Part shown: in pieces, positions 1-11,838 of the stretch | How the letters are laid out: every line of letters begins with the position of its first letter | How positions within the stretch are numbered: the first letter of the stretch is position 1 | Virus record (IMG/VR): IMGVR_UViG_3300000059_000035 | Location: 1-11,838 of that record | DNA from: a virus | Lineage: Duplodnaviria; Heunggongvirae; Uroviricota; Caudoviricetes | DNA: 11,838 nt | Strand: one strand, 5' to 3' | Position numbers and translations under genes: made by a program | The notes under the pieces: generated by a model | The model's input: the letters and a program-made list of their open reading frames with translations, nothing else | What the model was told of the DNA's origin: nothing | The model's database searches: none

Positions 1-1
1 C

Positions 2-3000
2 CTGAAAGTCGTCGATGGCATTCTGGTATCTCCGGACGATTACGAAGGTAAGGACGGGGTATTTACCGGCTATCAGCTACGAACCGTAAACGGCAAAAAC
101 GGGAATGAGTTCAAGAAGGCCAACAATAAAGACGGCTTCCTGAACCAGTTAGAAAACTACCTGAACGGTGTTAAACCGCGTGGGCAGAACGCTAACGAGT
201 ACCTGGATAAAATTGCTCAACTGGAAGTTAGTTTTAACGACTGGTTACGCACCCACCCGCAGGCGGATCAGATAGCCCGCGAGTATAACGACGCATTCAA
301 TGGCTTCATTCCGTTCACGCACTCTAACGCACCGCTTGGCCTGGAAGGGATTAGTGGAAAGCGCATTCCTCTGACTTATCAGAATGAAGAAGTTCGGCGC
401 TTGTCAGAAGATGGGCGCGGCATCATGGGATTTGGTACCGGGCTGGGTAAAACCACGACCGCGCTTGCGCTTGAGGCGTATAACTTCGAAACAGGTCGCA
501 CTAAACGCACGTGTATTGTTGTTCCGAAGGCGGTTTATCAGAACTGGTATCACGAGGCACAGAGCTTCTACAGTGCTGATGCCTTCGCAAATATGATGTT
601 TATCGGTCTGGATGAAGTTCGTGATGAAGACGGCAATATTCTGACCGCGCCGGTGCTTGATGAAAATGGCGAACCCCGCCTCGACAGTAACGGGCAGCCT
701 CTTACCAGAAATGTTGTGAAAGAGTCCGCCAGCGCCGTTATCGTTCAGCGCATGAACATGATCCCGTCGTCAAATTGGCGAACGGTCATCATGACAAAAG
801 AACAATTCGCGTCTATCCCGCTACGAGAAAAAACCATCGAGGAGAACTCACAGCAAGCTGTCTTTAATGCTGTGGAAATGGGGCGTCTTGACCTGGCGTC
901 TGGTAAACACCGTGATGCGCAGAAGAAGAACAAGATTAAGGATCAGGCCGCGGATACCGGTACAACGAAGAAGCAGAATATCCCGTACTTTGAGGATATG
1001 AACTTCGATAGCGTGATTGCCGACGAGGGGCATAACTACCGCAACTCCTTTAATGCCGGGCGTGAAGCGGGACAACTGGCATATTTGCCTAACCCGGCAG
1101 TATCCAAGATGGCCCGCGACATGGCTGTAAAAGCTGCGTACATGATGAAACGCAACAACGGGCGTGGTGTAGTCATGCTGACGGCAACACCGCTGGTGAA
1201 CAGTCCGATTGATGCCTTCAACATGCTGTCTACTGTCATTCCGCAGGAAGAGTGGATGCGCATGGGCATCATTACGCCTGATGATTTCGTTCGTGTGTTT
1301 GGTAAAACAGCCACAGTTCAGGTCCAGAAAATTTCCGGGGAAGTGGAAGAGAAGCAGGGGCTGGTTGGCTTCCAGAACCTTGATGGCCTGCGTGGTATTT
1401 TCCATCGCTGGACTACTCTGAAGACTGCTGCGGACGTCGGGGCGACGGTTAAAATCCCTGATATTGTCGAGAATACCTTGCAGATCCCGATGACAGGGGA
1501 GCAGGAGGCTGCTTATGAAGAGCTTCGTAAGCGTGCACAGGAGTTAAGTAGTAAAGATGCGCTGACGGTTGATGAAAACGGGCATATCACAAACGAAAAA
1601 CCGGATGATTTCATCTTCTCCATCATCCGCGACATGGATAAGGTTGCTATAGATCCGGATCTGTATGCCAGTGCGATTACATTCCAGTTCCCCGTTGAGC
1701 TTGCAGACAAGGTAAAAGCTATTGCTGATGCCCTGCCAAAAGTAGCTGGCGGTAAAGTGGCAGATGATGCAGACGAGGCCGAAGAAGACGGCGCTGGTGG
1801 GCTGGTTAGTACGCGCACCAGTAAGGTAGTGAAGACCACCTTTAGTGAACATCCGGCGCATGTTGAAATACGTGCCAGCATTGAACTGGAAGCTGAAATA
1901 CTGAAGGCCATTGCTGCCGCCGGGATTGATCTGCAGCAGGTATCACACCCCATCCCGCCGAAGTATGCCGCGCTGATCGAAAACCTTCGTGAAGGTCTGA
2001 AGAACGGTAAACAAATTGTCTTCATTGATGAAAAAGCCCAGCACCAGAAGCTGCGCCGTATTATCGCCAGTGCACTGCAAATGCCGGAGCAGGAGATAGG
2101 CATTATCAATGCGACGACCGTTAGCCAGGCTGGCGGCATCAAGCTGAAGAAGGTGAATAAGCCGACTGAACCTACTCCGAATAAAAACGGTGAATACAAA
2201 GAAGGGGCATGGGAAACCTACTACAGCAAACTTGCCCAATATGAGGATTATCTCTCAGCTAAAAATGATGCTGGCCTTGAGGGTATGGAAGGCATTGCCG
2301 CCGACTATAACGAAGGGCGCACGCGCATCATTATCTGTAACAAGAAGGCTGAAGTAGGTATTAACCTGCATATCGGGACAACCGATATCCACCACCTGAC
2401 ACTACCCTGGACACCAGCCAGTATCGACCAACGAAATGGGCGCGGTGCGCGCGTAGGTTCACCGCAAGAGAAGGTCAATGTTCACTACTATTGTGGCAAA
2501 GGCACATTCGACGACTTCCGTCTGGATACGCTGAAACGTAAGAAAGACTGGATCAAGATGGTGATGACCTCCGATATGTCAGAGATCGCCAATGGTGATG
2601 CGGATGATGCTGATGAACGCGCCATTATGCTGGCGGCAAACCCGGAAGAACGCCGCGCAATCATGGCTCGCCAGGCGCAAGAGCGTGAAGAACGTCTGAA
2701 ACTGAAAGCACAGCGCGAGGCCAACAATGCTCTCGATATCTACCTAAAAGCGGCAAACGCCGCCGGAAAAGATATCGGCATGATGGAGACAGAACTGAAA
2801 AGCGCGATGGAGCAGATAGAGTATTACCAGCGCAATCTTGACGACCTGATAAAAGCGGGCACGAACAGGAATGGGCAAAAATACGCGCTTGAGCAGTTGA
2901 GTAGCTACAGAAAACGTGCGCGGGTGCTGCGGTTTGCGATCACCAGGGCAAAAGACGCGGATACCATAATGAAACGCTCTCGTGGTGATGTGGAGCGCGC

Positions 3001-4735
3001 TATTAAGTCTGGTGTGCTGGATATCAGTATCGATGTTATTCAGAACCCACAGGAATATATGCGCACTGACAAGAATATCCTGTTGCATAAAGGTAGTTAT
3101 TACCGTGCAGTCATTGATGATCGCGAAACAACAGCGATTGTCCGGGTGGAAAAAATTGACGGTGAAAAAGCACAGTACATCTGCCGTATCGCCTGGCTGG
3201 ATAGAGCAAGTCGTTACGCTCGATCACCGGGGTCAATCGTTACATTGCCGTTTGACTCTGTGATTGAAGCGGTAACTTTTGAAGAGGGGGTAGCTGAATC
3301 GCGCGCAACGGCTGCGCGTGGTGTTCAGTGCCACCAGCTATCAACAATACTTACTCGCGATCAGTTCTATGATGCTATTCGCAATGGGGTAATGAATGTT
3401 ATTGCTGGTAAACCTGGTAATGCATGGGGCGGTGGGTCAGCTATTAAATACTGGGCATATCGCACAGATGATGGTCAGATCGCGCTGTCATCGGCCTATG
3501 ATGGCGTGATAGGCCAAAAAATCGGGCGAGCATCGGATATAGCACCTGAACGATGGATATATCCAGATGGCAACGATGAGGCGCTGAAGCGTGAAGTGGC
3601 AAAAATACAAGCCAGTGATAACCCGCTGAATATCGTGGACGGAGAGGGATTCCTCCAGGCATTGTATGGGTATGATTACATCCAGGGAATGCAGGCATGG
3701 GGCGCACAGGCAACGATGGATGATGTTGCCAAGGAGTTCGAAAACTGGATGGCTGGGCGTGGTCTGTCAGGTCGTTCGCTTAATAAAGTCACTTCTGAAG
3801 ATATTCTTAGCCTGTTCCGCAAACCGTCCGGAGAAGGTCTGGAATCATTCTGGAGGACCGTGCTGGCATACCGTTTATTCCAGGGCAGGATGAAAGCCTT
3901 TAGCAATATCGATGATATTGAACGGATGTTTAATCAGGTCAAGATAGCGAAAATTAAGACGAAGATCGAAAAAACACGTTCTGCGCTGGTGGCCTGGCGC
4001 GATGCATTGTTTGAGCAATATAAATCACTCAGTGATGCAGATGGATGGGCGGCACTGGAACAGTTGGCGAATAATGGGGTAGATGGAGCGAAACTCGCCA
4101 TTGTCCAGGCTGATAACCCCCTGGAATCACCGGCAGCACAGTGGATTAAGGTGGGGGCTGTCATCAATGCATTTGATGAAAAACACATTAGTAAGGACGA
4201 TTTTGCTGATGCTGTTTCTGTTAATCGCCTGGTAGAAATGGCTACCCGCCGCGCCCGTGAGTTGAAAGACGGTGACTATGTGAATGAGTTGCCGGATGCG
4301 CTCAAATCAGCAACGTGGCAAGACTATGTATCGCTGAAAAACGGCGGGGCCACCGAATCAGAGATCGCGGAAAGGCTTGAACAGGCTGAAAGCAAAAGAG
4401 AAGAGCAGGCGGCAGTGGCAGAAGCCAGAGCTGATGAAGCGGCGAATGATGACTATATCATTGTGGTTAATGATAAGCCGATTCGCGCTAAGGCGCGTGT
4501 TCGCGGGCGCTGGTGGAGCGTCAGCGAGGACGTTGGCGCGGTTTATCTCATTGCCGACCAACCAGGTTCCTCGACAATACGGAACGCCAAAGACGCGATT
4601 AAGAAGATTGGCGGGCGTTTCTGGAATTTTGAAGTGAATCCGGTCGCGGATGTGGACTTTGACCGTCCGGCGTGGATGGTATCTACGCGTTACTCGGTAG
4701 ATGAACTGCGTAAAATAATCGCCGATGCGGCTTAA
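2..4735 (+). CDS. Giant multidomain protein, 5'-truncated by the window edge (1578 codons visible); SF2 DEGH-box helicase core followed by a ~750-aa C-terminal region of unknown function
   Basis: Frame 2 is open from position 2 through the TTG at 401 where the ORF track begins (I walked every codon; no stop), ending at TAA 4733-4735. Walker A GFGTGLGKTT at 428-460, DEGH box at 1022-1033, LTATP (motif III-like) at 1178-1192, motif VI QRNGRGARVG at 2429-2458. Acidic tract DDADEAEEDG and a charged coiled-coil-like segment (ERRAIMARQAQEREERLKLK). No convincing start or RBS in-window, so the N-terminus lies upstream. Confidence 0.85.
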   Translation: MKVVDGILVSPDDYEGKDGVFTGYQLRTVNGKNGNEFKKANNKDGFLNQLENYLNGVKPRGQNANEYLDKIAQLEVSFNDWLRTHPQADQIAREYNDAFNGFIPFTHSNAPLGLEGISGKRIPLTYQNEEVRRLSEDGRGIMGFGTGLGKTTTALALEAYNFETGRTKRTCIVVPKAVYQNWYHEAQSFYSADAFANMMFIGLDEVRDEDGNILTAPVLDENGEPRLDSNGQPLTRNVVKESASAVIVQRMNMIPSSNWRTVIMTKEQFASIPLREKTIEENSQQAVFNAVEMGRLDLASGKHRDAQKKNKIKDQAADTGTTKKQNIPYFEDMNFDSVIADEGHNYRNSFNAGREAGQLAYLPNPAVSKMARDMAVKAAYMMKRNNGRGVVMLTATPLVNSPIDAFNMLSTVIPQEEWMRMGIITPDDFVRVFGKTATVQVQKISGEVEEKQGLVGFQNLDGLRGIFHRWTTLKTAADVGATVKIPDIVENTLQIPMTGEQEAAYEELRKRAQELSSKDALTVDENGHITNEKPDDFIFSIIRDMDKVAIDPDLYASAITFQFPVELADKVKAIADALPKVAGGKVADDADEAEEDGAGGLVSTRTSKVVKTTFSEHPAHVEIRASIELEAEILKAIAAAGIDLQQVSHPIPPKYAALIENLREGLKNGKQIVFIDEKAQHQKLRRIIASALQMPEQEIGIINATTVSQAGGIKLKKVNKPTEPTPNKNGEYKEGAWETYYSKLAQYEDYLSAKNDAGLEGMEGIAADYNEGRTRIIICNKKAEVGINLHIGTTDIHHLTLPWTPASIDQRNGRGARVGSPQEKVNVHYYCGKGTFDDFRLDTLKRKKDWIKMVMTSDMSEIANGDADDADERAIMLAANPEERRAIMARQAQEREERLKLKAQREANNALDIYLKAANAAGKDIGMMETELKSAMEQIEYYQRNLDDLIKAGTNRNGQKYALEQLSSYRKRARVLRFAITRAKDADTIMKRSRGDVERAIKSGVLDISIDVIQNPQEYMRTDKNILLHKGSYYRAVIDDRETTAIVRVEKIDGEKAQYICRIAWLDRASRYARSPGSIVTLPFDSVIEAVTFEEGVAESRATAARGVQCHQLSTILTRDQFYDAIRNGVMNVIAGKPGNAWGGGSAIKYWAYRTDDGQIALSSAYDGVIGQKIGRASDIAPERWIYPDGNDEALKREVAKIQASDNPLNIVDGEGFLQALYGYDYIQGMQAWGAQATMDDVAKEFENWMAGRGLSGRSLNKVTSEDILSLFRKPSGEGLESFWRTVLAYRLFQGRMKAFSNIDDIERMFNQVKIAKIKTKIEKTRSALVAWRDALFEQYKSLSDADGWAALEQLANNGVDGAKLAIVQADNPLESPAAQWIKVGAVINAFDEKHISKDDFADAVSVNRLVEMATRRARELKDGDYVNELPDALKSATWQDYVSLKNGGATESEIAERLEQAESKREEQAAVAEARADEAANDDYIIVVNDKPIRAKARVRGRWWSVSEDVGAVYLIADQPGSSTIRNAKDAIKKIGGRFWNFEVNPVADVDFDRPAWMVSTRYSVDELRKIIADAA

Positions 4736-4746
4736 CAGATAAGGAG

Positions 4747-4764
4747 CGGCCCCAGCCGGGGCCG
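4747..4764 (+). other. GC-rich hairpin (7-bp stem CGGCCCC/GGGGCCG, 4-nt loop) between an AAGGAG Shine-Dalgarno (4741-4746) and the ATG at 4772
   Basis: Perfect inverted repeat read directly; no U-tract follows, so it is not a canonical intrinsic terminator. Confidence 0.6.
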
Positions 4765-4771
4765 GATTTGA

Positions 4772-5206
4772 ATGACGACATTAATTGACACTGTAAAACC
4801 GACGGAATCCTACCTTGAGGATATTTTGCCGCAGGCGCTCAATGGCAGGAGTGAAGAGGCGTTTCTGGATGCATATCTGGATGGTATGGTGGAAAGGCTG
4901 AAACGAGATCCACAGCTTTATCACCTTTATGGCCCGTGGTGGCCTGCGCTTAAAACGTTATTGCTGGAGCGCGGCGACATATCATTTGGACAAGTTGTAG
5001 ATAGTGATGTGGCAGAGATCTACAAAATGAGTCGCCCGGCGCTTACGGTTTTAGCCGGGCATCTGTATTCAAGCGATCGCCTGGAAAATGACGCGGTATA
5101 CAATCCCGTTCATGCTCTGGAAGTCGCGCCTTATGCTGATGATACAGAGCCATATGTGTACACAAGTTACGACGAGTCGATAGAGAAATATCGAATCATG
5201 GGGTAG
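4772..5206 (+). CDS. Hypothetical acidic protein, 144 aa
   Basis: ATG ORF 36 nt downstream of the giant gene stop; about 25 D/E versus 12 K/R by my count; stop TAG 5204-5206 lies 2 nt before the next ATG. Confidence 0.6.
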   Translation: MTTLIDTVKPTESYLEDILPQALNGRSEEAFLDAYLDGMVERLKRDPQLYHLYGPWWPALKTLLLERGDISFGQVVDSDVAEIYKMSRPALTVLAGHLYSSDRLENDAVYNPVHALEVAPYADDTEPYVYTSYDESIEKYRIMG

Positions 5207-5208
5207 CT

Positions 5209-5469
5209 ATGCGAAAGAATCGTAGGTTTACGATCGACGACTTAAAAGCGTACTCACAAGGGAAGGGATACGCCCTTGAATACCACCGTTATAAGCGGGT
5301 ATTTACCCTGCGGCATATAGAAAACCCTTCGAAATGGGGATGGATTTATTTTCCGCACACTGACGATAAGCTGGTGGGCCTTGTTGATGATTTATCCTAT
5401 GAAGGATGGATGATCGCTATCGACAAGGCGGTTACAGAAATTAACGAACCGGATAAAATAAACCATTAA
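5209..5469 (+). CDS. Hypothetical protein, 86 aa
   Basis: ATG at 5209 is 2 nt after the upstream stop (TAGCTATG), suggesting translational coupling; same strand and context. No recognisable motif. Confidence 0.5.
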   Translation: MRKNRRFTIDDLKAYSQGKGYALEYHRYKRVFTLRHIENPSKWGWIYFPHTDDKLVGLVDDLSYEGWMIAIDKAVTEINEPDKINH

Positions 5470-5473
5470 AAAT

Positions 5474-5513
5474 AACAAGTTGGGTAAATGACATACAATT
5501 TACCCGGCTTGTT
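5474..5513 (+). other. Long hairpin just after the 86-aa gene (16-bp stem with two G-U pairs, 8-nt loop); possible terminator or RNA stabiliser lacking a U-tract
   Basis: AACAAGTTGGGTAAAT (5474-5489) pairs with ATTTACCCGGCTTGTT (5498-5513); core GGGTAAAT/ATTTACCC is a perfect 8-bp inverted repeat. Confidence 0.5.
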
Positions 5514-5592
5514 GACCCGCATCACCATTTACTCTAAAAACAAGTCCGACCTGTTGCATCCGCCTATCTCTTTAGTAGTATTTCCCCCGGTT

Positions 5593-5620
5593 TTGATAAA
5601 ACTAACGCTCTTGTTATTAT
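5593..5620 (+). promoter_or_regulatory. Candidate sigma70-type promoter (-35 TTGATA, 16-bp spacer, -10 TATTAT)
   Basis: TTGATA at 5593-5598 and TATTAT at 5615-5620, about 35 nt upstream of the VRR-NUC ORF start. Confidence 0.4.
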
Positions 5621-5644
5621 CGTGATCATGATTTCAGGAAGTTT

Positions 5645-5654
5645 GTGTTAGAAA
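5645..5654 (+). promoter_or_regulatory. Copy of the recurring GTGTTAGAAA motif, ending 1 nt before the TTG start at 5656
   Basis: Exact 10-mer shared with 7945-7954 and 8095-8104. Confidence 0.4.
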
Positions 5655-5655
5655 T

Positions 5656-6102
5656 TTGATTCGAAGACGCAGGCATCATAGTGCGTATTCTGAAATATCC
5701 CCGCACGCTGCTGCACTAAGAGAGTTAGAAAGAAATCCTGACTTACTAAAAAGGAATTACGAACATTACGAACAGGTTCGCGTTCTGGATTGGCTGTATC
5801 GCAACATGCGATACGTGTATGAGCACACACACTCAACACCGAACGGCGGCCTGAGAGGCAAAAGGACAGCCATTAAGATGGTGGCAGAAGGTCAGAAGAA
5901 GGGCTATCCGGACCTTTCTATTGACCTTGCTCGTGGTGGGTATCACGGAATGCGCATTGAGATGAAGCACGGGAGAAACCGTCTGACTCCCGAACAGCTC
6001 GTCTGGATGACCCGCCTCACGGAAGCAGGCTATTACTGCTTTGAGGCGCGCAGTGCCGATGAAGCCATAAAAGCTATCACGGAATATGTAAATCTTGATT
6101 AA
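5656..6102 (+). CDS. VRR-NUC domain nuclease (PD-(D/E)xK superfamily), 148 aa if the TTG start is used
   Basis: Conserved VRR-NUC-like segments read in the translation: HSTPNGG, GYPDLSI, RIEMKHG (E-x-K), TPEQLVWMTRLTEAGYYCF. Stop TAA 6100-6102. Start is uncertain: the only in-frame start codon before the conserved N-terminal region is TTG at 5656, with weak SD. Confidence 0.7.
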   Translation: MIRRRRHHSAYSEISPHAAALRELERNPDLLKRNYEHYEQVRVLDWLYRNMRYVYEHTHSTPNGGLRGKRTAIKMVAEGQKKGYPDLSIDLARGGYHGMRIEMKHGRNRLTPEQLVWMTRLTEAGYYCFEARSADEAIKAITEYVNLD

Positions 6103-6116
6103 ACGGAGAAATCGTT

Positions 6117-6317
6117 TTGCGTTTACTTAACGTGGCTGAACTTATCCCTGCCGGTGCTAACGTTGTTGCTCGTCGCTGCTCATGGCCTCATTCTTTCTGT
6201 ATAGAGCTTAAAAAGATGGATGATGGGGCATTAGAAGCCCGAAACATAGTTACCGGCGACAAGGTATGCATTACCCCGGAAAGCGCGAAAGCCAATGATT
6301 GGGAGTTTGTTCATTGA
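6117..6317 (+). CDS. Hypothetical small protein, 66 aa (TTG start)
   Basis: GGAG at 6104-6107 lies 9 nt upstream of TTG 6117; stop TGA 6315-6317. No motif recognised; short, so uncertain. Confidence 0.35.
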   Translation: MRLLNVAELIPAGANVVARRCSWPHSFCIELKKMDDGALEARNIVTGDKVCITPESAKANDWEFVH

Positions 6318-6625
6318 GCAGAAAACACCACGTAAATCTGACGTTTGCTGATGACGCCGGAAGAACCAGAAGCATAACCATGAAAGTTGCTTCCAGGAAA
6401 GTAACCGCTCCACTTATACGAGAGGCCGTAAGTGAACTTGAGATGAGTGAGAATGCAGCTCTGTTATCGGTAAGCTGGCTGGGGAAAATGACGGATCAGG
6501 AATACTCGGATGGTATACCCCACGGTGAGCGGCAGATAGTAAAGCGCGCGCTTAGAATTTCAGAGGTAGTTGTCGTACTGATAGCTTTGATTTATATGGC
6601 ATACATGCTACTTCAACACGTCTAA
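6314..6625 (+). CDS. Hypothetical small protein with a C-terminal hydrophobic (probable transmembrane) segment; start uncertain (TTG 6314 or ATG 6380)
   Basis: TTG 6314-6316 overlaps the upstream TGA (TTGA) with GGGAG at 6301-6305; alternative ATG at 6380. C-terminus ISEVVVVLIALIYMAYMLLQHV is strongly hydrophobic. Stop TAA 6623-6625. Confidence 0.4.
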   Translation: MSRKHHVNLTFADDAGRTRSITMKVASRKVTAPLIREAVSELEMSENAALLSVSWLGKMTDQEYSDGIPHGERQIVKRALRISEVVVVLIALIYMAYMLLQHV

Positions 6626-6633
6626 ACGGTCAT

Positions 6634-6660
6634 AAACCCGCCAGTTGGCGGGTTTTTTGT
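6634..6660 (+). terminator. Rho-independent terminator
   Basis: Stem CCCGCC (6637-6642) / GGCGGG (6647-6652), loop AGTT, followed by TTTTTT (6653-6658). Confidence 0.8.
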
Positions 6661-6676
6661 TGCCTGAGTCTTTTTA

Positions 6677-6713
6677 TTGAAATTGCATACTAATAAAATA
6701 TGTTAGAAAACTA
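6677..6713 (+). promoter_or_regulatory. Candidate promoter for the 402-aa gene (-35 TTGAAA, 16-bp spacer, -10 TATGTT) overlapping a TGTTAGAAAACTA motif copy
   Basis: TTGAAA 6677-6682, TATGTT 6699-6704; motif GTTAGAAAACTA at 6702-6713; the ATG at 6735 has an AGGGAA-type SD. Confidence 0.5.
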
Positions 6714-6734
6714 ATTTCAAGAAAGGGAACAAAC

Positions 6735-7943
6735 ATGAGTCAGCAAGTAGAATCATCAAGCCTGGAGATCATCTCAACCGCAATTGAAACGCTGCGGACA
6801 CAAATCGCGCTTATACAGAAACGAAATCCGGGCGATGACCTGTCAAAGCGACTGCATGAGAGCGTCATTGCCACTACAGATAACCTGGTGGCGGAAATCA
6901 ACCAGCTCCTTGATGATGGGGCAGTTGATTACAATAAGCTGGTGGATCAGTTTGAGGAATATCAGCAAGCCGTTAATGATGGCTTGATCCGTTTTTCTCA
7001 AGTCACTGGTGTATCAGCGACAGTTGAAAGCCTGGGGGATGCTGTTAATCAATTTGCCGCGAATATGCGTAATGAGATCGGCAATCTGGAGGCGCGTCTT
7101 GAGCAGGCAAATACACTGCGCAAATCTGCTGAAGTCGATTTGAGTCGTTACAAAAAAGACTATCCGCCAAGCCTGACAAAACGACTGGATGTTGCGGAGA
7201 AAGATAACCGCACGCTGAAAAGAGAGCGTCGGGAACTAAAAGAGCGTTTAACCAAGCTAAATCAGCAATGCGTTGAGTATCAAGGCGAACTCGTCACGCT
7301 GCGTAAAAAGTTAGCAGCGGCGCAGAGCATTATTGAAACATTGAAACGAGAGTGCTCAGAGCTTGGTCATGATCTGAATCGCGCCTGTGGCATGGGGCAA
7401 AGGCCAGAGACATTCCCGCTAATGTATGACGGAAGAGAAGCTATTGCCTATATCCATGAGTTTCCGCATGGTCTGGTCGCGGAGACTGGGCAACGTGGCG
7501 AAGCGTTGCTGACGGCAAATTACCATCAGCAAATCAGAACCAGCCGCCTGCTGACGATGGATGTGATCCCGTCAGTATGGGGAACGCCGCTTTACTACCG
7601 AATTCCTGGCTTCGAAACTGACTGGAATACCGACATAGACGAATGTCTGGCAGATAAAATTATGGCGTACCTTGAAACGGATTTTCCACGCTTGCATCGC
7701 CGGATTATGGACTCTAAGGATGCACCGATCGACGAATTGAAAATGCGTCCAGAGACGTTGGAGGCAATCAAGCAGACTGAGTTTGATACAGTGTTCAGTG
7801 TGGCCTGCATTCCAAGCAGCTTTCATGAAAGCATTCCGTTCATGCAGGGCGATCGACGTCAGGAAATAATTGATGCTTGCCGGGTATGGGCGAACGAGTG
7901 GGATAAGAAGAACGGTGGAGTTGAAAATCTTTACGGGAAATAA
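6735..7943 (+). CDS. Hypothetical protein, 402 aa: N-terminal ~220 aa predicted coiled coil, C-terminal ~180 aa globular domain of unknown function
   Basis: ATG with SD; long ORF; heptad-like charged segments (for example RLDVAEKDNRTLKRERRELKERLTKLNQQCVEYQGELVTLRKKLAAAQ); flanked by a terminator upstream and a palindrome downstream. No catalytic motif recognised. Confidence 0.75.
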   Translation: MSQQVESSSLEIISTAIETLRTQIALIQKRNPGDDLSKRLHESVIATTDNLVAEINQLLDDGAVDYNKLVDQFEEYQQAVNDGLIRFSQVTGVSATVESLGDAVNQFAANMRNEIGNLEARLEQANTLRKSAEVDLSRYKKDYPPSLTKRLDVAEKDNRTLKRERRELKERLTKLNQQCVEYQGELVTLRKKLAAAQSIIETLKRECSELGHDLNRACGMGQRPETFPLMYDGREAIAYIHEFPHGLVAETGQRGEALLTANYHQQIRTSRLLTMDVIPSVWGTPLYYRIPGFETDWNTDIDECLADKIMAYLETDFPRLHRRIMDSKDAPIDELKMRPETLEAIKQTEFDTVFSVACIPSSFHESIPFMQGDRRQEIIDACRVWANEWDKKNGGVENLYGK

Positions 7944-7944
7944 T

Positions 7945-7976
7945 GTGTTAGAAAACTAAAATTATCTTTCTAACAT
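7945..7976 (+). promoter_or_regulatory. Palindromic operator-like site: GTGTTAGAAA - 12 bp - TTTCTAACAT
   Basis: Arms 7945-7954 and 7967-7976 are reverse complements at 9 of 10 positions; it sits 2 nt after the stop codon of the 402-aa gene. Confidence 0.5.
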
Positions 7977-8011
7977 GTTGATTATGGGATTAACTTAACA
8001 TAGAATTTTTC

Positions 8012-8081
8012 GTGCTGGTGGGGAGCTTCCCATGTCGCTTGCGGGTTTGATAGTCACTTCATTGTCTTCCCCCACCAGCAC
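8012..8081. repeat. Long-stem inverted repeat (about 13-bp stem with one bulge, 43-nt interior), tRNA-sized (70 nt)
   Basis: GTGCTGGTGGGGA (8012-8024) pairs with TCCCCCACCAGCAC (8068-8081). Confidence 0.45.
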
Positions 8082-8094
8082 CAAACAAACTTAA

Positions 8095-8104
8095 GTGTTA
8101 GAAA
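8095..8104 (+). promoter_or_regulatory. Copy of the GTGTTAGAAA motif
   Basis: Exact 10-mer; AT-rich flanks. Confidence 0.4.
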
Positions 8105-8246
8105 GTAAATTTTAAGGTAAGGGAAAGCTCCGGCACCGTGCAAATACATGCCCGGCAGGTTTAGTGCGTAAAGTGGTTTCAGCGAGAGCATTTTACGGAG
8201 TAAACGACAGTGACTTGAGCCACGGAAGGTCTTTTTAAGGTGTTCA

Positions 8247-8274
8247 TTGATGATGATCTGGCAGTGAGTATGTT
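8247..8274 (+). promoter_or_regulatory. Candidate promoter (-35 TTGATG, 16-bp spacer, -10 TATGTT) upstream of the small ORF at 8338
   Basis: Same -10 hexamer (TATGTT) and spacer length as the 6677-6704 candidate. Confidence 0.35.
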
Positions 8275-8337
8275 AAGTGGGCCAGGCTGCATCGGGTCAT
8301 CATCAGTGCACATCCTCAACGTTAAGGAGGCGCAGAG

Positions 8338-8529
8338 TTGGGTTTTCCTCTTATTTTGCTGACTCTGAGTCTCCTTAACGTTGCGGTAATGCACCTATGC
8401 GGATGTGGCCTTGCATTGTGTTTTGAAAGAATGGGGGTAAGGCCGGGGATATCCCCAGGGGGAGGCACCCCCGCTGCAACGAACAGCCATAGACGGCAGT
8501 CGAGTGATGAAAACGTGAAAAGACTTTAA
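8338..8529 (+). CDS. Small protein (63 aa) with a hydrophobic N-terminal half; candidate membrane peptide
   Basis: Strong SD AAGGAGG at 8324-8330, 7 nt before TTG 8338; N-terminus GFPLILLTLSLLNVAVMHLCGCGLALCF is hydrophobic, C-terminus polar. Non-ATG start and short length keep confidence low. Confidence 0.35.
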   Translation: MGFPLILLTLSLLNVAVMHLCGCGLALCFERMGVRPGISPGGGTPAATNSHRRQSSDENVKRL

Positions 8530-8606
8530 ACCTCGTTACGGCTGGCGTGGCAAACGCGACAACCGGGATAGGACGGTGACGGGCGGAGAGAGAGCCGCTT
8601 CAAGAT

Positions 8607-8673
8607 AAAAGCCGACTATGGATTCCTTTCTGCGGGCCTTTGAAAGTGAATCTTGCTCAGGCAGTCGGCTTTT
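8607..8673. repeat. Long-stem inverted repeat (perfect 11-bp stem, 45-nt interior), tRNA-sized (67 nt)
   Basis: AAAAGCCGACT (8607-8617) pairs with AGTCGGCTTTT (8663-8673). Confidence 0.45.
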
Positions 8674-8803
8674 ATGTTGATACGTAGCGATAACCGCGAC
8701 AGGCGCGGCGGTAAGTATGGCGGGGTTATTCCTTCCCCGTTGAGGACACCGAGTTGCCAGGTTGACCATACGCCTAAGTGGCAATACCGCGAGTGGGATA
8801 TTT

Positions 8804-8828
8804 GCCCACCTTCGGGTGGGTGTTTTTT
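8804..8828 (+). terminator. Rho-independent terminator
   Basis: Stem CCCACC (8805-8810) / GGTGGG (8815-8820), loop TTCG, followed by TGTTTTTT. Confidence 0.8.
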
Positions 8829-9012
8829 CAGTGTTTTCGTCATGGTTAGCGACTTTGCGGCGGTTTAGAACCCGACCATTAAAGTAAATGCAAACGATGA
8901 TCTGATGATGGTAGCGGCCTAAGAAGCCTGACGCCACGGGGTATGAGTCGTCCCCCGTCAAAAAATCGACCGCAGAGTGTCCCCGTCTGTGTATTAGGGA
9001 ACGGGGAGGCAT

Positions 9013-9089
9013 AACAGGCAAGGGCGCTGGTGTGATTAACCAGATGAATGAGAAGGGGCAGGTCTTTCTGGTCAGCGCCCTTACCTGTT
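9013..9089. repeat. Long-stem inverted repeat (17-bp stem with 1 mismatch, 43-nt interior), tRNA-sized (77 nt)
   Basis: AACAGGCAAGGGCGCTG (9013-9029) pairs with CAGCGCCCTTACCTGTT (9073-9089). Confidence 0.45.
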
Positions 9090-9288
9090 GCGTCCTTCCC
9101 GCGTAACAGCCATTGGTTAATGGCTTTCTGGATAATGTCTTGTAACGGGTATATCCCGTCATGCTGAAGGCGCTAATCACGCTGGAAGCCAGGGTTATGC
9201 ATCCCCTGTTACCGAATTGCAGCCAGGGCGCGGTGCGCCGAAAAGCATACGGAGGTGGAAGCCCTCGCCGGAGACGTACCCGGCAAGT

Positions 9289-9365
9289 GATGGTGTAGCT
9301 CAGTAGGATAGAGCAGCAGCCTTCTAAGCTGTCGGTCGGTGGTTCGAATCCACCCACCATCGCCA
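9289..9365 (+). tRNA. tRNA-Arg (anticodon TCT)
   Basis: Cloverleaf read by hand: acceptor GATGGTG/CACCATC, D-arm GCTC-AGTAGGATA-GAGC, anticodon stem GCAGC/GCTGT with loop CTTCTAA, T-arm GGTGG-TTCGAAT-CCACC, discriminator G, encoded CCA. D-arm and anticodon loop resemble E. coli argU as I recall it. Confidence 0.9.
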
Positions 9366-9370
9366 ATTTA

Positions 9371-9457
9371 GGGGAGTTAGTCCGTAGGGGTAGCGGGGTA
9401 GACTGTAAATCTACTGTCATTGCGACTCGGATGGTTCGACTCCATCACTCCCCACCA
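9371..9457 (+). tRNA. tRNA-Tyr (anticodon GTA), type II with long variable arm
   Basis: Acceptor GGGGAGT/ACTCCCC, anticodon stem GTAGA/TCTAC with loop CTGTAAA, long variable arm TGTCATTGCGACTCG (similar to E. coli tyrT as I recall it), T-arm GATGG-TTCGACT-CCATC, encoded CCA. D-arm pairing is imperfect as drawn by hand. Confidence 0.8.
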
Positions 9458-9461
9458 AATT

Positions 9462-9537
9462 GCCGGTTTAGCTCAGTTGGTAGAGCAGTCGCTTTGTAAG
9501 CGAATGGCCAGCGGTTCAAGTCCGTTAACCGGCACCA
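9462..9537 (+). tRNA. tRNA-Thr (anticodon TGT)
   Basis: Acceptor GCCGGTT/AACCGGC, D-arm GCTC-AGTTGGTA-GAGC, anticodon stem GTCGC/GCGAA with loop TTTGTAA, T-arm AGCGG-TTCAAGT-CCGTT, discriminator A, encoded CCA. Confidence 0.9.
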
Positions 9538-9545
9538 ACACAACA

Positions 9546-9619
9546 GGTAAGGGTATTTTGCGACGTCGGAGATCGCCGTGCTTGGCAGAGGGTTCGAATC
9601 CCTACGAAGTACCCTTACC
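9546..9619 (+). other. tRNA-like remnant or tRNA-sized hairpin (74 nt) directly after the tRNA array; not a canonical tRNA
   Basis: Perfect 10-bp terminal stem GGTAAGGGTA (9546-9555) / TACCCTTACC (9610-9619) enclosing a T-arm-like hairpin AGGG-TTCGAAT-CCCT (9589-9603). Nine extra nt lie between the T-stem and the 3' acceptor strand, and no D-arm or anticodon arm can be drawn. Confidence 0.35.
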
Positions 9620-9767
9620 GTTGTGGTGAATGCGCAGGCTGATGCGCGAAAGACATTGCAGCTATTGCGGAAAAGAGCTGTTCGGCGGGGCAATTAAACG
9701 CCCGTGAGAGTCTGAAATAACCGCAAGCCGGAGATCAGCACCGGTCACCACAACAGCCACTGCTTTG

Positions 9768-9813
9768 GCGGTACCAGTTTGTACACTTGCTTCCGGCTGG
9801 TACCGCTCTTTTT
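9768..9813 (+). terminator. Rho-independent terminator (10-bp stem, 19-nt loop, U-tract)
   Basis: GCGGTACCAG (9768-9777) / CTGGTACCGC (9797-9806) followed by TCTTTTT (9807-9813). Confidence 0.7.
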
Positions 9814-9814
9814 A

Positions 9815-9901
9815 CAAAACAGAGAAGAGCATCACCGGACGACGGGCTCATAACCCAATCCATCCGGGCGGCNGNCACCGCAGGTGTTCTTCTCTGTTTT
9901 G
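9815..9901. repeat. Long-stem inverted repeat (16-bp stem with 1 mismatch, ~55-nt interior) in the leader upstream of the yfdP-like gene
   Basis: CAAAACAGAGAAGAGC (9815-9830) pairs with GTTCTTCTCTGTTTTG (9886-9901); interior contains two N bases (9873, 9875). Confidence 0.4.
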
Positions 9902-9950
9902 TGGAGAAACCAACCGACCTTGCAGGGTCGATATGATNAGGAGCAGCAAA

Positions 9951-10313
9951 ATGGCTAGCGAACGCAGTACTGATGTGCAGGCATTTATCGGGGAGCTGGA
10001 CGGCGGCGTATTTGAAACCAAAATCGGCGCAGTTCTCAGTGAAGTCGCTTCCGGTGTGATGAACACGAAAACCAAAGGTAAGGTCTCACTCAACCTGGAA
10101 ATCGAACCATTTGATGAGAACCGTGTGAAAATCAAACACAAACTCTCATATGTTCGCCCGACTAACCGCGGGAAAATTTCCGAAGAAGACACCACCGAAA
10201 CGCCGATGTATGTCAATCGCGGTGGTCGCCTGACTATTCTGCAGGAAGACCAGGGACAATTACTGACTCTTGCCGGTGAACCTGACGGAAAACTCCGCGC
10301 AGCAGGTCATTAA
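9951..10313 (+). CDS. yfdP: YfdP-like phage protein, 120 aa
   Basis: ATG 9951 preceded by AGGAG (9939-9943, next to an N at 9938); stop TAA 10311-10313. The 120-aa length and its position directly upstream of yfdQ/yfdR-like genes match the CPS-53 arrangement as I recall it. The longer ORF in the track (from 9765) crosses a terminator and N bases, so I reject the extension. Confidence 0.7.
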   Translation: MASERSTDVQAFIGELDGGVFETKIGAVLSEVASGVMNTKTKGKVSLNLEIEPFDENRVKIKHKLSYVRPTNRGKISEEDTTETPMYVNRGGRLTILQEDQGQLLTLAGEPDGKLRAAGH

Positions 10314-10378
10314 TATCGTTCTTAATTAACTGATTATTTATCTCATCACTGAATATCTTTATATAGTGAGGACTTATT

Positions 10379-11203
10379 ATGTCTCAGAACTTAGACGCAA
10401 CCGCAATTAATCAAATCCATGCCCTTATTTCTGCTCAGGGTGTTAATGAAATTATCAGTAAGATTGGTGCCGATGCTGTGGCATTGCCTGAGAATTTCCG
10501 CATTCATGATCTGGAAAAATTTAATTTAAATCGCTTCCGTTTCCGTGGTGCGCTTTCCACTGCCAGCATCGATGACTTTACCCGTTATTCTAAAGATCTT
10601 GCAGATGAAGGCACCCGCTGCTTTATCGATGCCGATAATATGCGTGCCGTCAGTGTGCTTAACCTGGGTACTATTGATGAACCAGGTCACGCAGATAACA
10701 CCGCCACTCTCAAACTGAAAAAGACAGCACCGTTCTCTGCNCTGTTGTCTGTTAANGGCGAGCGTAACTCCCAGAANTCACTGGCAGAATGGATTGAAGA
10801 CTGGGCCGACTACCTTGTGGGCTTTGATGCTAATGGTGACGCCATTCAGGCAACCAAAGCGGCGGCGGCTATCCGTAAAATCACAATTGAAGCGAACCAG
10901 ACCGCTGATTTTGAAGATAATGACTTCAGCGGCAAACGCTCCCTGATGGAGTCTGTCGAAGCGAAGACCAAAGACATTATGCCAGTGGCATTTGAATTTA
11001 AATGCATTCCGTTTGAAGGTCTGAAAGAACGTCCGTTTAAATTACGCCTCAGCATTATCACTGGCGATCGTCCGGTACTGGTTCTGCGCATTATTCAGCT
11101 GGAGGCGGTGCAGGAAGAAATGGCTAACGAATTTCGTGATCTGCTTGTTGAGAAATTCAAAGACAGCAAAGTAGAAACCTTTATTGGTACTTTCACCGCC
11201 TGA
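10379..11203 (+). CDS. yfdQ: YfdQ-like protein (DUF2303 family), 274 aa
   Basis: ATG with SD GAGGA at 10368-10372; 274 aa as in E. coli YfdQ; three codons contain N (10741, 10756, 10777). Stop TGA 11201-11203. Confidence 0.75.
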
Positions 11204-11215
11204 TTTCATTACTGC

Positions 11216-11237
11216 AAATGCCCCTGCGGGGGCATTT
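11216..11237 (+). terminator. Terminator-like hairpin (9-bp stem AAATGCCCC/GGGGCATTT, loop TGCG) with weak U-tract
   Basis: Perfect inverted repeat immediately after the yfdQ stop; followed by ATGG rather than a clean T-run, so it may be an attenuator or partial terminator. Confidence 0.5.
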
Positions 11238-11329
11238 ATGGAAACGTAATTACTCAATAATCGCCGGATGGTGAGGGCTTCCTTTTACCAGAATTCAGCG
11301 CGGTGCAGCGCATATACGTGGAGAACAAA

Positions 11330-11838
11330 ATGTCATTTATTAAAACTTTTTCCGGGAAGCATTTTTATTATGACAGGATAAATAAAGACGACATCGATAT
11401 TAACGATATCGCGGTTTCCCTTTCAAATATCTGTCGCTTTGCCGGTCATCTTTCGCACTTCTACAGCGTCGCCCAACATGCGGTTCTTTGCAGCCAGCTG
11501 GTGCCGCAGGAATTTGCTTTTGAAGCGTTAATGCATGATGCAACAGAAGCGTATTGCCAGGACATTCCCGCACCACTGAAACGCCTTCTTCCTGACTATA
11601 AACGGATGGAAGAAAAAATAGACGCCGTAATCCGTGAGAAATACGGGTTACCTCCTGTTATGAGCACGCCAGTGAAATATGCCGATCTCATCATGCTGGC
11701 AACCGAACGCCGCGATCTCGGGCTTGATGATGGCTCTTTCTGGCCTGTACTGGAAGGCATCCCGGCAACAGAGATGTTCAACGTGATTCCACTGGCACCG
11801 GGTCATGCCTACGGGATGTTTATGGAACGTTTTAACGA
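11330..11838 (+). CDS. yfdR: YfdR-like HD-domain phosphohydrolase (5'-deoxynucleotidase family), 3'-truncated by the window end
   Basis: ATG 11330 with GGAG 8 nt upstream; HD-domain signature residues visible (FAGHLSHF ... ALMHDATEAY); ORF still open at position 11838. Confidence 0.8.
   Translation, partial: MSFIKTFSGKHFYYDRINKDDIDINDIAVSLSNICRFAGHLSHFYSVAQHAVLCSQLVPQEFAFEALMHDATEAYCQDIPAPLKRLLPDYKRMEEKIDAVIREKYGLPPVMSTPVKYADLIMLATERRDLGLDDGSFWPVLEGIPATEMFNVIPLAPGHAYGMFMERFN

Follow-up and report, generated by a model that had tools for sequence, protein, structure and literature searches.

The DarB protein of phage P1 is a head protein of ~250 kDa, present at ~40-45 copies per virion (PMC9024508, PMC12810830, PMC12707154, PMC5512222). 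Its N-terminal 30 aa suffice for targeting to the capsid, and its incorporation is helped by DdrB and by Ulx, which aids localisation to the capsid (PMC9024508). The protein is believed to enter the cell along with the DNA (PMC9024508, PMC12810830, PMC12707154). Protection from the type I enzymes EcoK and EcoB needs P1 DarB in cis, as described through the phenotype of darB mutants (PMC12810830, PMC12707154), and the gene is dispensable for plaque formation (PMC10695390). The Dar system has also been reported to act on several type I families and on BREX (PMC12707154). As to mechanism, Iyer et al. (2017) proposed that a methylase-SNF2 dyad moves along the injected DNA, methylating it (PMC5512222), and physical occlusion has also been considered in reviews (PMC12707154). 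Plasmid-based assays of DarB are confounded by the restriction alleviation that Chi or EcoKI sites induce (PMC11109961). DarB is the named archetype of the methylase-SNF2 dyad among polyvalent proteins, an LPD36-methyltransferase-SWI2/SNF2 module carried by phages and plasmids and delivered with DNA (PMC5512222). Many polyvalent proteins carry extra effector domains such as peptidases and ARTs, whereas none is recognisable in the gene described here. A literature search returned no experiments on DarB proteins of the phage D6 type, and no recent mechanistic work on DarB.

A D6-type DarB orthologue and its neighbours

The window, that is, the whole stretch of 11,838 nucleotides that was analysed, opens within a very long reading frame, followed by genes in the same arrangement as in D6.

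2..4735, plus strand: 3' part of the darB orthologue, an open frame that takes in codons 702-2278 and the stop of a gene with 2278 codons
4772..5206, plus strand: ulx orthologue (phrog_1629 'Ulx-like anti-restriction', E 2.3e-59; 46% identical to P1 Ulx, E 1e-44)
5656-6102: VRR-NUC nuclease gene, pmgM-like (Pfam)

In the translation of the window, frame 2 is uninterrupted from base 2 to the stop codon at 4733-4735 and holds 1577 sense codons; the 5' 2103 nt of darB lie outside the window. The sequence-only reading had described a giant frame of 1578 codons running off the 5' edge, which corresponds to these 1577 codons plus stop (bases 2-4735). The listing of open reading frames, which omits those running off the window edge, gives darB as 401..4735 from an internal TTG. 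Compared with D6, dN/dS is 0.086 over the whole ORF, 0.069 in the helicase and 0.126 in the C-terminal part. By the overall and C-terminal values, the ORF is a real gene, whose C-terminal tail is under purifying selection.

We compared the locus with sequenced relatives at the DNA and protein levels. Over bases 2-9755, DNA identity is 99.1% with the E. coli plasmid pEC361_3 (NZ_AP027414) and 92% with phage D6 (MF356679). The encoded part of DarB matches residues 702-2278 of a 2278-aa protein of pEC361_3 (WP_286338123.1, 'SNF2-related protein') at 1572 of 1577 positions (99.7%), and is 97.9% identical to D6 gp15 (ASR76325.1), for which the depositors' annotation reads "defense against restriction; similar to P1 gene darB". 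The window gene differs from those of pEC361_3 and D6 by no more than a few substitutions. The gene is therefore already known, both through RefSeq/GenBank entries at 98-99.7% identity and as darB-like in the D6 annotation. Among phage protein families, the ORF matches positions 704-2278 of phrog_1685 (2278 positions) with 2300 bits, whereas the match to phrog_10089 ('DarB-like', 4647 aa) is limited to part of the helicase.

The resemblance extends to P1. The full-length pEC361_3 relative is collinear with P1 DarB (YP_006479.1, 2255 aa), 43% of 2000 aligned residues being identical (E = 0). Both have the same order of parts: an N-terminal region, a predicted gamma-class N6A methyltransferase, a SNF2 ATPase and a long tail. 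They also have in common ATPase motifs I, II, III and VI and the methyltransferase motifs EPSAGTG and NVPF. In bins of 100 residues, identity to P1 DarB is 29-55% in the N-terminal 700 residues, 38-68% in the helicase region and 19-26% in the last ~680 residues. The tail alone matches P1 DarB with E 3e-10 over 377 columns, and the last ~120-130 residues do so with E 0.006 and 27% identity. The 30-aa capsid-targeting stretch of P1 DarB is poorly conserved in the D6 type.

The gene order adds to this picture. The ulx gene starts 36 nt past the darB stop, and this order and orientation are common to the window and P1. Beyond ulx, the window has pmgM- (VRR-NUC), pmgR- and pmgS-like morphogenesis genes. 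The same flanking genes (ulx, orf13, pmgM-, pmgR- and pmgS-like) are found in pEC361_3 and D6, whereas a lambdoid yfdP/Q/R module, absent from both records, occupies the right end of the window from ~9620. The wider neighbourhoods differ between types: in P1, lxc-mod-res follows ulx and prt-pro lies upstream, whereas in the D6 type pmg genes follow ulx and a peptidoglycan hydrolase lies upstream. The D6 genome is annotated with homologues of hdf, darA, ddrA and ddrB, which makes the Dar set of this lineage complete.

The full-length relatives have long N-termini, not short ones. Their N-terminal 701 residues, a region outside the window, contain motif I EPSAGTG and motif IV NVPF as in P1. This same region has near-threshold Pfam matches to N6_Mtase (19.9 bits in pEC361_3, with a cut-off of 20.4, and 21.0 bits in D6) and to Eco57I. 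In a full-length relative it also matches a type I restriction-modification methyltransferase subunit in the PDB (E 9.4e-5). The upstream N6-adenine methyltransferase that had been predicted from the window is thus supported by the motifs, the near-threshold Pfam scores and the PDB match in near-identical relatives.

Taken as a whole, the homology indicates that the window ORF very probably represents the C-terminal 1577 residues of a DarB orthologue from a D6-type (P1-like) E. coli phage-plasmid, with predicted P1-like loading into the virion and protection in cis against type I restriction; no feature of the window speaks against this. The DarB class, at first no more than a guess, is supported by the collinearity with P1 DarB, the identity to the darB-annotated gp15 of D6 and the Ulx homologue next to it. 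The sequence analysis itself establishes homology, domain content, synteny and purifying selection; virion packaging and anti-restriction activity, demonstrated for P1 DarB alone (PMC9024508, PMC12810830), would be carried over by analogy.

The SNF2 motor

The window gene encodes a SWI2/SNF2 ATPase whose motifs I, II, III and VI are all intact, as expected of a P1-type DarB. Residue numbers below count from the start of the window frame.

374..2569, plus strand: SWI2/SNF2-type two-lobe ATPase/translocase core, window residues ~125-856 (Pfam SNF2-rel_dom, ResIII and Helicase_C; AF2 model and Foldseek)
428..460, plus strand: Walker A / motif I GFGTGLGKTTT, conserved in the family consensus
1022..1033, plus strand: motif II DEGH, conserved in the family consensus
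1178..1192, plus strand: motif III LTATP, window residues 393-397, located in the translation and in the family consensus
1763..1792, plus strand: acidic loop DDADEAEEDG within a low-confidence insertion between the ATPase lobes (AF2 pLDDT <50)
2429..2458, plus strand: motif VI QRNGRGARVG, window residues 810-819, invariant in the family alignment

Pfam searches of the darB ORF found SNF2-rel_dom (E 1.9e-13), ResIII and Helicase_C, all above their gathering scores, and no other domain. In the family alignment, all ATPase motifs are kept in relatives that are 42-69% identical. We modelled window residues 100-870 with AF2 from 11 sequences (pLDDT 70, pTM 0.63). The best PDB neighbours of this model in Foldseek are CSB, Chd1, Mot1, Ino80, ISWI, ZorD and Rad54 (E 1e-12 to 7e-15, prob 1.0). 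With translocases of this kind (CSB, Chd1, Mot1, Ino80, Rad54 and Zorya ZorD) the darB motor shares the two-lobe ATPase fold and the SNF2-specific helical inserts, whereas sequence identity is 11-14% and the accessory domains differ.

The translation confirms the exact positions previously read for Walker A, DEGH and motif VI, and modifies the domain limits drawn from them. The helicase motifs had been placed within the first ~690 residues; the core instead reaches ~856, with motif VI at 810-819, which leaves an uncharacterised tail of about 720 aa. Similarly, an insertion of ~470 aa with an acidic tract had been described ahead of motif VI. Its length (466 aa from DEGH to motif VI) and the tract at 1763-1792 are as described, but most of the segment is normal SNF2 architecture, comprising motif III, helical protrusions and motif IV near residue 671. 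According to the model, what goes beyond other SWI2/SNF2 translocases amounts to two loops of low confidence, an acidic one at residues ~583-607 and another at ~707-735; the former corresponds to model residues 484-508, with pLDDT <50.

A lineage-restricted C-terminal tail

The last 711 residues were modelled separately with AF2, using only 16 sequences (model m8d0070e841f5; mean pLDDT 84.9, pTM 0.46). The tail is confidently predicted to fold into several domains, with a mutual arrangement that the pTM leaves uncertain.

2642..3007, plus strand: tail part 1, three long antiparallel helices, window residues 881-1002 (model helices 15-55, 59-86 and 90-136)
3056..3499, plus strand: tail part 2, a small beta-barrel (residues 1019-1091) and an alpha/beta unit (residues 1095-1166), AF2 model
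3578..4441, plus strand: tail part 3, an all-helical domain, residues 1193-1480, AF2 model
4454..4732, plus strand: tail part 4, a terminal beta-rich domain and last helix, residues 1485-1577, AF2 model (27% identity to the last 120 aa of P1 DarB)

Sequence conservation varies along the tail: the helices of part 1 are 19-37% identical across the family, and the second half of the helical domain (model residues 477-614), with 5-26% identity to relatives, is the most divergent stretch of the protein. The sequence-only reading had found no motif in the last ~750 aa, and the tail as now delimited indeed has no Pfam or PDB sequence match. Searched separately from the helicase core, which matches the Pfam SNF2 families, four sub-fragments of the tail and of the inter-lobe insert gave only noise in Pfam at E<=10. 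A phmmer search of the ORF against PDB sequences returned marginal SNF2 matches (E >= 0.04) and none for the tail. Structure prediction, also suggested at the outset, gave a SNF2 fold for the motor and a folded tail that lacks informative structural relatives: Foldseek against the PDB found none at E<=0.001, only Tudor/KOW/LSm barrels of ~60 residues.

Homologues of the tail are few. A word-index search returned only 13 close fragments, and when 1.84 billion representative proteins were searched exhaustively with HMMER, there were 29 matches, all of them fragments or proteins of DarB size (2192-2302 aa). By the number and nature of these matches, the tail is not a widespread domain but is confined to DarB proteins of the P1/D6 type. 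On the Logan contig L005, a DarB tail with 29% identity to that of the window sits next to an Ulx with 65% identity; the tail diverges faster than its neighbours. To the known gene, the present analysis adds only that the tail is restricted to this lineage and diverges rapidly, together with a prediction of how its domains are laid out.

Alternative readings and proposed function

The divergence of the tail invites a reading in which a DarB homologue has been retargeted by its C-terminal third, either to host systems other than those countered by P1 DarB (other type I families, BREX or others) or mainly to head assembly. The low identity to P1 of the C-terminal ~680 aa (19-26%, versus 38-68% in the helicase region), the tail-to-Ulx difference in the Logan contig and the reported range of the Dar system, with several type I families and BREX (PMC12707154), are in keeping with it. 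We nevertheless consider it distinctly unlikely, as the collinearity with P1 DarB is complete, the ATPase and methyltransferase motifs are all retained, and low identity in the tail may simply mean weak constraint on a scaffold region.

Two further readings concern the motor. SNF2 helicases also occur in host defence (DISARM DrmD, Zorya ZorD, BREX BrxHII and Dpd DpdE), and a plasmid could carry one to exclude other phages. PADLOC/NCBIfam models of DrmD, ZorD, DpdE and BrxHII do match the window protein partially, with E 1e-7 to 1e-11, and ZorD is among the structural neighbours of the motor. Yet the matches score 25-45 bits, against curated cut-offs of 500-1100 (DrmD 44.5 bits versus 610, DpdE 31.6 bits versus 500), and cover only generic lobe-2 or Walker A stretches. 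Since they are partial and so far under the cut-offs, and no partner genes of those systems are found in the window or in D6, we rejected membership in all four. The neighbours of darB are instead ulx and head-morphogenesis genes, leaving a defence role extremely improbable. Just as little probability falls to a replicative or recombination helicase/primase, or to a purely structural protein, for which one could invoke the helicase-like ATPase and the nearby VRR-NUC nuclease gene. The fold and Pfam family of the motor are those of a SWI2/SNF2 dsDNA translocase, not of DnaB, a primase or SF1; the full-length relative has a long N-terminus with a predicted methyltransferase; and P1 darB is non-essential for plaques (PMC10695390). 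The SNF2 fold and the long N-terminus, together with the collinearity with P1 DarB, refute this assignment.

We therefore return to a DarB orthologue acting as in P1. By homology, the 2278-aa protein would be made late and would be the last of the Dar components to enter the procapsid, loaded through an N-terminal targeting sequence (outside the window) and with the assistance of Hdf, DarA, DdrA, DdrB and Ulx. It would then be ejected with the DNA and act in cis against type I restriction of the EcoK/EcoB type. The half encoded in the window would contribute the tail and a SNF2-type dsDNA translocase motor with all ATPase motifs intact. Riding the entering DNA, DarB may use its predicted N-terminal methyltransferase, of the gamma class, to methylate adenines, or else it may displace or block translocating type I enzymes. 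This translocating methylase or blocker is, we infer, the most likely model for the window orthologue. The lineage-specific C-terminal ~710 aa would be an interaction module, contacting either other proteins or DNA.

With a C-terminal third only ~20% identical to that of P1, the target range of the D6-type protein may differ. More tentatively, the ~710-aa C-terminus might be a lineage-restricted, fast-diverging folded module, made of a three-helix coil, a Tudor/BAH-like barrel, and helical and terminal beta domains. It could either pick the restriction complexes that DarB engages or tether DarB to the DarA/Hdf layer of the capsid, and its evolution, driven by an arms race, would be uncoupled from that of the conserved methyltransferase-motor core; we hold this specific proposal to be unlikely. 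DarB is among the largest proteins delivered by phages, and the value of the present gene lies in this context. With a conserved motor and tails ~20% identical, the P1- and D6-type proteins constitute a natural pair for domain swaps, for which the tail model supplies the domain boundaries.

The right-end junction and the yfdP/Q/R module

The similarity of the window to D6 (a phage of the D6/P1 type) and its relatives stops at positions 9637–9755, and the remainder of the sequence is occupied by a module of different affinity:

9620–11838: yfdP/yfdQ(DUF2303)/yfdR-like module, matched at 97–98% identity by lambdoid prophages, Stx prophages and chromosomal prophages of Escherichia coli

No record among phage or PLSDB plasmid records covers both sides of the junction at ~9620–9755, the top coverage being 82%. 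Either the junction is a mosaic one, new in a D6-like phage-plasmid, or it comes from a chimeric assembly.

tRNA genes and the region preceding them

Ahead of the module lies a tRNA cluster, preceded by a long stretch devoid of annotated genes:

8536–9420, minus strand: ORF of 294 aa, without family support, overlapping the tRNA genes
9289–9537, plus strand: genes for three tRNAs (Arg-tct, Tyr-gta, Thr-tgt)

At the matching place, D6 encodes tRNAs for Asn, Thr and Ser, which lie on the other strand. A putative tRNA 3′ fragment lies at ~9550–9615, after the cluster and directly ahead of the junction. The ~1.3 kb from the pmgS-like morphogenesis gene to the tRNAs (7944–9290) has no annotated CDS in either D6 or the closely related E. 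coli plasmid pEC361_3. Its GC content is raised (0.51–0.54), and it contains seven imperfect inverted repeats, one of them with 38-nt arms (8301–8338/8362–8399); an Rfam search of this region gave no match.

Variation in ORF calls

Downstream of the ulx orthologue, the call of one start codon varies by record:

5656–6102, plus strand: VRR-NUC/PmgM-like nuclease ORF, 148 aa from a TTG start

In pEC361_3 the corresponding product has 74 aa, and that of D6 has 164 aa. A distant DarB relative in L005, a Logan contig (SRR11351753), was called as two adjoining ORFs:

L005 4768–12095: a first ORF of 1074 aa bearing the SNF2 domain and a second of 1211 aa (P0013), separated by 8 nt

These are followed by a Ulx homologue 65% identical to Ulx of the window. 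The gene may truly be split in two, or the two-ORF form may stem from a frameshift or from an error in sequencing.

Chi and restriction sites

We found eight Chi sites (GCTGGTGG) in the window, six of them on the plus strand:

Plus strand: 1793, 3985, 4509, 5370, 6938, 8014
Minus strand: 3331, 8072

The number expected from base frequencies is ~0.2 per strand in 11.8 kb. EcoKI sites are absent from the window, where chance predicts just ~1–2, and there is one EcoBI site. P1 and darB have been reported to be Chi-enriched (PMC11109961), and the eight Chi sites observed here fit this enrichment.

Follow-up and report, generated by a model that had tools for sequence, protein, structure and literature searches.

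Five of the seven copies of the 8-mer GTTAGAAA in the window, by which we mean the whole 11,838-nucleotide stretch of viral DNA analysed here, are most probably operators of the C1-type master repressor of a D6-like, P1-family phage-plasmid; we put the probability of this reading at roughly 80%. C1 is linked to them by analogy and co-occurrence, and by the same analogy the D6 sites appear to represent a new specificity of the known C1 system of phage P1. The motif itself, its enrichment, its intergenic location, its conservation in position and its parallel with the C1 regulon of P1 are direct observations and are described below.

The window aligns with phage D6 at 84% identity and with the Escherichia marmotae plasmid NZ_CP099353.1 at 99% identity, and its genes are homologues of P1 darB, ulx, pmgM, pmgR and pmgS; it belongs to a D6-like phage-plasmid of the P1 family. 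The region is matched by 120 plasmids in PLSDB, and D6-group phage-plasmids are common across Escherichia, Salmonella and Shigella; a search of genome contigs with PmgS returned no relatives. Site positions were compared in 25 IMG/VR viral contigs, including one (L034) in which PmgS identity is just 73%. The c1 gene is absent from the window and is located elsewhere on the replicon; lpa, repL, icd-ant and ref also lie outside it, and sites at these genes are seen in relatives only. A DNA-binding domain is recognisable in none of the proteins that the window encodes. An 86-aa open reading frame at 5209-5469 occupies the position of P1 lxc, the C1 co-repressor gene, but was rejected as a counterpart as it has no sequence similarity to Lxc.

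The earlier note on this DNA placed GTTAGAAA at 148, 5647, 5724, 6702, 7947 and 8097 on the plus strand and at 7967-7974 on the minus strand; these positions are correct, as are those of the 10-mer GTGTTAGAAA (5645, 7945 and 8095) and the 12-mer GTTAGAAAACTA (148, 6702 and 7947). The over-representation that it reported is borne out, with seven copies observed against 0.31 expected and at least seven copies in 0 of 200 dinucleotide-preserving shuffles. The 9-mer TGTTAGAAA is a sharper descriptor, with five window copies against 0.11 expected. Enrichment extends to whole replicons: first-order Markov simulations predict about 3 copies of GTTAGAAA, whereas D6 has 13 and the E. marmotae plasmid, 99% identical to the window, has 20. 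Motif sites are also kept at the same places in relatives; the motif thus passes both checks proposed for it, genome-wide frequency and orthologous position.

The copies at 5647, 6702, 7947, 7967 (minus strand) and 8097 are parts of a longer asymmetric site of ~19 bp, TRTGTTAGAAAAYTAAWTT, with an information profile that runs TRTGTTAGAAA and then into an AYTAAWTT tail. We scored sites with a matrix built from those of D6, with a match cut-off of 12 bits. When the flanks alone are scored, these five copies are positive (+1.8 to +15.2), against -12.1 for copy 148 and -13.9 for copy 5724, values equal to those of background GTTAGAAA copies in phage P1. Copy 148 is without the upstream TRT and the downstream TAAWTT, and its conservation is limited to an identical stretch of darB coding sequence; in place of copy 5724, six of six aligned relatives have AACTGGAGAAAAA, which encodes nearly the same peptide. 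We take neither copy to be an operator; both are coincidences in coding sequence. The treatment of all seven copies as one class is therefore upheld for the five operator-type sites and not for these two. Every one of the five adjoins a promoter-like site (Table 1). The monovalent sites at 5644-5662, 6699-6717 and 8094-8112 have no inverted partner, and the same is true of most D6 sites. The proposal of half-sites and an operator for a dimeric regulator consequently survives in its operator part and is less apt in its half-site part, since most sites are single, asymmetric and ~19 bp long.

Table 1. Predicted operators, promoter-like sites and associated features in the window.
Position	Strand	Feature	Details
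148..155	+	Coincidental GTTAGAAA	Within darB-like helicase gene; total 2.8 bits
5593..5620	+	Sigma-70-like promoter, pmgM unit	TTGATA-16-TATTAT, upstream TG; 10/12 matches; consensus match only
5644..5662	+	Monovalent operator (predicted), before pmgM (VRR-NUC gene)	TGTGTTAGAAATTTGATTC; core 5647-5654; 20.6 bits
5724..5731	+	Coincidental GTTAGAAA	Within pmgM coding sequence
6634..6655	+	Intrinsic terminator after pmgR	9-bp stem, then T run
6677..6704	+	Sigma-70-like promoter, pmgS	TTGAAA-16-TATGTT; 9/12 matches; consensus match only
6699..6717	+	Monovalent operator (predicted), before pmgS	TATGTTAGAAAACTAATTT; core 6702-6709; 29.4 bits
7944..7962	+	Bivalent operator (predicted), left half	Core 7947-7954; 30.1 bits; inverted repeat
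7959..7977	-	Bivalent operator (predicted), right half	Core 7967-7974; 16.7 bits
7978..8006	+	Sigma-70-like promoter heading non-coding/tRNA unit	TTGATT-17-TAGAAT; consensus match only
8007..9537	+	Early transcription unit, apparently non-coding	Predicted control by 7944-8112 operators
8012-8084		Inverted Chi hairpin	In 8007..9537 unit
8094..8112	+	Monovalent operator (predicted), 3' of promoter and hairpin	Core 8097-8104; 19.8 bits
8680-8798		dicF-like piece	In 8007..9537 unit
8890-8922		tmRNA-like tag	In 8007..9537 unit
9289-9537		tRNA-Arg/Tyr/Thr	In 8007..9537 unit

Among the 25 IMG/VR relatives compared, no contig that extends over the three sites around pmgS lacks any of them. The site before pmgM lies at -1080/-1088 from the pmgS start in most of these relatives; of the 18 distinct patterns listed, 3 have no match there that reaches 12 bits. 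The TGTTAG core of this site does not vary among seven aligned relatives and L034, in spite of divergence in its flanks. The promoter-like site at 5593-5620, in which the -10 and the upstream TG are kept in relatives, has its -10 ~24 bp 5' of this predicted operator. The terminator that follows pmgR is kept in all relatives, L034 included, and probably sets pmgS off as a unit of its own. Ahead of pmgS the block ACTAATAAAATATGTTAGAAAAYTAAWTT, at the 6699-6717 site, stands out as an island of conservation where the rest of the intergenic DNA has diverged, again including that of L034. This operator overlaps the second hexamer of the pmgS promoter-like site; because the -35 of that site is not kept in relatives, the exact pmgS promoter is uncertain. 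In P1, operators OpmgRa and OpmgRb lie before pmgR-pmgS.

The palindrome that had been noticed after pmgS is real, with arms at 7946-7959 and 7962-7975 that are 86% complementary, and consists of two complete sites that face each other with their A/T-rich tails overlapping. Its left half begins 1 nt past the pmgS stop codon and is kept at +1212 from the pmgS start in all relatives; its right half abuts the -35 hexamer at 7978. The window's clade alone has this half intact, and in the D6 clade it is degenerate. The offset between the cores of such pairs is fixed at 20 bp in seven cases, namely the window's pair and six in D6 and the E. marmotae plasmid. Both hexamers of the adjacent promoter-like site are kept in all relatives (TTGATT and TAAAAT in L034). 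The site at 8094-8112 recurs in relatives, +1362/+1368 from the pmgS start (+1393 in L034), and forms a 19-nt inverted repeat (89%) with 7957-7975, 120 nt away.

In position, the palindrome at 7944-7977 corresponds to the P1 bivalent operator Oban. Both Obanab (Op72ab) and Oc1ab (Op99ab) of P1 are, like the window pair, two complete inverted sites with overlapping A/T-rich tails. Obanab heads the dicF-like and trnA/trnT (ban) operon and the window pair heads a homologous unit, the alignment of window 8691-9288 with P1 68736-69347 showing 87% identity and the P1 segment directly following Obanab. The two arrangements differ in that the P1 pair spans 28 bp over the promoter hexamers, whereas that of the window spans 34 bp immediately 5' of the -35; the window, unlike P1, also has an extra operator 120 nt downstream of the pair.

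The unit at 8007-9537 contains no credible open reading frame, and substitutions within it are without 3-base periodicity. NCBI PGAP annotates only tRNAs in it, and Rfam searches at gathering and E-value thresholds found nothing beyond the three tRNAs. A long minus-strand open reading frame at 8536-9420 was dismissed as a gene because its substitutions have no codon periodicity, it carries indels in relatives and it overlaps the tRNA genes. Separately, the sequence at 8890-8922 encodes ANDDLMMVAA*, resembling a tmRNA coding element without a start codon; it is identical in P1 and the D6 family, and the peptide is kept via synonymous changes in unrelated virulent phages.

Across the D6 genome there are 17 matrix matches of at least 12 bits. 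Non-genic DNA makes up 10.2% of that genome and holds 16 of the matches (binomial P = 2e-15). In the E. marmotae plasmid we count 19. Sites in the D6 family precede lpa, repL, both icd-ant modules, ref, hrdC-dmt, pmgM and pmgS, and one lies 27 nt before c1 itself. The set at c1, lpa, repL, icd-ant and ref, which we used to recognise a C1-type regulon, was found in D6 and in the E. marmotae and E. fergusonii plasmids, with the lpa site bivalent in the latter two. The c1 homologue on the replicon encodes 345 aa in both D6 and NZ_CP099353.1 (2430-3467 in the plasmid); the two proteins are 81% identical to one another and 21% identical to P1 C1 (E = 2e-8), which is 283 aa long. In a plasmid whose C1 is 69% identical the motif is kept at c1, cre and lpa, and in plasmids whose C1 is ~30% identical it is absent.

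P1 is reported to carry 22 dispersed C1 operators, which are asymmetric and 17 bp long (PMC8546580). The P1 record annotates Oc1ab, Olpa, OrepL, Oc4, Oref, O26/Oppp, OpmgRa/b, OpmgT and Obanab at the corresponding genes, and the orthologous genes with sites in both the P1 and D6 types are c1, lpa, repL, icd-ant, ref, dmt, pmgL/M and pmgR/S. The C1 operators of P1 and P7 (Op sites, ATTGCTCTAATAAATTT) resemble the D6 sites in several respects: both are asymmetric, 17-19 bp long and A/T-rich in the 3' half; both number ~20 in a plasmid-prophage genome of ~90 kb, with hardly any inside genes; and both occur in either orientation relative to the target gene and at a variable position relative to the promoter. 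The sequences themselves are distinct: TGTTAGAAA, with 12 copies in D6 and 16 in the E. marmotae plasmid, has none in 58 kb of P1, while TGCTCTAAT has eight in those 58 kb, one in D6 and none in the E. marmotae plasmid. TGC[AT]CTAAT is found 11 times in the 58 kb of P1, once in D6 and nowhere in the window, and with the ATTGCTCTAATAAATTT consensus thus unmatched the window sites are not operators of P1 specificity. As alignment of the motif to the P1 operator consensus gave no convincing match, we make no claim of homology between the sites themselves and those of P1. The differing site sequences, together with a C1 that is only 21% identical, suggest a separate immunity specificity, in which binding of C1 to its operators, experimentally shown in P1, is predicted for the D6 type.

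The sites could instead be operators of a different phage-encoded DNA-binding protein, such as a second immunity or early-gene regulator, rather than of the C1 homologue. D6-like replicons do encode other helix-turn-helix proteins, and Pfam finds no domain, DNA-binding or otherwise, in the C1 protein of either D6 or P1. Against this, the genes that bear sites reproduce the P1 C1 regulon gene for gene, c1 and lpa included, the presence of the motif follows the type of C1 encoded, and no candidate binding domain is recognisable among the window's own proteins; we consider this explanation unlikely.

The suggestion in the earlier note of a phage-specific promoter element fares worse and seems to us very improbable. 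The motif would then be either the D6 equivalent of the Lpa-dependent late promoter of P1 or an extended -10 (TGnTAGAAA) or -10 (TAAWTT) of early promoters. In its favour, most sites lie just 5' of genes, TGT-TAGAAA is present in every real site, and the TAAWTT tail, 2 nt past GTTAGAAA, resembles TANNNT at a spacing that recalls the P1 late promoters AAGTGACTT-N4-TANNNT; like the Lpa-dependent promoters, which have a AAGTNACTT -22 box, 4 bp and TANNNT, the motif is a conserved box that is closely followed by a TANNNT-like hexamer and recurs genome-wide. Unlike them, GTTAGAAA sites are not located 5' of late operons and are not consistently oriented to genes. A scan for AAGTNACTT-N4-TANNNT matched no GTTAGAAA site and gave one perfect match in D6; the sole near-match in the window, at 7988-8006 with two mismatches, is a different sequence. 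The late structural and lysis operons of D6 (prt, ddrB, lydA, R, pmgB/sit, gene 23, mat and darB) carry AAATCACA-N7-YAnnnT without GTTAGAAA, at the places where P1 has late promoters, and AAATCACA is a candidate for the D6 family's own late-promoter box; a late-promoter role for the motif was rejected on these grounds. Four monovalent D6 sites (4633, 22468, 75981 and 89949) are also inverted to the sole gene that they could serve (lpa, repL, orf86 or orf117), and this, with the different conserved motif of the late structural operons, leaves the promoter-element reading unsupported. The palindromic pairs, moreover, have no preferred direction, and the motif precedes the repressor gene c1. The resemblance of the TAAWTT tail to a -10 hexamer does leave room for a dual role, and some sites may double as promoter and operator.

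Chance, base composition or a by-product of coding sequence is hardly credible as the origin of the recurrence and is refuted for the five intergenic copies by the 8-mer and 9-mer excess, the non-genic placement of the D6 sites and a core that is invariant amid diverged flanks, although it does fit the coding copies at 148 and 5724, with their negative flank scores and one of them not conserved, and the five background GTTAGAAA copies in 58 kb of P1.

We infer C1 as the binding protein, and the mode of blocking at each site, from the P1 system. In the plasmid-prophage state a C1-type repressor would occupy the sites and host RNA polymerase would be blocked at the early promoters. At pmgS the operator would cover the -10 and the start region, and at the non-coding/tRNA unit the bivalent pair would sit against the -35, while the operators at 5644 and 8094, downstream of their promoters, would act as a roadblock or possibly as a loop anchor. 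That the operators at 7944-8112 form a looped switch which places an early non-coding RNA operon under repressor control is a tentative and rather doubtful extension of this model. Inactivation of the repressor would allow expression of the pmgM, pmgS and non-coding/tRNA units and of lpa, and Lpa would then activate the late operons through the separate promoter motif.

Literature searches on the D6 operator and on the motif string turned up no pertinent publication; these sites may already be listed in the published description of the D6 genome. The concept is already known from P1 and nothing is added to it; what the analysis provides for the D6 group is an explicit consensus for the operators and a prediction of the regulon. 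The consensus would allow immunity groups to be predicted from sequence, would separate early, repressor-controlled transcription units from late ones in unannotated records, and would guide the design of reporter or anti-repressor tests. Should the tmRNA-like RNA prove to be a functional phage form of the ribosome-rescue RNA, P1-family prophages would use the motif to turn on their own tagging system at induction. Taken together, these results suggest that within the P1 supercluster the repressor and its operators have changed together, while the wiring of the regulon has remained unchanged.

The positions at which GTTAGAAA had been noted are all correct in the window (148, 5647, 5724, 6702, 7947 and 8097 on the plus strand and 7967-7974 on the minus strand), and the 10-mer, 12-mer and palindrome of the earlier note are likewise as described. 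A longer asymmetric consensus, approximately TRTGTTAGAAAAYTAAWTT, is common to all copies except those in coding sequence. For comparison, the whole genome of Escherichia phage D6, a P1-like plasmid prophage with 84% identity to the window, and the whole of a 94-kb Escherichia marmotae plasmid with 99% identity (NZ_CP099353.1) were assembled; matches to the window region exist in 120 PLSDB plasmids, whose hosts are Escherichia, Salmonella and Shigella. At a cut-off of 12 bits, a weight matrix derived from the D6 sites gave 17 matches in D6 and 19 in the E. marmotae plasmid; the window has five. The copies at 148 and 5724 were rejected, with flank-only scores of -12.1 and -13.9 that equal those of five background copies in phage P1; the other five copies score +1.8 to +15.2. 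Copy 148 lies inside an invariant darB coding stretch, and copy 5724 differs synonymously from the coding sequence that relatives have at this place.

Features of the window, named after the D6 annotation, and selected sites in D6
Feature	Position	Remark
darB, 3' part	401-4735	
ulx	4772-5206	
orf13	5209-5469	
Promoter-like TTGATA-16-TATTAT	5593-5620	TG upstream; site 5644-5662 follows 24 bp later
pmgM, VRR-NUC protein	about 5656-6102	Pfam match
orf11 and pmgR	6117-6625	
Conserved terminator	6634-6655	End of pmgR unit
pmgS	6735-7943	Followed by an ORF-less stretch
Well-conserved promoter TTGATT-17-TAGAAT	7978-8006	-35 abutted by bivalent pair 7944-7977
Three tRNA genes	9289-9537	After the ORF-less stretch
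D6 site before c1 (repressor gene)	27 nt upstream of c1 start	
AAATCACA sites, D6 (sequence pieces L003/L004)	19171, 19215, 25221, 27727, 31511, 38115, 45491, 54124, 72100	

Sixteen of the 17 D6 sites fall within the 10.2% of D6 not annotated as gene (P = 2e-15). Besides c1, they precede lpa, repL, both icd-ant modules, ref, hrdC-dmt, pdcB, the dut operon adjoining cre, gene 23/orf52, pmgM, pmgS and the region 3' of pmgS. Dispersed asymmetric operators of the P1-type C1 repressor are textbook knowledge for P1, and the P1 GenBank record annotates C1 operators at genes corresponding to those with D6 sites: Oc1ab-e, Olpa, OrepL, Oc4, Oref, Omat, Ossb, OpmgT and Obanab, with O26 and Oppp flanking pmgL-pmgM and OpmgRa/b recorded as 'controls expression of pmgR and pmgS'. 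P1 C1 is described as having 22 dispersed operators with an asymmetric 17-bp consensus, ATTGCTCTAATAAATTT, and RepL and Lpa as being among the targets under its control (PMC8546580). The number, distribution and gene targets of the D6 sites match this record and literature, and the D6 motif therefore parallels the P1 C1 regulon. On this evidence we read the D6-family motif as most probably the known P1-type C1 operator system with a new recognition sequence. From the observed motif, its statistics, location and conservation and the regulon parallel, we infer the identity of the binding protein, and put the probability that a D6-type C1 binds and silences at these sites at about 0.8. Of the earlier suggestion of half-sites and an operator for a dimeric regulator, the operator is thus supported, given the P1 parallel; half-sites describe the copies less well, since these share the longer asymmetric consensus. 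The D6 record is without operator features, and the papers searched contain nothing relevant on D6 operators or the motif, though an earlier description in the D6 genome paper is possible.

The main rival, that another regulator with the same regulon binds the sites, appears improbable to us. D6 C1 shares 81% identity with its counterpart in the window's clade and 21% with P1 C1. Counts of TGTTAGAAA are 12 for D6, 16 for the E. marmotae plasmid and zero for 58 kb of P1; TGCTCTAAT has eight copies in the same 58 kb of P1, one in D6 and none in the E. marmotae plasmid. The motif is retained before c1, beside cre and, in bivalent form, before lpa of an E. fergusonii plasmid (C1 69% identical); it is absent from Pantoea and Citrobacter plasmids with C1 about 30% identical. 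C1 type and site sequence thus seem to change together, a correlation and not proof.

The proposal of a phage-specific promoter element finds no support in these genomes, and we regard it as very unlikely. P1 late promoters read AAGTGACTT-N4-TANNNT, a pattern with one perfect match in D6 and none at the motif; D6 late operons instead carry a separate candidate late-promoter box, AAATCACA-N7-YAnnnT, just upstream of darB, orf16, prt, ddrB, lydA, R, pmgB, gene 23 and mat. Several of the same genes have Lpa-dependent late promoters in P1: prt (LPpro), lydA (LPdar), R (LPs) and mat (LPmat). D6 Lpa and P1 Lpa share 31% identity, in keeping with a change in the late-promoter box, and the D6-type Lpa presumably recognizes AAATCACA-N7-YAnnnT. 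The late promoters of the D6 family thus have a motif of their own. Furthermore, the monovalent D6 sites at 4633, 22468, 75981 and 89949 are inverted with respect to lpa, repL, orf86 and orf117, the only downstream gene that each could serve, and are therefore unusable as promoter elements; operators work inverted, as the P1 C1 operators Omat, O26, Oppp and OpmgRb do. The AAATCACA-N7-YAnnnT box is found nine times in D6, seven times in the E. marmotae plasmid and not in the window. GATTAACTTAACATAGAAT at 7988-8006, over the -10 of the conserved promoter, resembles P1 AAGTNACTT-N4-TANNNT with two mismatches, and its D6 counterpart, AGGTAACTTAACATAGAAT, has one mismatch to the P1 late-promoter pattern; this likeness could be a relic or a coincidence.

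Recurrence by chance has a very low probability, as the seven copies in the window compare with 0.31 expected and were attained in 0/200 shuffles, and exact GTTAGAAA occurs 13 times in D6 and 20 times in the E. marmotae plasmid against about three in simulations. The 9-mer TGTTAGAAA has five copies in the window (5646, 6701, 7946, 7967 on the minus strand, and 8096) against 0.11 expected. One-mismatch matches to GTTAGAAA in the window show no gain over chance (12 against 8.9 expected); the signal therefore resides in the exact core. Alignment of seven relatives shows variable flanks around unchanging cores at 5647, 6702, 7947 and 8097, so that site positions are conserved in the comparison that the earlier note had proposed. 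The same four positions recur in 25 IMG/VR contigs at -1080/-1088, -33/-38, +1212 and +1362/+1368 from the pmgS start; the three around pmgS are found in every contig reaching them, and at the pmgM position 3 of the 18 distinct patterns listed score less than 12 bits. The positions are also present in the relative L034, although its PmgS protein has no more than 73% identity and the rest of its intergenic DNA has diverged. Only within the window's own clade is there an intact inverted partner at 7967.

We likewise infer stoichiometry and the mode of block at each promoter. The putative operator 5644-5662 lies downstream of its promoter-like site, as P1 OpmgRb does of its promoter; the length of its A run varies by one base among relatives, which argues against translation of the site and for a pmgM start further downstream. 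The copy said to overlap the -10 of the 402-aa gene indeed lies there: site 6699-6717 overlaps the -10 of the promoter-like sequence TTGAAA-16-TATGTT, 17 nt upstream of the pmgS start codon. The palindrome placed just after that gene is a bivalent pair, 7944-7977, beginning 1 nt past the pmgS stop codon. Site 8094-8112, about 90 nt inside the transcript from the 7978-8006 promoter, is a 19-nt, 89% inverted copy of site 7957-7975, an arrangement that could support a repressor-mediated loop. Seven such pairs, drawn from the window, D6 and the E. marmotae plasmid, share one geometry: the minus-strand core begins exactly 20 nt after the plus-strand core, with heads outward and A/T-rich tails overlapping; P1 Oc1ab and Obanab are constructed in the same way from two 17-mers with a 6-bp overlap. 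P1 Obanab and its promoters lie directly before the 'dicF-like region', trnA and trnT, and P1 68736-69347 has 87% identity to window 8691-9288, which lies just 5' of the tRNA genes. Standing before this P1-homologous stretch, the pair is the positional counterpart of P1 Op72 (Oban), apparently rebuilt from sites of D6 specificity.

The unit under the putative 7944-8112 operators holds no credible ORF and shows no codon periodicity in substitutions, and is conserved more strongly than the neighbouring genes. Some 1.1 kb of it (8100-8680 and 8799-9288) lacks ORFs, has indels that are not multiples of three and is not annotated by NCBI PGAP; identity is 82-94% to D6 and 84-88% to L034, with long, nearly invariant stretches at about 8370-8560 and 8830-9040. 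It probably encodes one or more structured early RNAs; a minus-strand 294-aa ORF (8536-9420) was rejected as spurious. Within it, GCAAACGATGATCTGATGATGGTAGCGGCCTAA (8890-8922; context 8826-9020) reads ANDDLMMVAA* with no start codon, in a tmRNA resume-codon context. The frame is 100% identical in P1 (NC_005856, about 68944, where the record has no annotation), D6 (sequence piece L001, 9369) and L034. Similar peptides occur in the unrelated virulent phages SG01 of Cronobacter (ANDDLMLMAA), ECBP1 (ANDDVVLMAA), Kevin of Serratia (ANDNAFLMAA) and Akira of Salmonella (ANDDVILMAA), which have flanking blocks in common and vary in the Ala-Ala third bases while keeping the peptide. Rfam gave a sub-threshold tmRNA_permuted match to the region (24 bits; the gathering score is 47), and ARAGORN made no call at default, reporting a pseudo-tmRNA only at 80% stringency; in other IMG/VR phages with ...FLMAA tags it calls permuted tmRNAs. 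Judged by sequence, the locus may be an unrecognised tmRNA-derived RNA of the P1 family and other enterobacterial phages.

A 119-bp segment, 8680-8798, is absent from D6, a Shigella plasmid, the relative L018 and L034, and present in P1 ('dicF-like region'). Its positions 8694-8790 have matches of 90-95% identity in 4130 of 5426 complete E. coli genomes; the K-12 copy, at ~1.649 Mb, is unannotated and, we presume, close to dicF in the Qin prophage. The Rfam DicF model has no match in the segment. Chi, GCTGGTGG, whose enrichment is already known for P1, occurs at 1793, 3331 (minus), 3985, 4509, 5370, 6938, 8014 and 8072 (minus), eight copies against 0.39 expected, and is enriched more than the flagged motif in the window; D6 has 53 copies in 91 kb. 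The inverted pair 8014/8072 makes up the two arms of a hairpin of 73 nt, 8012-8084, which is conserved (minimum free energy of the RNA -30.8 kcal/mol, z = -3.0) and lies at the start of the non-coding unit, between the promoter and the 8094 site. The 86-aa ORF 5209-5469 directly follows ulx, the position of P1 lxc (bof), an 82-aa C1 co-repressor; it has no BLASTP similarity to Lxc and no Pfam domain, and might be a positional analogue. Six N bases (9873, 9875, 9938, 10741, 10756 and 10777) break ORF 9765-10313 and the DUF2303 gene 10379-11203, and the source assembly is therefore of draft quality in that part.

In the proposed mechanism, a D6-type C1 would bind each site and, as long as the element is a prophage, keep three window units off: that of pmgM, pmgS, and the non-coding/tRNA unit. 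Repression elsewhere on the replicon would extend to lpa, repL, ant and the repressor gene c1. Upon loss of the repressor the controlled units would be switched on, with Lpa going on to activate late promoters of the AAATCACA type.

What the first reader, a model, noticed from the sequence alone, without database searches (positions are those of the whole stretch)
4741..4774. Shine-Dalgarno / hairpin / start-codon arrangement at the 144-aa gene
A strong AAGGAG (4741-4746) sits 25 nt upstream of the ATG at 4772, too far for a conventional SD. Exactly between them is a perfect GC hairpin (4747-4764). If it folds, the effective SD-to-ATG spacing becomes about 7 nt. Structure-mediated shortening of this kind is documented for phage T4 gene 38. 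The same hairpin could instead occlude the weak proximal GGA, acting as a translational switch.
Basis: partly seen in the sequence, partly recalled or inferred. Interest (0 to 1): 0.45.

Follow-up and report, generated by a model that had tools for sequence, protein, structure and literature searches.

The report
Split ribosome-binding site of phage ulx gene
A short, very stable RNA hairpin sits between the ribosome-docking sequence and the start codon of the phage anti-restriction gene ulx. The same layout is kept in P1/D6-like phage-plasmids while the hairpin's letters change in matched pairs. It is most likely a "split" ribosome-binding site of the rare kind known from phage T4 genes 38 and 25.

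Summary
The layout is TAA (4733-4735), UAAGGAG (4740-4746), an all-GC 7-bp hairpin with a 4-nt loop (4747-4764, -16.3 kcal/mol), 7 nt, then ATG (4772).

The window comes from a D6-like, P1-related phage-plasmid. The 144-aa gene is ulx, a Dar anti-restriction component. The upstream gene is darB-like.

I examined 173 ulx loci with 46-100% protein identity. Of these, 171 keep the same module. It comes in 40 distinct versions:
- GGAG, then 0-2 nt, then a 6-8 bp GC-rich stem with a 3-5 nt loop.
- 6-9 nt from stem to ATG, with one outlier at 13 nt.
- 13 different stem sequences.

Five of the seven stem pairs show changes on both sides. Pairing is 98% in register and 30-53% when slid. Many loops are GNRA, and P1's is UUCG.

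Almost no version has a usable start-proximal SD, and none has a U-tract. The stop-to-SD distance varies (1-14 nt), while the SD-stem and stem-ATG distances do not.

T4 gene 38, read here directly, has almost the same geometry. So this is a split ribosome-binding site and a new member of a known kind. It is not a terminator. The "switch" idea rests on a G at 4765 seen in only one other sequence. Function has not been tested experimentally.

The parts
2..4735 (+). 3' part of a darB-like gene (SNF2/helicase anti-restriction protein). The reading frame is open to the start of the window.
   Evidence: Translation of 2-520 has no stop. The frame is open for 1577 codons upstream of the stop. Pfam gives SNF2-rel_dom and Helicase_C. 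Homologous CDSs of 6837 nt are annotated as SNF2-related or 'similar to P1 darB' in E. coli plasmids and phage D6.
4733..4735 (+). TAA stop codon of the darB-like gene.
   Evidence: The stop-to-GGAG distance is 7 nt here and 1-14 nt in relatives, so it is not the constrained distance.
4740..4746 (+). Shine-Dalgarno sequence UAAGGAG of ulx, 25 nt upstream of the start codon in linear sequence.
   Evidence: Predicted anti-SD duplex is -8.5 kcal/mol. GGAG is present in 36 of the first 37 distinct junctions; the other has GAGGA. It is 78% unpaired in context.
4747..4764 (+). RNA hairpin. 5' arm 4747-4753 CGGCCCC, loop 4754-4757 AGCC, 3' arm 4758-4764 GGGGCCG.
   Evidence: -16.3 kcal/mol, P(pair) 0.99. 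Covariation. There are 13 stem variants in relatives.
4765..4771 (+). 7-nt single-stranded spacer GAUUUGA between the hairpin and the start codon. It includes the in-frame TGA at 4769-4771.
   Evidence: The spacer is 6-9 nt in 39 of 40 distinct modules. It has no usable SD: the anti-SD duplex is -3.3 here only because of G4765, and about 0 in close relatives.
4772..5206 (+). ulx homologue (144 aa). ATG start at 4772-4774.
   Evidence: 99.3% identical to D6 orf14 ('similar to P1 ulx') and 46-47% identical to P1 Ulx. The N-terminus is conserved from Met1. Relatives annotate the same start.

Best explanation
The darB-ulx junction carries a split (non-contiguous) ribosome-binding site.

Proposed mechanism:
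1. On the darB-ulx mRNA, the 18-nt GC hairpin (4747-4764) folds essentially all the time.
2. The hairpin starts directly after the last base of the SD and ends 7 nt before the AUG.
3. Folding therefore loops out 18 nt and places UAAGGAG at a functional distance (about 7 nt plus the width of the helix base) from AUG 4772.
4. A 30S subunit can then pair its anti-SD with 4740-4746 and place AUG 4772 in the P site, without melting the hairpin.
5. This gives constitutive, SD-dependent initiation of ulx just downstream of the darB stop codon.

Shown:
- The sequence layout and the predicted stability of the hairpin.
- The accessibility of the SD.
- The lack of any other SD.
- Family-wide conservation of the geometry, with compensatory stem changes and RNA-type stable tetraloops.
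- Near-identity of the geometry with T4 gene 38.

Inferred:
- That ribosomes actually use this SD across the folded hairpin.
- That the hairpin raises rather than merely tolerates translation.
For: 1. Layout and stability in the window.

2. Identity of the genes. The window matches D6-like phage-plasmids at 92-98%, and the gene is ulx.

3. Conservation.
- 37 distinct junctions from the first 93 loci all have stop / GGAG / hairpin / ATG.
- With the metagenome loci, 171 of 173 loci and 40 distinct modules have it.
- SD-to-stem is 0 nt in 34 modules, 1 nt in 5 and 2 nt in 1.
- The stem is 6-8 bp and the loop 3-5 nt.
- Stem-to-ATG is 6-9 nt in 39 of 40 modules.
- Linear SD-ATG spacing is 22-32 nt.

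4. Covariation.
- There are 13 stem sequences.
- On alignment A7, 98.1% of cells pair, and 5 of 7 pairs change on both sides.
- The covariation score is 0.574 against 0.138 +/- 0.031 in shuffles (0 of 500 reach it).
- Slid controls pair at 30-53%.
- RNAalifold predicts the same helix independently.
- Parsimony on an Ulx tree gives repeated independent changes, for example 7 at pair 6.

5. RNA-level signature. 8 of 24 distinct stem+loop combinations have GNRA loops (random expectation about 1 in 32), and P1 has UUCG.

6. Only one SD. The upstream SD:anti-SD duplex is -5.6 to -8.5 kcal/mol in all 37 junctions. The spacer gives -3.3 or weaker in 36 of 37. In the exception the match lies only 1-2 nt from the ATG.

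7. The variable distance is stop-to-SD (1-14 nt), not SD-to-stem or stem-to-ATG.

8. Precedent. T4 genes 38 (22 to 5 nt) and 25 (27 to 11 nt) are experimentally supported split TIRs (PMC3014915; PMC7297116). The T4 37-38 junction reads TAAGGAG / 7-8 bp stem / UUCG loop / TAAAT / ATG, -15.6 kcal/mol.
Against: - No experiment on ulx translation exists in any lineage, and none could be run here.
- The start codon itself is only 29% unpaired in the 220-nt context fold of the window.
- One module (L131) has a 13-nt spacer, and two loci (L132, L158) lack the SD altogether.
- Conservation of a hairpin next to an SD does not by itself prove that the hairpin enhances initiation. It could be tolerated for another reason, such as mRNA stability.
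- The covariation counts come from related sequences and from alignments anchored on the stem.
Confidence: 0.75

Rival explanations
1. The hairpin is mainly an mRNA stability or processing element. It could be a 3' exonuclease barrier for the long darB message or a 5' cap-like stabiliser for a processed ulx-lxc message. It could also act as an insulator between darB and ulx translation. On this view ulx is made by termination-reinitiation coupling, and the SD-hairpin adjacency is incidental.
For: - The element lies in a short intercistronic gap right after a 6.8-kb gene.
- GC-rich hairpins with GNRA or UUCG loops are typical stabilisers.
- The stop codon lies only 5-18 nt from the stem.
Against: - A stabiliser would not need a 0-2 nt offset from an invariant GGAG, nor a 6-9 nt distance to the ATG, in 39 of 40 modules while the stop-to-SD distance drifts from 1 to 14 nt.
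- Reinitiation over 30-42 nt across an unmelted -15 kcal/mol hairpin, with no use of the SD, would leave the invariant SD unexplained.
Confidence: 0.12
2. It is an intrinsic (Rho-independent) terminator or attenuator that lowers transcription into ulx.
For: There is a GC-rich stem-loop directly after a stop codon. In the D6 lineage it is followed by GAUUUGA, which has three U.
Against: - The terminator scan did not report it.
- In all 37 junctions the 8 nt after the stem hold only 0-4 T, and 0 in several lineages with A-rich tails such as AAAAAGAA.
- ulx has no annotated promoter of its own between darB and ulx in the densely annotated P1 record. Termination there would silence a gene needed together with DarB.
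Confidence: 0.03
3. It is a translational switch. The hairpin masks a weak start-proximal SD (GGA, 4764-4766), or otherwise alternates with another fold to turn ulx on and off.
For: G4764-G4765-A4766 exists in the window. Its first G is in the stem, and it gives a -3.3 kcal/mol anti-SD duplex.
Against: - G4765 is found only in the window and one metagenome contig; all other D6-type relatives have A there (duplex about 0). The other lineages have unrelated spacers.
- No conserved alternative pairing partner was found.
- The hairpin has P(pair) 0.99.
- The SD and AUG lie outside the helix in every lineage. At most, in some folds, the helix takes in the last base of GGAG.
Confidence: 0.03
4. The palindrome acts at the DNA level, as a protein-binding site or a recombination/module-boundary hot spot, rather than in RNA.
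For: - The sequence is a perfect inverted repeat.
- In two P1-like contigs (L132, L158) the darB side is replaced by unrelated DNA, with the breakpoint exactly at the 5' base of the hairpin.
Against: - The sequence is not conserved, only the pairing is. There are 13 stems and at least 20 loops, which argues against a sequence-specific DNA-binding protein.
- GNRA and UUCG loop enrichment is an RNA property.
- G-U pairs occur in the stems (TG / GT). They are tolerated in RNA but are mismatches in DNA cruciforms.
- There is only one copy in the window.
Confidence: 0.03

Closest known systems
Phage T4 gene 38 split translation initiation region (gene 37-38 junction)
   Same: The order of parts is the same, and I read the T4 sequence directly here.
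- Upstream-gene TAA next to or overlapping the SD (TAAGGAG).
- SD abutting a 7-8 bp GC-rich stem with a tetraloop. The loop is UUCG in T4, as in P1 ulx.
- A short A/U-rich spacer, then ATG.
- Similar stability: -15.6 against -16.3 kcal/mol.
- Linear spacing 22 nt reduced to 5 nt in T4, against 25 nt reduced to 7 nt here.
   Different: - The genes are unrelated (tail-fibre assembly against the Dar anti-restriction component Ulx), and so are the phages (virulent T4 against temperate P1/D6 phage-plasmids). There is no sequence homology.
- In T4 the stem takes in the last two SD bases. Here the SD is fully outside the stem.
- T4 has mutational support. This case has only comparative support.
[quoted passage not shown]
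   Same: - An SD far from the AUG (27 nt) is brought closer (11 nt) by an intervening hairpin.
- It lies at an intercistronic junction.
- The structure is conserved across close relatives.
- The sequence read here is GAGG / C / CUCAAAG-AGUU-CUUUGAG / 8 nt / AUG.
   Different: - The T4 hairpin is A-U rich and weak (about -7.4 kcal/mol).
- It lies inside the coding region of gene 26, whose stop overlaps the gene 25 start.
- Here the module is wholly intergenic, all-GC, and about twice as stable.
E. coli thrS split ribosome-binding site (Sacerdot 1998, cited in PMC7297116)
   Same: A stable hairpin interrupts the ribosome-binding region without blocking initiation.
   Different: - In thrS the hairpin lies upstream of a normally spaced SD and separates it from an upstream single-stranded enhancer.
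- It is also the operator for autoregulation by ThrRS.
- Here the hairpin lies between the SD and the AUG, and its variable loop gives no sign of a protein operator.
Intrinsic terminators and REP-like intergenic hairpins
   Same: A GC-rich perfect stem-loop just after a stop codon.
   Different: There is no U-tract. It is single-copy. It has a fixed register to the SD and ATG.

Membership tests
Split / non-contiguous ribosome-binding site (T4 gene 38 and 25 type) | A good SD lies too far from the start codon in linear sequence to work conventionally (more than about 15 nt). | tested here: met
   25 nt in the window and 22-32 nt in 40 distinct modules. The anti-SD duplex is -8.5 kcal/mol.
Split / non-contiguous ribosome-binding site (T4 gene 38 and 25 type) | A stable hairpin is contained wholly between the SD and the start codon, leaving both outside the helix. 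| tested here: met
   The helix is 4747-4764, -16.3 kcal/mol, P(pair) 0.99. The SD is 78% unpaired. The AUG is only 29% unpaired in the context fold, through weak local pairing.
Split / non-contiguous ribosome-binding site (T4 gene 38 and 25 type) | Folding brings the SD-AUG spacing into the functional range (about 5-11 nt). | tested here: met
   7 nt in the window. 6-9 nt in 39 of 40 modules, with one at 13 nt. T4 values of 5 and 11 nt come.
Split / non-contiguous ribosome-binding site (T4 gene 38 and 25 type) | There is no alternative, properly spaced SD. | tested here: met
   The spacer anti-SD duplex is -3.3 kcal/mol or weaker in 36 of 37 junctions. The exception lies 1-2 nt from the ATG.
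Split / non-contiguous ribosome-binding site (T4 gene 38 and 25 type) | The structure is conserved in relatives by compensatory change. | tested here: met
   Five of 7 pairs change on both sides, 98% of cells pair, and slid controls give 30-53%.
Split / non-contiguous ribosome-binding site (T4 gene 38 and 25 type) | Mutations that destabilise the hairpin lower translation, and compensatory ones restore it. | not testable with these tools
   This needs reporter fusions or toeprinting. No held paper reports it for ulx.
Intrinsic (Rho-independent) terminator | A GC-rich hairpin is followed directly by a U-tract. | tested here: not met
   The hairpin is present, but only 0-4 T occur in the 8 nt after the stem across 37 junctions. 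The terminator scan did not report it.
SD- or AUG-sequestering translational switch | The SD or the start codon is base-paired within the regulatory helix, and there is a conserved alternative fold. | tested here: not met
   The SD core and the AUG lie outside the helix in all modules; at most, some folds take in the last base of GGAG. The proximal GGA depends on a G at 4765 found only in the window and one other contig.
Curated RNA families (Rfam 15) | A match to a covariance model. | tested here: not met
   There are only two chance-level hits (E = 1.5 and 2.8), and they lie elsewhere in 4600-4900.
Dispersed repeated palindromes (REP-like) | There are multiple copies in the replicon. | tested here: not met
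   There is one exact copy in the window. The only 2-mismatch match is an unrelated hairpin at 11219-11234.

The most novel reading that the evidence does not exclude
The strictly conserved 0-nt junction between the SD and the stem (34 of 40 modules) may mean that the SD:anti-SD helix stacks coaxially on the mRNA hairpin. That would form one composite helix on the 30S platform.

Because the module sits 1-14 nt after the darB stop, it could also let 30S subunits released at the darB stop be captured by the SD. They would then be handed across the unmelted hairpin to the ulx AUG. That would be a structured 'hop' coupling the synthesis of DarB and its packaging helper Ulx.

If so, this would be a defined, evolutionarily tuned initiation geometry and not merely a tolerated insertion. 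P1 may use it more than once, since there is a second candidate at gene 21-pmgG.
Probability: 0.15. Interest if true: 0.6.

Novelty: new member of a known kind. Interest (0 to 1): 0.4.

Why it matters
Few natural split ribosome-binding sites have been documented; the classic cases are T4 genes 38 and 25. This one comes with an unusually rich natural mutation series: 13 stem sequences and about 20 loops, with fixed SD-stem and stem-AUG distances. It occurs in P1, a genetically tractable model phage.

That makes the following questions directly testable:
- How does a 30S subunit accommodate a folded hairpin between the SD and the P site?
- What spacing rules apply?
- Does stacking at the SD-stem junction matter?

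There are practical consequences too:
- The result fixes the ulx start codon and explains an apparent "missing RBS". Gene callers and RBS-strength calculators that use linear spacing would mis-score this site.
- It is relevant to engineering P1 or D6 phage-plasmids and to setting the expression ratio of the Dar anti-restriction proteins DarB and Ulx.

Tried and rejected
- **Plain MAFFT alignment.** Aligning the 37 junctions (A2) put the stems out of register, so it could not be used for pair counts. I replaced it with stem-anchored equal-length segments (A3 and A7) and with my own SD-anchored register.
- **Covariance model.** Model R1 and cmsearch recovered only 30 of 37 junctions. The alignment was also contaminated by reverse-strand hits to the palindrome, so A4 was not used.
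- **Terminator hypothesis.** Rejected because there is no U-tract.
- **Switch hypothesis.** Rejected because the proximal GGA depends on a G at 4765 found only in the window and L107.
- **Rfam.** No family matched.
- **Repeat family.** Only one copy is present.
- **Literature.** The P1 genome paper (PMC523184) is not held. Searches for ulx and split-RBS terms found no description of this element. The densely annotated P1 record has no feature on the junction. An earlier mention in unheld papers cannot be excluded.
- **An apparent oddity.** The ORF listing gave the upstream ORF as 401-4735 (1444 aa), which looked like a truncated or disrupted darB. This reflects how the tool lists ORFs. The frame is open to the edge of the window.
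- **The downstream gene.** I tested whether the 86-aa gene downstream is P1 Lxc. No similarity was found.
- **A second P1 candidate.** For the site upstream of pmgG, only relatives at 91-99% identity were retrieved. No covariation test was possible.

Full report
**What is in the sequence**

The finding's coordinates are exact.
- The large upstream ORF ends with TAA at 4733-4735.
- UAAGGAG occupies 4740-4746.
- An uninterrupted inverted repeat occupies 4747-4764: CGGCCCC / AGCC / GGGGCCG, seven G-C pairs and a 4-nt loop.
- GATTTGA fills 4765-4771.
- The ATG of the 144-codon ORF is at 4772.

The codon just before the ATG is an in-frame TGA, so no upstream start is possible.

As RNA, the hairpin behaves as follows.
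- It is the minimum-energy and centroid structure of both the 34-nt and the 81-nt contexts, at -16.3 kcal/mol for the short segment.
- In a 220-nt context its pairs have a mean probability of 0.99.
- The SD stays 78% unpaired.

A composite-motif scan looked for an SD, 0-2 nt, a GC-rich stem of at least 6 bp, 5-10 nt, and then the start of an ORF of at least 40 aa. It finds one site in the window. The mean in dinucleotide shuffles is 0.02.

**What the genes are**

The region matches about 90-kb E. coli plasmids at 92-98% identity, and phage D6 at 92%. These are P1-related phage-plasmids.
- The 144-aa protein is 99.3% identical to D6 orf14 ("similar to P1 ulx") and 46-47% identical to P1 Ulx.
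- Ulx is a virion protein of the Dar anti-restriction system and helps DarB localisation (PMC9024508; PMC12810830).
- The upstream gene is the darB-like SNF2 helicase gene.
- Its frame is open to the edge of the window. The "1444 aa" reported by the ORF lister is an artefact of how ORFs are listed.
- Ulx homology starts at Met1 in all lineages: M-T/A-T-L-I/S-D-T. All annotated relatives use the same ATG.

**Comparative test**

P1 and Cronobacter phage JK004 have the same layout with a different stem:
- P1: TAA C AGGAG CGCCCGG UUCG CCGGGCG UCGCAUAAU AUG.
- Three of the seven pairs are flipped relative to the window.

I then collected ulx loci from three sources:
- one genome per species (8 loci);
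- IMG/VR (80 loci);
- metagenomes (80 loci).

Hosts include Escherichia, Pantoea, Enterobacter, Citrobacter and Cronobacter.

The first 93 loci give 37 distinct stop-to-ATG junctions, and every one has the module. Over all 173 loci, 171 have it. The 40 distinct SD-to-ATG modules break down as follows:

| Feature | Values |
|---|---|
| SD-to-stem distance | 0 nt (34 modules), 1 nt (5), 2 nt (1) |
| Stem length | 6-8 bp |
| Loop length | 3-5 nt |
| Stem-to-ATG distance | 6-9 nt (39 modules), 13 nt (1) |
| Linear SD-ATG spacing | 22-32 nt |
| Hairpin energy | -10.5 to -16.1 kcal/mol (first 37 junctions) |

By contrast, the stop-to-SD distance varies from 1 to 14 nt. The constrained unit is therefore SD-hairpin-AUG, not stop-hairpin.

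**Covariation**

There are thirteen different stems.

On the 13-sequence stem-anchored alignment A3, all cells pair and three pairs change on both sides.

On the 23-sequence alignment A7:
- 98.1% of cells pair. The three unpaired cells all belong to one row, which MAFFT shifted by a column.
- Five of seven pairs change on both sides.
- The covariation score is 0.574 against 0.138 +/- 0.031 in column shuffles (0 of 500 reach it).
- Sliding the 3' partner by 1-3 columns lowers pairing to 30-53%.

RNAalifold predicts the same helix without being told it.

Fitch parsimony on an Ulx protein tree gives repeated independent changes: at least 2 at pair 3, 7 at pair 6 and 4 at pair 7.

Loop sequences are free to vary but are enriched for exceptionally stable RNA tetraloops.
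- 8 of 24 distinct stem+loop combinations have GNRA loops, against a random expectation of about 1 in 32.
- P1 has UUCG.
- G-U pairs also occur in the stems.

These features point to selection on an RNA structure, not on a DNA site.

**Which function fits**

- The upstream SD pairs with the anti-SD at -5.6 to -8.5 kcal/mol in all 37 junctions.
- The spacer between the hairpin and the ATG has essentially no anti-SD complementarity in 36 of 37. The exception has AAGGAA only 1-2 nt from the ATG.
- So ulx has one usable SD. It is 22-32 nt away in linear sequence, and 6-9 nt away once the hairpin is folded.
- The tail after the stem has 0-4 T in 8 nt, and none in several lineages. The terminator scan does not report the site.
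That G is found only in the window and one metagenome contig; every other D6-type relative has A.
- No Rfam family matches, and the palindrome is single-copy in the window.

**Comparison with the known cases**

T4 genes 38 and 25 are the established split translation-initiation regions.
- The spacing falls from 22 to 5 nt in gene 38 and from 27 to 11 nt in gene 25.
- Destabilising mutations reduce initiation.
- Reporter and DMS data exist for gene 25 (PMC3014915; PMC7297116).

I read both T4 junctions directly.
- Gene 37-38 is GCA-UAAGGAG / 7-8 bp GC-rich stem / UUCG loop / UAAAU / AUG, at -15.6 kcal/mol. This is the same order of parts, the same position right after the upstream stop, and the same tetraloop as in P1 ulx.
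- Gene 25 has a weaker A-U stem inside the gene 26 coding region.

By the same counting, the window goes from 25 to 7 nt and P1 from 27 to 9 nt. All the sequence-level defining features of the class are met. The mutational criterion cannot be tested here.

**Novelty and limits**

I found no description of this element.
- The densely annotated P1 record (535 features) has nothing on the junction.
- Full-text searches for ulx and for split-RBS terms returned nothing relevant.
- The P1 genome paper itself is not held, so an earlier remark cannot be excluded.

The mechanism is known, so this is a new member of a known kind. The hairpin as a conserved RNA structure is close to certain. That it acts as an initiation-enabling bridge is inference from geometry and precedent; I put that at about 0.75.

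The main rival is a stability or insulator hairpin with ulx made by reinitiation. It does not explain the invariant SD or the two fixed distances.

**Other observations**

- The P1 genome has only one other site with this composite motif, upstream of pmgG at the gene 21-pmgG junction. The relatives retrieved were too close (91-99%) to test covariation.
- Two P1-like metagenome contigs (L132, L158) have the darB side replaced by unrelated DNA. The breakpoint lies exactly at the 5' base of the hairpin, the SD is lost, and the 3' arm carries a G-to-A change.

Noticed in passing
L094:9556-9591 (-), which is P1 NC_005856 54556-54591 (-): This is a second candidate split RBS in P1, at the gene 21-pmgG junction: TAA AGGAGGAGGCCGG(A/G)GAACUCCGGCCUUUAACUUGA AUG. 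It has an SD-rich run, a 6-10 bp hairpin and 7-10 nt to the ATG of pmgG. It is the only site in the 94.8-kb P1 genome other than ulx that fits the composite motif. The 80 relatives fetched are 91-99% identical and give only 5 junction variants, so covariation could not be assessed.
   Followed up: partly
L132:1380-1503 (also L158): In these P1-like metagenome contigs the 3' end of darB is replaced by unrelated AT-rich DNA. Homology to P1 resumes exactly at the 5' base of the ulx hairpin. The SD is gone and the 3' arm carries G-to-A (CCGGAC). An in-frame ATG 51 nt upstream could extend the ORF. This is either a natural 'SD-less' variant or a module-boundary recombination point. The 315-aa ORF upstream has no Pfam hit.
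   Followed up: partly
window 1-4735: the ORF listing reports the upstream ORF as 401-4735 (1444 aa, TTG start). In fact the frame has no stop back to base 2. The darB-like gene is simply cut by the edge of the window; it is 6837 nt in D6 and in the plasmids.
   Followed up: yes
window 4765: G at this position is seen only in the window and in metagenome contig L107 (PPYF01653838.1).
   Followed up: yes
window 5209-5469: This 86-aa gene starts 2 nt after the ulx stop, in the position that lxc holds in P1. It has no detectable similarity to P1 Lxc and no Pfam hit.
   Followed up: partly
window 9289-9537: This is a cluster of three tRNA genes: Arg-TCT, Tyr-GTA and Thr-TGT. The 294-aa minus-strand ORF at 8536-9420 overlaps it, has no Pfam hit, and is probably not a gene. 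A related plasmid carries two further tRNAs and a Tad2 anti-Thoeris gene downstream.
   Followed up: no
window 6634-6655 and 8803-8822: These are two canonical intrinsic-terminator-like sites (GC stem plus T-run) on the + strand. The first lies right after the ORF ending at 6625. They make a useful contrast with the ulx hairpin, which lacks a T-run.
   Followed up: no
window 10379-11203: This 274-aa ORF is a full-length DUF2303 protein (E = 6e-91). Its function is unknown.
   Followed up: no

Follow-up and report, generated by a model that had tools for sequence, protein, structure and literature searches.

The region downstream of the giant helicase gene most probably holds three known, separate functional units of P1/D6 type, which are neighbours through conserved gene order; we put the probability of this reading, drawn from sequence comparison, at roughly 80%. 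These units would be (i) the DarB–Ulx pair of a P1-type Dar anti-restriction system, (ii) a small gene of the Lxc family, linked to immunity regulation, and (iii) a transcription unit opened by a homologue of pmgM, which encodes a VRR-NUC nuclease. Homologies, gene layout, RNA structures and synteny were observed directly in the window, i.e. the whole 11,838-nt stretch of DNA analysed here, and in its relatives. The features discussed below, all on the plus strand, are as follows.

2–4735, +, darB homologue, 3′ part (1578 codons), with an SNF2-type helicase region and a C-terminal region
4743–4771, +, ulx ribosome-binding region: GGAG, GC stem-loop and 7-nt tail before the ATG at 4772
4772–5206, +, ulx homologue, 144 aa, component of the Dar anti-restriction system; its P1 counterpart helps DarB to enter the virion
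5209–5469, +, lxc-like gene, 86 aa, ATG start, 2-nt gap after ulx, translationally coupled
5474–5513, +, stem-loop just past the lxc-like stop, no U-run
5593–5620, +, candidate sigma-70-type promoter (TTGATA-16-TATTAT, TG upstream), 10/12 matches
5656–6102, +, pmgM homologue, stand-alone VRR-NUC (PD-(D/E)xK) nuclease, 148 aa, TTG start, 186-nt spacer upstream
6117–6317, +, 66-aa ORF, phrog_7206/phrog_9115 pair with the pmgR-like ORF, homologue of D6 orf11
6299–6625, +, pmgR-like ORF, homologue of D6 orf10 ('similar to P1 pmgR')
6634–6664, +, canonical intrinsic terminator, 9-bp GC-rich stem and T-run: AAACCCGCCAGTTGGCGGGTTT then TTTGTTGCCT
6735–7943, +, pmgS homologue, 402 aa, head morphogenesis (context), phrog_1660 E 3.8e-143, 94% identity with D6 orf9

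By its sequence, the window is part of a P1/D6-like phage-plasmid: its nucleotide identity is 98% with ~90-kb plasmids of E. coli and E. marmotae and 84.5% with phage D6, whose orf15–orf12 (NC_050154) have the same order and sizes as the genes of the window. In its annotation, the D6 record likens orf15 to darB, orf14 to ulx and orf12 to pmgM, orf13 being listed as hypothetical only; the occurrence of a DarB–Ulx pair beside pmgM is thus already known and does not constitute a new anti-defence module. From the 86-aa gene onward, the window is much more diverged from D6 than across darB and ulx: nucleotide identity and dS are 97% and 0.10–0.15 for darB and ulx, 77.5% and 0.80 for the 86-aa gene, and 83% and 1.34 for the VRR-NUC gene. 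Because both measures shift at the boundary between ulx and the 86-aa gene, we place a mosaic (recombination) breakpoint there. The three small genes display dN/dS ratios relative to D6 indicative of purifying selection (0.02 for ulx, 0.22 for the 86-aa gene and 0.03 for the VRR-NUC gene).

The DarB–Ulx pair

The giant ORF reads through from base 2 to its stop at 4735, its gene extending beyond the left edge of the window. Its product is 44% identical to residues 844–1924 of P1 DarB over 1143 aa, the last ~140 residues of the two proteins matching each other weakly (26% identity, E 0.038), and it contains Pfam matches to SNF2-rel_dom, Helicase_C and ResIII. It shares 98% of its amino acids with D6 orf15, which is annotated 'similar to P1 darB'. 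The full-length relative carried by pEC361_3 comprises 2278 aa, and in a 99.7%-identical relative, matches to N6_Mtase and Eco57I fall just under the Pfam cut-offs (19.9 versus 20.4 bits); the N-terminus lies outside the window.

As the initial annotation had pointed out, the giant ORF is followed, after a 36-nt gap, by an ORF (ATG at 4772) encoding an acidic 144-aa protein with 25 Asp and Glu versus 12 Lys and Arg residues (pI 4.43). This protein is 46% identical to P1 Ulx (BLASTP, E 1e-44), covers the whole profile of phrog_1629 'Ulx-like anti-restriction' (E 2.3e-59) and is 99.3% identical to D6 orf14 ('similar to P1 ulx'). The arrangement is also that of P1, where darB (gp011) precedes ulx (gp010, called 'OlxA' in P7) by ~35 nt; the Ulx proteins of P1 and the window belong to the same PHROG family, and the darB–ulx junction has a GGAG–hairpin–AUG layout in both. 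On the strength of these similarities, the 144-aa protein is identified as the Ulx of a P1-type Dar system.

The activities discussed here for the proteins of the region are those of their P1 and psNUC counterparts and would apply by analogy. According to the relevant passages of the P1 studies, Ulx 'aids DarB localization' and is present in the head proteome (PMC9024508), it is one of six Dar proteins that are incorporated in a set order (PMC12810830), and the Dar system acts in cis only (PMC12707154); taken together, these passages describe DarB and Ulx as packaged in the virion, Ulx as needed for DarB, and the protection against EcoB and EcoK as effective in cis (PMC9024508, PMC12810830, PMC12707154). 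By homology, the phage head would incorporate the methyltransferase/helicase DarB (2278 aa) together with the small Ulx, DarB incorporation would require Ulx, and both proteins would be injected with the DNA and guard that DNA in cis against type I restriction (EcoB/EcoK). The P1 set also includes darA, hdf, ddrA and ddrB, which would fall outside the 11.8-kb window. The anti-restriction role hinted at in the initial annotation is therefore right for the helicase and the acidic protein, because these are DarB and Ulx of the P1 Dar system, although the system is a known, virion-packaged one rather than a new one.

The further suggestion that the acidic protein is a DNA mimic was not supported. 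DNA mimics are soluble decoys acting in trans. Like the Ulx homologue, Ocr and ArdA are small acidic proteins that phages or plasmids encode and that counter type I restriction, but acidity is not kept across the Ulx family, and Dar works in cis from within the virion. Indeed, while the net charge of the Ulx homologue is –13 and that of its D6-like relatives ranges from –6 to –16, the value for the characterised family member, P1 Ulx, is only –4 (24 acidic versus 20 basic residues, pI 5.27), so that a strong negative charge fails as a trait of the family. The AF2 model of the Ulx homologue (pLDDT 89) matched no known fold, the Ulx profile matched none of the PDB sequences, and neither sequence nor fold similarity to known DNA mimics was found.

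The ulx leader consists of the GGAG (4743–4746), a 7-bp GC stem (4747–4753 and 4758–4764) closed by the loop AGCC, and the tail that leads to the AUG; its centroid fold has an energy of –16.3 kcal/mol. Folding the leaders sequence by sequence, combined with a stem-anchored pair count, revealed the same GGAG–hairpin–AUG layout at the darB–ulx junction in all 19 P1-like loci, among which the stem takes 15 different sequences and shows C-G/G-C swaps; RNAalifold run on a MAFFT alignment of the leaders, which was out of register, gave no structure. The conserved GC hairpin probably brings the GGAG close to the ulx AUG, and ulx translation would use the GGAG positioned in this way. The element can be tested as a translational device.

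The gene coupled to ulx

The 86-aa ORF does start 2 nt past the ulx stop, as previously noted. Its product (pI 8.0) is identical to its counterpart in pEC361_3, 73% identical to D6 orf13, and belongs to phrog_6844, a family of unknown function, whereas Lxc is classified in a separate family, PHROG 2160. In P1 and P7, the same slot is occupied by lxc, which overlaps the ulx stop. More generally, an ORF of 82–95 aa lies right after ulx in every P1-like locus fetched, with coupling in nearly all of them; the gap between the two genes, 2 nt in the window, ranges from –8 to +9 nt in the other loci, with one case at +36. This family occurs in elements of Escherichia, Enterobacter, Pantoea, Citrobacter, Xenorhabdus, Serratia and Erwinia.

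An iterative HMM search with the 86-aa protein as the query against 2547 six-frame ORFs retrieved the Lxc proteins of JK004 (E 3.6e-6) and P1 (E 1.4e-5) at the second iteration. Likewise, hhalign matched the 86-aa family to clean Lxc sequences with a probability of 80% (P 1.4e-5), which rose to 94% (P 1.2e-7) when the Serratia/Erwinia intermediates were added to Lxc, a group that by itself has very low diversity (Neff 1.8). We thus consider it likely that the 86-aa protein is homologous to P1 Lxc; our confidence goes no higher because the homology is remote, with about 14–18% identity in the alignment. The structure prediction, which used a 12-sequence alignment, yielded a model that matched nothing in the structure searches, neither P1 Lxc nor D6 orf13 being recovered in BFVD; nor did the PDB sequences searched with the Lxc-like profile provide a match. 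The profile searches and structure predictions recommended by the initial annotation for the 144- and 86-aa proteins delivered the Ulx family for the former and a probable link to Lxc for the latter, but no match to a known fold.

For P1 Lxc, a biochemical role together with C1 is defined, as cited in PMC8546580. The 86-aa protein can most likely be assigned to the Lxc/Bof family, as a diverged member and putative co-repressor of the D6-type C1. It shares with P1 Lxc (Bof) the slot after ulx, the coupled start and the size (86 versus 82 aa). By analogy, the protein would associate with the C1-type repressor of its own element at operator DNA and thereby reinforce repression; should this hold, it would be an immunity modulator and not an anti-restriction component. 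A C1-type repressor gene is present in D6 (orf1) and in pEC361_3, outside the window, and the D6 C1 is likewise a remote relative of its P1 counterpart (21% identity). A scan with ATTGCTCTAATAAATTT allowing up to four mismatches recovered the known P1 sites and detected no P1-type C1 operator in the window or in the D6 locus; the link to the repressor is therefore one of homology. The motif CATTTACTCTAAAAAC, conserved in the spacer, was considered as a possible operator and set aside, as it occurs in a single copy in the window. If correct, this assignment places a conserved protein of D6-like phage-plasmids, so far listed as 'hypothetical', in a likely family with a likely function, that of an Lxc/Bof-like C1 co-repressor.

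The fidelity with which the family follows ulx across seven genera, almost always coupled to it although the repressor diverges strongly, would also fit a further Dar accessory, such as a protein that assists or binds Ulx or DarB (a chaperone or partner), in which case the resemblance to Lxc would reflect ancestry without shared function or Lxc-family proteins would serve Dar as a second task. At 14% identity, the distance between the 86-aa protein and P1 Lxc is large enough for a change of function. We nevertheless hold this explanation to be unlikely: besides the role of P1 Lxc with C1, the passages of PMC12810830 and PMC12707154 that deal with the six known Dar proteins do not count Lxc among them, the P1 virion-proteome paper (PMC9024508) does not use the name 'Lxc' in its main text, and ulx and the 86-aa gene are parted by the mosaic breakpoint.

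Alternatively, the 86-aa ORF could be unrelated to Lxc, having replaced it non-orthologously in the same slot, with the profile link an artefact of iterating on ORFs found at the same position. A pairwise search gives no signal between the 86-aa protein and P1 Lxc (BLAST E 5.6), PHROGs splits 6844 from 2160, and the reverse search from P1 Lxc gives E values of 0.002–0.007, just above the 1e-3 threshold. However, this reverse search matched only ORFs located directly downstream of ulx, and its matches below 0.01 are all intermediates, which are themselves tied to the 86-aa family (hhalign 97.9%). The forward search was equally specific, none of the 2547 ORFs outside the ulx-adjacent slot being matched at E ≤10 in any iteration. 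Moreover, the hhalign scores of 31 and 41 lie 10–15 SD above column-shuffled controls (maximum 17 in 200 shuffles), and the family alignment is almost full-length with few gaps, G20, W43 and W67 being kept in at least 90% of the rows. Replacement by an unrelated ORF is thus quite unlikely, and we retain homology with Lxc at the profile level.

A broader hypothesis, which we put forward tentatively and regard as doubtful in its full extent, is that Lxc-family genes are universal, fast-evolving companions of ulx in all P1-like phage-plasmids. PHROG 6844, with D6 orf13, would be the D6-type branch, co-diverging with C1 and adding to immunity specificity; co-repressor expression would be hard-wired to the darB–ulx transcript through the conserved split ribosome-binding site and the stop–start coupling. 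If so, anti-restriction and the lysis–lysogeny set-point would be placed on one message. P1 differs from the window in that it carries lxc promoters within ulx, none being found in the window at the scan threshold.

The spacer and the VRR-NUC unit

The 186-nt spacer described by the initial annotation is present and contains the hairpin that was reported. Its arms (5474–5489 and 5498–5513, 16 nt, 88% complementary) form a strong structure (–22.4 kcal/mol, z = –6.2), none of 200 shuffled sequences being as good. The hairpin is kept in D6, and in the L008 locus another inverted repeat occupies its position. This stem-loop is probably the end or a stabiliser of the darB–ulx–lxc-like transcript. 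The promoter-like site that had been noted is there too. In D6, its –10 hexamer is identical and its –35 hexamer is TTTACA; it is not conserved in L008 or L009. The region contains four such sites versus 4.0 expected; because the count equals chance, the site alone is no evidence of a promoter. The –22 box of P1 late promoters (AAGTGACTW, at most one mismatch) has no copy in the spacer (5470–5655).

The VRR-NUC assignment was borne out, the protein scoring 26.2 bits against Pfam VRR_NUC (PF08774, cut-off 23.8). It is 56% identical to P1 PmgM and matches psNUC (4QBL) with an E value of 1.1e-16. The PD-(D/E)xK residues, read from the sequence aligned to psNUC, are E36, P85-D86, E102-M-K104 and Q114, with E36 as the putative catalytic Glu. 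P1 PmgM and psNUC have the same E...PD...ExK...Q residues and a single-domain size, but P1 PmgM is longer at its N-terminus (192 versus 148 aa), the start in the window being a weak TTG. Automatic annotation trims the gene to a 74-aa fragment devoid of part of the active site. psNUC is a dimeric Holliday-junction resolvase, and psNUC, stNUC and saNUC are dimers that cleave four-way junctions (PMC4103454). By analogy, the likeliest function of the VRR-NUC protein is that of a dimeric resolvase of Holliday junctions or branched DNA, which would act on replication and recombination intermediates.

The VRR-NUC gene begins a separate transcription unit, bracketed by the spacer hairpin and the terminator at 6634. 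Past the stem-loop and the promoter-like site, this new unit would comprise the pmgM-like VRR-NUC gene, the 66-aa ORF and the pmgR-like ORF, and end at the canonical terminator. In P1, pmgM sits in the pmgL–pmgS operon, whereas in the window it adjoins darB–ulx–lxc-like. The co-occurrence analysis advised by the initial annotation gave a divided answer: the order DarB–Ulx–small ORF–VRR-NUC recurs in 14 of 19 P1-like loci, with the VRR-NUC gene within ~1.3 kb of the end of ulx, but P1 pmgM (at 78.9 kb) lies 25 kb from ulx (at 10 kb) and on the opposite strand. On synteny alone, the VRR-NUC protein may still have a functional tie to DarB–Ulx.

The acidity of the Ulx homologue, the negative charge of its D6-like relatives and this recurrent order are also what one would expect if the four genes formed one anti-defence module in which the 144-aa protein titrates restriction enzymes as a DNA mimic while the helicase and the VRR-NUC nuclease cooperate on DNA. 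Such a module is very unlikely, for (i) P1 Ulx is barely acidic and, in the passages cited above, is a head protein aiding DarB localisation in a system that acts in cis only, unlike a soluble decoy, (ii) a P1 delta-pmgM mutant is viable and, for EcoA, EcoB and EcoK, is listed with 'normal restriction' (PMC9024508, Suppl. Table S3), i.e. it evades restriction normally, (iii) P1 pmgM is remote from ulx, (iv) the 409 phage records with VRR-NUC homologues belong mostly to unrelated phages (e.g. Salinibacter and Vibrio phages), and (v) ulx is separated from the gene after it by the mosaic breakpoint. The pairing of helicase and nuclease is better described as gene order conserved among related phages, the 86-aa gene most likely belonging to the Lxc family and the VRR-NUC gene, a pmgM homologue, to its own unit.

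Searches of NCBIfam and PADLOC with the three small proteins gave no match. Further downstream, a tmRNA_permuted match at 8780–8922 remained below threshold (24 bits versus a gathering score of 47) and was attributed to chance. E. coli, Salmonella and Enterobacter commonly carry D6-like phage-plasmids.

DarB, Ulx and the genes that follow them

The initial annotation described a compact module made of a giant helicase gene, a small acidic protein, a coupled 86-aa protein and a VRR-NUC nuclease. This account of the arrangement is accurate, with sizes, gaps, acidity, spacer and VRR-NUC match all recovered, while the interpretation is partly supported. The large ORF is already open at the window's left edge and terminates at 4735. 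It is followed by (i) a 144-aa ORF (4772–5206), whose ATG lies 36 nt past the large-ORF stop and whose product has 25 acidic versus 12 basic residues (pI 4.43); (ii) an 86-aa ORF (5209–5469), whose ATG lies 2 nt past the stop of the 144-aa ORF; (iii) a 148-aa ORF (5656–6102), which starts with TTG 186 nt beyond the 86-aa ORF and whose product scores over the curated Pfam threshold for VRR_NUC. At the DNA level, the window shares 84.5% identity with Escherichia phage D6 and ~98% with a set of non-mobilisable plasmids (~90 kb) from E. coli and E. marmotae; these are P1/D6-like phage-plasmids. The D6 record labels orf15, orf14 and orf12 as similar to P1 darB, ulx and pmgM, respectively, and orf13 as hypothetical; next come orf11 and then genes resembling pmgR and pmgS, and the gene order is identical in the window. 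The genes belong to known kinds, and the additions are a likely family assignment for the 86-aa protein and a conserved leader hairpin.

The part of the giant protein encoded in the window shares 44% identity with P1 DarB across 1143 residues, and in a full-length relative (99.7% identical, 2278 aa) SNF2 helicase domains are accompanied by a weak N6-methylase signal at the N-terminus. P1 Ulx and the 144-aa protein share 46% identity (E 1e-44); the latter also aligns over the full length of PHROG 1629, "Ulx-like anti-restriction" (E 2e-59), and has homologues, frequently labelled "olxA", on 80–110-kb contigs of Escherichia, Klebsiella, Raoultella, Enterobacter, Atlantibacter, Hafnia and Yersinia. 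On homology, the two proteins are identified as DarB and Ulx. The anti-restriction function guessed earlier holds for the first two genes, but as the known Dar system. P1 Ulx is described as a component of the head which "aids DarB localization" (PMC9024508), as one of six Dar proteins, whose order of incorporation is fixed (PMC12810830), and as a non-essential protein that "enhances incorporation of darB" (PMC10695390).

Acidity is a trait of the D6-like Ulx branch, whose members carry a net charge of −6 to −16; in P1 Ulx, 24 acidic residues are set against 20 basic ones (pI 5.27). In the confident AlphaFold model of the 144-aa protein (pLDDT 89, pTM 0.85), five helices form a bundle alongside a small β-hairpin. 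A soluble decoy is expected to work in trans. Because P1 Dar protection is limited to DNA packaged along with Dar (PMC12707154), and acidity is confined to the D6-like branch, the proposal that the 144-aa protein is a DNA mimic is not supported.

The ORF downstream of ulx and the Lxc/Bof family

In P1 and P7, lxc (82 aa) overlaps the stop codon of ulx. P1 Lxc is described as a co-repressor with which C1 binds its operators more strongly (PMC8546580). Pairwise comparison of the 86-aa protein with P1 Lxc revealed no similarity, and the two fall into separate PHROGs families (6844, "unknown", and 2160, respectively). The 86-aa protein has few close relatives: five clusters in a 90% database and about nine in a profile search of 1.84 billion proteins. 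Fourteen further Ulx loci were fetched (from Pantoea, Enterobacter, Citrobacter, Xenorhabdus, Serratia, Erwinia, an unclassified Enterobacteriaceae bacterium and one outlying Brachymonas contig), and two more were added by contig look-up. Every P1-like locus carries an 82–95-aa ORF directly 3' of ulx, the distance between the two being −8 to +9 nt except in one locus.

An iterative HMM search seeded with the 86-aa protein against all 2547 six-frame ORFs of the fetched loci retrieved only ORFs directly downstream of ulx, no other ORF scoring at E 10 or better: iteration 1 brought in Serratia and Erwinia forms, and iteration 2 added JK004 Lxc (E 3.6e-6) and P1 Lxc (E 1.4e-5). The reverse search, seeded with Lxc, was weaker (E 0.002–0.007) and again matched only ORFs in that position. 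With hhalign, the 86-aa family aligned to a clean Lxc set with 80% probability (P 1.4e-5, 66 columns) and, with intermediates included, with 94% (P 1.2e-7); the observed scores were 31 and 41, versus 10 ± 2 (maximum 17) for 200 column-shuffled controls. The joint alignment is nearly gap-free, and W43 and W67 are kept in at least 90% of its rows. Altogether, these comparisons argue that the 86-aa ORF encodes the D6-type Lxc homologue, a reading to which we give a probability of about 0.8 and which would provide a likely family for a conserved hypothetical protein (D6 orf13 type).

The gene is under purifying selection (dN/dS 0.22 versus D6). The model of its product (pLDDT 86) displays a small α-β3-α fold, for which a structure search found no solved relative. 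D6 C1 is 21% identical to P1 C1, so the partner repressor has diverged to the same degree as the 86-aa protein; no P1-type C1 operator was found in the window. A co-repressor role for the 86-aa protein has slightly better than even odds.

The darB–ulx junction and the limits of the unit

The 36-nt junction upstream of ulx holds a conserved RNA element:

4743–4771, + strand: GGAG, GC-rich hairpin and short tail before the ulx AUG; same junction in the fetched loci L001 (phage D6), L003, L005, L008, L009 and L011–L023

In 19 of 19 P1-like loci, GGAG follows the darB stop and leads at once into a 6–8-bp GC-rich hairpin, which ends 5–10 nt before the ulx AUG (14 in one locus). There are 15 distinct stem sequences, with compensatory C-G/G-C swaps. 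Unfolded, GGAG and AUG are 22–30 nt apart, farther than a normal ribosome-binding site allows; once the stem folds, the spacing becomes normal. The element may be a split ribosome-binding site, a similar layout being described for T4 genes 38 and 25. Alternatively, the hairpin, which lies just 3' of darB, may stabilise the 3' end of the darB message.

The VRR-NUC protein is 56% identical to P1 PmgM, matches psNUC (PDB 4QBL; E 1e-16), a dimeric Holliday-junction resolvase (PMC4103454), and carries E36, D86, E102-x-K104 and Q114. Its gene comes after a strong stem-loop (5474–5513, −22.4 kcal/mol, z = −6.2) and a sigma-70-like site (5593–5620, TTGATA-16-TATTAT). Of these two spacer features reported earlier, the hairpin stands; the promoter-like site is present, but such sites are no commoner in the region than in shuffled sequence. 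A 66-aa ORF and the pmgR-like ORF join the same unit, which ends at a canonical terminator (6634–6664). In P1, pmgM belongs to the pmgL–pmgS operon (78.9 kb), on the strand opposite ulx and 25 kb from it round the circle. A total of 409 phage records, mostly unrelated to P1, contain VRR-NUC homologues. The VRR-NUC gene is pmgM, a unit separate from darB–ulx.

The order DarB–Ulx–Lxc-like–(0.2–1.3 kb)–PmgM recurs in 14 of the 19 P1-like loci; PmgM is 3–9 kb off in four and distant in P1, P1 and P7 being rearranged relative to the conserved order. The elements are all related and have their whole gene order in common, so that PmgM adjacency reflects conserved synteny and is not independent evidence of joint function. 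Between the window and D6, darB and ulx are 97% identical (nt; dS 0.10–0.15), whereas the 86-aa gene is 77.5% identical (dS 0.80) and the VRR-NUC gene 83% (dS 1.34), identity from the 86-aa gene onwards being 73–90% (dS 0.5–1.3). This sharp drop places a recombination breakpoint exactly at the ulx/86-aa boundary (5206/5209); darB–ulx travels as a unit without the other two genes. Moreover, P1 pmgM is non-essential in a CRISPRi screen (PMC10695390), and phage lacking the gene (P1 delta-pmgM) remains viable, with "normal restriction" recorded for EcoA, EcoB and EcoK hosts (PMC9024508, Suppl. Table S3). The breakpoint, the distant P1 pmgM and this phenotype argue against a single four-gene module.

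Start codons, promoter boxes and downstream cargo

In pEC361_3, a 98% identical plasmid, RefSeq annotates no more than the final 74 codons of the VRR-NUC gene (L006 9279–9503), omitting the N-terminal helix with E36; an ATG lies there one codon after the window's TTG (5656), where the window has ATT. The start given by the D6 authors is a TTG located 16 codons further upstream. The P1 late-promoter −22 box AAGTGACTW is present in exact copies at 3786–3794 and 8051–8059 (minus strand); the spacer preceding the VRR-NUC gene contains neither, and the total number of boxes does not exceed chance.

A 1.3-kb stretch separating pmgS from the tRNA cluster (7944–9288) lacks a convincing ORF and is 96–98% conserved in related plasmids, where annotation is empty. 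Rfam gave no family at threshold in this stretch (best, tmRNA_permuted, 24 bits versus a gathering score of 47), and a 294-aa minus-strand ORF (8536–9420) has the look of an antisense-tRNA artefact. Further features are:

9289–9537, + strand: three tRNA genes, Arg(TCT), Tyr(GTA) and Thr(TGT)
downstream of the tRNAs: ORF of a PHROG 204 protein, broken by N bases
10379–11203: ORF of a DUF2303 / PHROG 210 protein, broken by N bases

At the corresponding place, D6 has Asn, Thr and Ser tRNAs on the opposite strand; tRNA cargo therefore varies between close relatives. The two interrupted ORFs reflect six single N bases (9873, 9875, 9938, 10741, 10756 and 10777). The megablast match to pEC361_3 stops at about base 9755, and the N-containing part departs from that plasmid. 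Absent from the window, a 191-aa protein is encoded a few kb downstream in D6-like plasmids of Enterobacter and E. coli (L009 14246–14821, L010 14247–14822 and L006 14453–15028). It matches Pfam Tad2-like (PF11195) in L009 and L010, bears the RefSeq name "MW1434 family type I TA system toxin" in L006, and may be an anti-defence gene product.

Follow-up and report, generated by a model that had tools for sequence, protein, structure and literature searches.

X-stem hairpin cassettes in the ban/tRNA operon leader of a P1/D6-like phage-plasmid belong to a widespread and apparently undescribed RNA family of phages

The stable RNAs of the T4 tRNA cluster (species 1 and 2) are small, structured and co-transcribed with the phage tRNA genes, and their function is unknown. 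RNase III processing stem-loops separate the units of polycistronic phage and rRNA transcripts, in the T7 early region, in the lambda N leader and sib and at the flanks of the 16S and 23S rRNAs, and DicF is processed from the dicB operon in this way. The small RNAs STnc100 (Rfam RF02076) and PasD are prophage-encoded and Hfq-dependent (Zhu, Shabalina, Storz, bioRxiv 10.64898/2026.05.13.724894), and the known relatives of tmRNA include permuted two-piece forms (RF00023, RF04321) and a TLD-only tmRNA-like gene in mycobacteriophage DS6A (PMC4131195, PMC11915505). Here, we describe long-stem hairpins that belong to a widespread RNA family, the X-stem cassettes, which is apparently undescribed and whose members are interspersed among series of small non-coding RNAs in numerous E. 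coli-type phages, including lambda and P1.

The stretch of DNA analysed here (the window; 11,838 nt, IMG/VR record IMGVR_UViG_3300000059_000035) is part of a P1/D6-like phage-plasmid with a repressor-controlled ban/tRNA operon. The features of its leader and surroundings are as follows.

7946-7975, no strand assigned: operator-like palindrome TGTTAGAAAACTAA/TTATCTTTCTAACA, from the inverted-repeat scan and the sequence.
7978-8006, plus strand: sigma-70-like promoter TTGATT-17-TAGAAT, a consensus match only (9/12 positions).
8008-8085, plus strand: hairpin 1, stem of 12-16 bp, GTGCTGGTGGGG/CCCCACCAGCAC, at the 5' end of the leader (scan; folding z-score -2.9).
8301-8399, plus strand: sixth long hairpin, stem CAACGTTAAGGAG...CTCCTTAACGTTG, 38-nt arms (inverted-repeat scan).
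8600-8680, plus strand: hairpin 2, 18-bp stem AAAAGCCGACT/AGTCGGCTTTT enclosing a further hairpin, with TTTTAT after it (scan; folding z-score -5.4).
8694-8828, plus strand: segment common to lambdoid phages (~90% identity), the equivalent of the "dicF-like region" annotated in P1.
8833-9010, plus strand: tmRNA-like core without a tRNA-like domain, unannotated.
9013-9089, plus strand: hairpin 3, X cassette immediately downstream of the tmRNA-like core, with the inner stem GGCAAGGGCGCTG/CAGCGCCCTTACC (z-score -6.1).
9090-9288, plus strand: spacer module ending in the hairpin GCCGGAGACGTACCCGGC, immediately 5' of tRNA-Arg (85% identity to P1).
9289-9537, plus strand: tRNA-Arg(TCT) at 9289-9365, tRNA-Tyr(GTA) at 9371-9457 and tRNA-Thr(TGT) at 9462-9537.
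9539-9625, plus strand: hairpin 4, X cassette, CACAAC/GTTGTG outer stem, bulged A, inner stem GGTAAGGGTATTT/AAGTACCCTTACC (z-score -4.7).
9620-9754, plus strand: module of STnc100/PasD-like architecture, by architecture only.
9814-9902, plus strand: hairpin 5, X cassette ACAAAACAGAGAAGAGCATCA.../...GGTGTTCTTCTCTGTTTTGT, in the 5' leader of yfdP (z-score -7.8, mEp460 copy).
9951-10313, plus strand: yfdP, 120 aa, which opens a lambdoid-type segment.

The match to D6 and D6-like plasmids starts at position 7977 and continues downstream, and positions 8685-9637 are about 87% identical to the leader of the P1 ban operon (P1ban/Op72, dicF-like region, trnA, trnT). The palindrome at 7946-7975, a half-site of which (GTGTTAGAAA) is repeated at about 8093-8102, corresponds in position to Oban/Op72 and P1ban, the operator and promoter annotated in P1. 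By sequence, the palindrome and the half-site probably represent D6-type C1 repressor sites of a ban-type promoter. The sigma-70-like sequence was the sole promoter match in the 2.1 kb scanned; its predicted transcript start is at about 8013, so that hairpin 1 would form the 5' end of the transcript. The segment at 8694-8828 terminates in an intrinsic terminator (8803-8822 plus T6). The earlier statement that no credible open reading frame is present between 8530 and 9288 holds in substance: a mechanical minus-strand frame of 294 codons (8536-9420) runs across two of the tRNA genes, matches nothing in Pfam, and is interrupted in P1 and D6, where its pieces are at most 100 aa long.

A previous reading of the sequence alone (the sequence-only reading) had listed five inverted repeats in this region, all of which were recovered by our inverted-repeat scan within a few bases of the positions given there. 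The arms of hairpins 1 to 5 are located at 8008-8023/8070-8085 (16 nt, 94% complementary, 46 nt between), 8600-8617/8663-8680 (18 nt, 94%, 45 nt), 9013-9029/9073-9089 (17 nt, 94%, 43 nt), 9546-9558/9607-9619 (13 nt, 92%, 48 nt) and 9814-9838/9878-9902 (25 nt, 84%, 39 nt), respectively. The longest repeat of the region, at 8301-8338/8362-8399 with arms of 79% complementarity, had been overlooked. All are on the tRNA strand (plus), within the untranslated leader of the ban/tRNA operon. The description of the repeats as interspersed with the tRNA genes was a loose one, in that hairpin 4 adjoins the tRNA cluster and the others lie upstream or downstream in the leader. That they are chance palindromes in GC-rich DNA is a reading with virtually no probability left and can be regarded as refuted. 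With 13-nt arms, at most one mismatch and 35-70 nt between the arms, six repeats were observed in positions 7900-10000, as compared to 0.02 +/- 0.14 (maximum 1) in dinucleotide-preserving shuffles, and none by the same criteria in positions 1-7899 of the window. The repeats are also conserved with compensatory changes, and their folding z-scores reach -7.8 for hairpin 5, computed on the copy from mEp460 (the window copy contains an N).

The five repeats had been taken as one family, which applies to hairpins 3, 4 and 5 only. The design shared by these three begins with CACAAC and an A that bulges out, continues through GGTAAGAGCATTG, an interior that varies and CAGTGCTCTTTCC, and closes with GTTGTG. 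This gives a helix of about 20 bp, in which an outer stem of 6 bp is followed, past the bulge, by an inner stem of 13 bp that retains both a U.U mismatch and a U.G wobble. The stems of hairpins 1 and 2 are unrelated, and we consider these two hairpins to be leader structures separate from the X family. The best explanation is that hairpin 1 is a 5'-terminal stem-loop and hairpin 2 a stem with a U-run just 5' of the DicF-like segment. Their conservation was assessed from few relatives with one or two compensatory changes each: as compared to D6-type relatives, hairpin 1 shows one such change (G-C to C-G) and hairpin 2 shows two (T-A to A-T and A-T to G-C). The hairpin at 8301-8399, which has a compensatory G-C to A-T change relative to D6, is probably an X-family member and resembles, by eye only, X variants that lack the bulge.

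We define X stems by an outer stem of 6 bp, a single bulged base on the 5' side and an inner stem of 13 bp similar to GGTAAGAGCATTG/CAGTGCTCTTTCC, located on the strand of the neighbouring tRNAs or sRNAs. The catalogue of such stems contains 80 distinct variants and covers 121 of 132 related phage loci. Hairpins 3, 4 and 5 were recovered with 12, 13 and 12 of the 13 inner pairs, respectively, while hairpins 1 and 2 were not recovered. A looser search identified 1-9 hairpins per locus and 268 distinct interiors of 13-218 nt, some chance hairpins included, and the stricter catalogue holds 263 hairpins with 98 distinct interiors in 49 similarity clusters. REP/REPIN or MITE elements were considered as candidates and rejected, the interiors being diverse rather than near-identical copies. 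In lambda, a consensus X copy is located 8 nt past tR', and copies of the hairpin 5 segment are present in more than half of the complete E. coli genomes.

The pairing of the X stems is preserved through changes on both sides of the helix. In alignment A2, 90.1% of the cells pair, as compared to 79.1% in the shuffles (0/500 reach this value), with a paired fraction that is inflated since the catalogue was selected for pairing (consensus similarity and at least 11 of the 13 inner pairs), for which the shuffle and slide controls correct only partly. Both-sided changes were found at 15 of the 19 pairs, with 145 double-change cells as compared to 40 in the shuffles, and pairing in the slid controls was at most 57.5%. 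Variant stems match their local partner rather than neighbouring arms; for example, GATAATTGCATTG/CAGTGCAATTATC form 13 of 13 pairs, as compared to 9 in cross pairing. The irregularities are kept as well. Counted from the loop, the third pair is U.G in 54 of the 80 stems; counted from the base, the third inner pair deviates from canonical pairing in 49 of them, and it was U.U in 54 of the 86 stems of a first catalogue. The wobbles are strand-specific, with G.U frequent and A.C rare, and X hairpins are without exception on the tRNA strand. Together, the excess of G.U over A.C and the constant orientation to the tRNAs suggest that this strand is transcribed.

Three interpretations had been offered by the sequence-only reading, and they were supported in part. 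The first was that the hairpins are decayed tRNA genes, with lengthened acceptor stems and other arms eroded. They are indeed tRNA-sized and adjoin tRNA genes, and hairpin 4 contains a T-arm-like GAGGG-TTCGAAT-CCCTA sequence (4 of 5 pairs) located 2 nt from the 3' arm. In the family as a whole, a T-arm-like motif was found in 10 of the 98 distinct interiors, in 7 of them within 1-3 nt of the 3' arm; the other 88 interiors have none, and the motif is absent from hairpins 1, 2, 3 and 5. No hairpin was overlapped by a match to the Rfam tRNA model (RF00005) at E<=10, where only the three true tRNAs score, or by an ARAGORN call at 70% of the threshold. In relatives of the hairpin 4 class, the U33 position of the anticodon-like loop varies (CGTCGGAGA vs CGCCGGAGA). 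Moreover, hairpin 4 is 98.9% identical to P1, as compared to 82.9% for tRNA-Thr; decay would predict the reverse, a hairpin less well conserved than a genuine tRNA. As a general account, tRNA decay is therefore refuted, and we consider it very unlikely. The T-arm-like motif makes a tRNA-derived origin possible for the interior of hairpin 4 alone, which also contains a GCGA/TCGC hairpin and was found again in other phage backgrounds. The conservation of hairpin 4 and the recurrence of its interior suggest that the interior itself is of importance; the close match of hairpin 4 to P1, like that of the tmRNA-like core, may also be due to a recent exchange instead of selection.

The second interpretation, recombination or binding sites, was borne out in part, at the level of DNA. 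Identity to P1-like sequences stops at 9637 and lambdoid identity sets in at 9607-9620; the joint of the two lies within the hairpin 4 3' arm, at the start of the module at 9620-9754. A twin locus with 98.4% identity (L007) diverges from the window at GTGAATGCGC, two further loci (L008 and L010) carry one additional module plus hairpin between the same repeats, and relatives differ by entire cassettes bounded by the same repeats. We therefore weighed a stricter version in which the repeats act as DNA only, as attC-like or boundary sites for site-specific or homologous recombination that shuffles tRNA/sRNA cassettes, with no role for the RNA. The mosaic joints on conserved arms, the variable cassette content among close relatives and the identical interiors in unrelated phages agree with this, and a fold of the single-stranded top-strand DNA is conceivable. 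The X repeats also resemble integron attC sites in being imperfect inverted repeats of 60-140 nt with an AAC...GTT base in the outer stem, an extra-helical base and a variable centre that bound exchangeable cassettes. Unlike in attC sites, however, the core consensus RYYYAAC/GTTRRRY is matched at just 5 of 7 positions in each core (ACACAAC, GTTGTGG), the wobbles are of the RNA type, the cassettes, of about 100-200 nt, do not code for protein, and no integron-type integrase was found beside the arrays by annotation in P1, D6, phiEa2809, ECBP1, CS01 and C1. X copies are also present in strictly lytic phages. Given the G.U over A.C asymmetry and the fixed orientation relative to the tRNAs, a role in DNA only is unlikely.

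The third interpretation, stable small RNAs cut from the tRNA-operon transcript, is the direction that we favour, on the indirect evidence of covariation, strand-specific wobbles and module alternation. In phage genomes, X hairpins alternate with tRNAs, STnc100/PasD-like modules and tmRNA-like modules. The module at 9620-9754 in the window has a closing helix GTTGTGGTG/CACCACAAC, a 5' hairpin GCGCAGGCTGATGCGC and a 3' hairpin GCCGGAGATCAGCACCGG; it gave no Rfam match at E<=10 and was below the gathering score of STnc100 (RF02076, 47 bits), while STnc100-like modules in relatives score 33-49 bits. These alternating modules resemble STnc100 in the UGGUG/CACCA closing helix, the hairpin that directly follows AAU and the CCGGNNNNNCCGG-type hairpin at the 3' end, and both are found in the same surroundings, in prophages and late leaders; the X hairpins proper lie outside that model. 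The spacer at 9090-9288 may be another STnc100/PasD-like unit, a weak comparison made by eye with the module architecture.

We propose that the X hairpins are modular, self-folding small-RNA cassettes in a polycistronic non-coding array, in which the stem serves as a processing or stability handle and its DNA as a recombination joint, a function that we infer at about even probability. The transcript would start at the repressor-controlled promoter (about 7978-8006) and run through the tRNA genes, with stem-loops formed by the plus strand and each cassette folding independently during transcription. The shared helix would be a common handle where an RNase III-type nuclease or a common binding protein separates neighbouring RNAs, and it would shield the enclosed interior, the variable payload, which in hairpin 4 would be a T-arm-bearing, tRNA-like fold. 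As DNA, the conserved arms may be joints for swapping cassettes or flanking genes among unrelated phages. Like the RNase III processing stem-loops, X helices are about 20-30 bp long with a bulge or internal mismatch, are located between functional RNAs on a long transcript, and are similar to each other within one genome; compatibility with RNase III refers to this helix length and the internal distortions only. They differ from those stem-loops in that the stems, at which cleavage is putative, enclose large conserved interiors of 13-218 nt instead of small loops, and in that the stem sequence is conserved across unrelated phage families. Since RNase III needs no conserved stem sequence, conservation of the inner stem is left unexplained by processing alone. 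The analogy to T4 species 1 and 2, drawn in the sequence-only reading, concerns small structured RNAs beside phage tRNA genes and implies no relation in sequence or structure. In contrast to the T4 RNAs, members of the X family are recognised by a common stem, and they are present in lambda, P1, T1-like, N4-like and ViI-like phages; as far as we looked, none was found in the T4 cluster.

The hairpins could instead be elongation signals, either nut/boxA-like or put-like antitermination elements or a structure that blocks Rho on a long untranslated RNA, which is in need of Rho protection. The consensus 3' arm of the family contains TGCTCTTT, which we take to be the first 8 nt of the rrn boxA, followed by a GC-rich hairpin (GCGCAGGCTGATGCGC), and the arrays lie behind terminators such as lambda tR', 8803-8822 in the window and those of many other loci. 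But this boxA-like stretch is base-paired in the stem, and it is not kept in the hairpins of the window (GCGCCCTTACC, GTACCCTTACC, GTGTTCTTCTC), where the three family members have GCGCCCTT, GTACCCTT and GTGTTCTT. A nut/boxA site proper, with a single-stranded GCTCTTTA-like boxA and then boxB, was rejected as a candidate, TGCTCTTT being paired within the stem. Shielding from Rho explains neither the conserved stem sequence nor the conserved mismatch. We consider a role as elongation signals, of either kind, rather improbable. No X hairpin was identified in the HK022 regions examined.

Directly 5' of hairpin 3, the tmRNA-like core contains a short frame (8890-8922, GCA...TAA) for the peptide ANDDLMMVAA, with the stop codon within a hairpin loop (8916-8918/8926-8928). 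It is followed by pseudoknot a (8937-8941/8953-8957 and 8947-8950/8967-8970) and pseudoknot b (8971-8976/8986-8991 and 8980-8985/9002-9007); the helix of hairpin 3 can be extended to 9002-9101 in competition with pseudoknot b. The frame was found in 49 distinct nucleotide versions, which encode 17 distinct peptides, each of 10 aa, that fit AN[DE][DEN]....[AV]A (one ends in AP). The two H-type pseudoknots and the stop-codon hairpin are 87.9% paired, as compared to 76.8% in shuffles, with 128 and 40 double-change cells, respectively. The core thus resembles tmRNA (SsrA) in its frame of 10 codons that begins at GCA without a start codon, in the AN(D/E)...(A/V)A pattern (cf. ANDENYALAA), and in the stop codon in a hairpin loop with H-type pseudoknots after it. 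Unlike tmRNA, it has just two pseudoknots downstream of the tag and no tRNA-like part: acceptor stem, T-arm, CCA end and G3.U70 are missing. It is the mirror image of the DS6A gene, with the mRNA-like part only as opposed to the TLD only. All core copies tested gave a sub-threshold match to RF04321 (24.1 bits for the window copy and 24-33.5 bits for those of relatives, where the gathering score is 47), none of 18 loci passed the gathering threshold of the Rfam tmRNA models (RF00023, RF04321), and ARAGORN at default settings found no tRNA-like domain in 25 loci.

One possibility is a split tmRNA, in two pieces or permuted, to which 8833-9010 would contribute the coding part and hairpin 3, hairpin 4 or both the tRNA-like part that the core lacks. 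An X hairpin is located directly 3' of the core in 58 of 75 versions, the G of the 3' arm at position 3 from the loop lies opposite a U of the 5' arm, as in the G3.U70 alanine identity pair, and hairpin 4 carries the T-arm-like motif. Downstream of the pseudoknots, some lineages have a pseudo-tRNA with a T-arm, and in three of these ARAGORN gives a weak tmRNA call at the 90% threshold. Against this, hairpin 3 carries G-C rather than G.U at the third position, the weak ARAGORN models (in one lineage) show C:G at 3:70, the 5' arm is followed by neither CCA nor a conserved discriminator, post-core interiors are unrelated among lineages, the covariation contradicts cross-pairing of the flanking arms, and the Rfam tmRNA models stay below threshold everywhere. 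We consider a split tmRNA quite unlikely.

A broader and still doubtful idea is that X cassettes and the tmRNA-like core form one phage-borne system that rewires ribosome rescue, with the core as a genuine tag template. The core (ANDDLMMVAA and relatives) would reach stalled ribosomes without a tRNA-like domain of its own, either by assembling in trans with a hairpin 4-class cassette or by capturing host tmRNA-SmpB, and the X stem would be a shared handle for a protein, of the host or of the phage, that processes, assembles or protects changeable sRNA payloads. It has long been observed that phages (lambda-P22 hybrids, Mu) depend on the tmRNA of the host, and this dependence has been explained only in part. 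A testable question is whether an SsrA-like degron template functions without its own tRNA-like domain, or interferes with host trans-translation.

If the proposed cassette array is correct, the long and seemingly "empty" leaders of well-known phage operons (in lambda the late leader that follows tR', in P1 that of the ban operon, and in many E. coli prophages those of the pL type) would not be spacers but modular arrays of small RNAs on a common stem, exchanged among unrelated phage families. X would then be an RNA family that is missing from Rfam. It would explain the positions of the mosaic joints in these leaders, and it would provide a structure-based handle for finding phage small RNAs.

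An inverted-repeat scan recovered all five of the inverted repeats that a sequence-only reading had claimed, together with a sixth that was absent from its list and is the longest of the region (8301-8338/8362-8399, 38-nt arms). At a setting of 13-nt arms with at most one mismatch, separated by 35-70 nt, six repeats lie within 7900-10000, as compared to 0.02 ± 0.14 in dinucleotide-preserving shuffles, and none was found under the same criteria in the remaining 7.9 kb of the window. RNA folding, one of the checks proposed for these repeats, gave minimum-energy z-scores of -2.9, -5.4, -6.1 and -4.7 for hairpins 1 to 4 and -7.8 for hairpin 5 (mEp460 copy). With six repeats against 0.02 expected and z-scores down to -7.8, their explanation as chance palindromes in GC-rich DNA can be dismissed for practical purposes. 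The stretch 8530-9288 was correctly described as having no credible ORF: the 294-aa minus-strand ORF across it (8536-9420) was judged mechanical, since it overlaps two tRNA genes and is not preserved in P1 or D6, and a Pfam search of the mechanical ORFs, including this one, returned zero matches. Three N bases are present in or near hairpin 5, at 9873, 9875 and 9939; mEp460 reads T and C at the first two (GGCTGCCACC). The features of the region are listed here.

6735-7943, pmgS homologue, upstream of the leader
7946-7975 and about 8093-8112, recurring GTGTTAGAAA motifs (one palindromic) on either side of the promoter and hairpin 1
7978-8006, sigma-70-like promoter TTGATT-17-TAGAAT, between the two operator-like GTGTTAGAAA repeats
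8008-8085, hairpin 1
8301-8399, plus strand, sixth hairpin
8600-8680, hairpin 2
8833-9010, plus strand, unannotated tmRNA-like element (the core), 178 nt; hairpin 3 starts three bases after its end
9013-9089, hairpin 3
9090-9288, plus strand, STnc100/PasD-like module, weaker assignment, architecture as for 9620-9754
9289-9365, tRNA-Arg(TCT)
9371-9457, tRNA-Tyr(GTA)
9462-9537, tRNA-Thr(TGT)
9546-9619, hairpin 4
9620-9754, plus strand, STnc100/PasD-like module with a closing helix, a 5' hairpin after AAU and a 3' hairpin GCCGGAGA...CCGG
9814-9902, hairpin 5
9951-10313, yfdP

The hairpins had been described as a single family. This applies to hairpins 3, 4 and 5, which share a stem sequence (X hairpins), but not to hairpins 1 and 2, the stems of which are unrelated. 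The X design, recovered by alignment with relatives and many other phage loci, consists of a 6-bp outer stem (CACAAC/GTTGTG; elsewhere CTATC/GATAG or GAAATC/CAGTTTT), a single bulged base, usually A, and a 13-bp inner stem (GGTAAGAGCATTG/CAGTGCTCTTTCC) that encloses a variable interior. The suggested search for compensatory changes was made against D6-type relatives and revealed one G-C to C-G exchange in hairpin 1 and a T-A to A-T plus an A-T to G-C exchange in hairpin 2. Compensatory changes relative to D6 were also found in the sixth hairpin, whose stem (CAACGTTAAGGAG/CTCCTTAACGTTG) resembles bulge-less variants downstream of trnT in P1 and D6.

For the X family, 132 loci were fetched via a neighbouring conserved element, 121 of which yielded a total of 80 distinct stem variants in a consensus-guided catalogue. 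Relaxing the search, at the price of some chance hairpins, gave 268 distinct interiors, 13-218 nt long, with 1-9 hairpins at a locus; the stricter set contained 98 distinct interiors that fell into 49 similarity clusters. In an alignment of trimmed stems, 90.1% of the cells were paired, as compared to 79.1% in shuffles, a fraction that is inflated because only stems with 11 or more of the 13 inner pairs were admitted. Changes on both sides were seen in 15 of 19 pairs, and double changes in 145 cells as compared to 40 in shuffles, which is more telling than the paired fraction. Each of the three values was reached by none of 500 shuffles, and slid controls were at most 57.5% paired. Off-consensus stems agree with their own partner at 12-13 of the 13 positions but poorly with neighbouring arms, and they provide independent support for local pairing. 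The stems retain three irregularities. One is the bulged A. Another is the inner pair third from the base, which departs from canonical pairing and is mostly U.U: 49 of the 80 stems are unpaired here, and the first catalogue shows U.U in 54 of its 86 stems. Lastly, the third pair counted from the loop side is a U.G wobble in 54 of the 80 stems. A Schitoviridae variant (AAUGAGUACAUUA/UAGUGUACUCUUU) still has all three despite its six compensatory changes. Since G.U is common and A.C rare in the stems, and since the X hairpins have a fixed orientation relative to the tRNAs, the structure is that of the transcribed plus strand. The hairpins form helices of RNA type on the tRNA strand, conserved and with covariation, and hairpins 3, 4 and 5 constitute a sequence family with conserved irregularities.

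We also compared the region to related phages and plasmids. Phage D6 and D6-like plasmids match the window from 7900 onward, the Escherichia marmotae plasmid L007 is 98.4% identical across 7978-9635, and P1 68,729-69,600 is about 87% identical to 8685-9637. The P1 annotation places here the leader of the ban operon, which is under C1 control and in which the promoter P1ban and operator Op72 are followed by a "dicF-like region", about 450 nt of unannotated sequence, trnA and trnT. The GTGTTAGAAA motifs of the window occupy the position of P1 Op72 and resemble operators for a D6-type C1 repressor. The P1 gene plp, a "putative lipoprotein" on the minus strand (L001 3244-3621), shares 30 nt with trnT, which is on the other strand, and extends across X hairpins and modules; a non-coding array may have been mis-annotated here as a gene.

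From about 9607-9620 on, sequence of the yfdP region of SfV/e14/CPS-53-type lambdoid prophages takes over at 98-99% identity; of 5426 complete E. coli genomes, 3065 have this segment. The P1-like identity stops at 9637, and the switch falls inside the 3' arm of hairpin 4 and the start of the next module. At these repeats, close relatives are set apart by whole cassettes. The close twin L007 departs from the window at GTGAATGCGC, and two other loci (L008, L010) carry one additional module plus hairpin between the same repeats. Mosaic joints coincide with X-hairpin arms, which agrees with part of an earlier suggestion that the repeats are recombination or binding sites; a role purely as a DNA recombination site is unlikely.

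Another suggestion, that the hairpins are decayed tRNA genes, did not hold up: a T-arm-like motif was found in only 10 of the 98 distinct X-family interiors, no hairpin was matched by any tRNA model in a covariance-model search and relaxed ARAGORN, and the latter gave no convincing tmRNA or tRNA for the hairpins. We consider such an origin very improbable. Hairpin 4 is in part an exception, with an interior that contains a GCGA/TCGC hairpin and GAGGG-TTCGAAT-CCCTA adjoining the 3' arm. This hairpin and its P1 counterpart share 98.9% identity, as compared to 82.9% for the adjacent true tRNA-Thr, and its interior recurs in other phage backgrounds, which together argue for a functional interior; recent exchange is an alternative account of the identity to P1.

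The tmRNA-like core is 97.8% identical to P1 and is likewise unannotated in Ackermannviridae, Schitoviridae, Drexlerviridae, Deseoctovirus and other phages, with at least 86 distinct versions in IMG/VR from very different enterobacterial phages. All copies tested have a sub-threshold match to Rfam tmRNA_permuted (24-33.5 bits; gathering score 47). The tag frame begins with GCA, without a start codon, and always has ten codons; the 17 distinct peptides, all of exactly 10 aa (e.g., ANDDLMMVAA in the window, ANDDVVLMAA, ANDEQFLAVA, ANEEMYLAVA), are similar to the E. coli SsrA tag ANDENYALAA. The stop codon sits in a hairpin loop and is followed by two H-type pseudoknots. RNAalifold and naive covariation were uninformative on the mixed alignment, with its pseudoknots and two sequence types; when the core was scored on explicit structures, covariation was clear: 87.9% was paired as compared to 76.8% in shuffles, with 128 double-change cells versus 40, and the first stem was 98.6% paired. 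Beyond the tag, pairing and alignment with E. coli tmRNA were no better than in shuffles.

No tRNA-like domain (TLD) was detected for the core in the loci examined with Rfam models and ARAGORN. Several lineages have a T-arm-bearing pseudo-tRNA after the pseudoknots (L004 1673-1751, L098, L070, L089, L015), where ARAGORN at a 90% threshold reports a weak standard tmRNA with C:G and not G:U at 3:70. Among 75 versions of the core, 58 have an X hairpin directly after them and 25 have one in front. An alternative in which the upstream 3' arm pairs with the downstream 5' arm, so as to enclose the core in the manner of tmRNA helix P2 and with an end like G3.U70, was rejected, since in variant stems covariation is with the local partner and an upstream arm is absent from many cores; that the X hairpins are part of a split tmRNA is improbable. 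Surveys, which demand a tRNA-like 3' end, list phage tmRNAs from mycobacteriophages and Bacillus phage G only, and DS6A has a TLD-only form (PMC4131195, PMC11915505). We found no Rfam family for the X hairpins or the TLD-less core, and our literature search, of incomplete coverage and as such not proof of novelty, found no description of either in enterobacterial phages.

Successive hairpins are often separated by a second module, GTTGTGGTG-AAT-[GCGCAGGCTGATGCGC]-variable-[GCCGGAGATCAGCACCGG]-CACCACAAC, which lies after the 3' arm of one and before the 5' arm of the next. The example in the window is 9620-9754, with the same architecture as STnc100 in Rfam; in the window search, this module and the weaker one at 9090-9288 fell below any Rfam threshold. 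STnc100 and the related PasD are prophage-encoded, Hfq-dependent sRNAs (bioRxiv 10.64898/2026.05.13.724894), and modules of this type, the dicF-like region and the tRNAs were already known. In phage lambda, the untranslated late leader ahead of S contains a consensus X hairpin at 44,789-44,861 (L238 990-1062), 8 nt past the tR' terminator, and next a GTTGTGCTG...CAGCACAAC module; the hairpin interior belongs to the same class as that of phage C1 (Deseoctovirus). A 17-mer scan of one genome per species gave 101 matches, of which about 70 are expected by chance, with the partner arm in 42. Many of these 42 represent the lambda copy, present on short contigs of low coverage in genome assemblies of unrelated species. 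Such contigs with the lambda late-leader sequence (L141, L154, L156, L172, L173, L190, L193, L207, L209, L212 and others) occur in assemblies of Pseudoxanthomonas, Psychrobacter, Oceanobacillus, Enterococcus, Bradyrhizobium and others, and are probably lambda DNA contamination.

In several lambdoid-type loci, as in lambda, the array starts directly behind a strong terminator; the leaders in which the arrays lie are therefore read by antiterminated or derepressed polymerase. The consensus X 3' arm contains the rrn boxA octamer TGCTCTTT, as would suit an elongation or antitermination signal; however, the octamer is base-paired and is not preserved in the window's own copies, and such a role is unlikely. 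HK022, the model for put antiterminator RNAs, has no annotated put features, and no X hairpin was found in its examined regions.

The hairpins alternate with other RNA genes in untranslated leaders. For the hairpins and the core alike, we infer function from sequence, structure and context. On a reading that we hold to be evenly balanced between right and wrong, the shared helix would be a handle for RNase III-type processing or for a common binding protein, which would part neighbouring RNAs from each other and shield the enclosed payload, while the DNA repeats would passively act as recombination joints.

Follow-up and report, generated by a model that had tools for sequence, protein, structure and literature searches.

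A variable Arg-Tyr-Thr tRNA array of a D6/P1-type phage-plasmid, with an apparently chimeric tRNA-Arg and exchangeable tRNA-Thr anticodon arms

We analyzed a stretch of viral DNA of 11,838 nucleotides (hereafter the window; positions 1 to 11,838 of IMG/VR record IMGVR_UViG_3300000059_000035) and found that its three functional-looking tRNA genes, tRNA-Arg(UCU), tRNA-Tyr(GUA), and tRNA-Thr(UGU), make up the variable tRNA array carried by an E. coli phage-plasmid of the D6/P1 type. As a cluster the array is genuine but ordinary, belonging to a known family and already annotated. What is new here is that its tRNA-Arg looks, on sequence comparison, like a chimera that joins the tRNA-Asn scaffold of this family to the D-loop and anticodon arm of a P22/lambdoid-type phage tRNA-Arg. 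On balance, we think that the array is probably a mixed module, part codon supply and part insurance, that evolves by exchange of cassettes and of short patches.

In the 11.8-kb window ARAGORN calls three tRNA genes and no others, all of them on the plus strand, and each is also detected by Rfam. The array reads as follows:
9289..9365, plus strand: tRNA-Arg(UCU) (ARAGORN tct), slot 1 of the array
9366..9370, plus strand: spacer ATTTA, 5 nt, between Arg and Tyr
9371..9457, plus strand: tRNA-Tyr(GUA) (ARAGORN gta), class II, with long variable arm, A73, and encoded CCA
9458..9461, plus strand: spacer AATT, 4 nt, between Tyr and Thr
9462..9537, plus strand: tRNA-Thr(UGU) (ARAGORN tgt), with class-B anticodon arm GTCGC TTTGTAA GCGAA

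The two programs agree with each other, and with the sequence-only reading that had proposed an Arg(TCT)-Tyr(GTA)-Thr(TGT) cluster whose genes encode CCA and lie 5 and 4 nt apart, on isotypes and coordinates. Scores against Rfam RF00005 (gathering score 29) were 72.1 bits for Arg (E-value 1.5e-14), 43.8 bits for Tyr (9.2e-07), and 69.0 bits for Thr (1.1e-13). CCA is encoded in all three genes, the discriminators are G (Arg), A (Tyr), and A (Thr), and the sole non-canonical pair marked by Rfam is 27:43 of tRNA-Thr (G.A), which is conserved within the class-B alleles. In E. coli, tRNA identity depends on A20, C35, and U36 for Arg; on U35, A73, and the long variable arm for Tyr; and on G1-C72, C2-G71, G35, and U36 for Thr. 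All three genes of the window are intact and carry canonical identity elements: the tRNA-Arg has the D-loop AGTAGGATA (which supplies A20), the anticodon TCT, and G73 as in argU; the tRNA-Tyr is 87 nt long, with the long variable arm and A73; and the tRNA-Thr has the acceptor strands GCCGGTT/AACCGGC and the anticodon TGT.

The phage origin assumed in the sequence-only reading is borne out by matches to D6, P1, and the E. coli plasmid pEC361_3. From position 1 to about 9640-9755 the window is a D6/P1-type phage-plasmid, whose closest relative is pEC361_3 (99.1% identity); the backbone (1-9640) is 92% identical to phage D6. The array sits where P1 carries trnA(Asn)-trnT(Thr), with contiguous BLAST alignments running through it to P1, D6, and Ro157c2YLVW, and the flanks of this slot are 86-88% identical between the window and P1. 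In P1 (NC_005856 annotation), a "dicF-like region" precedes the slot, and the slot itself belongs to the ban operon, which C1 controls. Its contents differ among relatives: Asn-Thr in P1 and D6, Asn-Tyr-Thr in Ro157c2YLVW, and Arg-Tyr-Thr in pEC361_3 and the window. The window and P1 (trnA(Asn)-trnT(Thr)(-trnI)) share the slot, the slot-1 acceptor stem, discriminator, and T-arm, the Thr scaffold, the tight packing, and the encoded CCA; they differ in that slot 1 is Asn(GUU) in P1 and Arg(UCU) in the window, that a Tyr(GUA) cassette is inserted in the window, and that the Thr anticodon arm is of class B in the window and of the host-like class A in P1. D6-type elements carry a Ser(tga) and a CAU (Ile2-type) tRNA further downstream, and pEC361_3 has these same additional Ser(UGA) and CAU tRNAs. 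The sets described for phage D6 and D6-like plasmid prophages (Asn, Thr, Ser, and Met; PMC6799933) have Asn and no Tyr, whereas the window has Arg in place of Asn and, in addition, Tyr. The array itself recurs: an identical 256-nt stretch is present in RefSeq plasmid NZ_CP104667.1, where PGAP calls tRNA-Arg, Tyr, Thr, Ser, and Ile; in PLSDB, 99% identity or better to this stretch is reached by at least 24 plasmids, and plasmid arrays number roughly 500 in all; and the plasmid-borne tRNA-Arg type of the window occurs in 68 of 5426 complete E. coli genomes.

To the right, from 9619 to its end, the window matches lambdoid and Stx phages at 97-98% identity, in their early-left region (yfdP, yfdQ, 5'-nucleotidase). 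P1/D6-type sequence gives way to lambdoid (yfdP/yfdQ) sequence within a module common to D6/P1-type plasmids and lambdoid phages:
9620..9755, no strand assigned: 136-bp module bounded by a 10-nt inverted repeat, GTTGTGGTGA...TCACCACAAC

We found no record spanning this junction (9620-9755) among phages, plasmids, complete E. coli genomes, IMG/VR, or GTDB genomes. One independent metagenome contig, from a P1-type (Asn-Thr) element, crosses it and continues to window position 9862 at 96% identity, stopping 11 nt before the two N bases of the window (9873 and 9875). Because this contig crosses the junction, the P1/lambdoid mosaic is probably a real recombinant rather than an assembly chimera; right of position 9862 there may be a repeat-induced assembly problem. 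The junction question has no bearing on the tRNA genes.

The evidence for a chimeric tRNA-Arg comes from comparison with the rest of the family. At positions 1-15 and 45-77 the tRNA-Arg is identical to a common tRNA-Asn(GUU) allele of the family, and it differs from that allele only in the D-loop (AGTAGGATA instead of AGCGGTA, so that A20 arises) and in the anticodon arm (GCAGC CTTCTAA GCTGT in the tRNA-Arg). Overall identity is 64/77 to the Asn allele, compared with 53/77 to argU. G73 is common to E. coli tRNA-Asn and argU, and therefore the replaced segment would be exactly what a change of identity from AsnRS to ArgRS requires. The 23-nt stretch GAGCAGCAGCCTTCTAAGCTGTC (3' D-stem, position 26, anticodon arm, and position 44), including its G27.U43 pair, recurs on unrelated scaffolds in five viral contigs, two of which carry an Ile2(CAU)-Arg pair and one of which adjoins P22/lambdoid-type holin genes. 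L132, with its donor-type Arg, gave no match among phage records. Such Ile2(CAU)-Arg(UCU) pairs beside the lysis genes of P22/lambdoid-type prophages have the identical GAGCAGCAGCCTTCTAAGCTGTC and a D-loop that is also of the GGATA type, whereas their acceptor and T stems are unrelated to those of the window tRNA-Arg and their genomic context is different. The most economical explanation would be that a lambdoid/P22-type tRNA-Arg gene converted a short patch of the resident Asn gene, although the chimeric gene may alternatively have arisen by remodeling in situ.

Scanning IMG/VR with 15-mers, and then again for the Arg anticodon arm, we collected 78 complete arrays of the family. In all 78, slot 1 has the scaffold GATGGTG...CACCATC-G-CCA (a few alleles start GGTGGTG), with Asn identity in 60 arrays and Arg identity in 18. 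The tRNA-Tyr is an optional cassette, present in roughly 40% of the related arrays, and in 19 of the 78 the tRNA-Asn stands alone. The two classes of tRNA-Thr have nearly the same scaffold and differ in a single block (positions 26-44), and both are found in Arg-Tyr-Thr arrays (class A in 6, class B in 5) and in Asn-Tyr-Thr arrays (class A in 8, class B in 7). Slot-1 identity, presence of Tyr, and Thr arm class thus assort almost freely among the 78 arrays, and because nearly every combination is found, repeated recombination within about 250 bp is indicated.

The sequence-only reading had offered codon-usage compensation as one role for the cluster, and this is supported for two of its three tRNAs. 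We compared the 103 annotated CDS of pEC361_3 (24,846 codons) with 42 MG1655 genes (14,748 codons). Enrichment in the plasmid was strongest for AGG (6.4x), AGA (5.3x), AUA (4.8x), ACA (3.1x), CGA (2.7x), and UCA (2.6x); AGA and ACA, both among the top four, rise from 1.22 to 6.68 and from 5.4 to 16.8 per 1000, respectively. In K-12, AGA/AGG and ACA are read by the single-copy minor tRNAs argU and thrU. Four of the five pEC361_3 tRNAs (Arg-UCU, Ile2-CAU, Thr-UGU, and Ser-UGA) read codons in the top six (hypergeometric P = 1.4e-4), as do two of the three tRNAs of the window taken alone (P = 0.023). Within pEC361_3, ACA is commoner in structural genes (20.3 versus 13.8 per 1000) and AGA is not. 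The exception among the three is tyrosine, whose codons are not enriched over the MG1655 sample (UAU 1.24x, UAC 1.10x); Asn codons, read by the slot-1 tRNA of the relatives, likewise reach only 1.0-1.6x.

A lineage-specific codon shift as the cause of the Asn to Arg swap was considered and rejected. By the same ORF method, AGA stands at 5.1 per 1000 in Arg-carrying relatives, 5.7 in Asn-carrying relatives, and 1.45 in the K-12 sample; because AGA demand is equal in the two groups of relatives, codon usage does not explain the swap. The tRNA-Arg would instead meet an AGA demand already present across the whole family, and AGA/AGG supply appears to be the best explanation for its presence in the array.

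The same reading had suggested that the array might counter host tRNA cleavage, naming Arg-targeting toxins of the colicin D type; at the level of sequence this is supported for tRNA-Thr and not for tRNA-Arg. The preferred target of P2 Old is tRNA-Thr(UGU), which it destroys by cleaving behind the C of paired CNG motifs (28-30 and 40-42); a phage tRNA-Thr is resistant only when a CNG is changed and the 27:43 pair is also lost, by a change of the U43A type (PMC12445682). The host thrU stem ACUGA/UCAGU has five base pairs with the motifs CUG and CAG. In the window, the stem GUCGC/GCGAA has a G27.A43 mismatch that leaves 4 bp, and CNG is absent from both strands (UCG at 28-30 and CGA at 40-42 versus host CUG and CAG); the P1-type allele, CCUGC/GCAGG, retains all five pairs and both CNG motifs. 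The window tRNA-Thr thus has both experimentally defined Old-resistance changes and, matching the published rule, is predicted to be resistant. Old resistance would vary from array to array, because about half of the Arg-Tyr-Thr arrays have the host-like class-A Thr arm.

A second nuclease, PARIS AriB, acts on tRNA-Thr at U36AAUC^A41 (the caret marks the site), and the mutations U39 to A, A41 to C, and U16 to C block or reduce cleavage; tRNA-Lys(UUU) is needed to neutralize B185 PARIS (PMC12409363). The host sequence U36AAUCA41 is U36AAGCG41 in the window, so that positions 39 and 41 are both changed, in each case to G, where the published tests used A and C. The window tRNA-Thr keeps U16 (AGTTGG), the blocking change U16 to C being absent, and no tRNA-Lys was found in the window or in its relatives. 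Full neutralization of PARIS by the array is therefore unlikely. We conclude that the tRNA-Thr appears to fit both codon supply and defense evasion, with changes that correspond to Old resistance and to part of those described for AriB.

Of the other two tRNAs, the tRNA-Arg shows no sign of escape. PtuAB of retron-Eco7 and Septu cuts tRNA-Tyr(GUA) at C48/A49 in the variable arm, and a phage tRNA-Tyr rescues from it, partly by dosage (PMC11555353, PMC13096335). Evasion would call for a variable arm that differs at this site, or for strong-promoter overexpression. The window tRNA-Tyr has the same GUC^A junction and GUC/GAC stem as the host, with a variable loop of 5 nt versus 3 in the host; a role as back-up against PtuAB-type attack is plausible. 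Colicin D targets tRNA-Arg (PMC12409363), and escape from it was rejected for the window tRNA-Arg: the anticodon loop CUUCUAA is identical to that of host argU, and the stem gains CAG/CUG, a CNG pair of the kind preferred by Old, which argU lacks. Compared with the T5/T4-type phage tRNAs that act against PARIS AriB, P2 Old, and PtuAB (PMC11464382, PMC12409363, PMC12445682, PMC11555353, PMC13096335), the array has the same isoacceptors, Thr(UGU) and Tyr(GUA), and its tRNA-Thr has the same kind of Old-resistance changes in the anticodon stem and substitutions at AriB positions 39 and 41. It differs in belonging to a temperate phage-plasmid with 3-5 tRNAs rather than to a virulent phage with about 8-24, in having no tRNA-Lys, and in a tRNA-Tyr that keeps the host cleavage junction.

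The array is flanked by conserved and structured non-coding DNA, with the following features:
8803..8829, plus strand: terminator-like hairpin, 8 bp and a T-run, at a position homologous to the 3' part of the P1 "dicF-like region"
8829..9288, plus strand: non-coding leader, 93-100% conserved in the P1, D6, and Ro157 lineages
8890..8922, plus strand: start-less tmRNA-tag-like frame ANDDLMMVAA*, with an in-frame stop at 8866-8868
9008..9094, plus strand: hairpin H2, a paralogue of H3 with the near-identical 5' arm AACAGGCAAGGG
9539..9626, plus strand: hairpin H3, directly 3' of the array, with a covarying outer stem of about 21 bp

Conservation of the leader was measured over 35 distinct P1/D6/Ro157-type sequences, among which the stretch just upstream falls to 45-79% and the neighboring genes are 82-93% identical. 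No conserved ORF that explains the conservation of the leader was found. A minus-strand ORF of 294 aa (8536-9420) that overlaps the leader and two of the tRNAs was discarded as a gene; neither the 99% relative nor P1 nor D6 has it uninterrupted. The frame ANDDLMMVAA*, with a degron-like VAA before its stop, is invariant among the 35 relatives except for four singleton variants. We rejected a canonical tmRNA at 8780-8922, since there is no tRNA-like domain (which would have a CCA end and G3:U70), ARAGORN calls no tmRNA, and the Rfam tmRNA hits to which the frame gives rise are sub-threshold (for RF04321, 24.1 bits versus a GA of 47, in an alignment that skips the tRNA-like part of the model). 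Despite the "dicF-like" label in P1, no DicF homologue was found in an Rfam search at E <= 10.

The array, together with the 3' part of the leader, lies between hairpins H2 and H3. H3 is 88 nt long with a free energy of -41 kcal/mol (z = -5.0 versus shuffles), and its outer stem is kept across the family by compensatory changes (TA<->AT, GC<->AT, and TA<->CG). Its core is hypervariable, with at least 8 unrelated replacement sequences, several of which contain T-arm-like hairpins; in the window the core has the T-arm-like GGGTTCGAATCCC. This motif raised a fourth tRNA at 9547-9620 as a candidate, which we rejected: neither ARAGORN nor Rfam calls it, and the sequence is the hairpin core, unrelated in other lineages. 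A third hairpin of the same theme, H1, lies at about 8314-8386. Upstream control appears to differ from that of P1, which has the C1-controlled Pban/Op72 upstream of its array whereas the D6-type element of the window does not: no P1 C1 operator was found upstream of the window array within 3 mismatches, and homology to P1 begins 40 nt downstream of the Pban -10 element. We conclude that C1-repressed Pban control is a feature of P1 itself and not of the D6 branch.

In the mixed module that we favor, the array would be transcribed as one precursor with the long conserved leader, and the tRNAs would be released by host RNase P/E and 3' trimming; CCA addition would be unnecessary because CCA is encoded. 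For supply, tRNA-Arg(UCU) and tRNA-Thr(UGU) would decode AGA (and AGG) and ACA, which the element uses at 3-6 times the host frequency. For insurance, the tRNAs would guard against tRNA-cutting defenses of competing mobile elements, with the tRNA-Tyr, which has no codon rationale, duplicating the target of PtuAB (retron-Eco7/Septu). Slot 1 would have passed from Asn to Arg through replacement of the D-loop and anticodon arm only.

Codon compensation for all three tRNAs, topping up decoding for an AT-richer element with no part in defense evasion, is the classical view of P1 tRNAs. It accords with the match between the most enriched codons (AGA, AGG, AUA, ACA, and UCA) and the tRNA set of the element, and with the higher frequency of ACA in structural genes. 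We nevertheless consider it rather unlikely as the whole account: UAU and UAC are unenriched and the host has three tyr genes, the destabilizing 27:43 mismatch of the tRNA-Thr together with the loss of both CNG motifs is the Old-resistance pair, which decoding needs hardly explain, and the Thr arm classes shuffle among arrays. The converse proposal, that all three are nuclease-resistant replacements of attacked host tRNAs, with the tRNA-Arg directed at colicin D-type toxins, strikes us as quite improbable. Thr(UGU) is a documented target of Old and PARIS, Tyr(GUA) is one of PtuAB/Septu, and colicin D does attack tRNA-Arg, but the Arg loop is that of argU with an added CNG pair in the stem, AGA and AGG are the two most enriched codons, the tRNA-Tyr keeps the host cleavage junction, and tRNA-Lys is absent.

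Finally, the tRNAs could be passengers or relics that now do nothing, whether carried along as cargo or left over from use as integration targets, and the variable content of the arrays, including the 19 with Asn alone, is what one would expect of cargo. Against this stand three intact genes with canonical identity elements, the recurrence of the array on plasmids and of its tRNA-Arg type in E. coli genomes, replication of these elements as plasmids, for which no tRNA attachment site is required, and the strong constraint on the flanking leader; we regard the passenger view as very improbable. Returning to the mixed module, we also entertain a bolder and in our view unlikely extension of it: the tRNA locus of the P1 family might be a reprogrammable RNA cassette in which H2 and H3 bracket the leader and the array, and in which anticodon arms and whole tRNA genes are swapped by short-patch recombination with the tRNA genes of other phages, so that a tRNA gains a new amino-acid identity (Arg for Asn) or a different nuclease sensitivity (Thr class B for class A) in an arms race with tRNA-cutting defenses. 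In such a cassette, the ANDDLMMVAA* frame, as a functional element derived from tmRNA, could belong to the same module for translation rescue.

Phage tRNA arrays have lately been recast from codon helpers to tools of counter-defense, mainly in large virulent phages such as T4 and T5, and our analysis suggests that this logic may extend to the temperate phage-plasmids that are widespread in E. coli. A single array would then combine three rationales: codon demand for Arg, a defense target with no codon rationale for Tyr, and both for Thr. To what was known of this array we add the apparently chimeric tRNA-Arg on an Asn scaffold, the exchangeable Thr anticodon arms, and the conserved structured flanks. 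The Asn/Arg chimera and the two interchangeable Thr arms would provide natural allele pairs on identical scaffolds for the study of Old, PARIS, and PtuAB specificity.

The tRNA array (Arg-Tyr-Thr) is flanked by two related hairpins, H2 and H3, one on each side. Together with H1 they form one family, each member about 73-90 nt long and about -40 kcal/mol, with a common outer-stem theme, CAAC-(A)GG/TT.AAGG...CCTT..CC-GTTG. The features discussed here are as follows:

401-4735: long ORF, listed at 1444 aa, entering from the left edge
About 8314-8386: hairpin H1
8803-8829: terminator-like hairpin, GCCCACC-TTCG-GGTGGGT followed by a T-run
9008-9094: hairpin H2
9539-9626: hairpin H3

Across relatives, the H3 stem covaries while its core is swapped for at least eight unrelated sequences. 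The annotated C-terminus of P1 plp (minus strand) overlies H3; because H3 lies beneath it, we regard this part of the plp annotation as doubtful.

A single sigma70-like site was found at 7978-8006, and the terminator-like hairpin intervenes between it and the tRNAs. The homologous position in P1 is the 3' part of an annotated "dicF-like region," and Rfam returned no DicF match at E ≤ 10. The 460-nt leader upstream of the array (8829-9288) is non-coding and 93-100% conserved over its full length. A minus-strand, 294-aa ATG ORF (8536-9420) that crosses the leader and two tRNA genes was rejected as spurious because its frame is broken in P1, in D6, and in pEC361_3, the 99%-identical plasmid. Within the leader, at 8890-8922, lies a frame without a start codon (GCA AAC GAT GAT CTG ATG ATG GTA GCG GCC TAA) whose product, ANDDLMMVAA*, resembles a tmRNA (SsrA) tag. 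With the exception of four singleton variants, this frame is invariant across 35 distinct P1/D6/Ro157-type sequences. Its Rfam tmRNA matches were sub-threshold (24.1 bits versus a GA of 47), and a tRNA-like domain is absent from the leader.

On the left, ORF 401-4735 is the counterpart of the C-terminal portion of a 2279-aa protein found in D6-type plasmids, the DarB-like SNF2/helicase anti-restriction protein. After this ORF come ulx-like, pmgM/R-like, and pmgS-like genes. On the right, a 136-bp module (9620-9755), edged by a 10-nt inverted repeat (GTTGTGGTGA/TCACCACAAC), is common to D6/P1-type plasmids and lambdoid phages; from there on (9756-11838), the window carries lambdoid yfdP/yfdQ/5'-nucleotidase genes. 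A single independent contig from a metagenome (ERZ808037 NODE_2447) has this junction as well, and it stops at window position 9862. Some 120 nt further right than the junction, at 9873 and 9875, are two ambiguous bases (N), which may stem from a collapse or a repeat in the assembly.

Among P1/D6-type arrays, the P1-type tRNA-Asn combines U36AAUCA41 with C16, and the other class of tRNA-Asn alleles carries C39. U36AAUCA41 is the optimal site of the tRNA-cutting defence nuclease PARIS AriB, and its A41 differs from the C41 of host tRNA-Asn. Judged at the motif level, the P1 tRNA-Asn is not obviously AriB-resistant.

Follow-up and report, generated by a model that had tools for sequence, protein, structure and literature searches.

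A tRNA-like element behind tRNA-Thr in a P1/D6-type phage sequence: most likely an intercistronic hairpin of the RNase III type, topped by tRNA-derived sequence

The element that directly follows the tRNA-Thr gene in the window (the whole stretch of 11,838 nucleotides that was analysed) is most likely an unannotated intercistronic phage hairpin of the RNase III type with a tRNA-derived top, and hairpins of that kind are already known. We put a probability of roughly 0.65 on the element being an intercistronic RNA-processing hairpin, most likely a substrate of RNase III, in a P1/D6-type early transcript, namely a long, largely non-coding early RNA that has its homologue in the P1 ban leader. 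An apparent broken tRNA would then be a processing hairpin with a tRNA-like top, which is a warning for the annotation of tRNAs and tRNA pseudogenes in phage tRNA clusters. The sequence-only reading that drew attention to this site had offered a pseudo-tRNA, a processing signal or a remnant of an attachment site; the processing signal is the interpretation we favour, the pseudo-tRNA survives in part and the attachment-site remnant does not.

Results

A long hairpin directly after tRNA-Thr

Three tRNA genes recognised by both ARAGORN and Rfam precede the element: tRNA-Arg(tct) at 9289-9365, tRNA-Tyr(gta) at 9371-9457 and tRNA-Thr(tgt) at 9462-9537 (+ strand, 69 bits with the Rfam tRNA model). 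The full-length hairpin, referred to as the A-type allele, spans 9537-9628 on the + strand, the same strand as tRNA-Thr, and the CCA end of this tRNA lies 1 nt before the basal helix. A perfect 10-bp terminal stem had been described here, and the letters bear this out, as GGTAAGGGTA (9546-9555) is complementary to TACCCTTACC (9610-9619); the distance from the CCA end to this stem is, however, 8 nt (9538-9545) and not 9 nt. The helix extends beyond these 10 bp. It comprises 15 bp between 9546-9560 and 9605-9619, including two G.U pairs (9556/9609 and 9559/9606), and continues across a bulged A (A9545) into a 6-bp base, CACAAC/GUUGUG, formed by 9539-9544 and 9620-9625. The 5' strand of the lower stem (9546-9560, + strand) is supported by the sequence, the fold and family covariation, while CACAAC at 9539-9544 (+ strand) is fixed by the search pattern described below; the 3' strand of the lower stem together with the basal helix (9605-9625, + strand) holds the predicted RNase III cut. 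With 6 + 15 bp and one bulge, this is a nearly uninterrupted helix of at least 20 bp, that is, the two helical turns of an RNase III hairpin. The minimum free energy (MFE) of 9540-9625 is -37.8 kcal/mol (z = -4.1), and since none of 200 shuffled sequences was as stable, the hairpin is beyond what chance would give; across folds the MFE of the element ranged from -37.8 to -41.7 kcal/mol.

The hairpin belongs to a family with a conserved frame and a hypervariable core

Viral contigs were scanned with the pattern ACAACAGGTAAG-N45-75-CCGTTGTG, and at least 120 loci were obtained; the same pattern was also run on one genome per species, where about 34 chance matches are expected. True matches in the genome scan were confined to Enterobacterales, and the matches outside this order were either lambda contamination (75-nt matches on tiny, low-coverage contigs) or stem-less chance matches. 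Among the matches listed, 97-110 members are distinct, and their interiors, 27-57 nt long, fall into 41 unrelated clusters. A MITE- or REP-type repeat, the copies of which should share their interior, was rejected on these figures. The hosts of the members are P1-like plasmids and lambdoid phages, including phage lambda, P1 and the Qin prophage of K-12. Different hairpins occupy the equivalent position, or stand in tandem, at P1-like loci, with the same ends and quite different interiors.

The frame is a nearly invariant lower stem of ~21 bp, CACAAC-A-GGUAAGrGyAUU... / ...rUrCyCUUwCC-GUUGUG, around a hypervariable core, and the consensus reads gCACAAC-A-GG-U-AAGAGCAUUG ... CAGUGCUCUU-U-CC-GUUGUGGUG. 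Its conserved non-canonical features are the bulged A, a U.U mismatch (83 of the 97 members among the matches listed) and a U.G wobble (75/97 in the same set). The bulged A is also present in a P1 member that is independent of the pattern (locus L001, 3550-3633), and Qin has a G there. The element under study shows the entire frame: the basal helix, the bulged A, GG/CC, the 1x1 mismatch or pair and at least 10 bp of AAG.../...CUU. At stem position 3, where U.U is usual, it has a U-A pair, as do 13/97 members among the matches listed.

A covariance model, R1, was made from an alignment (A1) holding one sequence per cluster. R1 gave the element 61.9 bits (E 3.7e-16) on the + strand versus 33.4 bits on the - strand, and the match covers model positions 1-89. 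Phage lambda carries a member at 44787-44862, directly after the 6S RNA terminator tR' (66.1 bits); P1 has four within 1 kb (28.8-59.6 bits), and mEp460 has a copy in its PL leader (27.1 bits). The K-12 Qin member lies between ydfC and dicF (NC_000913, 1649171-1649259; 30.7 bits, E 3.8e-7); of the K-12 prophage regions searched, the DLP12 late region and CPS-53 had no R1 member, and only the Qin dicB operon had one.

The window contains two further, diverged members. The first, AACAGGCAAGGGCGCUG.../...CAGCGCCCUUACCUGUU at 9011-9092, lies upstream of the tRNA cluster and has an MFE of -40.7. It is placed on the + strand from its operon context, as R1 cannot orient this copy, the - strand scoring 31.3 bits and the + strand 28.7. 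These scores support the common origin that had been suspected for the element and a hairpin at 9013-9089 because of a 12-mer found in both; the 12-mer is indeed there, as AACAGGCAAGGG at 9013-9024, as AACAGGTAAGGG at 9542-9553 and as an exact reverse complement at 9078-9089. The second, ACAAAACAGAGAAGAGCAUCACC.../...GGUGUUCUUCUCUGUUUUGU at 9813-9904 (+ strand, inverted repeat I2), is a weak member in the lambdoid part of the window, with 19.9 bits and E 0.001 over 83 kb.

Rfam, searched at the gathering threshold and at E <= 10 over the window and five loci, returned nothing for the hairpins, for element 2 (see below) or for the ~170-nt block; its weak matches (mascRNA, microRNA precursors, YrlA) were at chance level. 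A literature search by sequence string found no phage paper. The ~170-nt block was also compared by blastn with HK022, with the put RNA in mind, and no similarity was seen. The AgvB and AsxR anti-sRNAs and the Pas sRNAs share the moron slot, but as sRNAs that bear a terminator they differ from these hairpins. Judged by Rfam and by the literature that could be searched, the family is undescribed, and its members are unannotated in the GenBank/RefSeq records.

The stem is conserved as sense-strand RNA

In A1, 98.8% of the cells are paired. All seven of the seven pairs that are not fixed by the search pattern vary on both sides (26 cells), which none of 500 shuffles reached, and no slid register of A1 comes close to the observed covariation. 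For the first basal pair, 37 rows have C-G and 4 have U-G. At the unconstrained stem positions G.U occurs 134 times versus 6 for A.C, an excess that points to RNA of the sense strand; canonical members score ~28 bits higher with R1 on the + strand than on the - strand. Moreover, the hairpins are always co-oriented with adjoining tRNAs and terminators. Among the matches listed, which represent 122 distinct contexts, a same-strand tRNA ends at most 15 nt upstream in 25 and a tRNA starts at most 15 nt downstream in 4. The stem structure is thus real and is that of sense-strand RNA. It is also kept independently of coding: the annotated plp CDS of P1 covers the hairpin on the opposite strand, and in the present window plp is gone and the hairpin intact.

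A T tract lies just upstream of the hairpin in 31/122 of the contexts among the matches listed, lambda tR' included. Hairpins placed just after terminators in antiterminated operons might be Nus-factor (boxA-type) or other antitermination sites on RNA. The 3' arm of most members holds UGCUCUUU, which we take to be the rrn boxA core, and 83/97 members among the matches listed have their U.U mismatch within ...GCUCUUUCC. The resemblance is only 6-8 nt long, however; the boxA-like bases are paired in the stem, and the A-type allele reads ACCCUUAC, two mismatches from boxA. We regard an antitermination site as very improbable.

A homologous hairpin is an RNase III site in the Qin prophage

The small RNA DicF is made from the polycistronic dicBF RNA, and RNase E yields its 53-nt form (10.1101/2023.04.14.536235). 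A 190-nt DicF species is gone in an rnc mutant, and its 5' end is an RNase III cut as judged by primer extension, a mapping in this preprint (Ragunathan et al. 2023) that confirms Faubladier et al. 1990 (10.1101/2023.04.14.536235). Counting 190 nt back from the 3' end of dicF (1649434 plus the U tract), a gel size good to about ±6 nt, places this 5' end by arithmetic at about 19246-19251 of the Qin locus (L184), inside the 3' arm GUGCGCUUCCGGUUGUGG of the Qin hairpin and 11-12 bp above its base. The position aligns to about R1 model position 75, which corresponds to 9614 in the window. For a homologue, though a diverged one and with the position obtained by arithmetic, cleavage by RNase III in the 3' arm is therefore shown in vivo. 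This RNase III-dependent end within the 3' arm of a family hairpin makes an RNase III processing hairpin the best explanation of the element and, together with the covarying sense-strand family, bears out the processing signal among the earlier suggestions.

In lambda late RNA, in vivo RNase III sites were reported by Daniels, Subbarao, Blattner and Lozeron (1988, Virology 167:568), as cited in PMC7547250. On reading the lambda leader by eye, the family hairpin was the only ~20-bp helix seen. A match between the Daniels sites and the hairpin at 44787-44862 is a lead and not a result. The lambda hairpin after tR', the four hairpins of the P1 ban leader and the dicF-upstream RNase III site appear to form a single homologous family.

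The core resembles part of a tRNA

The T-arm-like hairpin that had been noted in the element is present at 9589-9603 (+ strand) in the variable core, as AGGG-TTCGAAT-CCCT in the DNA and AGGG-UUCGAAU-CCCU in the RNA, a 4-bp stem with a loop of the UUCRANY type. It had also been stated that neither a D-arm nor an anticodon arm could be drawn. A D-arm-like hairpin, GCGA-CGTCGGAGA-TCGC (GCGA-CGUCGGAGA-UCGC as RNA), can be drawn tentatively from the sequence at 9560-9576 (+ strand); an anticodon arm is absent. That the element is not a canonical tRNA holds: ARAGORN made no call, and RF00005, searched over 8950-9750 at E <= 10, matched only the three true tRNAs. At the same threshold no Rfam tRNA, tmRNA or YrlA model matched the element, and mascRNA reached 14.2 bits (E 8.8).

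The T-arm resemblance is not chance. Among the matches listed, hairpins of at least 4 bp with a UUCRANY loop occur in 3/41 unrelated cores versus 0.02 expected, and shuffled cores never gave more than one. The three kinds of core are the A-type, the C and D types of other P1-like plasmids, in which the T-arm stands right after the 5' strand, and a core at 10637-10733 of a tRNA-rich phage contig (L046). The last combines a T-arm with a D-like GCAU-AUCUGGGAA-AUGC and is unrelated in sequence to the A-type. All these alleles, when checked for context, were in phages with tRNA arrays. Moreover, the T-loop 11-mer of the element, GGTTCGAATCC, is identical to that in tRNA-Arg at 9341-9351, 250 nt upstream. 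This identity and the occurrence of the T-arm alleles in tRNA-array phages suggest that the top captured tRNA-gene sequence by recombination. No tRNA-like feature was found in the other 38/41 cores among the matches listed.

For the core, 9556-9612 was run by blastn (word 11, E <= 10) against 5,426 complete E. coli genomes. Matches stood at 475 places in 464 of these genomes; 466 of the places are on plasmids, every match extends over 80% or more of the query, and none is annotated. The A-type core shows an identity of at least 95% in 473 E. coli records. Even a partial match to a host tRNA gene was absent at this threshold, and no identity to a tRNA 3' end was seen in any of the 5,426 genomes. 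The idea of an att-site remnant overlapping the 3' end of a host tRNA is thereby not supported: the core matches only its own copies on P1-like plasmids, and no integrase was found among the ten largest ORFs of the window.

The tRNA-like top could be read in two other ways. It might be a functional tRNA mimic, a ~60-nt RNA (T-arm, D-like arm and 7-bp stem) excised from a holder stem and recognised by readers of the tRNA elbow, such as modification enzymes, RNase P or the CCA-adding enzyme, or serving as a decoy for a tRNA-targeting defence nuclease. The T-arm excess, the repetition of the D-like and T-like layout in a different sequence in L046, the conservation at 95% or more in 473 records and the modular tRNA sets of these phages are in its favour, as is the predicted cut, from which a 7-bp stem ending in a 3'-CC overhang would result. 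On the other hand, the tops, when folded by themselves, do not exceed shuffled sequence in stability (z -0.3 to -1.6; -0.64 for the A-type), the MFE fold of the P1 variant destroys the T-arm and leaves out the D-like hairpin too, and the only common polymorphism, T/A at 9579, breaks either of the middle helices that can be drawn. Since the mimic also has against it the Rfam result and the 38 cores devoid of tRNA features, we consider it unlikely.

Alternatively, the element might be a dead tRNA gene that lost its anticodon arm, gained an extra stem and has no present function. Its place inside a tRNA cluster, the 11-mer from tRNA-Arg of the same cluster and the missing thermodynamic support for the core structure would fit this. 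The stem, however, is that of the family, also carried by lambda, mEp460 and ~100 hairpins without tRNA content, and not a decayed acceptor. It covaries, and hundreds of plasmids have kept the element at an identity of 95% or more. A dead gene is in our judgement improbable. Of the pseudo-tRNA proposed earlier, the T-arm is accordingly real and non-random, while the failure with tRNA models and the nature of the stem count against the rest. The T-arm is probably tRNA-derived filler and less probably a functional mimic of tRNA.

Genomic setting and the P1/lambdoid junction

By homology, positions 2-9755 of the window belong to a P1/D6-type phage-plasmid. This part encodes, among others, the C-terminal part of a DarB-like SNF2 helicase and a VRR-NUC protein, followed by ~1.7 kb without a convincing gene that corresponds to the P1 ban operon leader. 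The order in the P1 leader is a dicF-like region, trnA-trnT, plp/upl on the other strand, tciABC, trnI and ban. The P1 counterpart of the element follows trnT (L001, 3048-3139), where the sole annotation is that of the antisense CDS plp, whose 3' part it forms. This region is dispensable for plaque formation by P1 (PMC10695390), so any function of the element is accessory. The P1 C1 operator was not found in the window, and P1-style C1 control can therefore not be assumed for this D6-like element.

From 9619/9620 onwards the window is 97-100% identical to lambdoid phages (mEp460, Stx2 phages) and carries their early-left module yfdP-yfdQ-yfdR. Lambdoid homology starts at 9619 and P1 homology stops at 9637; homology to related plasmids stops at 9558/9559, at 9635-9647 or at 9755. 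The hairpin is followed by 'element 2' (9620-9754, + strand), an RNA module with a conserved frame and a variable core that is found after many family hairpins and is recognised here from an inverted repeat (I7) and the homology limits. Element 2 is common to some P1-like plasmids (L007) and lambdoid phages, and is a plausible substrate for the exchange that made the window. A small ORF at 9631-9708 (MRRLMRERHCSYCGKELFGGAIKRP) is not a gene, as the hairpin stems and loops are conserved there and not the reading frame. The junction between the P1-like and lambdoid parts was absent from the 5,426 complete E. coli genomes, 72,556 plasmids (PLSDB) and 50,697 phage records (INPHARED), and is consequently the product of a rare recombination event or else of a chimeric assembly through the repeat. 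This leaves the hairpin unaffected, as it occurs in the same place on hundreds of plasmids.

Such a pattern of breaks could also mean that the hairpin works at the level of DNA, as a recombination site folded from a single strand in the manner of attC or as a linker for homologous exchange between modules. Plasmid homology breaks at hairpins (the three limits given above), the switch from P1-like to lambdoid sequence falls within 9619-9755, the plp-upl module of P1 is bracketed by two family hairpins and the architecture is like that of attC. No recombinase or integrase was found by Pfam among the ten largest ORFs of the window, however, and we know of no recombinase in P1 for such sites. The attC core consensus is GTTRRRY/RYYYAAC, from which the ends GTTGTGG and ACACAAC each differ by at least one mismatch. 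The G.U excess and the strand asymmetry fit RNA, and a homologue is cut as RNA by RNase III. Exchange at the linker is best seen as a consequence and not as the selected function, and a DNA-level role is hence a doubtful alternative.

Discussion

Proposed mechanism

If the element is an RNase III processing hairpin, the alignment of the Qin cut to the model predicts cleavage of the lower stem ~11-12 bp above the base, in the 3' arm within 9613-9619, and the partner cut with its 2-nt stagger would fall near 9553/9554 on the 5' arm. For the homologues, cuts are predicted at about 69519 and 69579-69585 in the P1 copy (69503-69590), at about 44805 and 44851 in lambda and at about 1649245-1649250 in K-12. 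Cleavage would detach tRNA-Thr with a 16-nt trailer for trimming by exonucleases, free the downstream RNA and release the top of ~60 nt. The T-arm, and perhaps the D-like hairpin, was most probably captured from a neighbouring tRNA gene and would sit where RNase III does not read the hairpin. The conserved arms together with element 2 may offer unrelated phages a shared homology that promotes module exchange as a side effect.

RNase III needs little sequence specificity. The strict conservation of 20 nt per arm, including the bulged A, the U.U mismatch and the U.G wobble, is therefore not explained by RNase III alone, and the stem may have a second reader, for instance a protein. One may go further and regard the RNase III stem as a generic holder from which phages excise at least 41 unrelated small RNAs, the tRNA-like ones being mimics of ~60 nt directed at host or defence factors that read tRNA; diversifying selection, and not neutral drift, would then account for the variety of the cores. 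We give this extended proposal only a small chance of being correct.

Recognition of the family has several consequences. The A-type core alone is present in 464/5,426 complete E. coli genomes, and the family is absent from Rfam. The hairpins provide a testable map of cut points in long antiterminated phage transcripts, and they account for certain spurious ORFs, the 3' part of P1 plp being one. In addition, short conserved RNA modules of this type mark seams where P1-like and lambdoid genomes swap cassettes.

Comparison with known systems

Integron attC sites share with the element an imperfect hairpin, AAC...GTT ends, an extrahelical base, a variable centre and a position at cassette boundaries; they differ in that no IntI is involved here, the ends depart from the core-site consensus, and the evidence points to a role as RNA. 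Canonical tRNA (RF00005) has in common with the element a terminal helix and the T-arm, with its 4-bp stem and UUCGAAU loop, and possibly also a D-like hairpin with GG. The element, however, has neither an anticodon arm nor discriminator-CCA, its terminal helix is 21 bp long, and its T-stem stands 6 nt away from the 3' strand. YrlA (RF02553) likewise closes a tRNA-like domain with a T-arm by a long terminal stem, and the T-arm of the C/D alleles after the 5' strand represents a permuted order like that of YrlA. The YrlA model, however, misses both the element and the C/D alleles, giving in the region only 16.8 bits (E 1.6) over tRNA-Tyr/Thr and not over the element, and the window has no rsr gene.

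Further parallels are RNase III sites. The hairpins R0.3-R1.3 of T7 early RNA and the stems flanking 16S and 23S rRNA in rrn transcripts, with their tRNAs, are such sites. They have no sequence relationship to the family, and the T7 sites have an internal loop, a single cut and no hypervariable top; in common with the family, they are repeated, measure about two helical turns, punctuate a polycistronic transcript and release stable RNAs. The hairpin in the lambda late transcript, a candidate RNase III site, has a core without a tRNA-like motif, but it is a top-scoring member and is located directly after tR' in the Q-antiterminated late leader. With regard to the Qin dicF site, its sequence is diverged, its core unrelated and its neighbour an sRNA and not a tRNA, and the corresponding cut in the element is a prediction. 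The two are nevertheless recognisably related in sequence and agree in architecture, with a 6-bp base of CAUAAC/GUUGUG in Qin followed by a 1-nt 5' bulge, 2 bp, a 1x1 mismatch and the 10 bp AAGCGCAUGG/CCGUGCGCUU, and in setting, since the Qin site too belongs to an early operon that is under immunity control and has much non-coding RNA, where it divides a small RNA from the segment upstream.

A conserved RNA module adjoining the family hairpin

On the 3' side of many family hairpins (conserved-stem, variable-core RNA hairpins, with a window copy just after tRNA-Thr) sits an unannotated module, here called element 2, which combines a conserved frame with a variable core and for which no Rfam match was found. 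It occupies 9620-9754 in the window, is also present in the lambdoid phage mEp460 (L004 3004-3138), and occurs after dicF in the K-12 Qin prophage (L184, from about 19452). The frame reads GUUGUGGUGAAUGCGCAGGCUGAUGCGC, followed by 10-140 variable nt and then AGCCGGAGAUCAGCACCGGyCACCACAAC. Covariation was seen in two small hairpins of the element, whose loops, GCUGA and UCAGC, are mutually complementary. In the L115 copy the loops read GUCGA and UCGAC, a double compensatory change which suggests a kissing loop or pseudoknot between them. The GUUGUG at the 5' end of element 2 doubles as the closing strand of the family hairpin before it, so that hairpin and element 2 compete for pairing with this motif.

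Element 2 also coincides with a mosaic junction, as the window consists of a D6/P1-like plasmid backbone joined at 9619-9755 to a lambdoid yfdP-yfdQ-yfdR module. This junction was not found in the 5,426 complete E. coli genomes, 72,556 plasmids and 50,697 phage records searched. Its origin is either a rare recombination event or chimeric assembly across the 137-bp shared element.

tRNA sets and neighbouring non-coding features

The tRNA sets of P1-like contigs are modular, following the order [Asn or Arg]-[Tyr]-Thr-hairpin-[Ser]-...-Met/Ile. The window tRNA-Arg(tct) (9289-9365) is identical in acceptor stem and discriminator to the tRNA-Asn(gtt) of P1 (L001 2895-2970) and Ro157 (L002 2395-2469), and the T arms are nearly identical, the differences being confined to the D loop and anticodon arm. 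The Arg and Asn tRNAs are thus one scaffold with a swapped anticodon arm. An additional tRNA with a long arm is present in related P1-like plasmids (L005 12271-12355; L007 12505-12589). Rfam scores it as tRNA-Sec-like (44-47 bits), and at the matching position in other P1-like contigs ARAGORN called tRNA-Ser(tga). The same non-coding stretch of the P1-like plasmids holds a sub-threshold STnc100-like sRNA (33-41 bits), located at L001 3627-3746, L002 3349-3468, L005 12468-12605 and L007 12681-12896.

In P1, plp and upl are annotated on the minus strand (L001 3019-3588), and the plp CDS runs antisense across trnT and two family hairpins (L001 3048-3139 and 3274-3372). The plp annotation is shorter in JL22 than in P1, and P1 plp probably does not encode protein, at any rate in its 3' part.

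A promoter-like site (7978-8006) lies upstream of the window's non-coding stretch, and no P1 C1 operator was found within the window. A terminator-like hairpin, UGCCCACCUUCGGGUGGGUG-UUUUUU (8803-8822, within a region of about 8737-8838), marks the site where the P1 annotation has a 'dicF-like region'; the Rfam DicF model remained below threshold throughout the window.

Short matches in unrelated bacteria

The genome_contigs scan also returned identical 75-nt family-pattern matches on very short, low-coverage contigs (including L133, L138, L140, L142, L145, L148, L152, L164, L166, L168, L171, L175, L179, L180 and L182) from unrelated bacteria such as Psychrobacter, Algoriphagus, Bradyrhizobium, Enterococcus and Kitasatospora. 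They have the same length as the family hairpin of phage lambda and, judged by this length, look like lambda DNA contaminating those assemblies.

A block common to the ban operon and PL leaders

A conserved non-coding block of ~170 nt, UUUGGUUGUAACACGGCGUAUGGCACAUGCGUCGUUAGCGGUCUGG...CAGGUAGCCGGAAUGUGCAAG, is common to the P1 ban operon (L001 4556-4760, 3' of trnI and 5' of ban) and lambdoid PL leaders, as in mEp460 (L004 about 2750-2900, directly downstream of a PL-like promoter); a further copy lies at L187 1265-1420. The block gave no Rfam hit, and blastn found no similarity to HK022 put. In the lambdoid PL leaders it occupies the spot expected for a nut or put site.

Follow-up and report, generated by a model that had tools for sequence, protein, structure and literature searches.

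A yfdPQR block beside phage-plasmid tRNA genes: a probable assembly chimera at a repeat shared by two phage types

Why should a block of prophage genes stand next to a tRNA cluster and a giant helicase gene? The question is raised by an 11,838-nucleotide stretch of a caudoviricete record (IMGVR_UViG_3300000059_000035), referred to here as the window. A preliminary description had taken three genes at its right end for yfdP, yfdQ and yfdR and had pointed to tRNAs, a structured non-coding region, a VRR-NUC gene and a giant helicase gene upstream, all of which are present. It had proposed a mosaic junction between the two sets. The window contains the following features, all on the plus strand.

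2 to 4735, plus strand: DarB-like giant SNF2 helicase, C-terminal 1578 codons; the window start cuts the gene
4772 to 5206, plus strand: Ulx-like gene (P1 ulx), 144 aa; annotated in phage D6 as 'Ulx-like anti-restriction'
5656 to 6102, plus strand: VRR-NUC or PmgM-like gene; Pfam VRR_NUC, 26.2 bits; in D6 'similar to P1 gene pmgM'
6735 to 7943, plus strand: PmgS-like coiled-coil protein, 402 aa; in D6 'PmgS-like head morphogenesis'
7950 to 9288, plus strand: non-coding structured RNA region of about 1.3 kb, without a credible ORF
8999 to 9096, plus strand: long hairpin within this non-coding RNA region of the phage-plasmid
9289 to 9365, plus strand: tRNA-Arg(tct); ARAGORN; Rfam, 72.1 bits
9371 to 9457, plus strand: tRNA-Tyr(gta); ARAGORN; Rfam, 43.8 bits
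9462 to 9537, plus strand: tRNA-Thr(tgt); ARAGORN; Rfam, 69.0 bits
9534 to 9632, plus strand: long hairpin, stem of about 20 bp, T-arm-like cap GGGTTCGAATCCC with T-loop motif; tRNA-derived module
9619 to 9755, plus strand: 137-bp module with closing stem GTTGTGGTGA...TCACCACAAC, common to D6-like plasmids and mEp460-type phages
9756 to 9950, plus strand: lambdoid leader of yfdP; matches mEp460, Stx2a_WGPS2, PhiR55_1 and E. coli prophages, not plasmids
9951 to 10313, plus strand: yfdP, 120 aa; PF27127, phrog_204
10379 to 11203, plus strand: yfdQ, 274 aa; DUF2303, phrog_210
11330 to 11838, plus strand: yfdR, HD-domain 5'-deoxynucleotidase-like; 169 of 178 codons, as the window end cuts the gene

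The three genes at the right end are indeed yfdP, yfdQ and yfdR. In BLASTP against the CPS-53 proteins of K-12 MG1655, YfdP is 99.2% identical over 120 of 120 residues, YfdQ 98.5% over its full length and YfdR 98.8% over 169 aa. YfdP matches phrog_204 (1.2e-49); its homologues bear PF27127, and in the Pfam copy used, which is without that model, YfdP went unmatched. YfdQ matches Pfam DUF2303 (PF10065) over residues 7-272 (304.8 bits against a cut-off of 26.6; 6.4e-91) and the PDB entry 9o7m, 'YfdQ Protein' (1.1e-44). YfdR carries the HD motif LMHDATEAY and matches phrog_318, 'deoxyribonucleoside 5' monophosphate phosphatase' (2.9e-106), and PDB 2gz4 (5e-13); with the generic Pfam YfbR-like model it scores 24.4 bits, slightly below the cut-off of 25.9. 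NCBIfam holds no model for YfdP or YfdQ. Of 5426 complete E. coli genomes, 3012 contain the DNA of the block (9951-11838) at 95-99%; it is annotated there as yfdP, yfdQ and yfdR and reaches up to 7 copies per genome. Judged by their sequences, the three ORFs are ordinary, near-identical copies of the E. coli prophage genes and their true orthologues.

The DNA upstream of them has another origin. From 2 to 9755 the window matches pEC361_3 in a single piece at 99.1% identity, and D6-like phage-plasmids such as pEC361_3 and NZ_AP027414.1, which are relatives of P1, have this part in identical gene order, including the 137-bp module at its end. Phage D6 itself is 92% identical to the window over the aligned part (2-9637), and its homologue of the helicase is annotated as 'similar to P1 gene darB'. 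The helicase ORF contains the Pfam domains SNF2-rel_dom, Helicase_C and ResIII, and the DarB-like helicase of the relatives is 2278 aa long. The segment darB-ulx-pmgM/R/S-tRNA is collinear with that of the D6/P1-like plasmids, and the same tRNA trio is annotated in pEC361_3. Beyond the module, however, D6-like plasmids go on to more tRNA-like genes, a Tad2-like gene, lpa and pacA, whereas the window switches to lambdoid DNA at 9619-9755 and runs into yfdPQR. A protein identical to the PmgS-like one occurs in 2296 blocks of the assembly collection, and in all 10 places listed normal plasmid genes come next; the longest contig with it is merely 10-20 kb in 750 of the 2296 blocks. Ten alignment gaps and a helicase ORF listed from position 401 had raised the suspicion of frameshifts or poor quality in the plasmid part. 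We rejected this because no stop interrupts the frame from base 2 onward and the indels are all confined to the non-coding RNA and tRNA region. The plasmid part contains no N and no frameshift, and it is intact up to the join.

To the right of the join the window is lambdoid. From 9619 to 11838 it is about 98-99% identical to mEp460 and Stx phages, and the PL operon of the SfV/mEp460/Stx2a_WGPS2/PhiR55_1 type stays 98-99% identical to it up to the window end. The match begins at 9607 or 9619 in mEp460 and WGPS2 and at 9746 in PhiR55_1 and Stx2c phages, and the likeness to those lambdoid phages takes in the 137-bp module and the yfdP leader. Upstream they have a cI-type repressor and two small ORFs where the window has phage-plasmid tRNAs. 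CPS-53 (KpLE1) of K-12 has yfdP-yfdQ-yfdR(-yfdS-yfdT) in the order and spacing of the window, with 98% DNA identity over 9932-11838. Its homology begins only at 9932, whereas the window leader 9619-9931 matches intact lambdoid phages. The counterparts of CPS-53 yfdS, yfdT and torI fall beyond the window end.

The preliminary description had seen in yfdPQR a nin-like block that normally follows replication genes and is here displaced within a lambdoid mosaic. Synteny comparison with CPS-53 and yfdQ-carrying phages puts the block elsewhere. Three phages (mEp460, Stx2a_WGPS2 and PhiR55_1) and an intact E. coli prophage carry it in the early-left (PL) operon, between a cI-type repressor and ea22/exonuclease/xis/int, with transcription pointing away from the replication genes. 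The nin region, in the rightward operon from the replication genes to the late-gene antiterminator, is on the other side of cI. A published account likewise locates yfdPQR in the 'early left operon' (PMC12315714). Leader, yfdP, yfdQ and yfdR stand on one strand in the window, with the order and spacing seen in the four phages and prophages, but left of 9619 there is phage-plasmid DNA in place of a cI-type repressor and PL region. A neighbour from the replication genes does exist in K-12, where CPS-53 yfdP is 357 bp from yfdO, a replication-gene remnant. However, yfdO is on the opposite strand, and the two abut because the repressor and cro genes between the divergent sets are gone. Since cI separates the block from the replication genes in the intact phages, and since the DNA upstream in the window is from a P1/D6-like phage-plasmid, the idea of a displaced nin block is hardly tenable; the synteny in the three phages and the intact prophage refutes it.

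What brings yfdPQR next to phage-plasmid tRNAs is a join within a 129-base stretch common to the two phage types. Breakpoint searches with the block and its flanks placed the crossover within 9619-9747, where a four-way alignment and mismatch maps show 129 bases identical in both parents: mEp460 is identical to the window from 9619 on, and pEC361_3 up to 9755 save at 9748. The last plasmid-specific element left of the join is the hairpin at 9534-9632 (MFE -42.1 kcal/mol, z = -4.92, none of 200 shuffles equally stable). The hairpin modules upstream of yfdP in ordinary lambdoid phages are those that end the P1/D6 RNA/tRNA locus; these tRNA-derived modules enclose interchangeable cargo in a closing stem (CGTTGTGGTGA...TCACCACAACAG) that is conserved. 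By sequence comparison, then, the window is a composite of a D6/P1-like phage-plasmid (2-9755) and a lambdoid prophage (9619-11838). The mosaic junction proposed earlier stands insofar as two unrelated phage backbones meet upstream of yfdP; the upstream one is D6/P1-like, not lambdoid.

Does this arrangement occur anywhere else? In the collections searched, no record has the join. Among phages, E. coli genomes and plasmids, each match is to one of two parts, 2-9755 or 9619/9746-11838, never to both, and the best covers only 82% of the query. A pattern spanning the junction is absent from IMG/VR, GTDB species genomes and JGI metagenomes, an absence that has no bearing on the source record itself, which is possibly missing there. 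The same design for the lambdoid parental arrangement found more than 120 IMG/VR contigs. The exact pattern for the plasmid parental arrangement gave no match in IMG/VR, which evidently lacks this plasmid variant; for that arrangement the BLAST searches of E. coli and plasmids served as control. The module itself is common. In complete E. coli genomes it was counted at 716 places on chromosomes and 237 on plasmids; some 45 closed genomes have it on more than one record, among them O111:H2 12A and FDAARGOS_1059, in which chromosome and plasmid, as separate replicons, each have it.

One way to read the composite is as a natural and conserved but unsampled lineage, in which the tRNA/tag-RNA locus (described below) and yfdPQR form a unit and the short hairpins of lambdoid phages are deletion remnants. 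PhiR55_1 and Stx2c-type phages do join the homologue of 8694-8784 to the equivalent of 9746, as if 8785-9745 were missing. But both cargos sit within the same closing stem, which a cassette-like replacement explains as well as a deletion does. Plasmids that match the left 9.7 kb at 99% identity continue otherwise, and yfdPQR was found at no locus with the tag element and tRNAs: none of 120 tag-element loci and none of 10 long PmgS contigs offers an independent natural case of a tRNA cluster followed by yfdPQR. We consider such a unit very improbable.

A clue to the nature of the join comes from the bases that the assembly left ambiguous. The window contains six single N bases, at 9873, 9875 and 9938 in the leader and at 10741, 10756 and 10777 in yfdQ, where all three fall on third codon positions. 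All six lie in the last 2.2 kb, the lambdoid part (P = 4e-5 under uniform placement), and all six coincide with positions at which 123 lambdoid loci show polymorphism, against a background of 21.5% (hypergeometric P 1e-4 to 1.5e-6). Since every N is at a site that varies between natural yfdPQR copies, at least two alleles have been merged.

From these observations we infer that the join is probably an assembly chimera. Chimeric contigs arise in short-read assemblies at short repeats shared between replicons, and this locus has an exact 129-base repeat on two replicons, N bases at polymorphic sites on one side only, and an arrangement found once. Opportunity is provided by the many chromosomal and plasmid copies of the module, the multiple yfdPQR copies in some genomes and the 750 blocks in which PmgS contigs stay short. 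The sample would have contained, besides a D6-like plasmid, two or more lambdoid prophages whose yfdPQR copies differed slightly; these copies would have been collapsed into one consensus, with N left at the differing sites, and the assembler would have walked the contig from the plasmid through the shared repeat into the prophage. Taken as biology, the mosaic reading of the preliminary description fares less well: the junction exists, but it is unique to this sequence, and its lambdoid side bears signs of a merged consensus. Several points weigh against a chimera. Paired-read assemblers usually get repeats of about 130 bp right. The N bases show only that at least two yfdPQR alleles were in the sample, and a recombinant together with one resident prophage would look alike. 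That 5426 complete genomes lack the arrangement limits how frequent it can be and is still compatible with a rare real event. Finally, 129 perfectly identical bases suffice for RecA-dependent recombination, and the shared module shows that the two phage types exchanged DNA earlier at exactly that place.

The same points make a real join conceivable, if doubtful: a D6-like phage-plasmid would have undergone homologous recombination with a resident lambdoid prophage in the 129-base stretch. A single crossover would yield a plasmid-prophage cointegrate, and a double crossover a phage-plasmid with a yfdPQR early module, the second junction then lying beyond the window. The 129 identical bases have the same orientation in both parents, both parents occur together in some closed genomes, the plasmid side is clean and intact up to the join, and the shared hairpin modules with their interchangeable cargo show repeated past exchange here. 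Against this, in complete genomes no copy of the module, out of 237 on plasmids and 716 on chromosomes, has recombinant flanks, the join is absent from the public contigs searched, and the N bases are confined to the lambdoid side. The fuller proposal, in which the join is real, the hairpin modules are a recurrent crossover point between phage-plasmids and lambdoid prophages, and yfdPQR has moved to a P1-like plasmid or the elements have fused, seems to us unlikely.

Apart from the junction, the non-coding region contains an element of its own (approximately 8836-9000) with a conserved tmRNA-like tag template at 8890-8922, ANDDLMMVAA followed by a stop codon. The frame has no start codon and a hydrophobic end in ...AA, its stop codon lies in a hairpin, and two pseudoknots supported by covariation follow 3' of the tag. 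The structured RNA region folds with z = -4.1; 8691-9290 is 87% conserved in P1/SJ46/RCS47, and 8833-9008 is conserved in many unrelated enterobacterial phages. The 10-codon frame is present in 119 of 120 contigs, with 18 peptide variants, and by eye all four synonymous codons occur for the last alanine among the aligned sequences. In this alignment MAFFT shifts some stems by one column in the window's subtype; the majority register was kept, so the pairing is understated.

Standard tools do not recognise this element. ARAGORN, run on the window and on 38 loci, found no tmRNA. At gathering thresholds Rfam reports nothing in the window beyond the three tRNAs, and at permissive E-values the sole relevant addition is a sub-threshold tmRNA_permuted match; the Rfam tmRNA matches are all sub-threshold and restricted to the tag, at 24-33 bits against a gathering score of 47. 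A tRNA-like domain was sought with ARAGORN, T-loop motifs and by eye and was not found, nor was an alanine-type acceptor with G3:U70 seen by eye. Acceptor candidates such as the T-arm hairpin at 9534-9632 and another, near 8016-8090, that ends in ACCA were rejected for want of G3:U70. Lacking a tRNA-like domain and recognition by ARAGORN or Rfam, the element is therefore not to be filed as a tmRNA. Literature searches on tag peptides, on phage tmRNA-like RNAs and on tmRNA in these phage families turned up nothing relevant. The element is more interesting than the yfdPQR junction and could be of greater consequence: a tag-encoding, pseudoknotted RNA without a recognisable tRNA-like domain adjoins tRNA genes in P1, in D6 and in many unrelated enterobacterial phages. 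One question that it raises is whether such phages re-programme ribosome rescue and proteolytic tagging, or feed on them.

What do the three genes do in their normal place? As the preliminary description held, yfdP and yfdQ have no established function, which is stated explicitly in the literature (PMC12315714). The HD-domain protein YfdR of K-12 binds domain I of DnaA (Phe46) and competes with DiaA and DnaB, and its nucleotide affinity is much lower than that of YfbR (PMC4776307). Extra copies of yfdQ and yfdR together with either yfdS or yfdT inhibit initiation at oriC, an effect for which yfdP is dispensable (PMC4776307). No sigma-70-like promoter was found on the plus strand of 9500-11838; yfdPQR, having no promoter of its own, would be transcribed within the long early-left transcript. 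In a live phage the block would act early and interfere with the host's replication as well as with nucleotide metabolism. YfdP and YfdQ presumably act as a pair, as their genes are also neighbours in CP2, a virulent phage of Xanthomonas that is very distant (hhalign probability 99.2%, E = 1.8e-19). The 36 chains of PDB 9o7m hint that YfdQ may assemble into a large homo-oligomer; we found no paper describing that entry. Predicted structures reached a pLDDT of 74.7 for YfdQ and 68.3 for YfdP, and neither model had a Foldseek match in the PDB at E < 0.001, with 9o7m, a YfdQ homologue, not among the hits; the fold therefore provides no functional lead.

The junction itself carries little weight, as the odd neighbourhood most likely has no biological basis. 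It illustrates how some 130 bp of repeat, common to a plasmid-prophage and a chromosomal prophage, can give a plausible-looking 'mosaic', and single N bases on one side only are a warning sign of such false mosaics. For yfdPQR, among the commonest prophage modules of E. coli and with a usual genomic context already described, the analysis corrects a common picture: the block is part of the early-left operon, which in lambdoid phages houses recombination, anti-host and host-takeover functions, rather than of the nin region. Were the join real, it would show genes passing directly between P1-like phage-plasmids and lambdoid prophages at a defined hot spot.

The preliminary description assigned the three ORFs downstream of the tRNA cluster to yfdP, yfdQ and yfdR, and comparison with E. 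coli K-12 MG1655 bears this out, with the genes lying where it had placed them:

9951-10313, yfdP, 120 aa
10379-11203, yfdQ, 274 aa
11330 to the end of the window, yfdR, 169 codons

The products are 99.2% (YfdP), 98.5% (YfdQ) and 98.8% (YfdR) identical to their K-12 counterparts. YfdQ matches DUF2303 (304.8 bits), YfdP matches phrog_204 and PF27127, a recent Pfam family, and YfdR has an HD domain (phrog_318 at 2.9e-106; PDB 2gz4 at 5e-13). Of 5426 complete E. coli genomes, 3012 contain the DNA at 9951-11838 at 95-99% identity, annotated as yfdP/yfdQ/yfdR, and a single genome has as many as seven copies. These are known and ordinary genes, arranged among themselves in the usual way.

When the window was searched against 50,697 phage records, 72,556 plasmids and the 5426 E. 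coli genomes, the matches fell into two disjoint sets. Positions 2-9755 match D6-like phage-plasmids, with pEC361_3 aligning as a single piece at 99.1% and phage D6 at 92% over its aligned part (2-9637). From 9619 (or 9746) to 11838, the matches are lambdoid phages and prophages at 97-99% (mEp460, Stx2a and Stx2c phages, PhiR55_1). No single record in these collections spans both parts, the best covering 82% of the query. The window is therefore a composite of two unrelated phages. The upstream neighbors named earlier are real. From the annotations of D6 and pEC361_3, the order ahead of yfdP is:

C-terminal 1578 codons of a DarB-like SNF2 protein (the "giant helicase")
ulx-like, pmgM-like (the VRR-NUC ORF), pmgR-like and pmgS-like genes
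1.3-kb non-coding stretch
tRNA-Arg, tRNA-Tyr and tRNA-Thr

The sequence of this plasmid part is clean: the helicase reads through without interruption from base 2, and indels relative to close relatives are confined to the non-coding RNA/tRNA region. The tRNA/RNA locus of normal D6-like phage-plasmids leads into a Tad2-like (anti-Thoeris) gene (pEC361_3, L004:15051-15626; long PmgS contigs L128-L137), lpa and pacA, whereas the window has yfdPQR in their place. In the D6 record (NC_050154.1, 14167-14317), tRNA-Asn and tRNA-Thr are annotated on the strand opposite the surrounding genes. In the window and in pEC361_3, the homologous tRNAs share the strand of their neighbors, as do the D6 T-loop motifs, and the D6 annotation is probably a strand error.

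The breakpoint search proposed earlier, carried out against phage, genome and plasmid collections, yielded a crossover interval. In a four-way alignment with mismatch maps, mEp460 is identical to the window from 9619, and pEC361_3 is identical up to 9755 except at one diagnostic base, 9748, where the window carries the lambdoid allele. The join must therefore lie within 9619-9747, 129 bases over which both parents are identical. Across complete E. coli genomes, the 137-bp segment at 9619-9755 is found 716 times on chromosomes and 237 times on plasmids. Because the 891 matching records come from 846 genomes, about 45 genomes carry it on more than one record. O111:H2 12A and FDAARGOS_1059 have it on both chromosome and plasmid, as separate replicons.

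Why do the two backbones share sequence exactly here? The junction module is a hairpin closed by GTTGTGGTGA/TCACCACAAC that belongs to the tag-element/tRNA locus, and in other phage families its ends are again found next to the tag element (in the window, an RNA element at about 8836-9000). Ordinary lambdoid phages have the same closing stem 5' of yfdP with alternative cargo: the 137-bp cargo in mEp460-type phages, and a cargo 90% identical to window 8694-8784 in PhiR55_1 and Stx2c-type phages. A common stem with swapped cargo accounts for the shared sequence, and the shared modules explain why the spot is prone to crossovers, real and in silico alike. They belong to a family of long tRNA-derived hairpins in which the closing stems (ACAACAGGTAAG.../...CTTACCGTTGTGG and GTTGTGGTGA.../...TCACCACAAC) are conserved and the interiors interchangeable. 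P1/D6-like phages have members after the tRNA cluster, lambdoid phages upstream of yfdP:

Window, 9534-9632, 9619-9755 and 8999-9096
PhiR55_1, L263:3487-3606
mEp460, L002:4940-5140

Small opposite-strand ORFs (e.g., mEp460 gp36 and gp37) overlap the modules upstream of yfdP and may be spurious.

The preliminary description read the arrangement as a mosaic junction. Two backbones do meet just upstream of yfdP, but the join itself is probably an assembly chimera and only possibly a rare recombinant. No match to a pattern combining a plasmid-specific left anchor with a lambdoid-specific right one was found in IMG/VR, GTDB (one genome per species) or the JGI metagenomes; a pattern built in the same way for the lambdoid parental arrangement matched more than 120 IMG/VR contigs. 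An identical 402-aa PmgS protein (6735-7943) occurs in 2296 blocks of the assembly collection, and all ten long PmgS contigs among the matches listed run on into the genes for Tad2-like, Lpa and PacA, as is normal for the plasmid. None of the 120 loci listed as matches to the upstream RNA element contains yfdP, yfdQ or yfdR. In 750 of the 2296 blocks, the longest contig with PmgS is only 10-20 kb, suggesting that short-read assemblies often break at nearby repeats in this region.

The window contains six single N bases, all at 9873-10777 and thus inside the lambdoid 2.2 kb (P = 4e-5 under random placement). All six coincide with sites polymorphic across 123 lambdoid loci, against a background of 21.5% of sites (hypergeometric P = 1e-4; P = 1.5e-6 at a 3% minor-allele threshold), and the three within yfdQ are all at third codon positions. 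The lambdoid part thus merges two or more natural alleles into one consensus, which is not so for the plasmid part. An exact 129-base repeat on two replicons, with a merged multi-copy region on one side, is the classic setting for a chimeric contig, and we lean toward this explanation. The main rival, a real homologous recombinant or cointegrate, is a serious possibility that falls short of probable: 129 identical bases suffice for recombination, a recombinant alongside one resident prophage would be expected to give N bases as well, and earlier DNA exchange between the two phage types at this spot is clear. With either a chimera or a recombinant, yfdPQR owes its unusual neighborhood to a junction, unique to the window sequence, in a shared 129-base repeat.

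The normal place of the block is different from that first proposed, a nin-like position following replication genes. The same order is found in mEp460, Stx2a_WGPS2, PhiR55_1 and one intact E. coli prophage. One strand carries the replication genes and the cII-like and cro-like genes; the opposite strand carries cI, a short leader, yfdP, yfdQ, yfdR, a yfdS-like gene, ea22, exonuclease, xis and int. The home of yfdPQR is the leftward early (PL) operon, and no sigma-70-like promoter of its own was found for the block. In the K-12 cryptic prophage CPS-53, the block abuts yfdO only because the repressor and cro genes between the two divergent gene sets are gone.

With the K-12 genes, initiation at oriC is inhibited by extra copies of yfdQ and yfdR together with yfdS or yfdT, and yfdP is dispensable for this effect (PMC4776307). 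In a live phage, yfdPQR would plausibly provide an early function aimed at host replication and nucleotide metabolism. YfdQ matches (E = 1.1e-44) a solved structure titled 'YfdQ Protein' from a Xanthomonas CP2/MET23-P3-type phage (PDB 9o7m), for which our literature search found no publication; its 36 chains suggest a large oligomer. When AlphaFold models of YfdQ (pLDDT 74.7) and YfdP (68.3) were compared with the PDB library, no fold matched significantly. The virulent Xanthomonas phage CP2 (L127:2639-3892) has the two genes side by side: immediately before its YfdQ homologue lies a YfdP homologue of 124 aa (hhalign probability 99.2%, E = 1.8e-19), and the pair heads an operon continuing with a DUF1351 protein, Erf, exonuclease, endonuclease and SSB. 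Very distant phages have thus kept YfdP and YfdQ together, next to genes for recombination and replication.

The non-coding stretch at 7950-9288 is a patchwork with a conserved core:

Window, about 8836-9000, tag element, with tag frame at 8890-8922
P1, L142 about 1650-1830, tag element
D6, L001 about 13710-13880, tag element
Other phage loci L138-L141 and L143-L262, tag element

This unannotated core, usually near tRNA genes, is kept in P1, D6, ECBP1 (Schitoviridae), CS01 (Drexlerviridae), Kevin (Ackermannviridae), Salmonella phage Akira and many others. Its tag frame, GCA AAC GAT GAT CTG ATG ATG GTA GCG GCC TAA, reads ANDDLMMVAA and stop; the E. coli tmRNA tag is ANDENYALAA. The frame lacks a start codon, and the sequence has an in-frame stop eight codons upstream. 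At least 120 IMG/VR contigs, about 42 to 160 kb long, carry the motif just 5' of the tag. In 119 of the 120 contigs listed as matches, a ten-codon frame lies at a constant distance from it, with 18 peptide variants, all AN[D/E/S]...[A/V]A and stop, and varying synonymous codons. By eye, Akira and ECBP1 appear to have a promoter-like sequence only 50-110 nt upstream of the tag.

Two pseudoknots follow the tag and have covariation support. Across 35 diverse sequences, 89.8% of cells are paired, compared to 73.1% in shuffles (0 of 500 reach the observed value) and 34-59% with partners slid. Both sides are changed in 101 cells versus 30.7 expected (0 of 500), and 14 of 22 pairs show compensatory change. 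The tag stop codon apparently sits within a small hairpin, a 2-pair helix outside the covariation support. We found no tRNA-like domain for the element, ARAGORN called no tmRNA, and Rfam matches were sub-threshold and confined to the tag. Membership in the tmRNA family was rejected on these grounds, and we therefore describe a tmRNA-like tag template with pseudoknots.

Elsewhere in the patchwork, at about 8016-8090, we noted by eye a hairpin with a ~13-bp stem whose 3' strand ends ...CCACCAGC-A-CCA, resembling an acceptor-stem-like helix plus ACCA; in place of G3:U70 there is U3-A70, and a T-arm is not clearly present.

A 2014 tmRNA census reported mycobacteriophages as the only RefSeq viruses with ssrA and mentioned Bacillus phage G and mycobacteriophage DS6A as further examples (PMC4131195), and our literature search found no earlier description of the tag element. 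The yfdPQR arrangement as first described is of low interest; the tmRNA-like element, though outside that finding, is the most interesting thing in the window.
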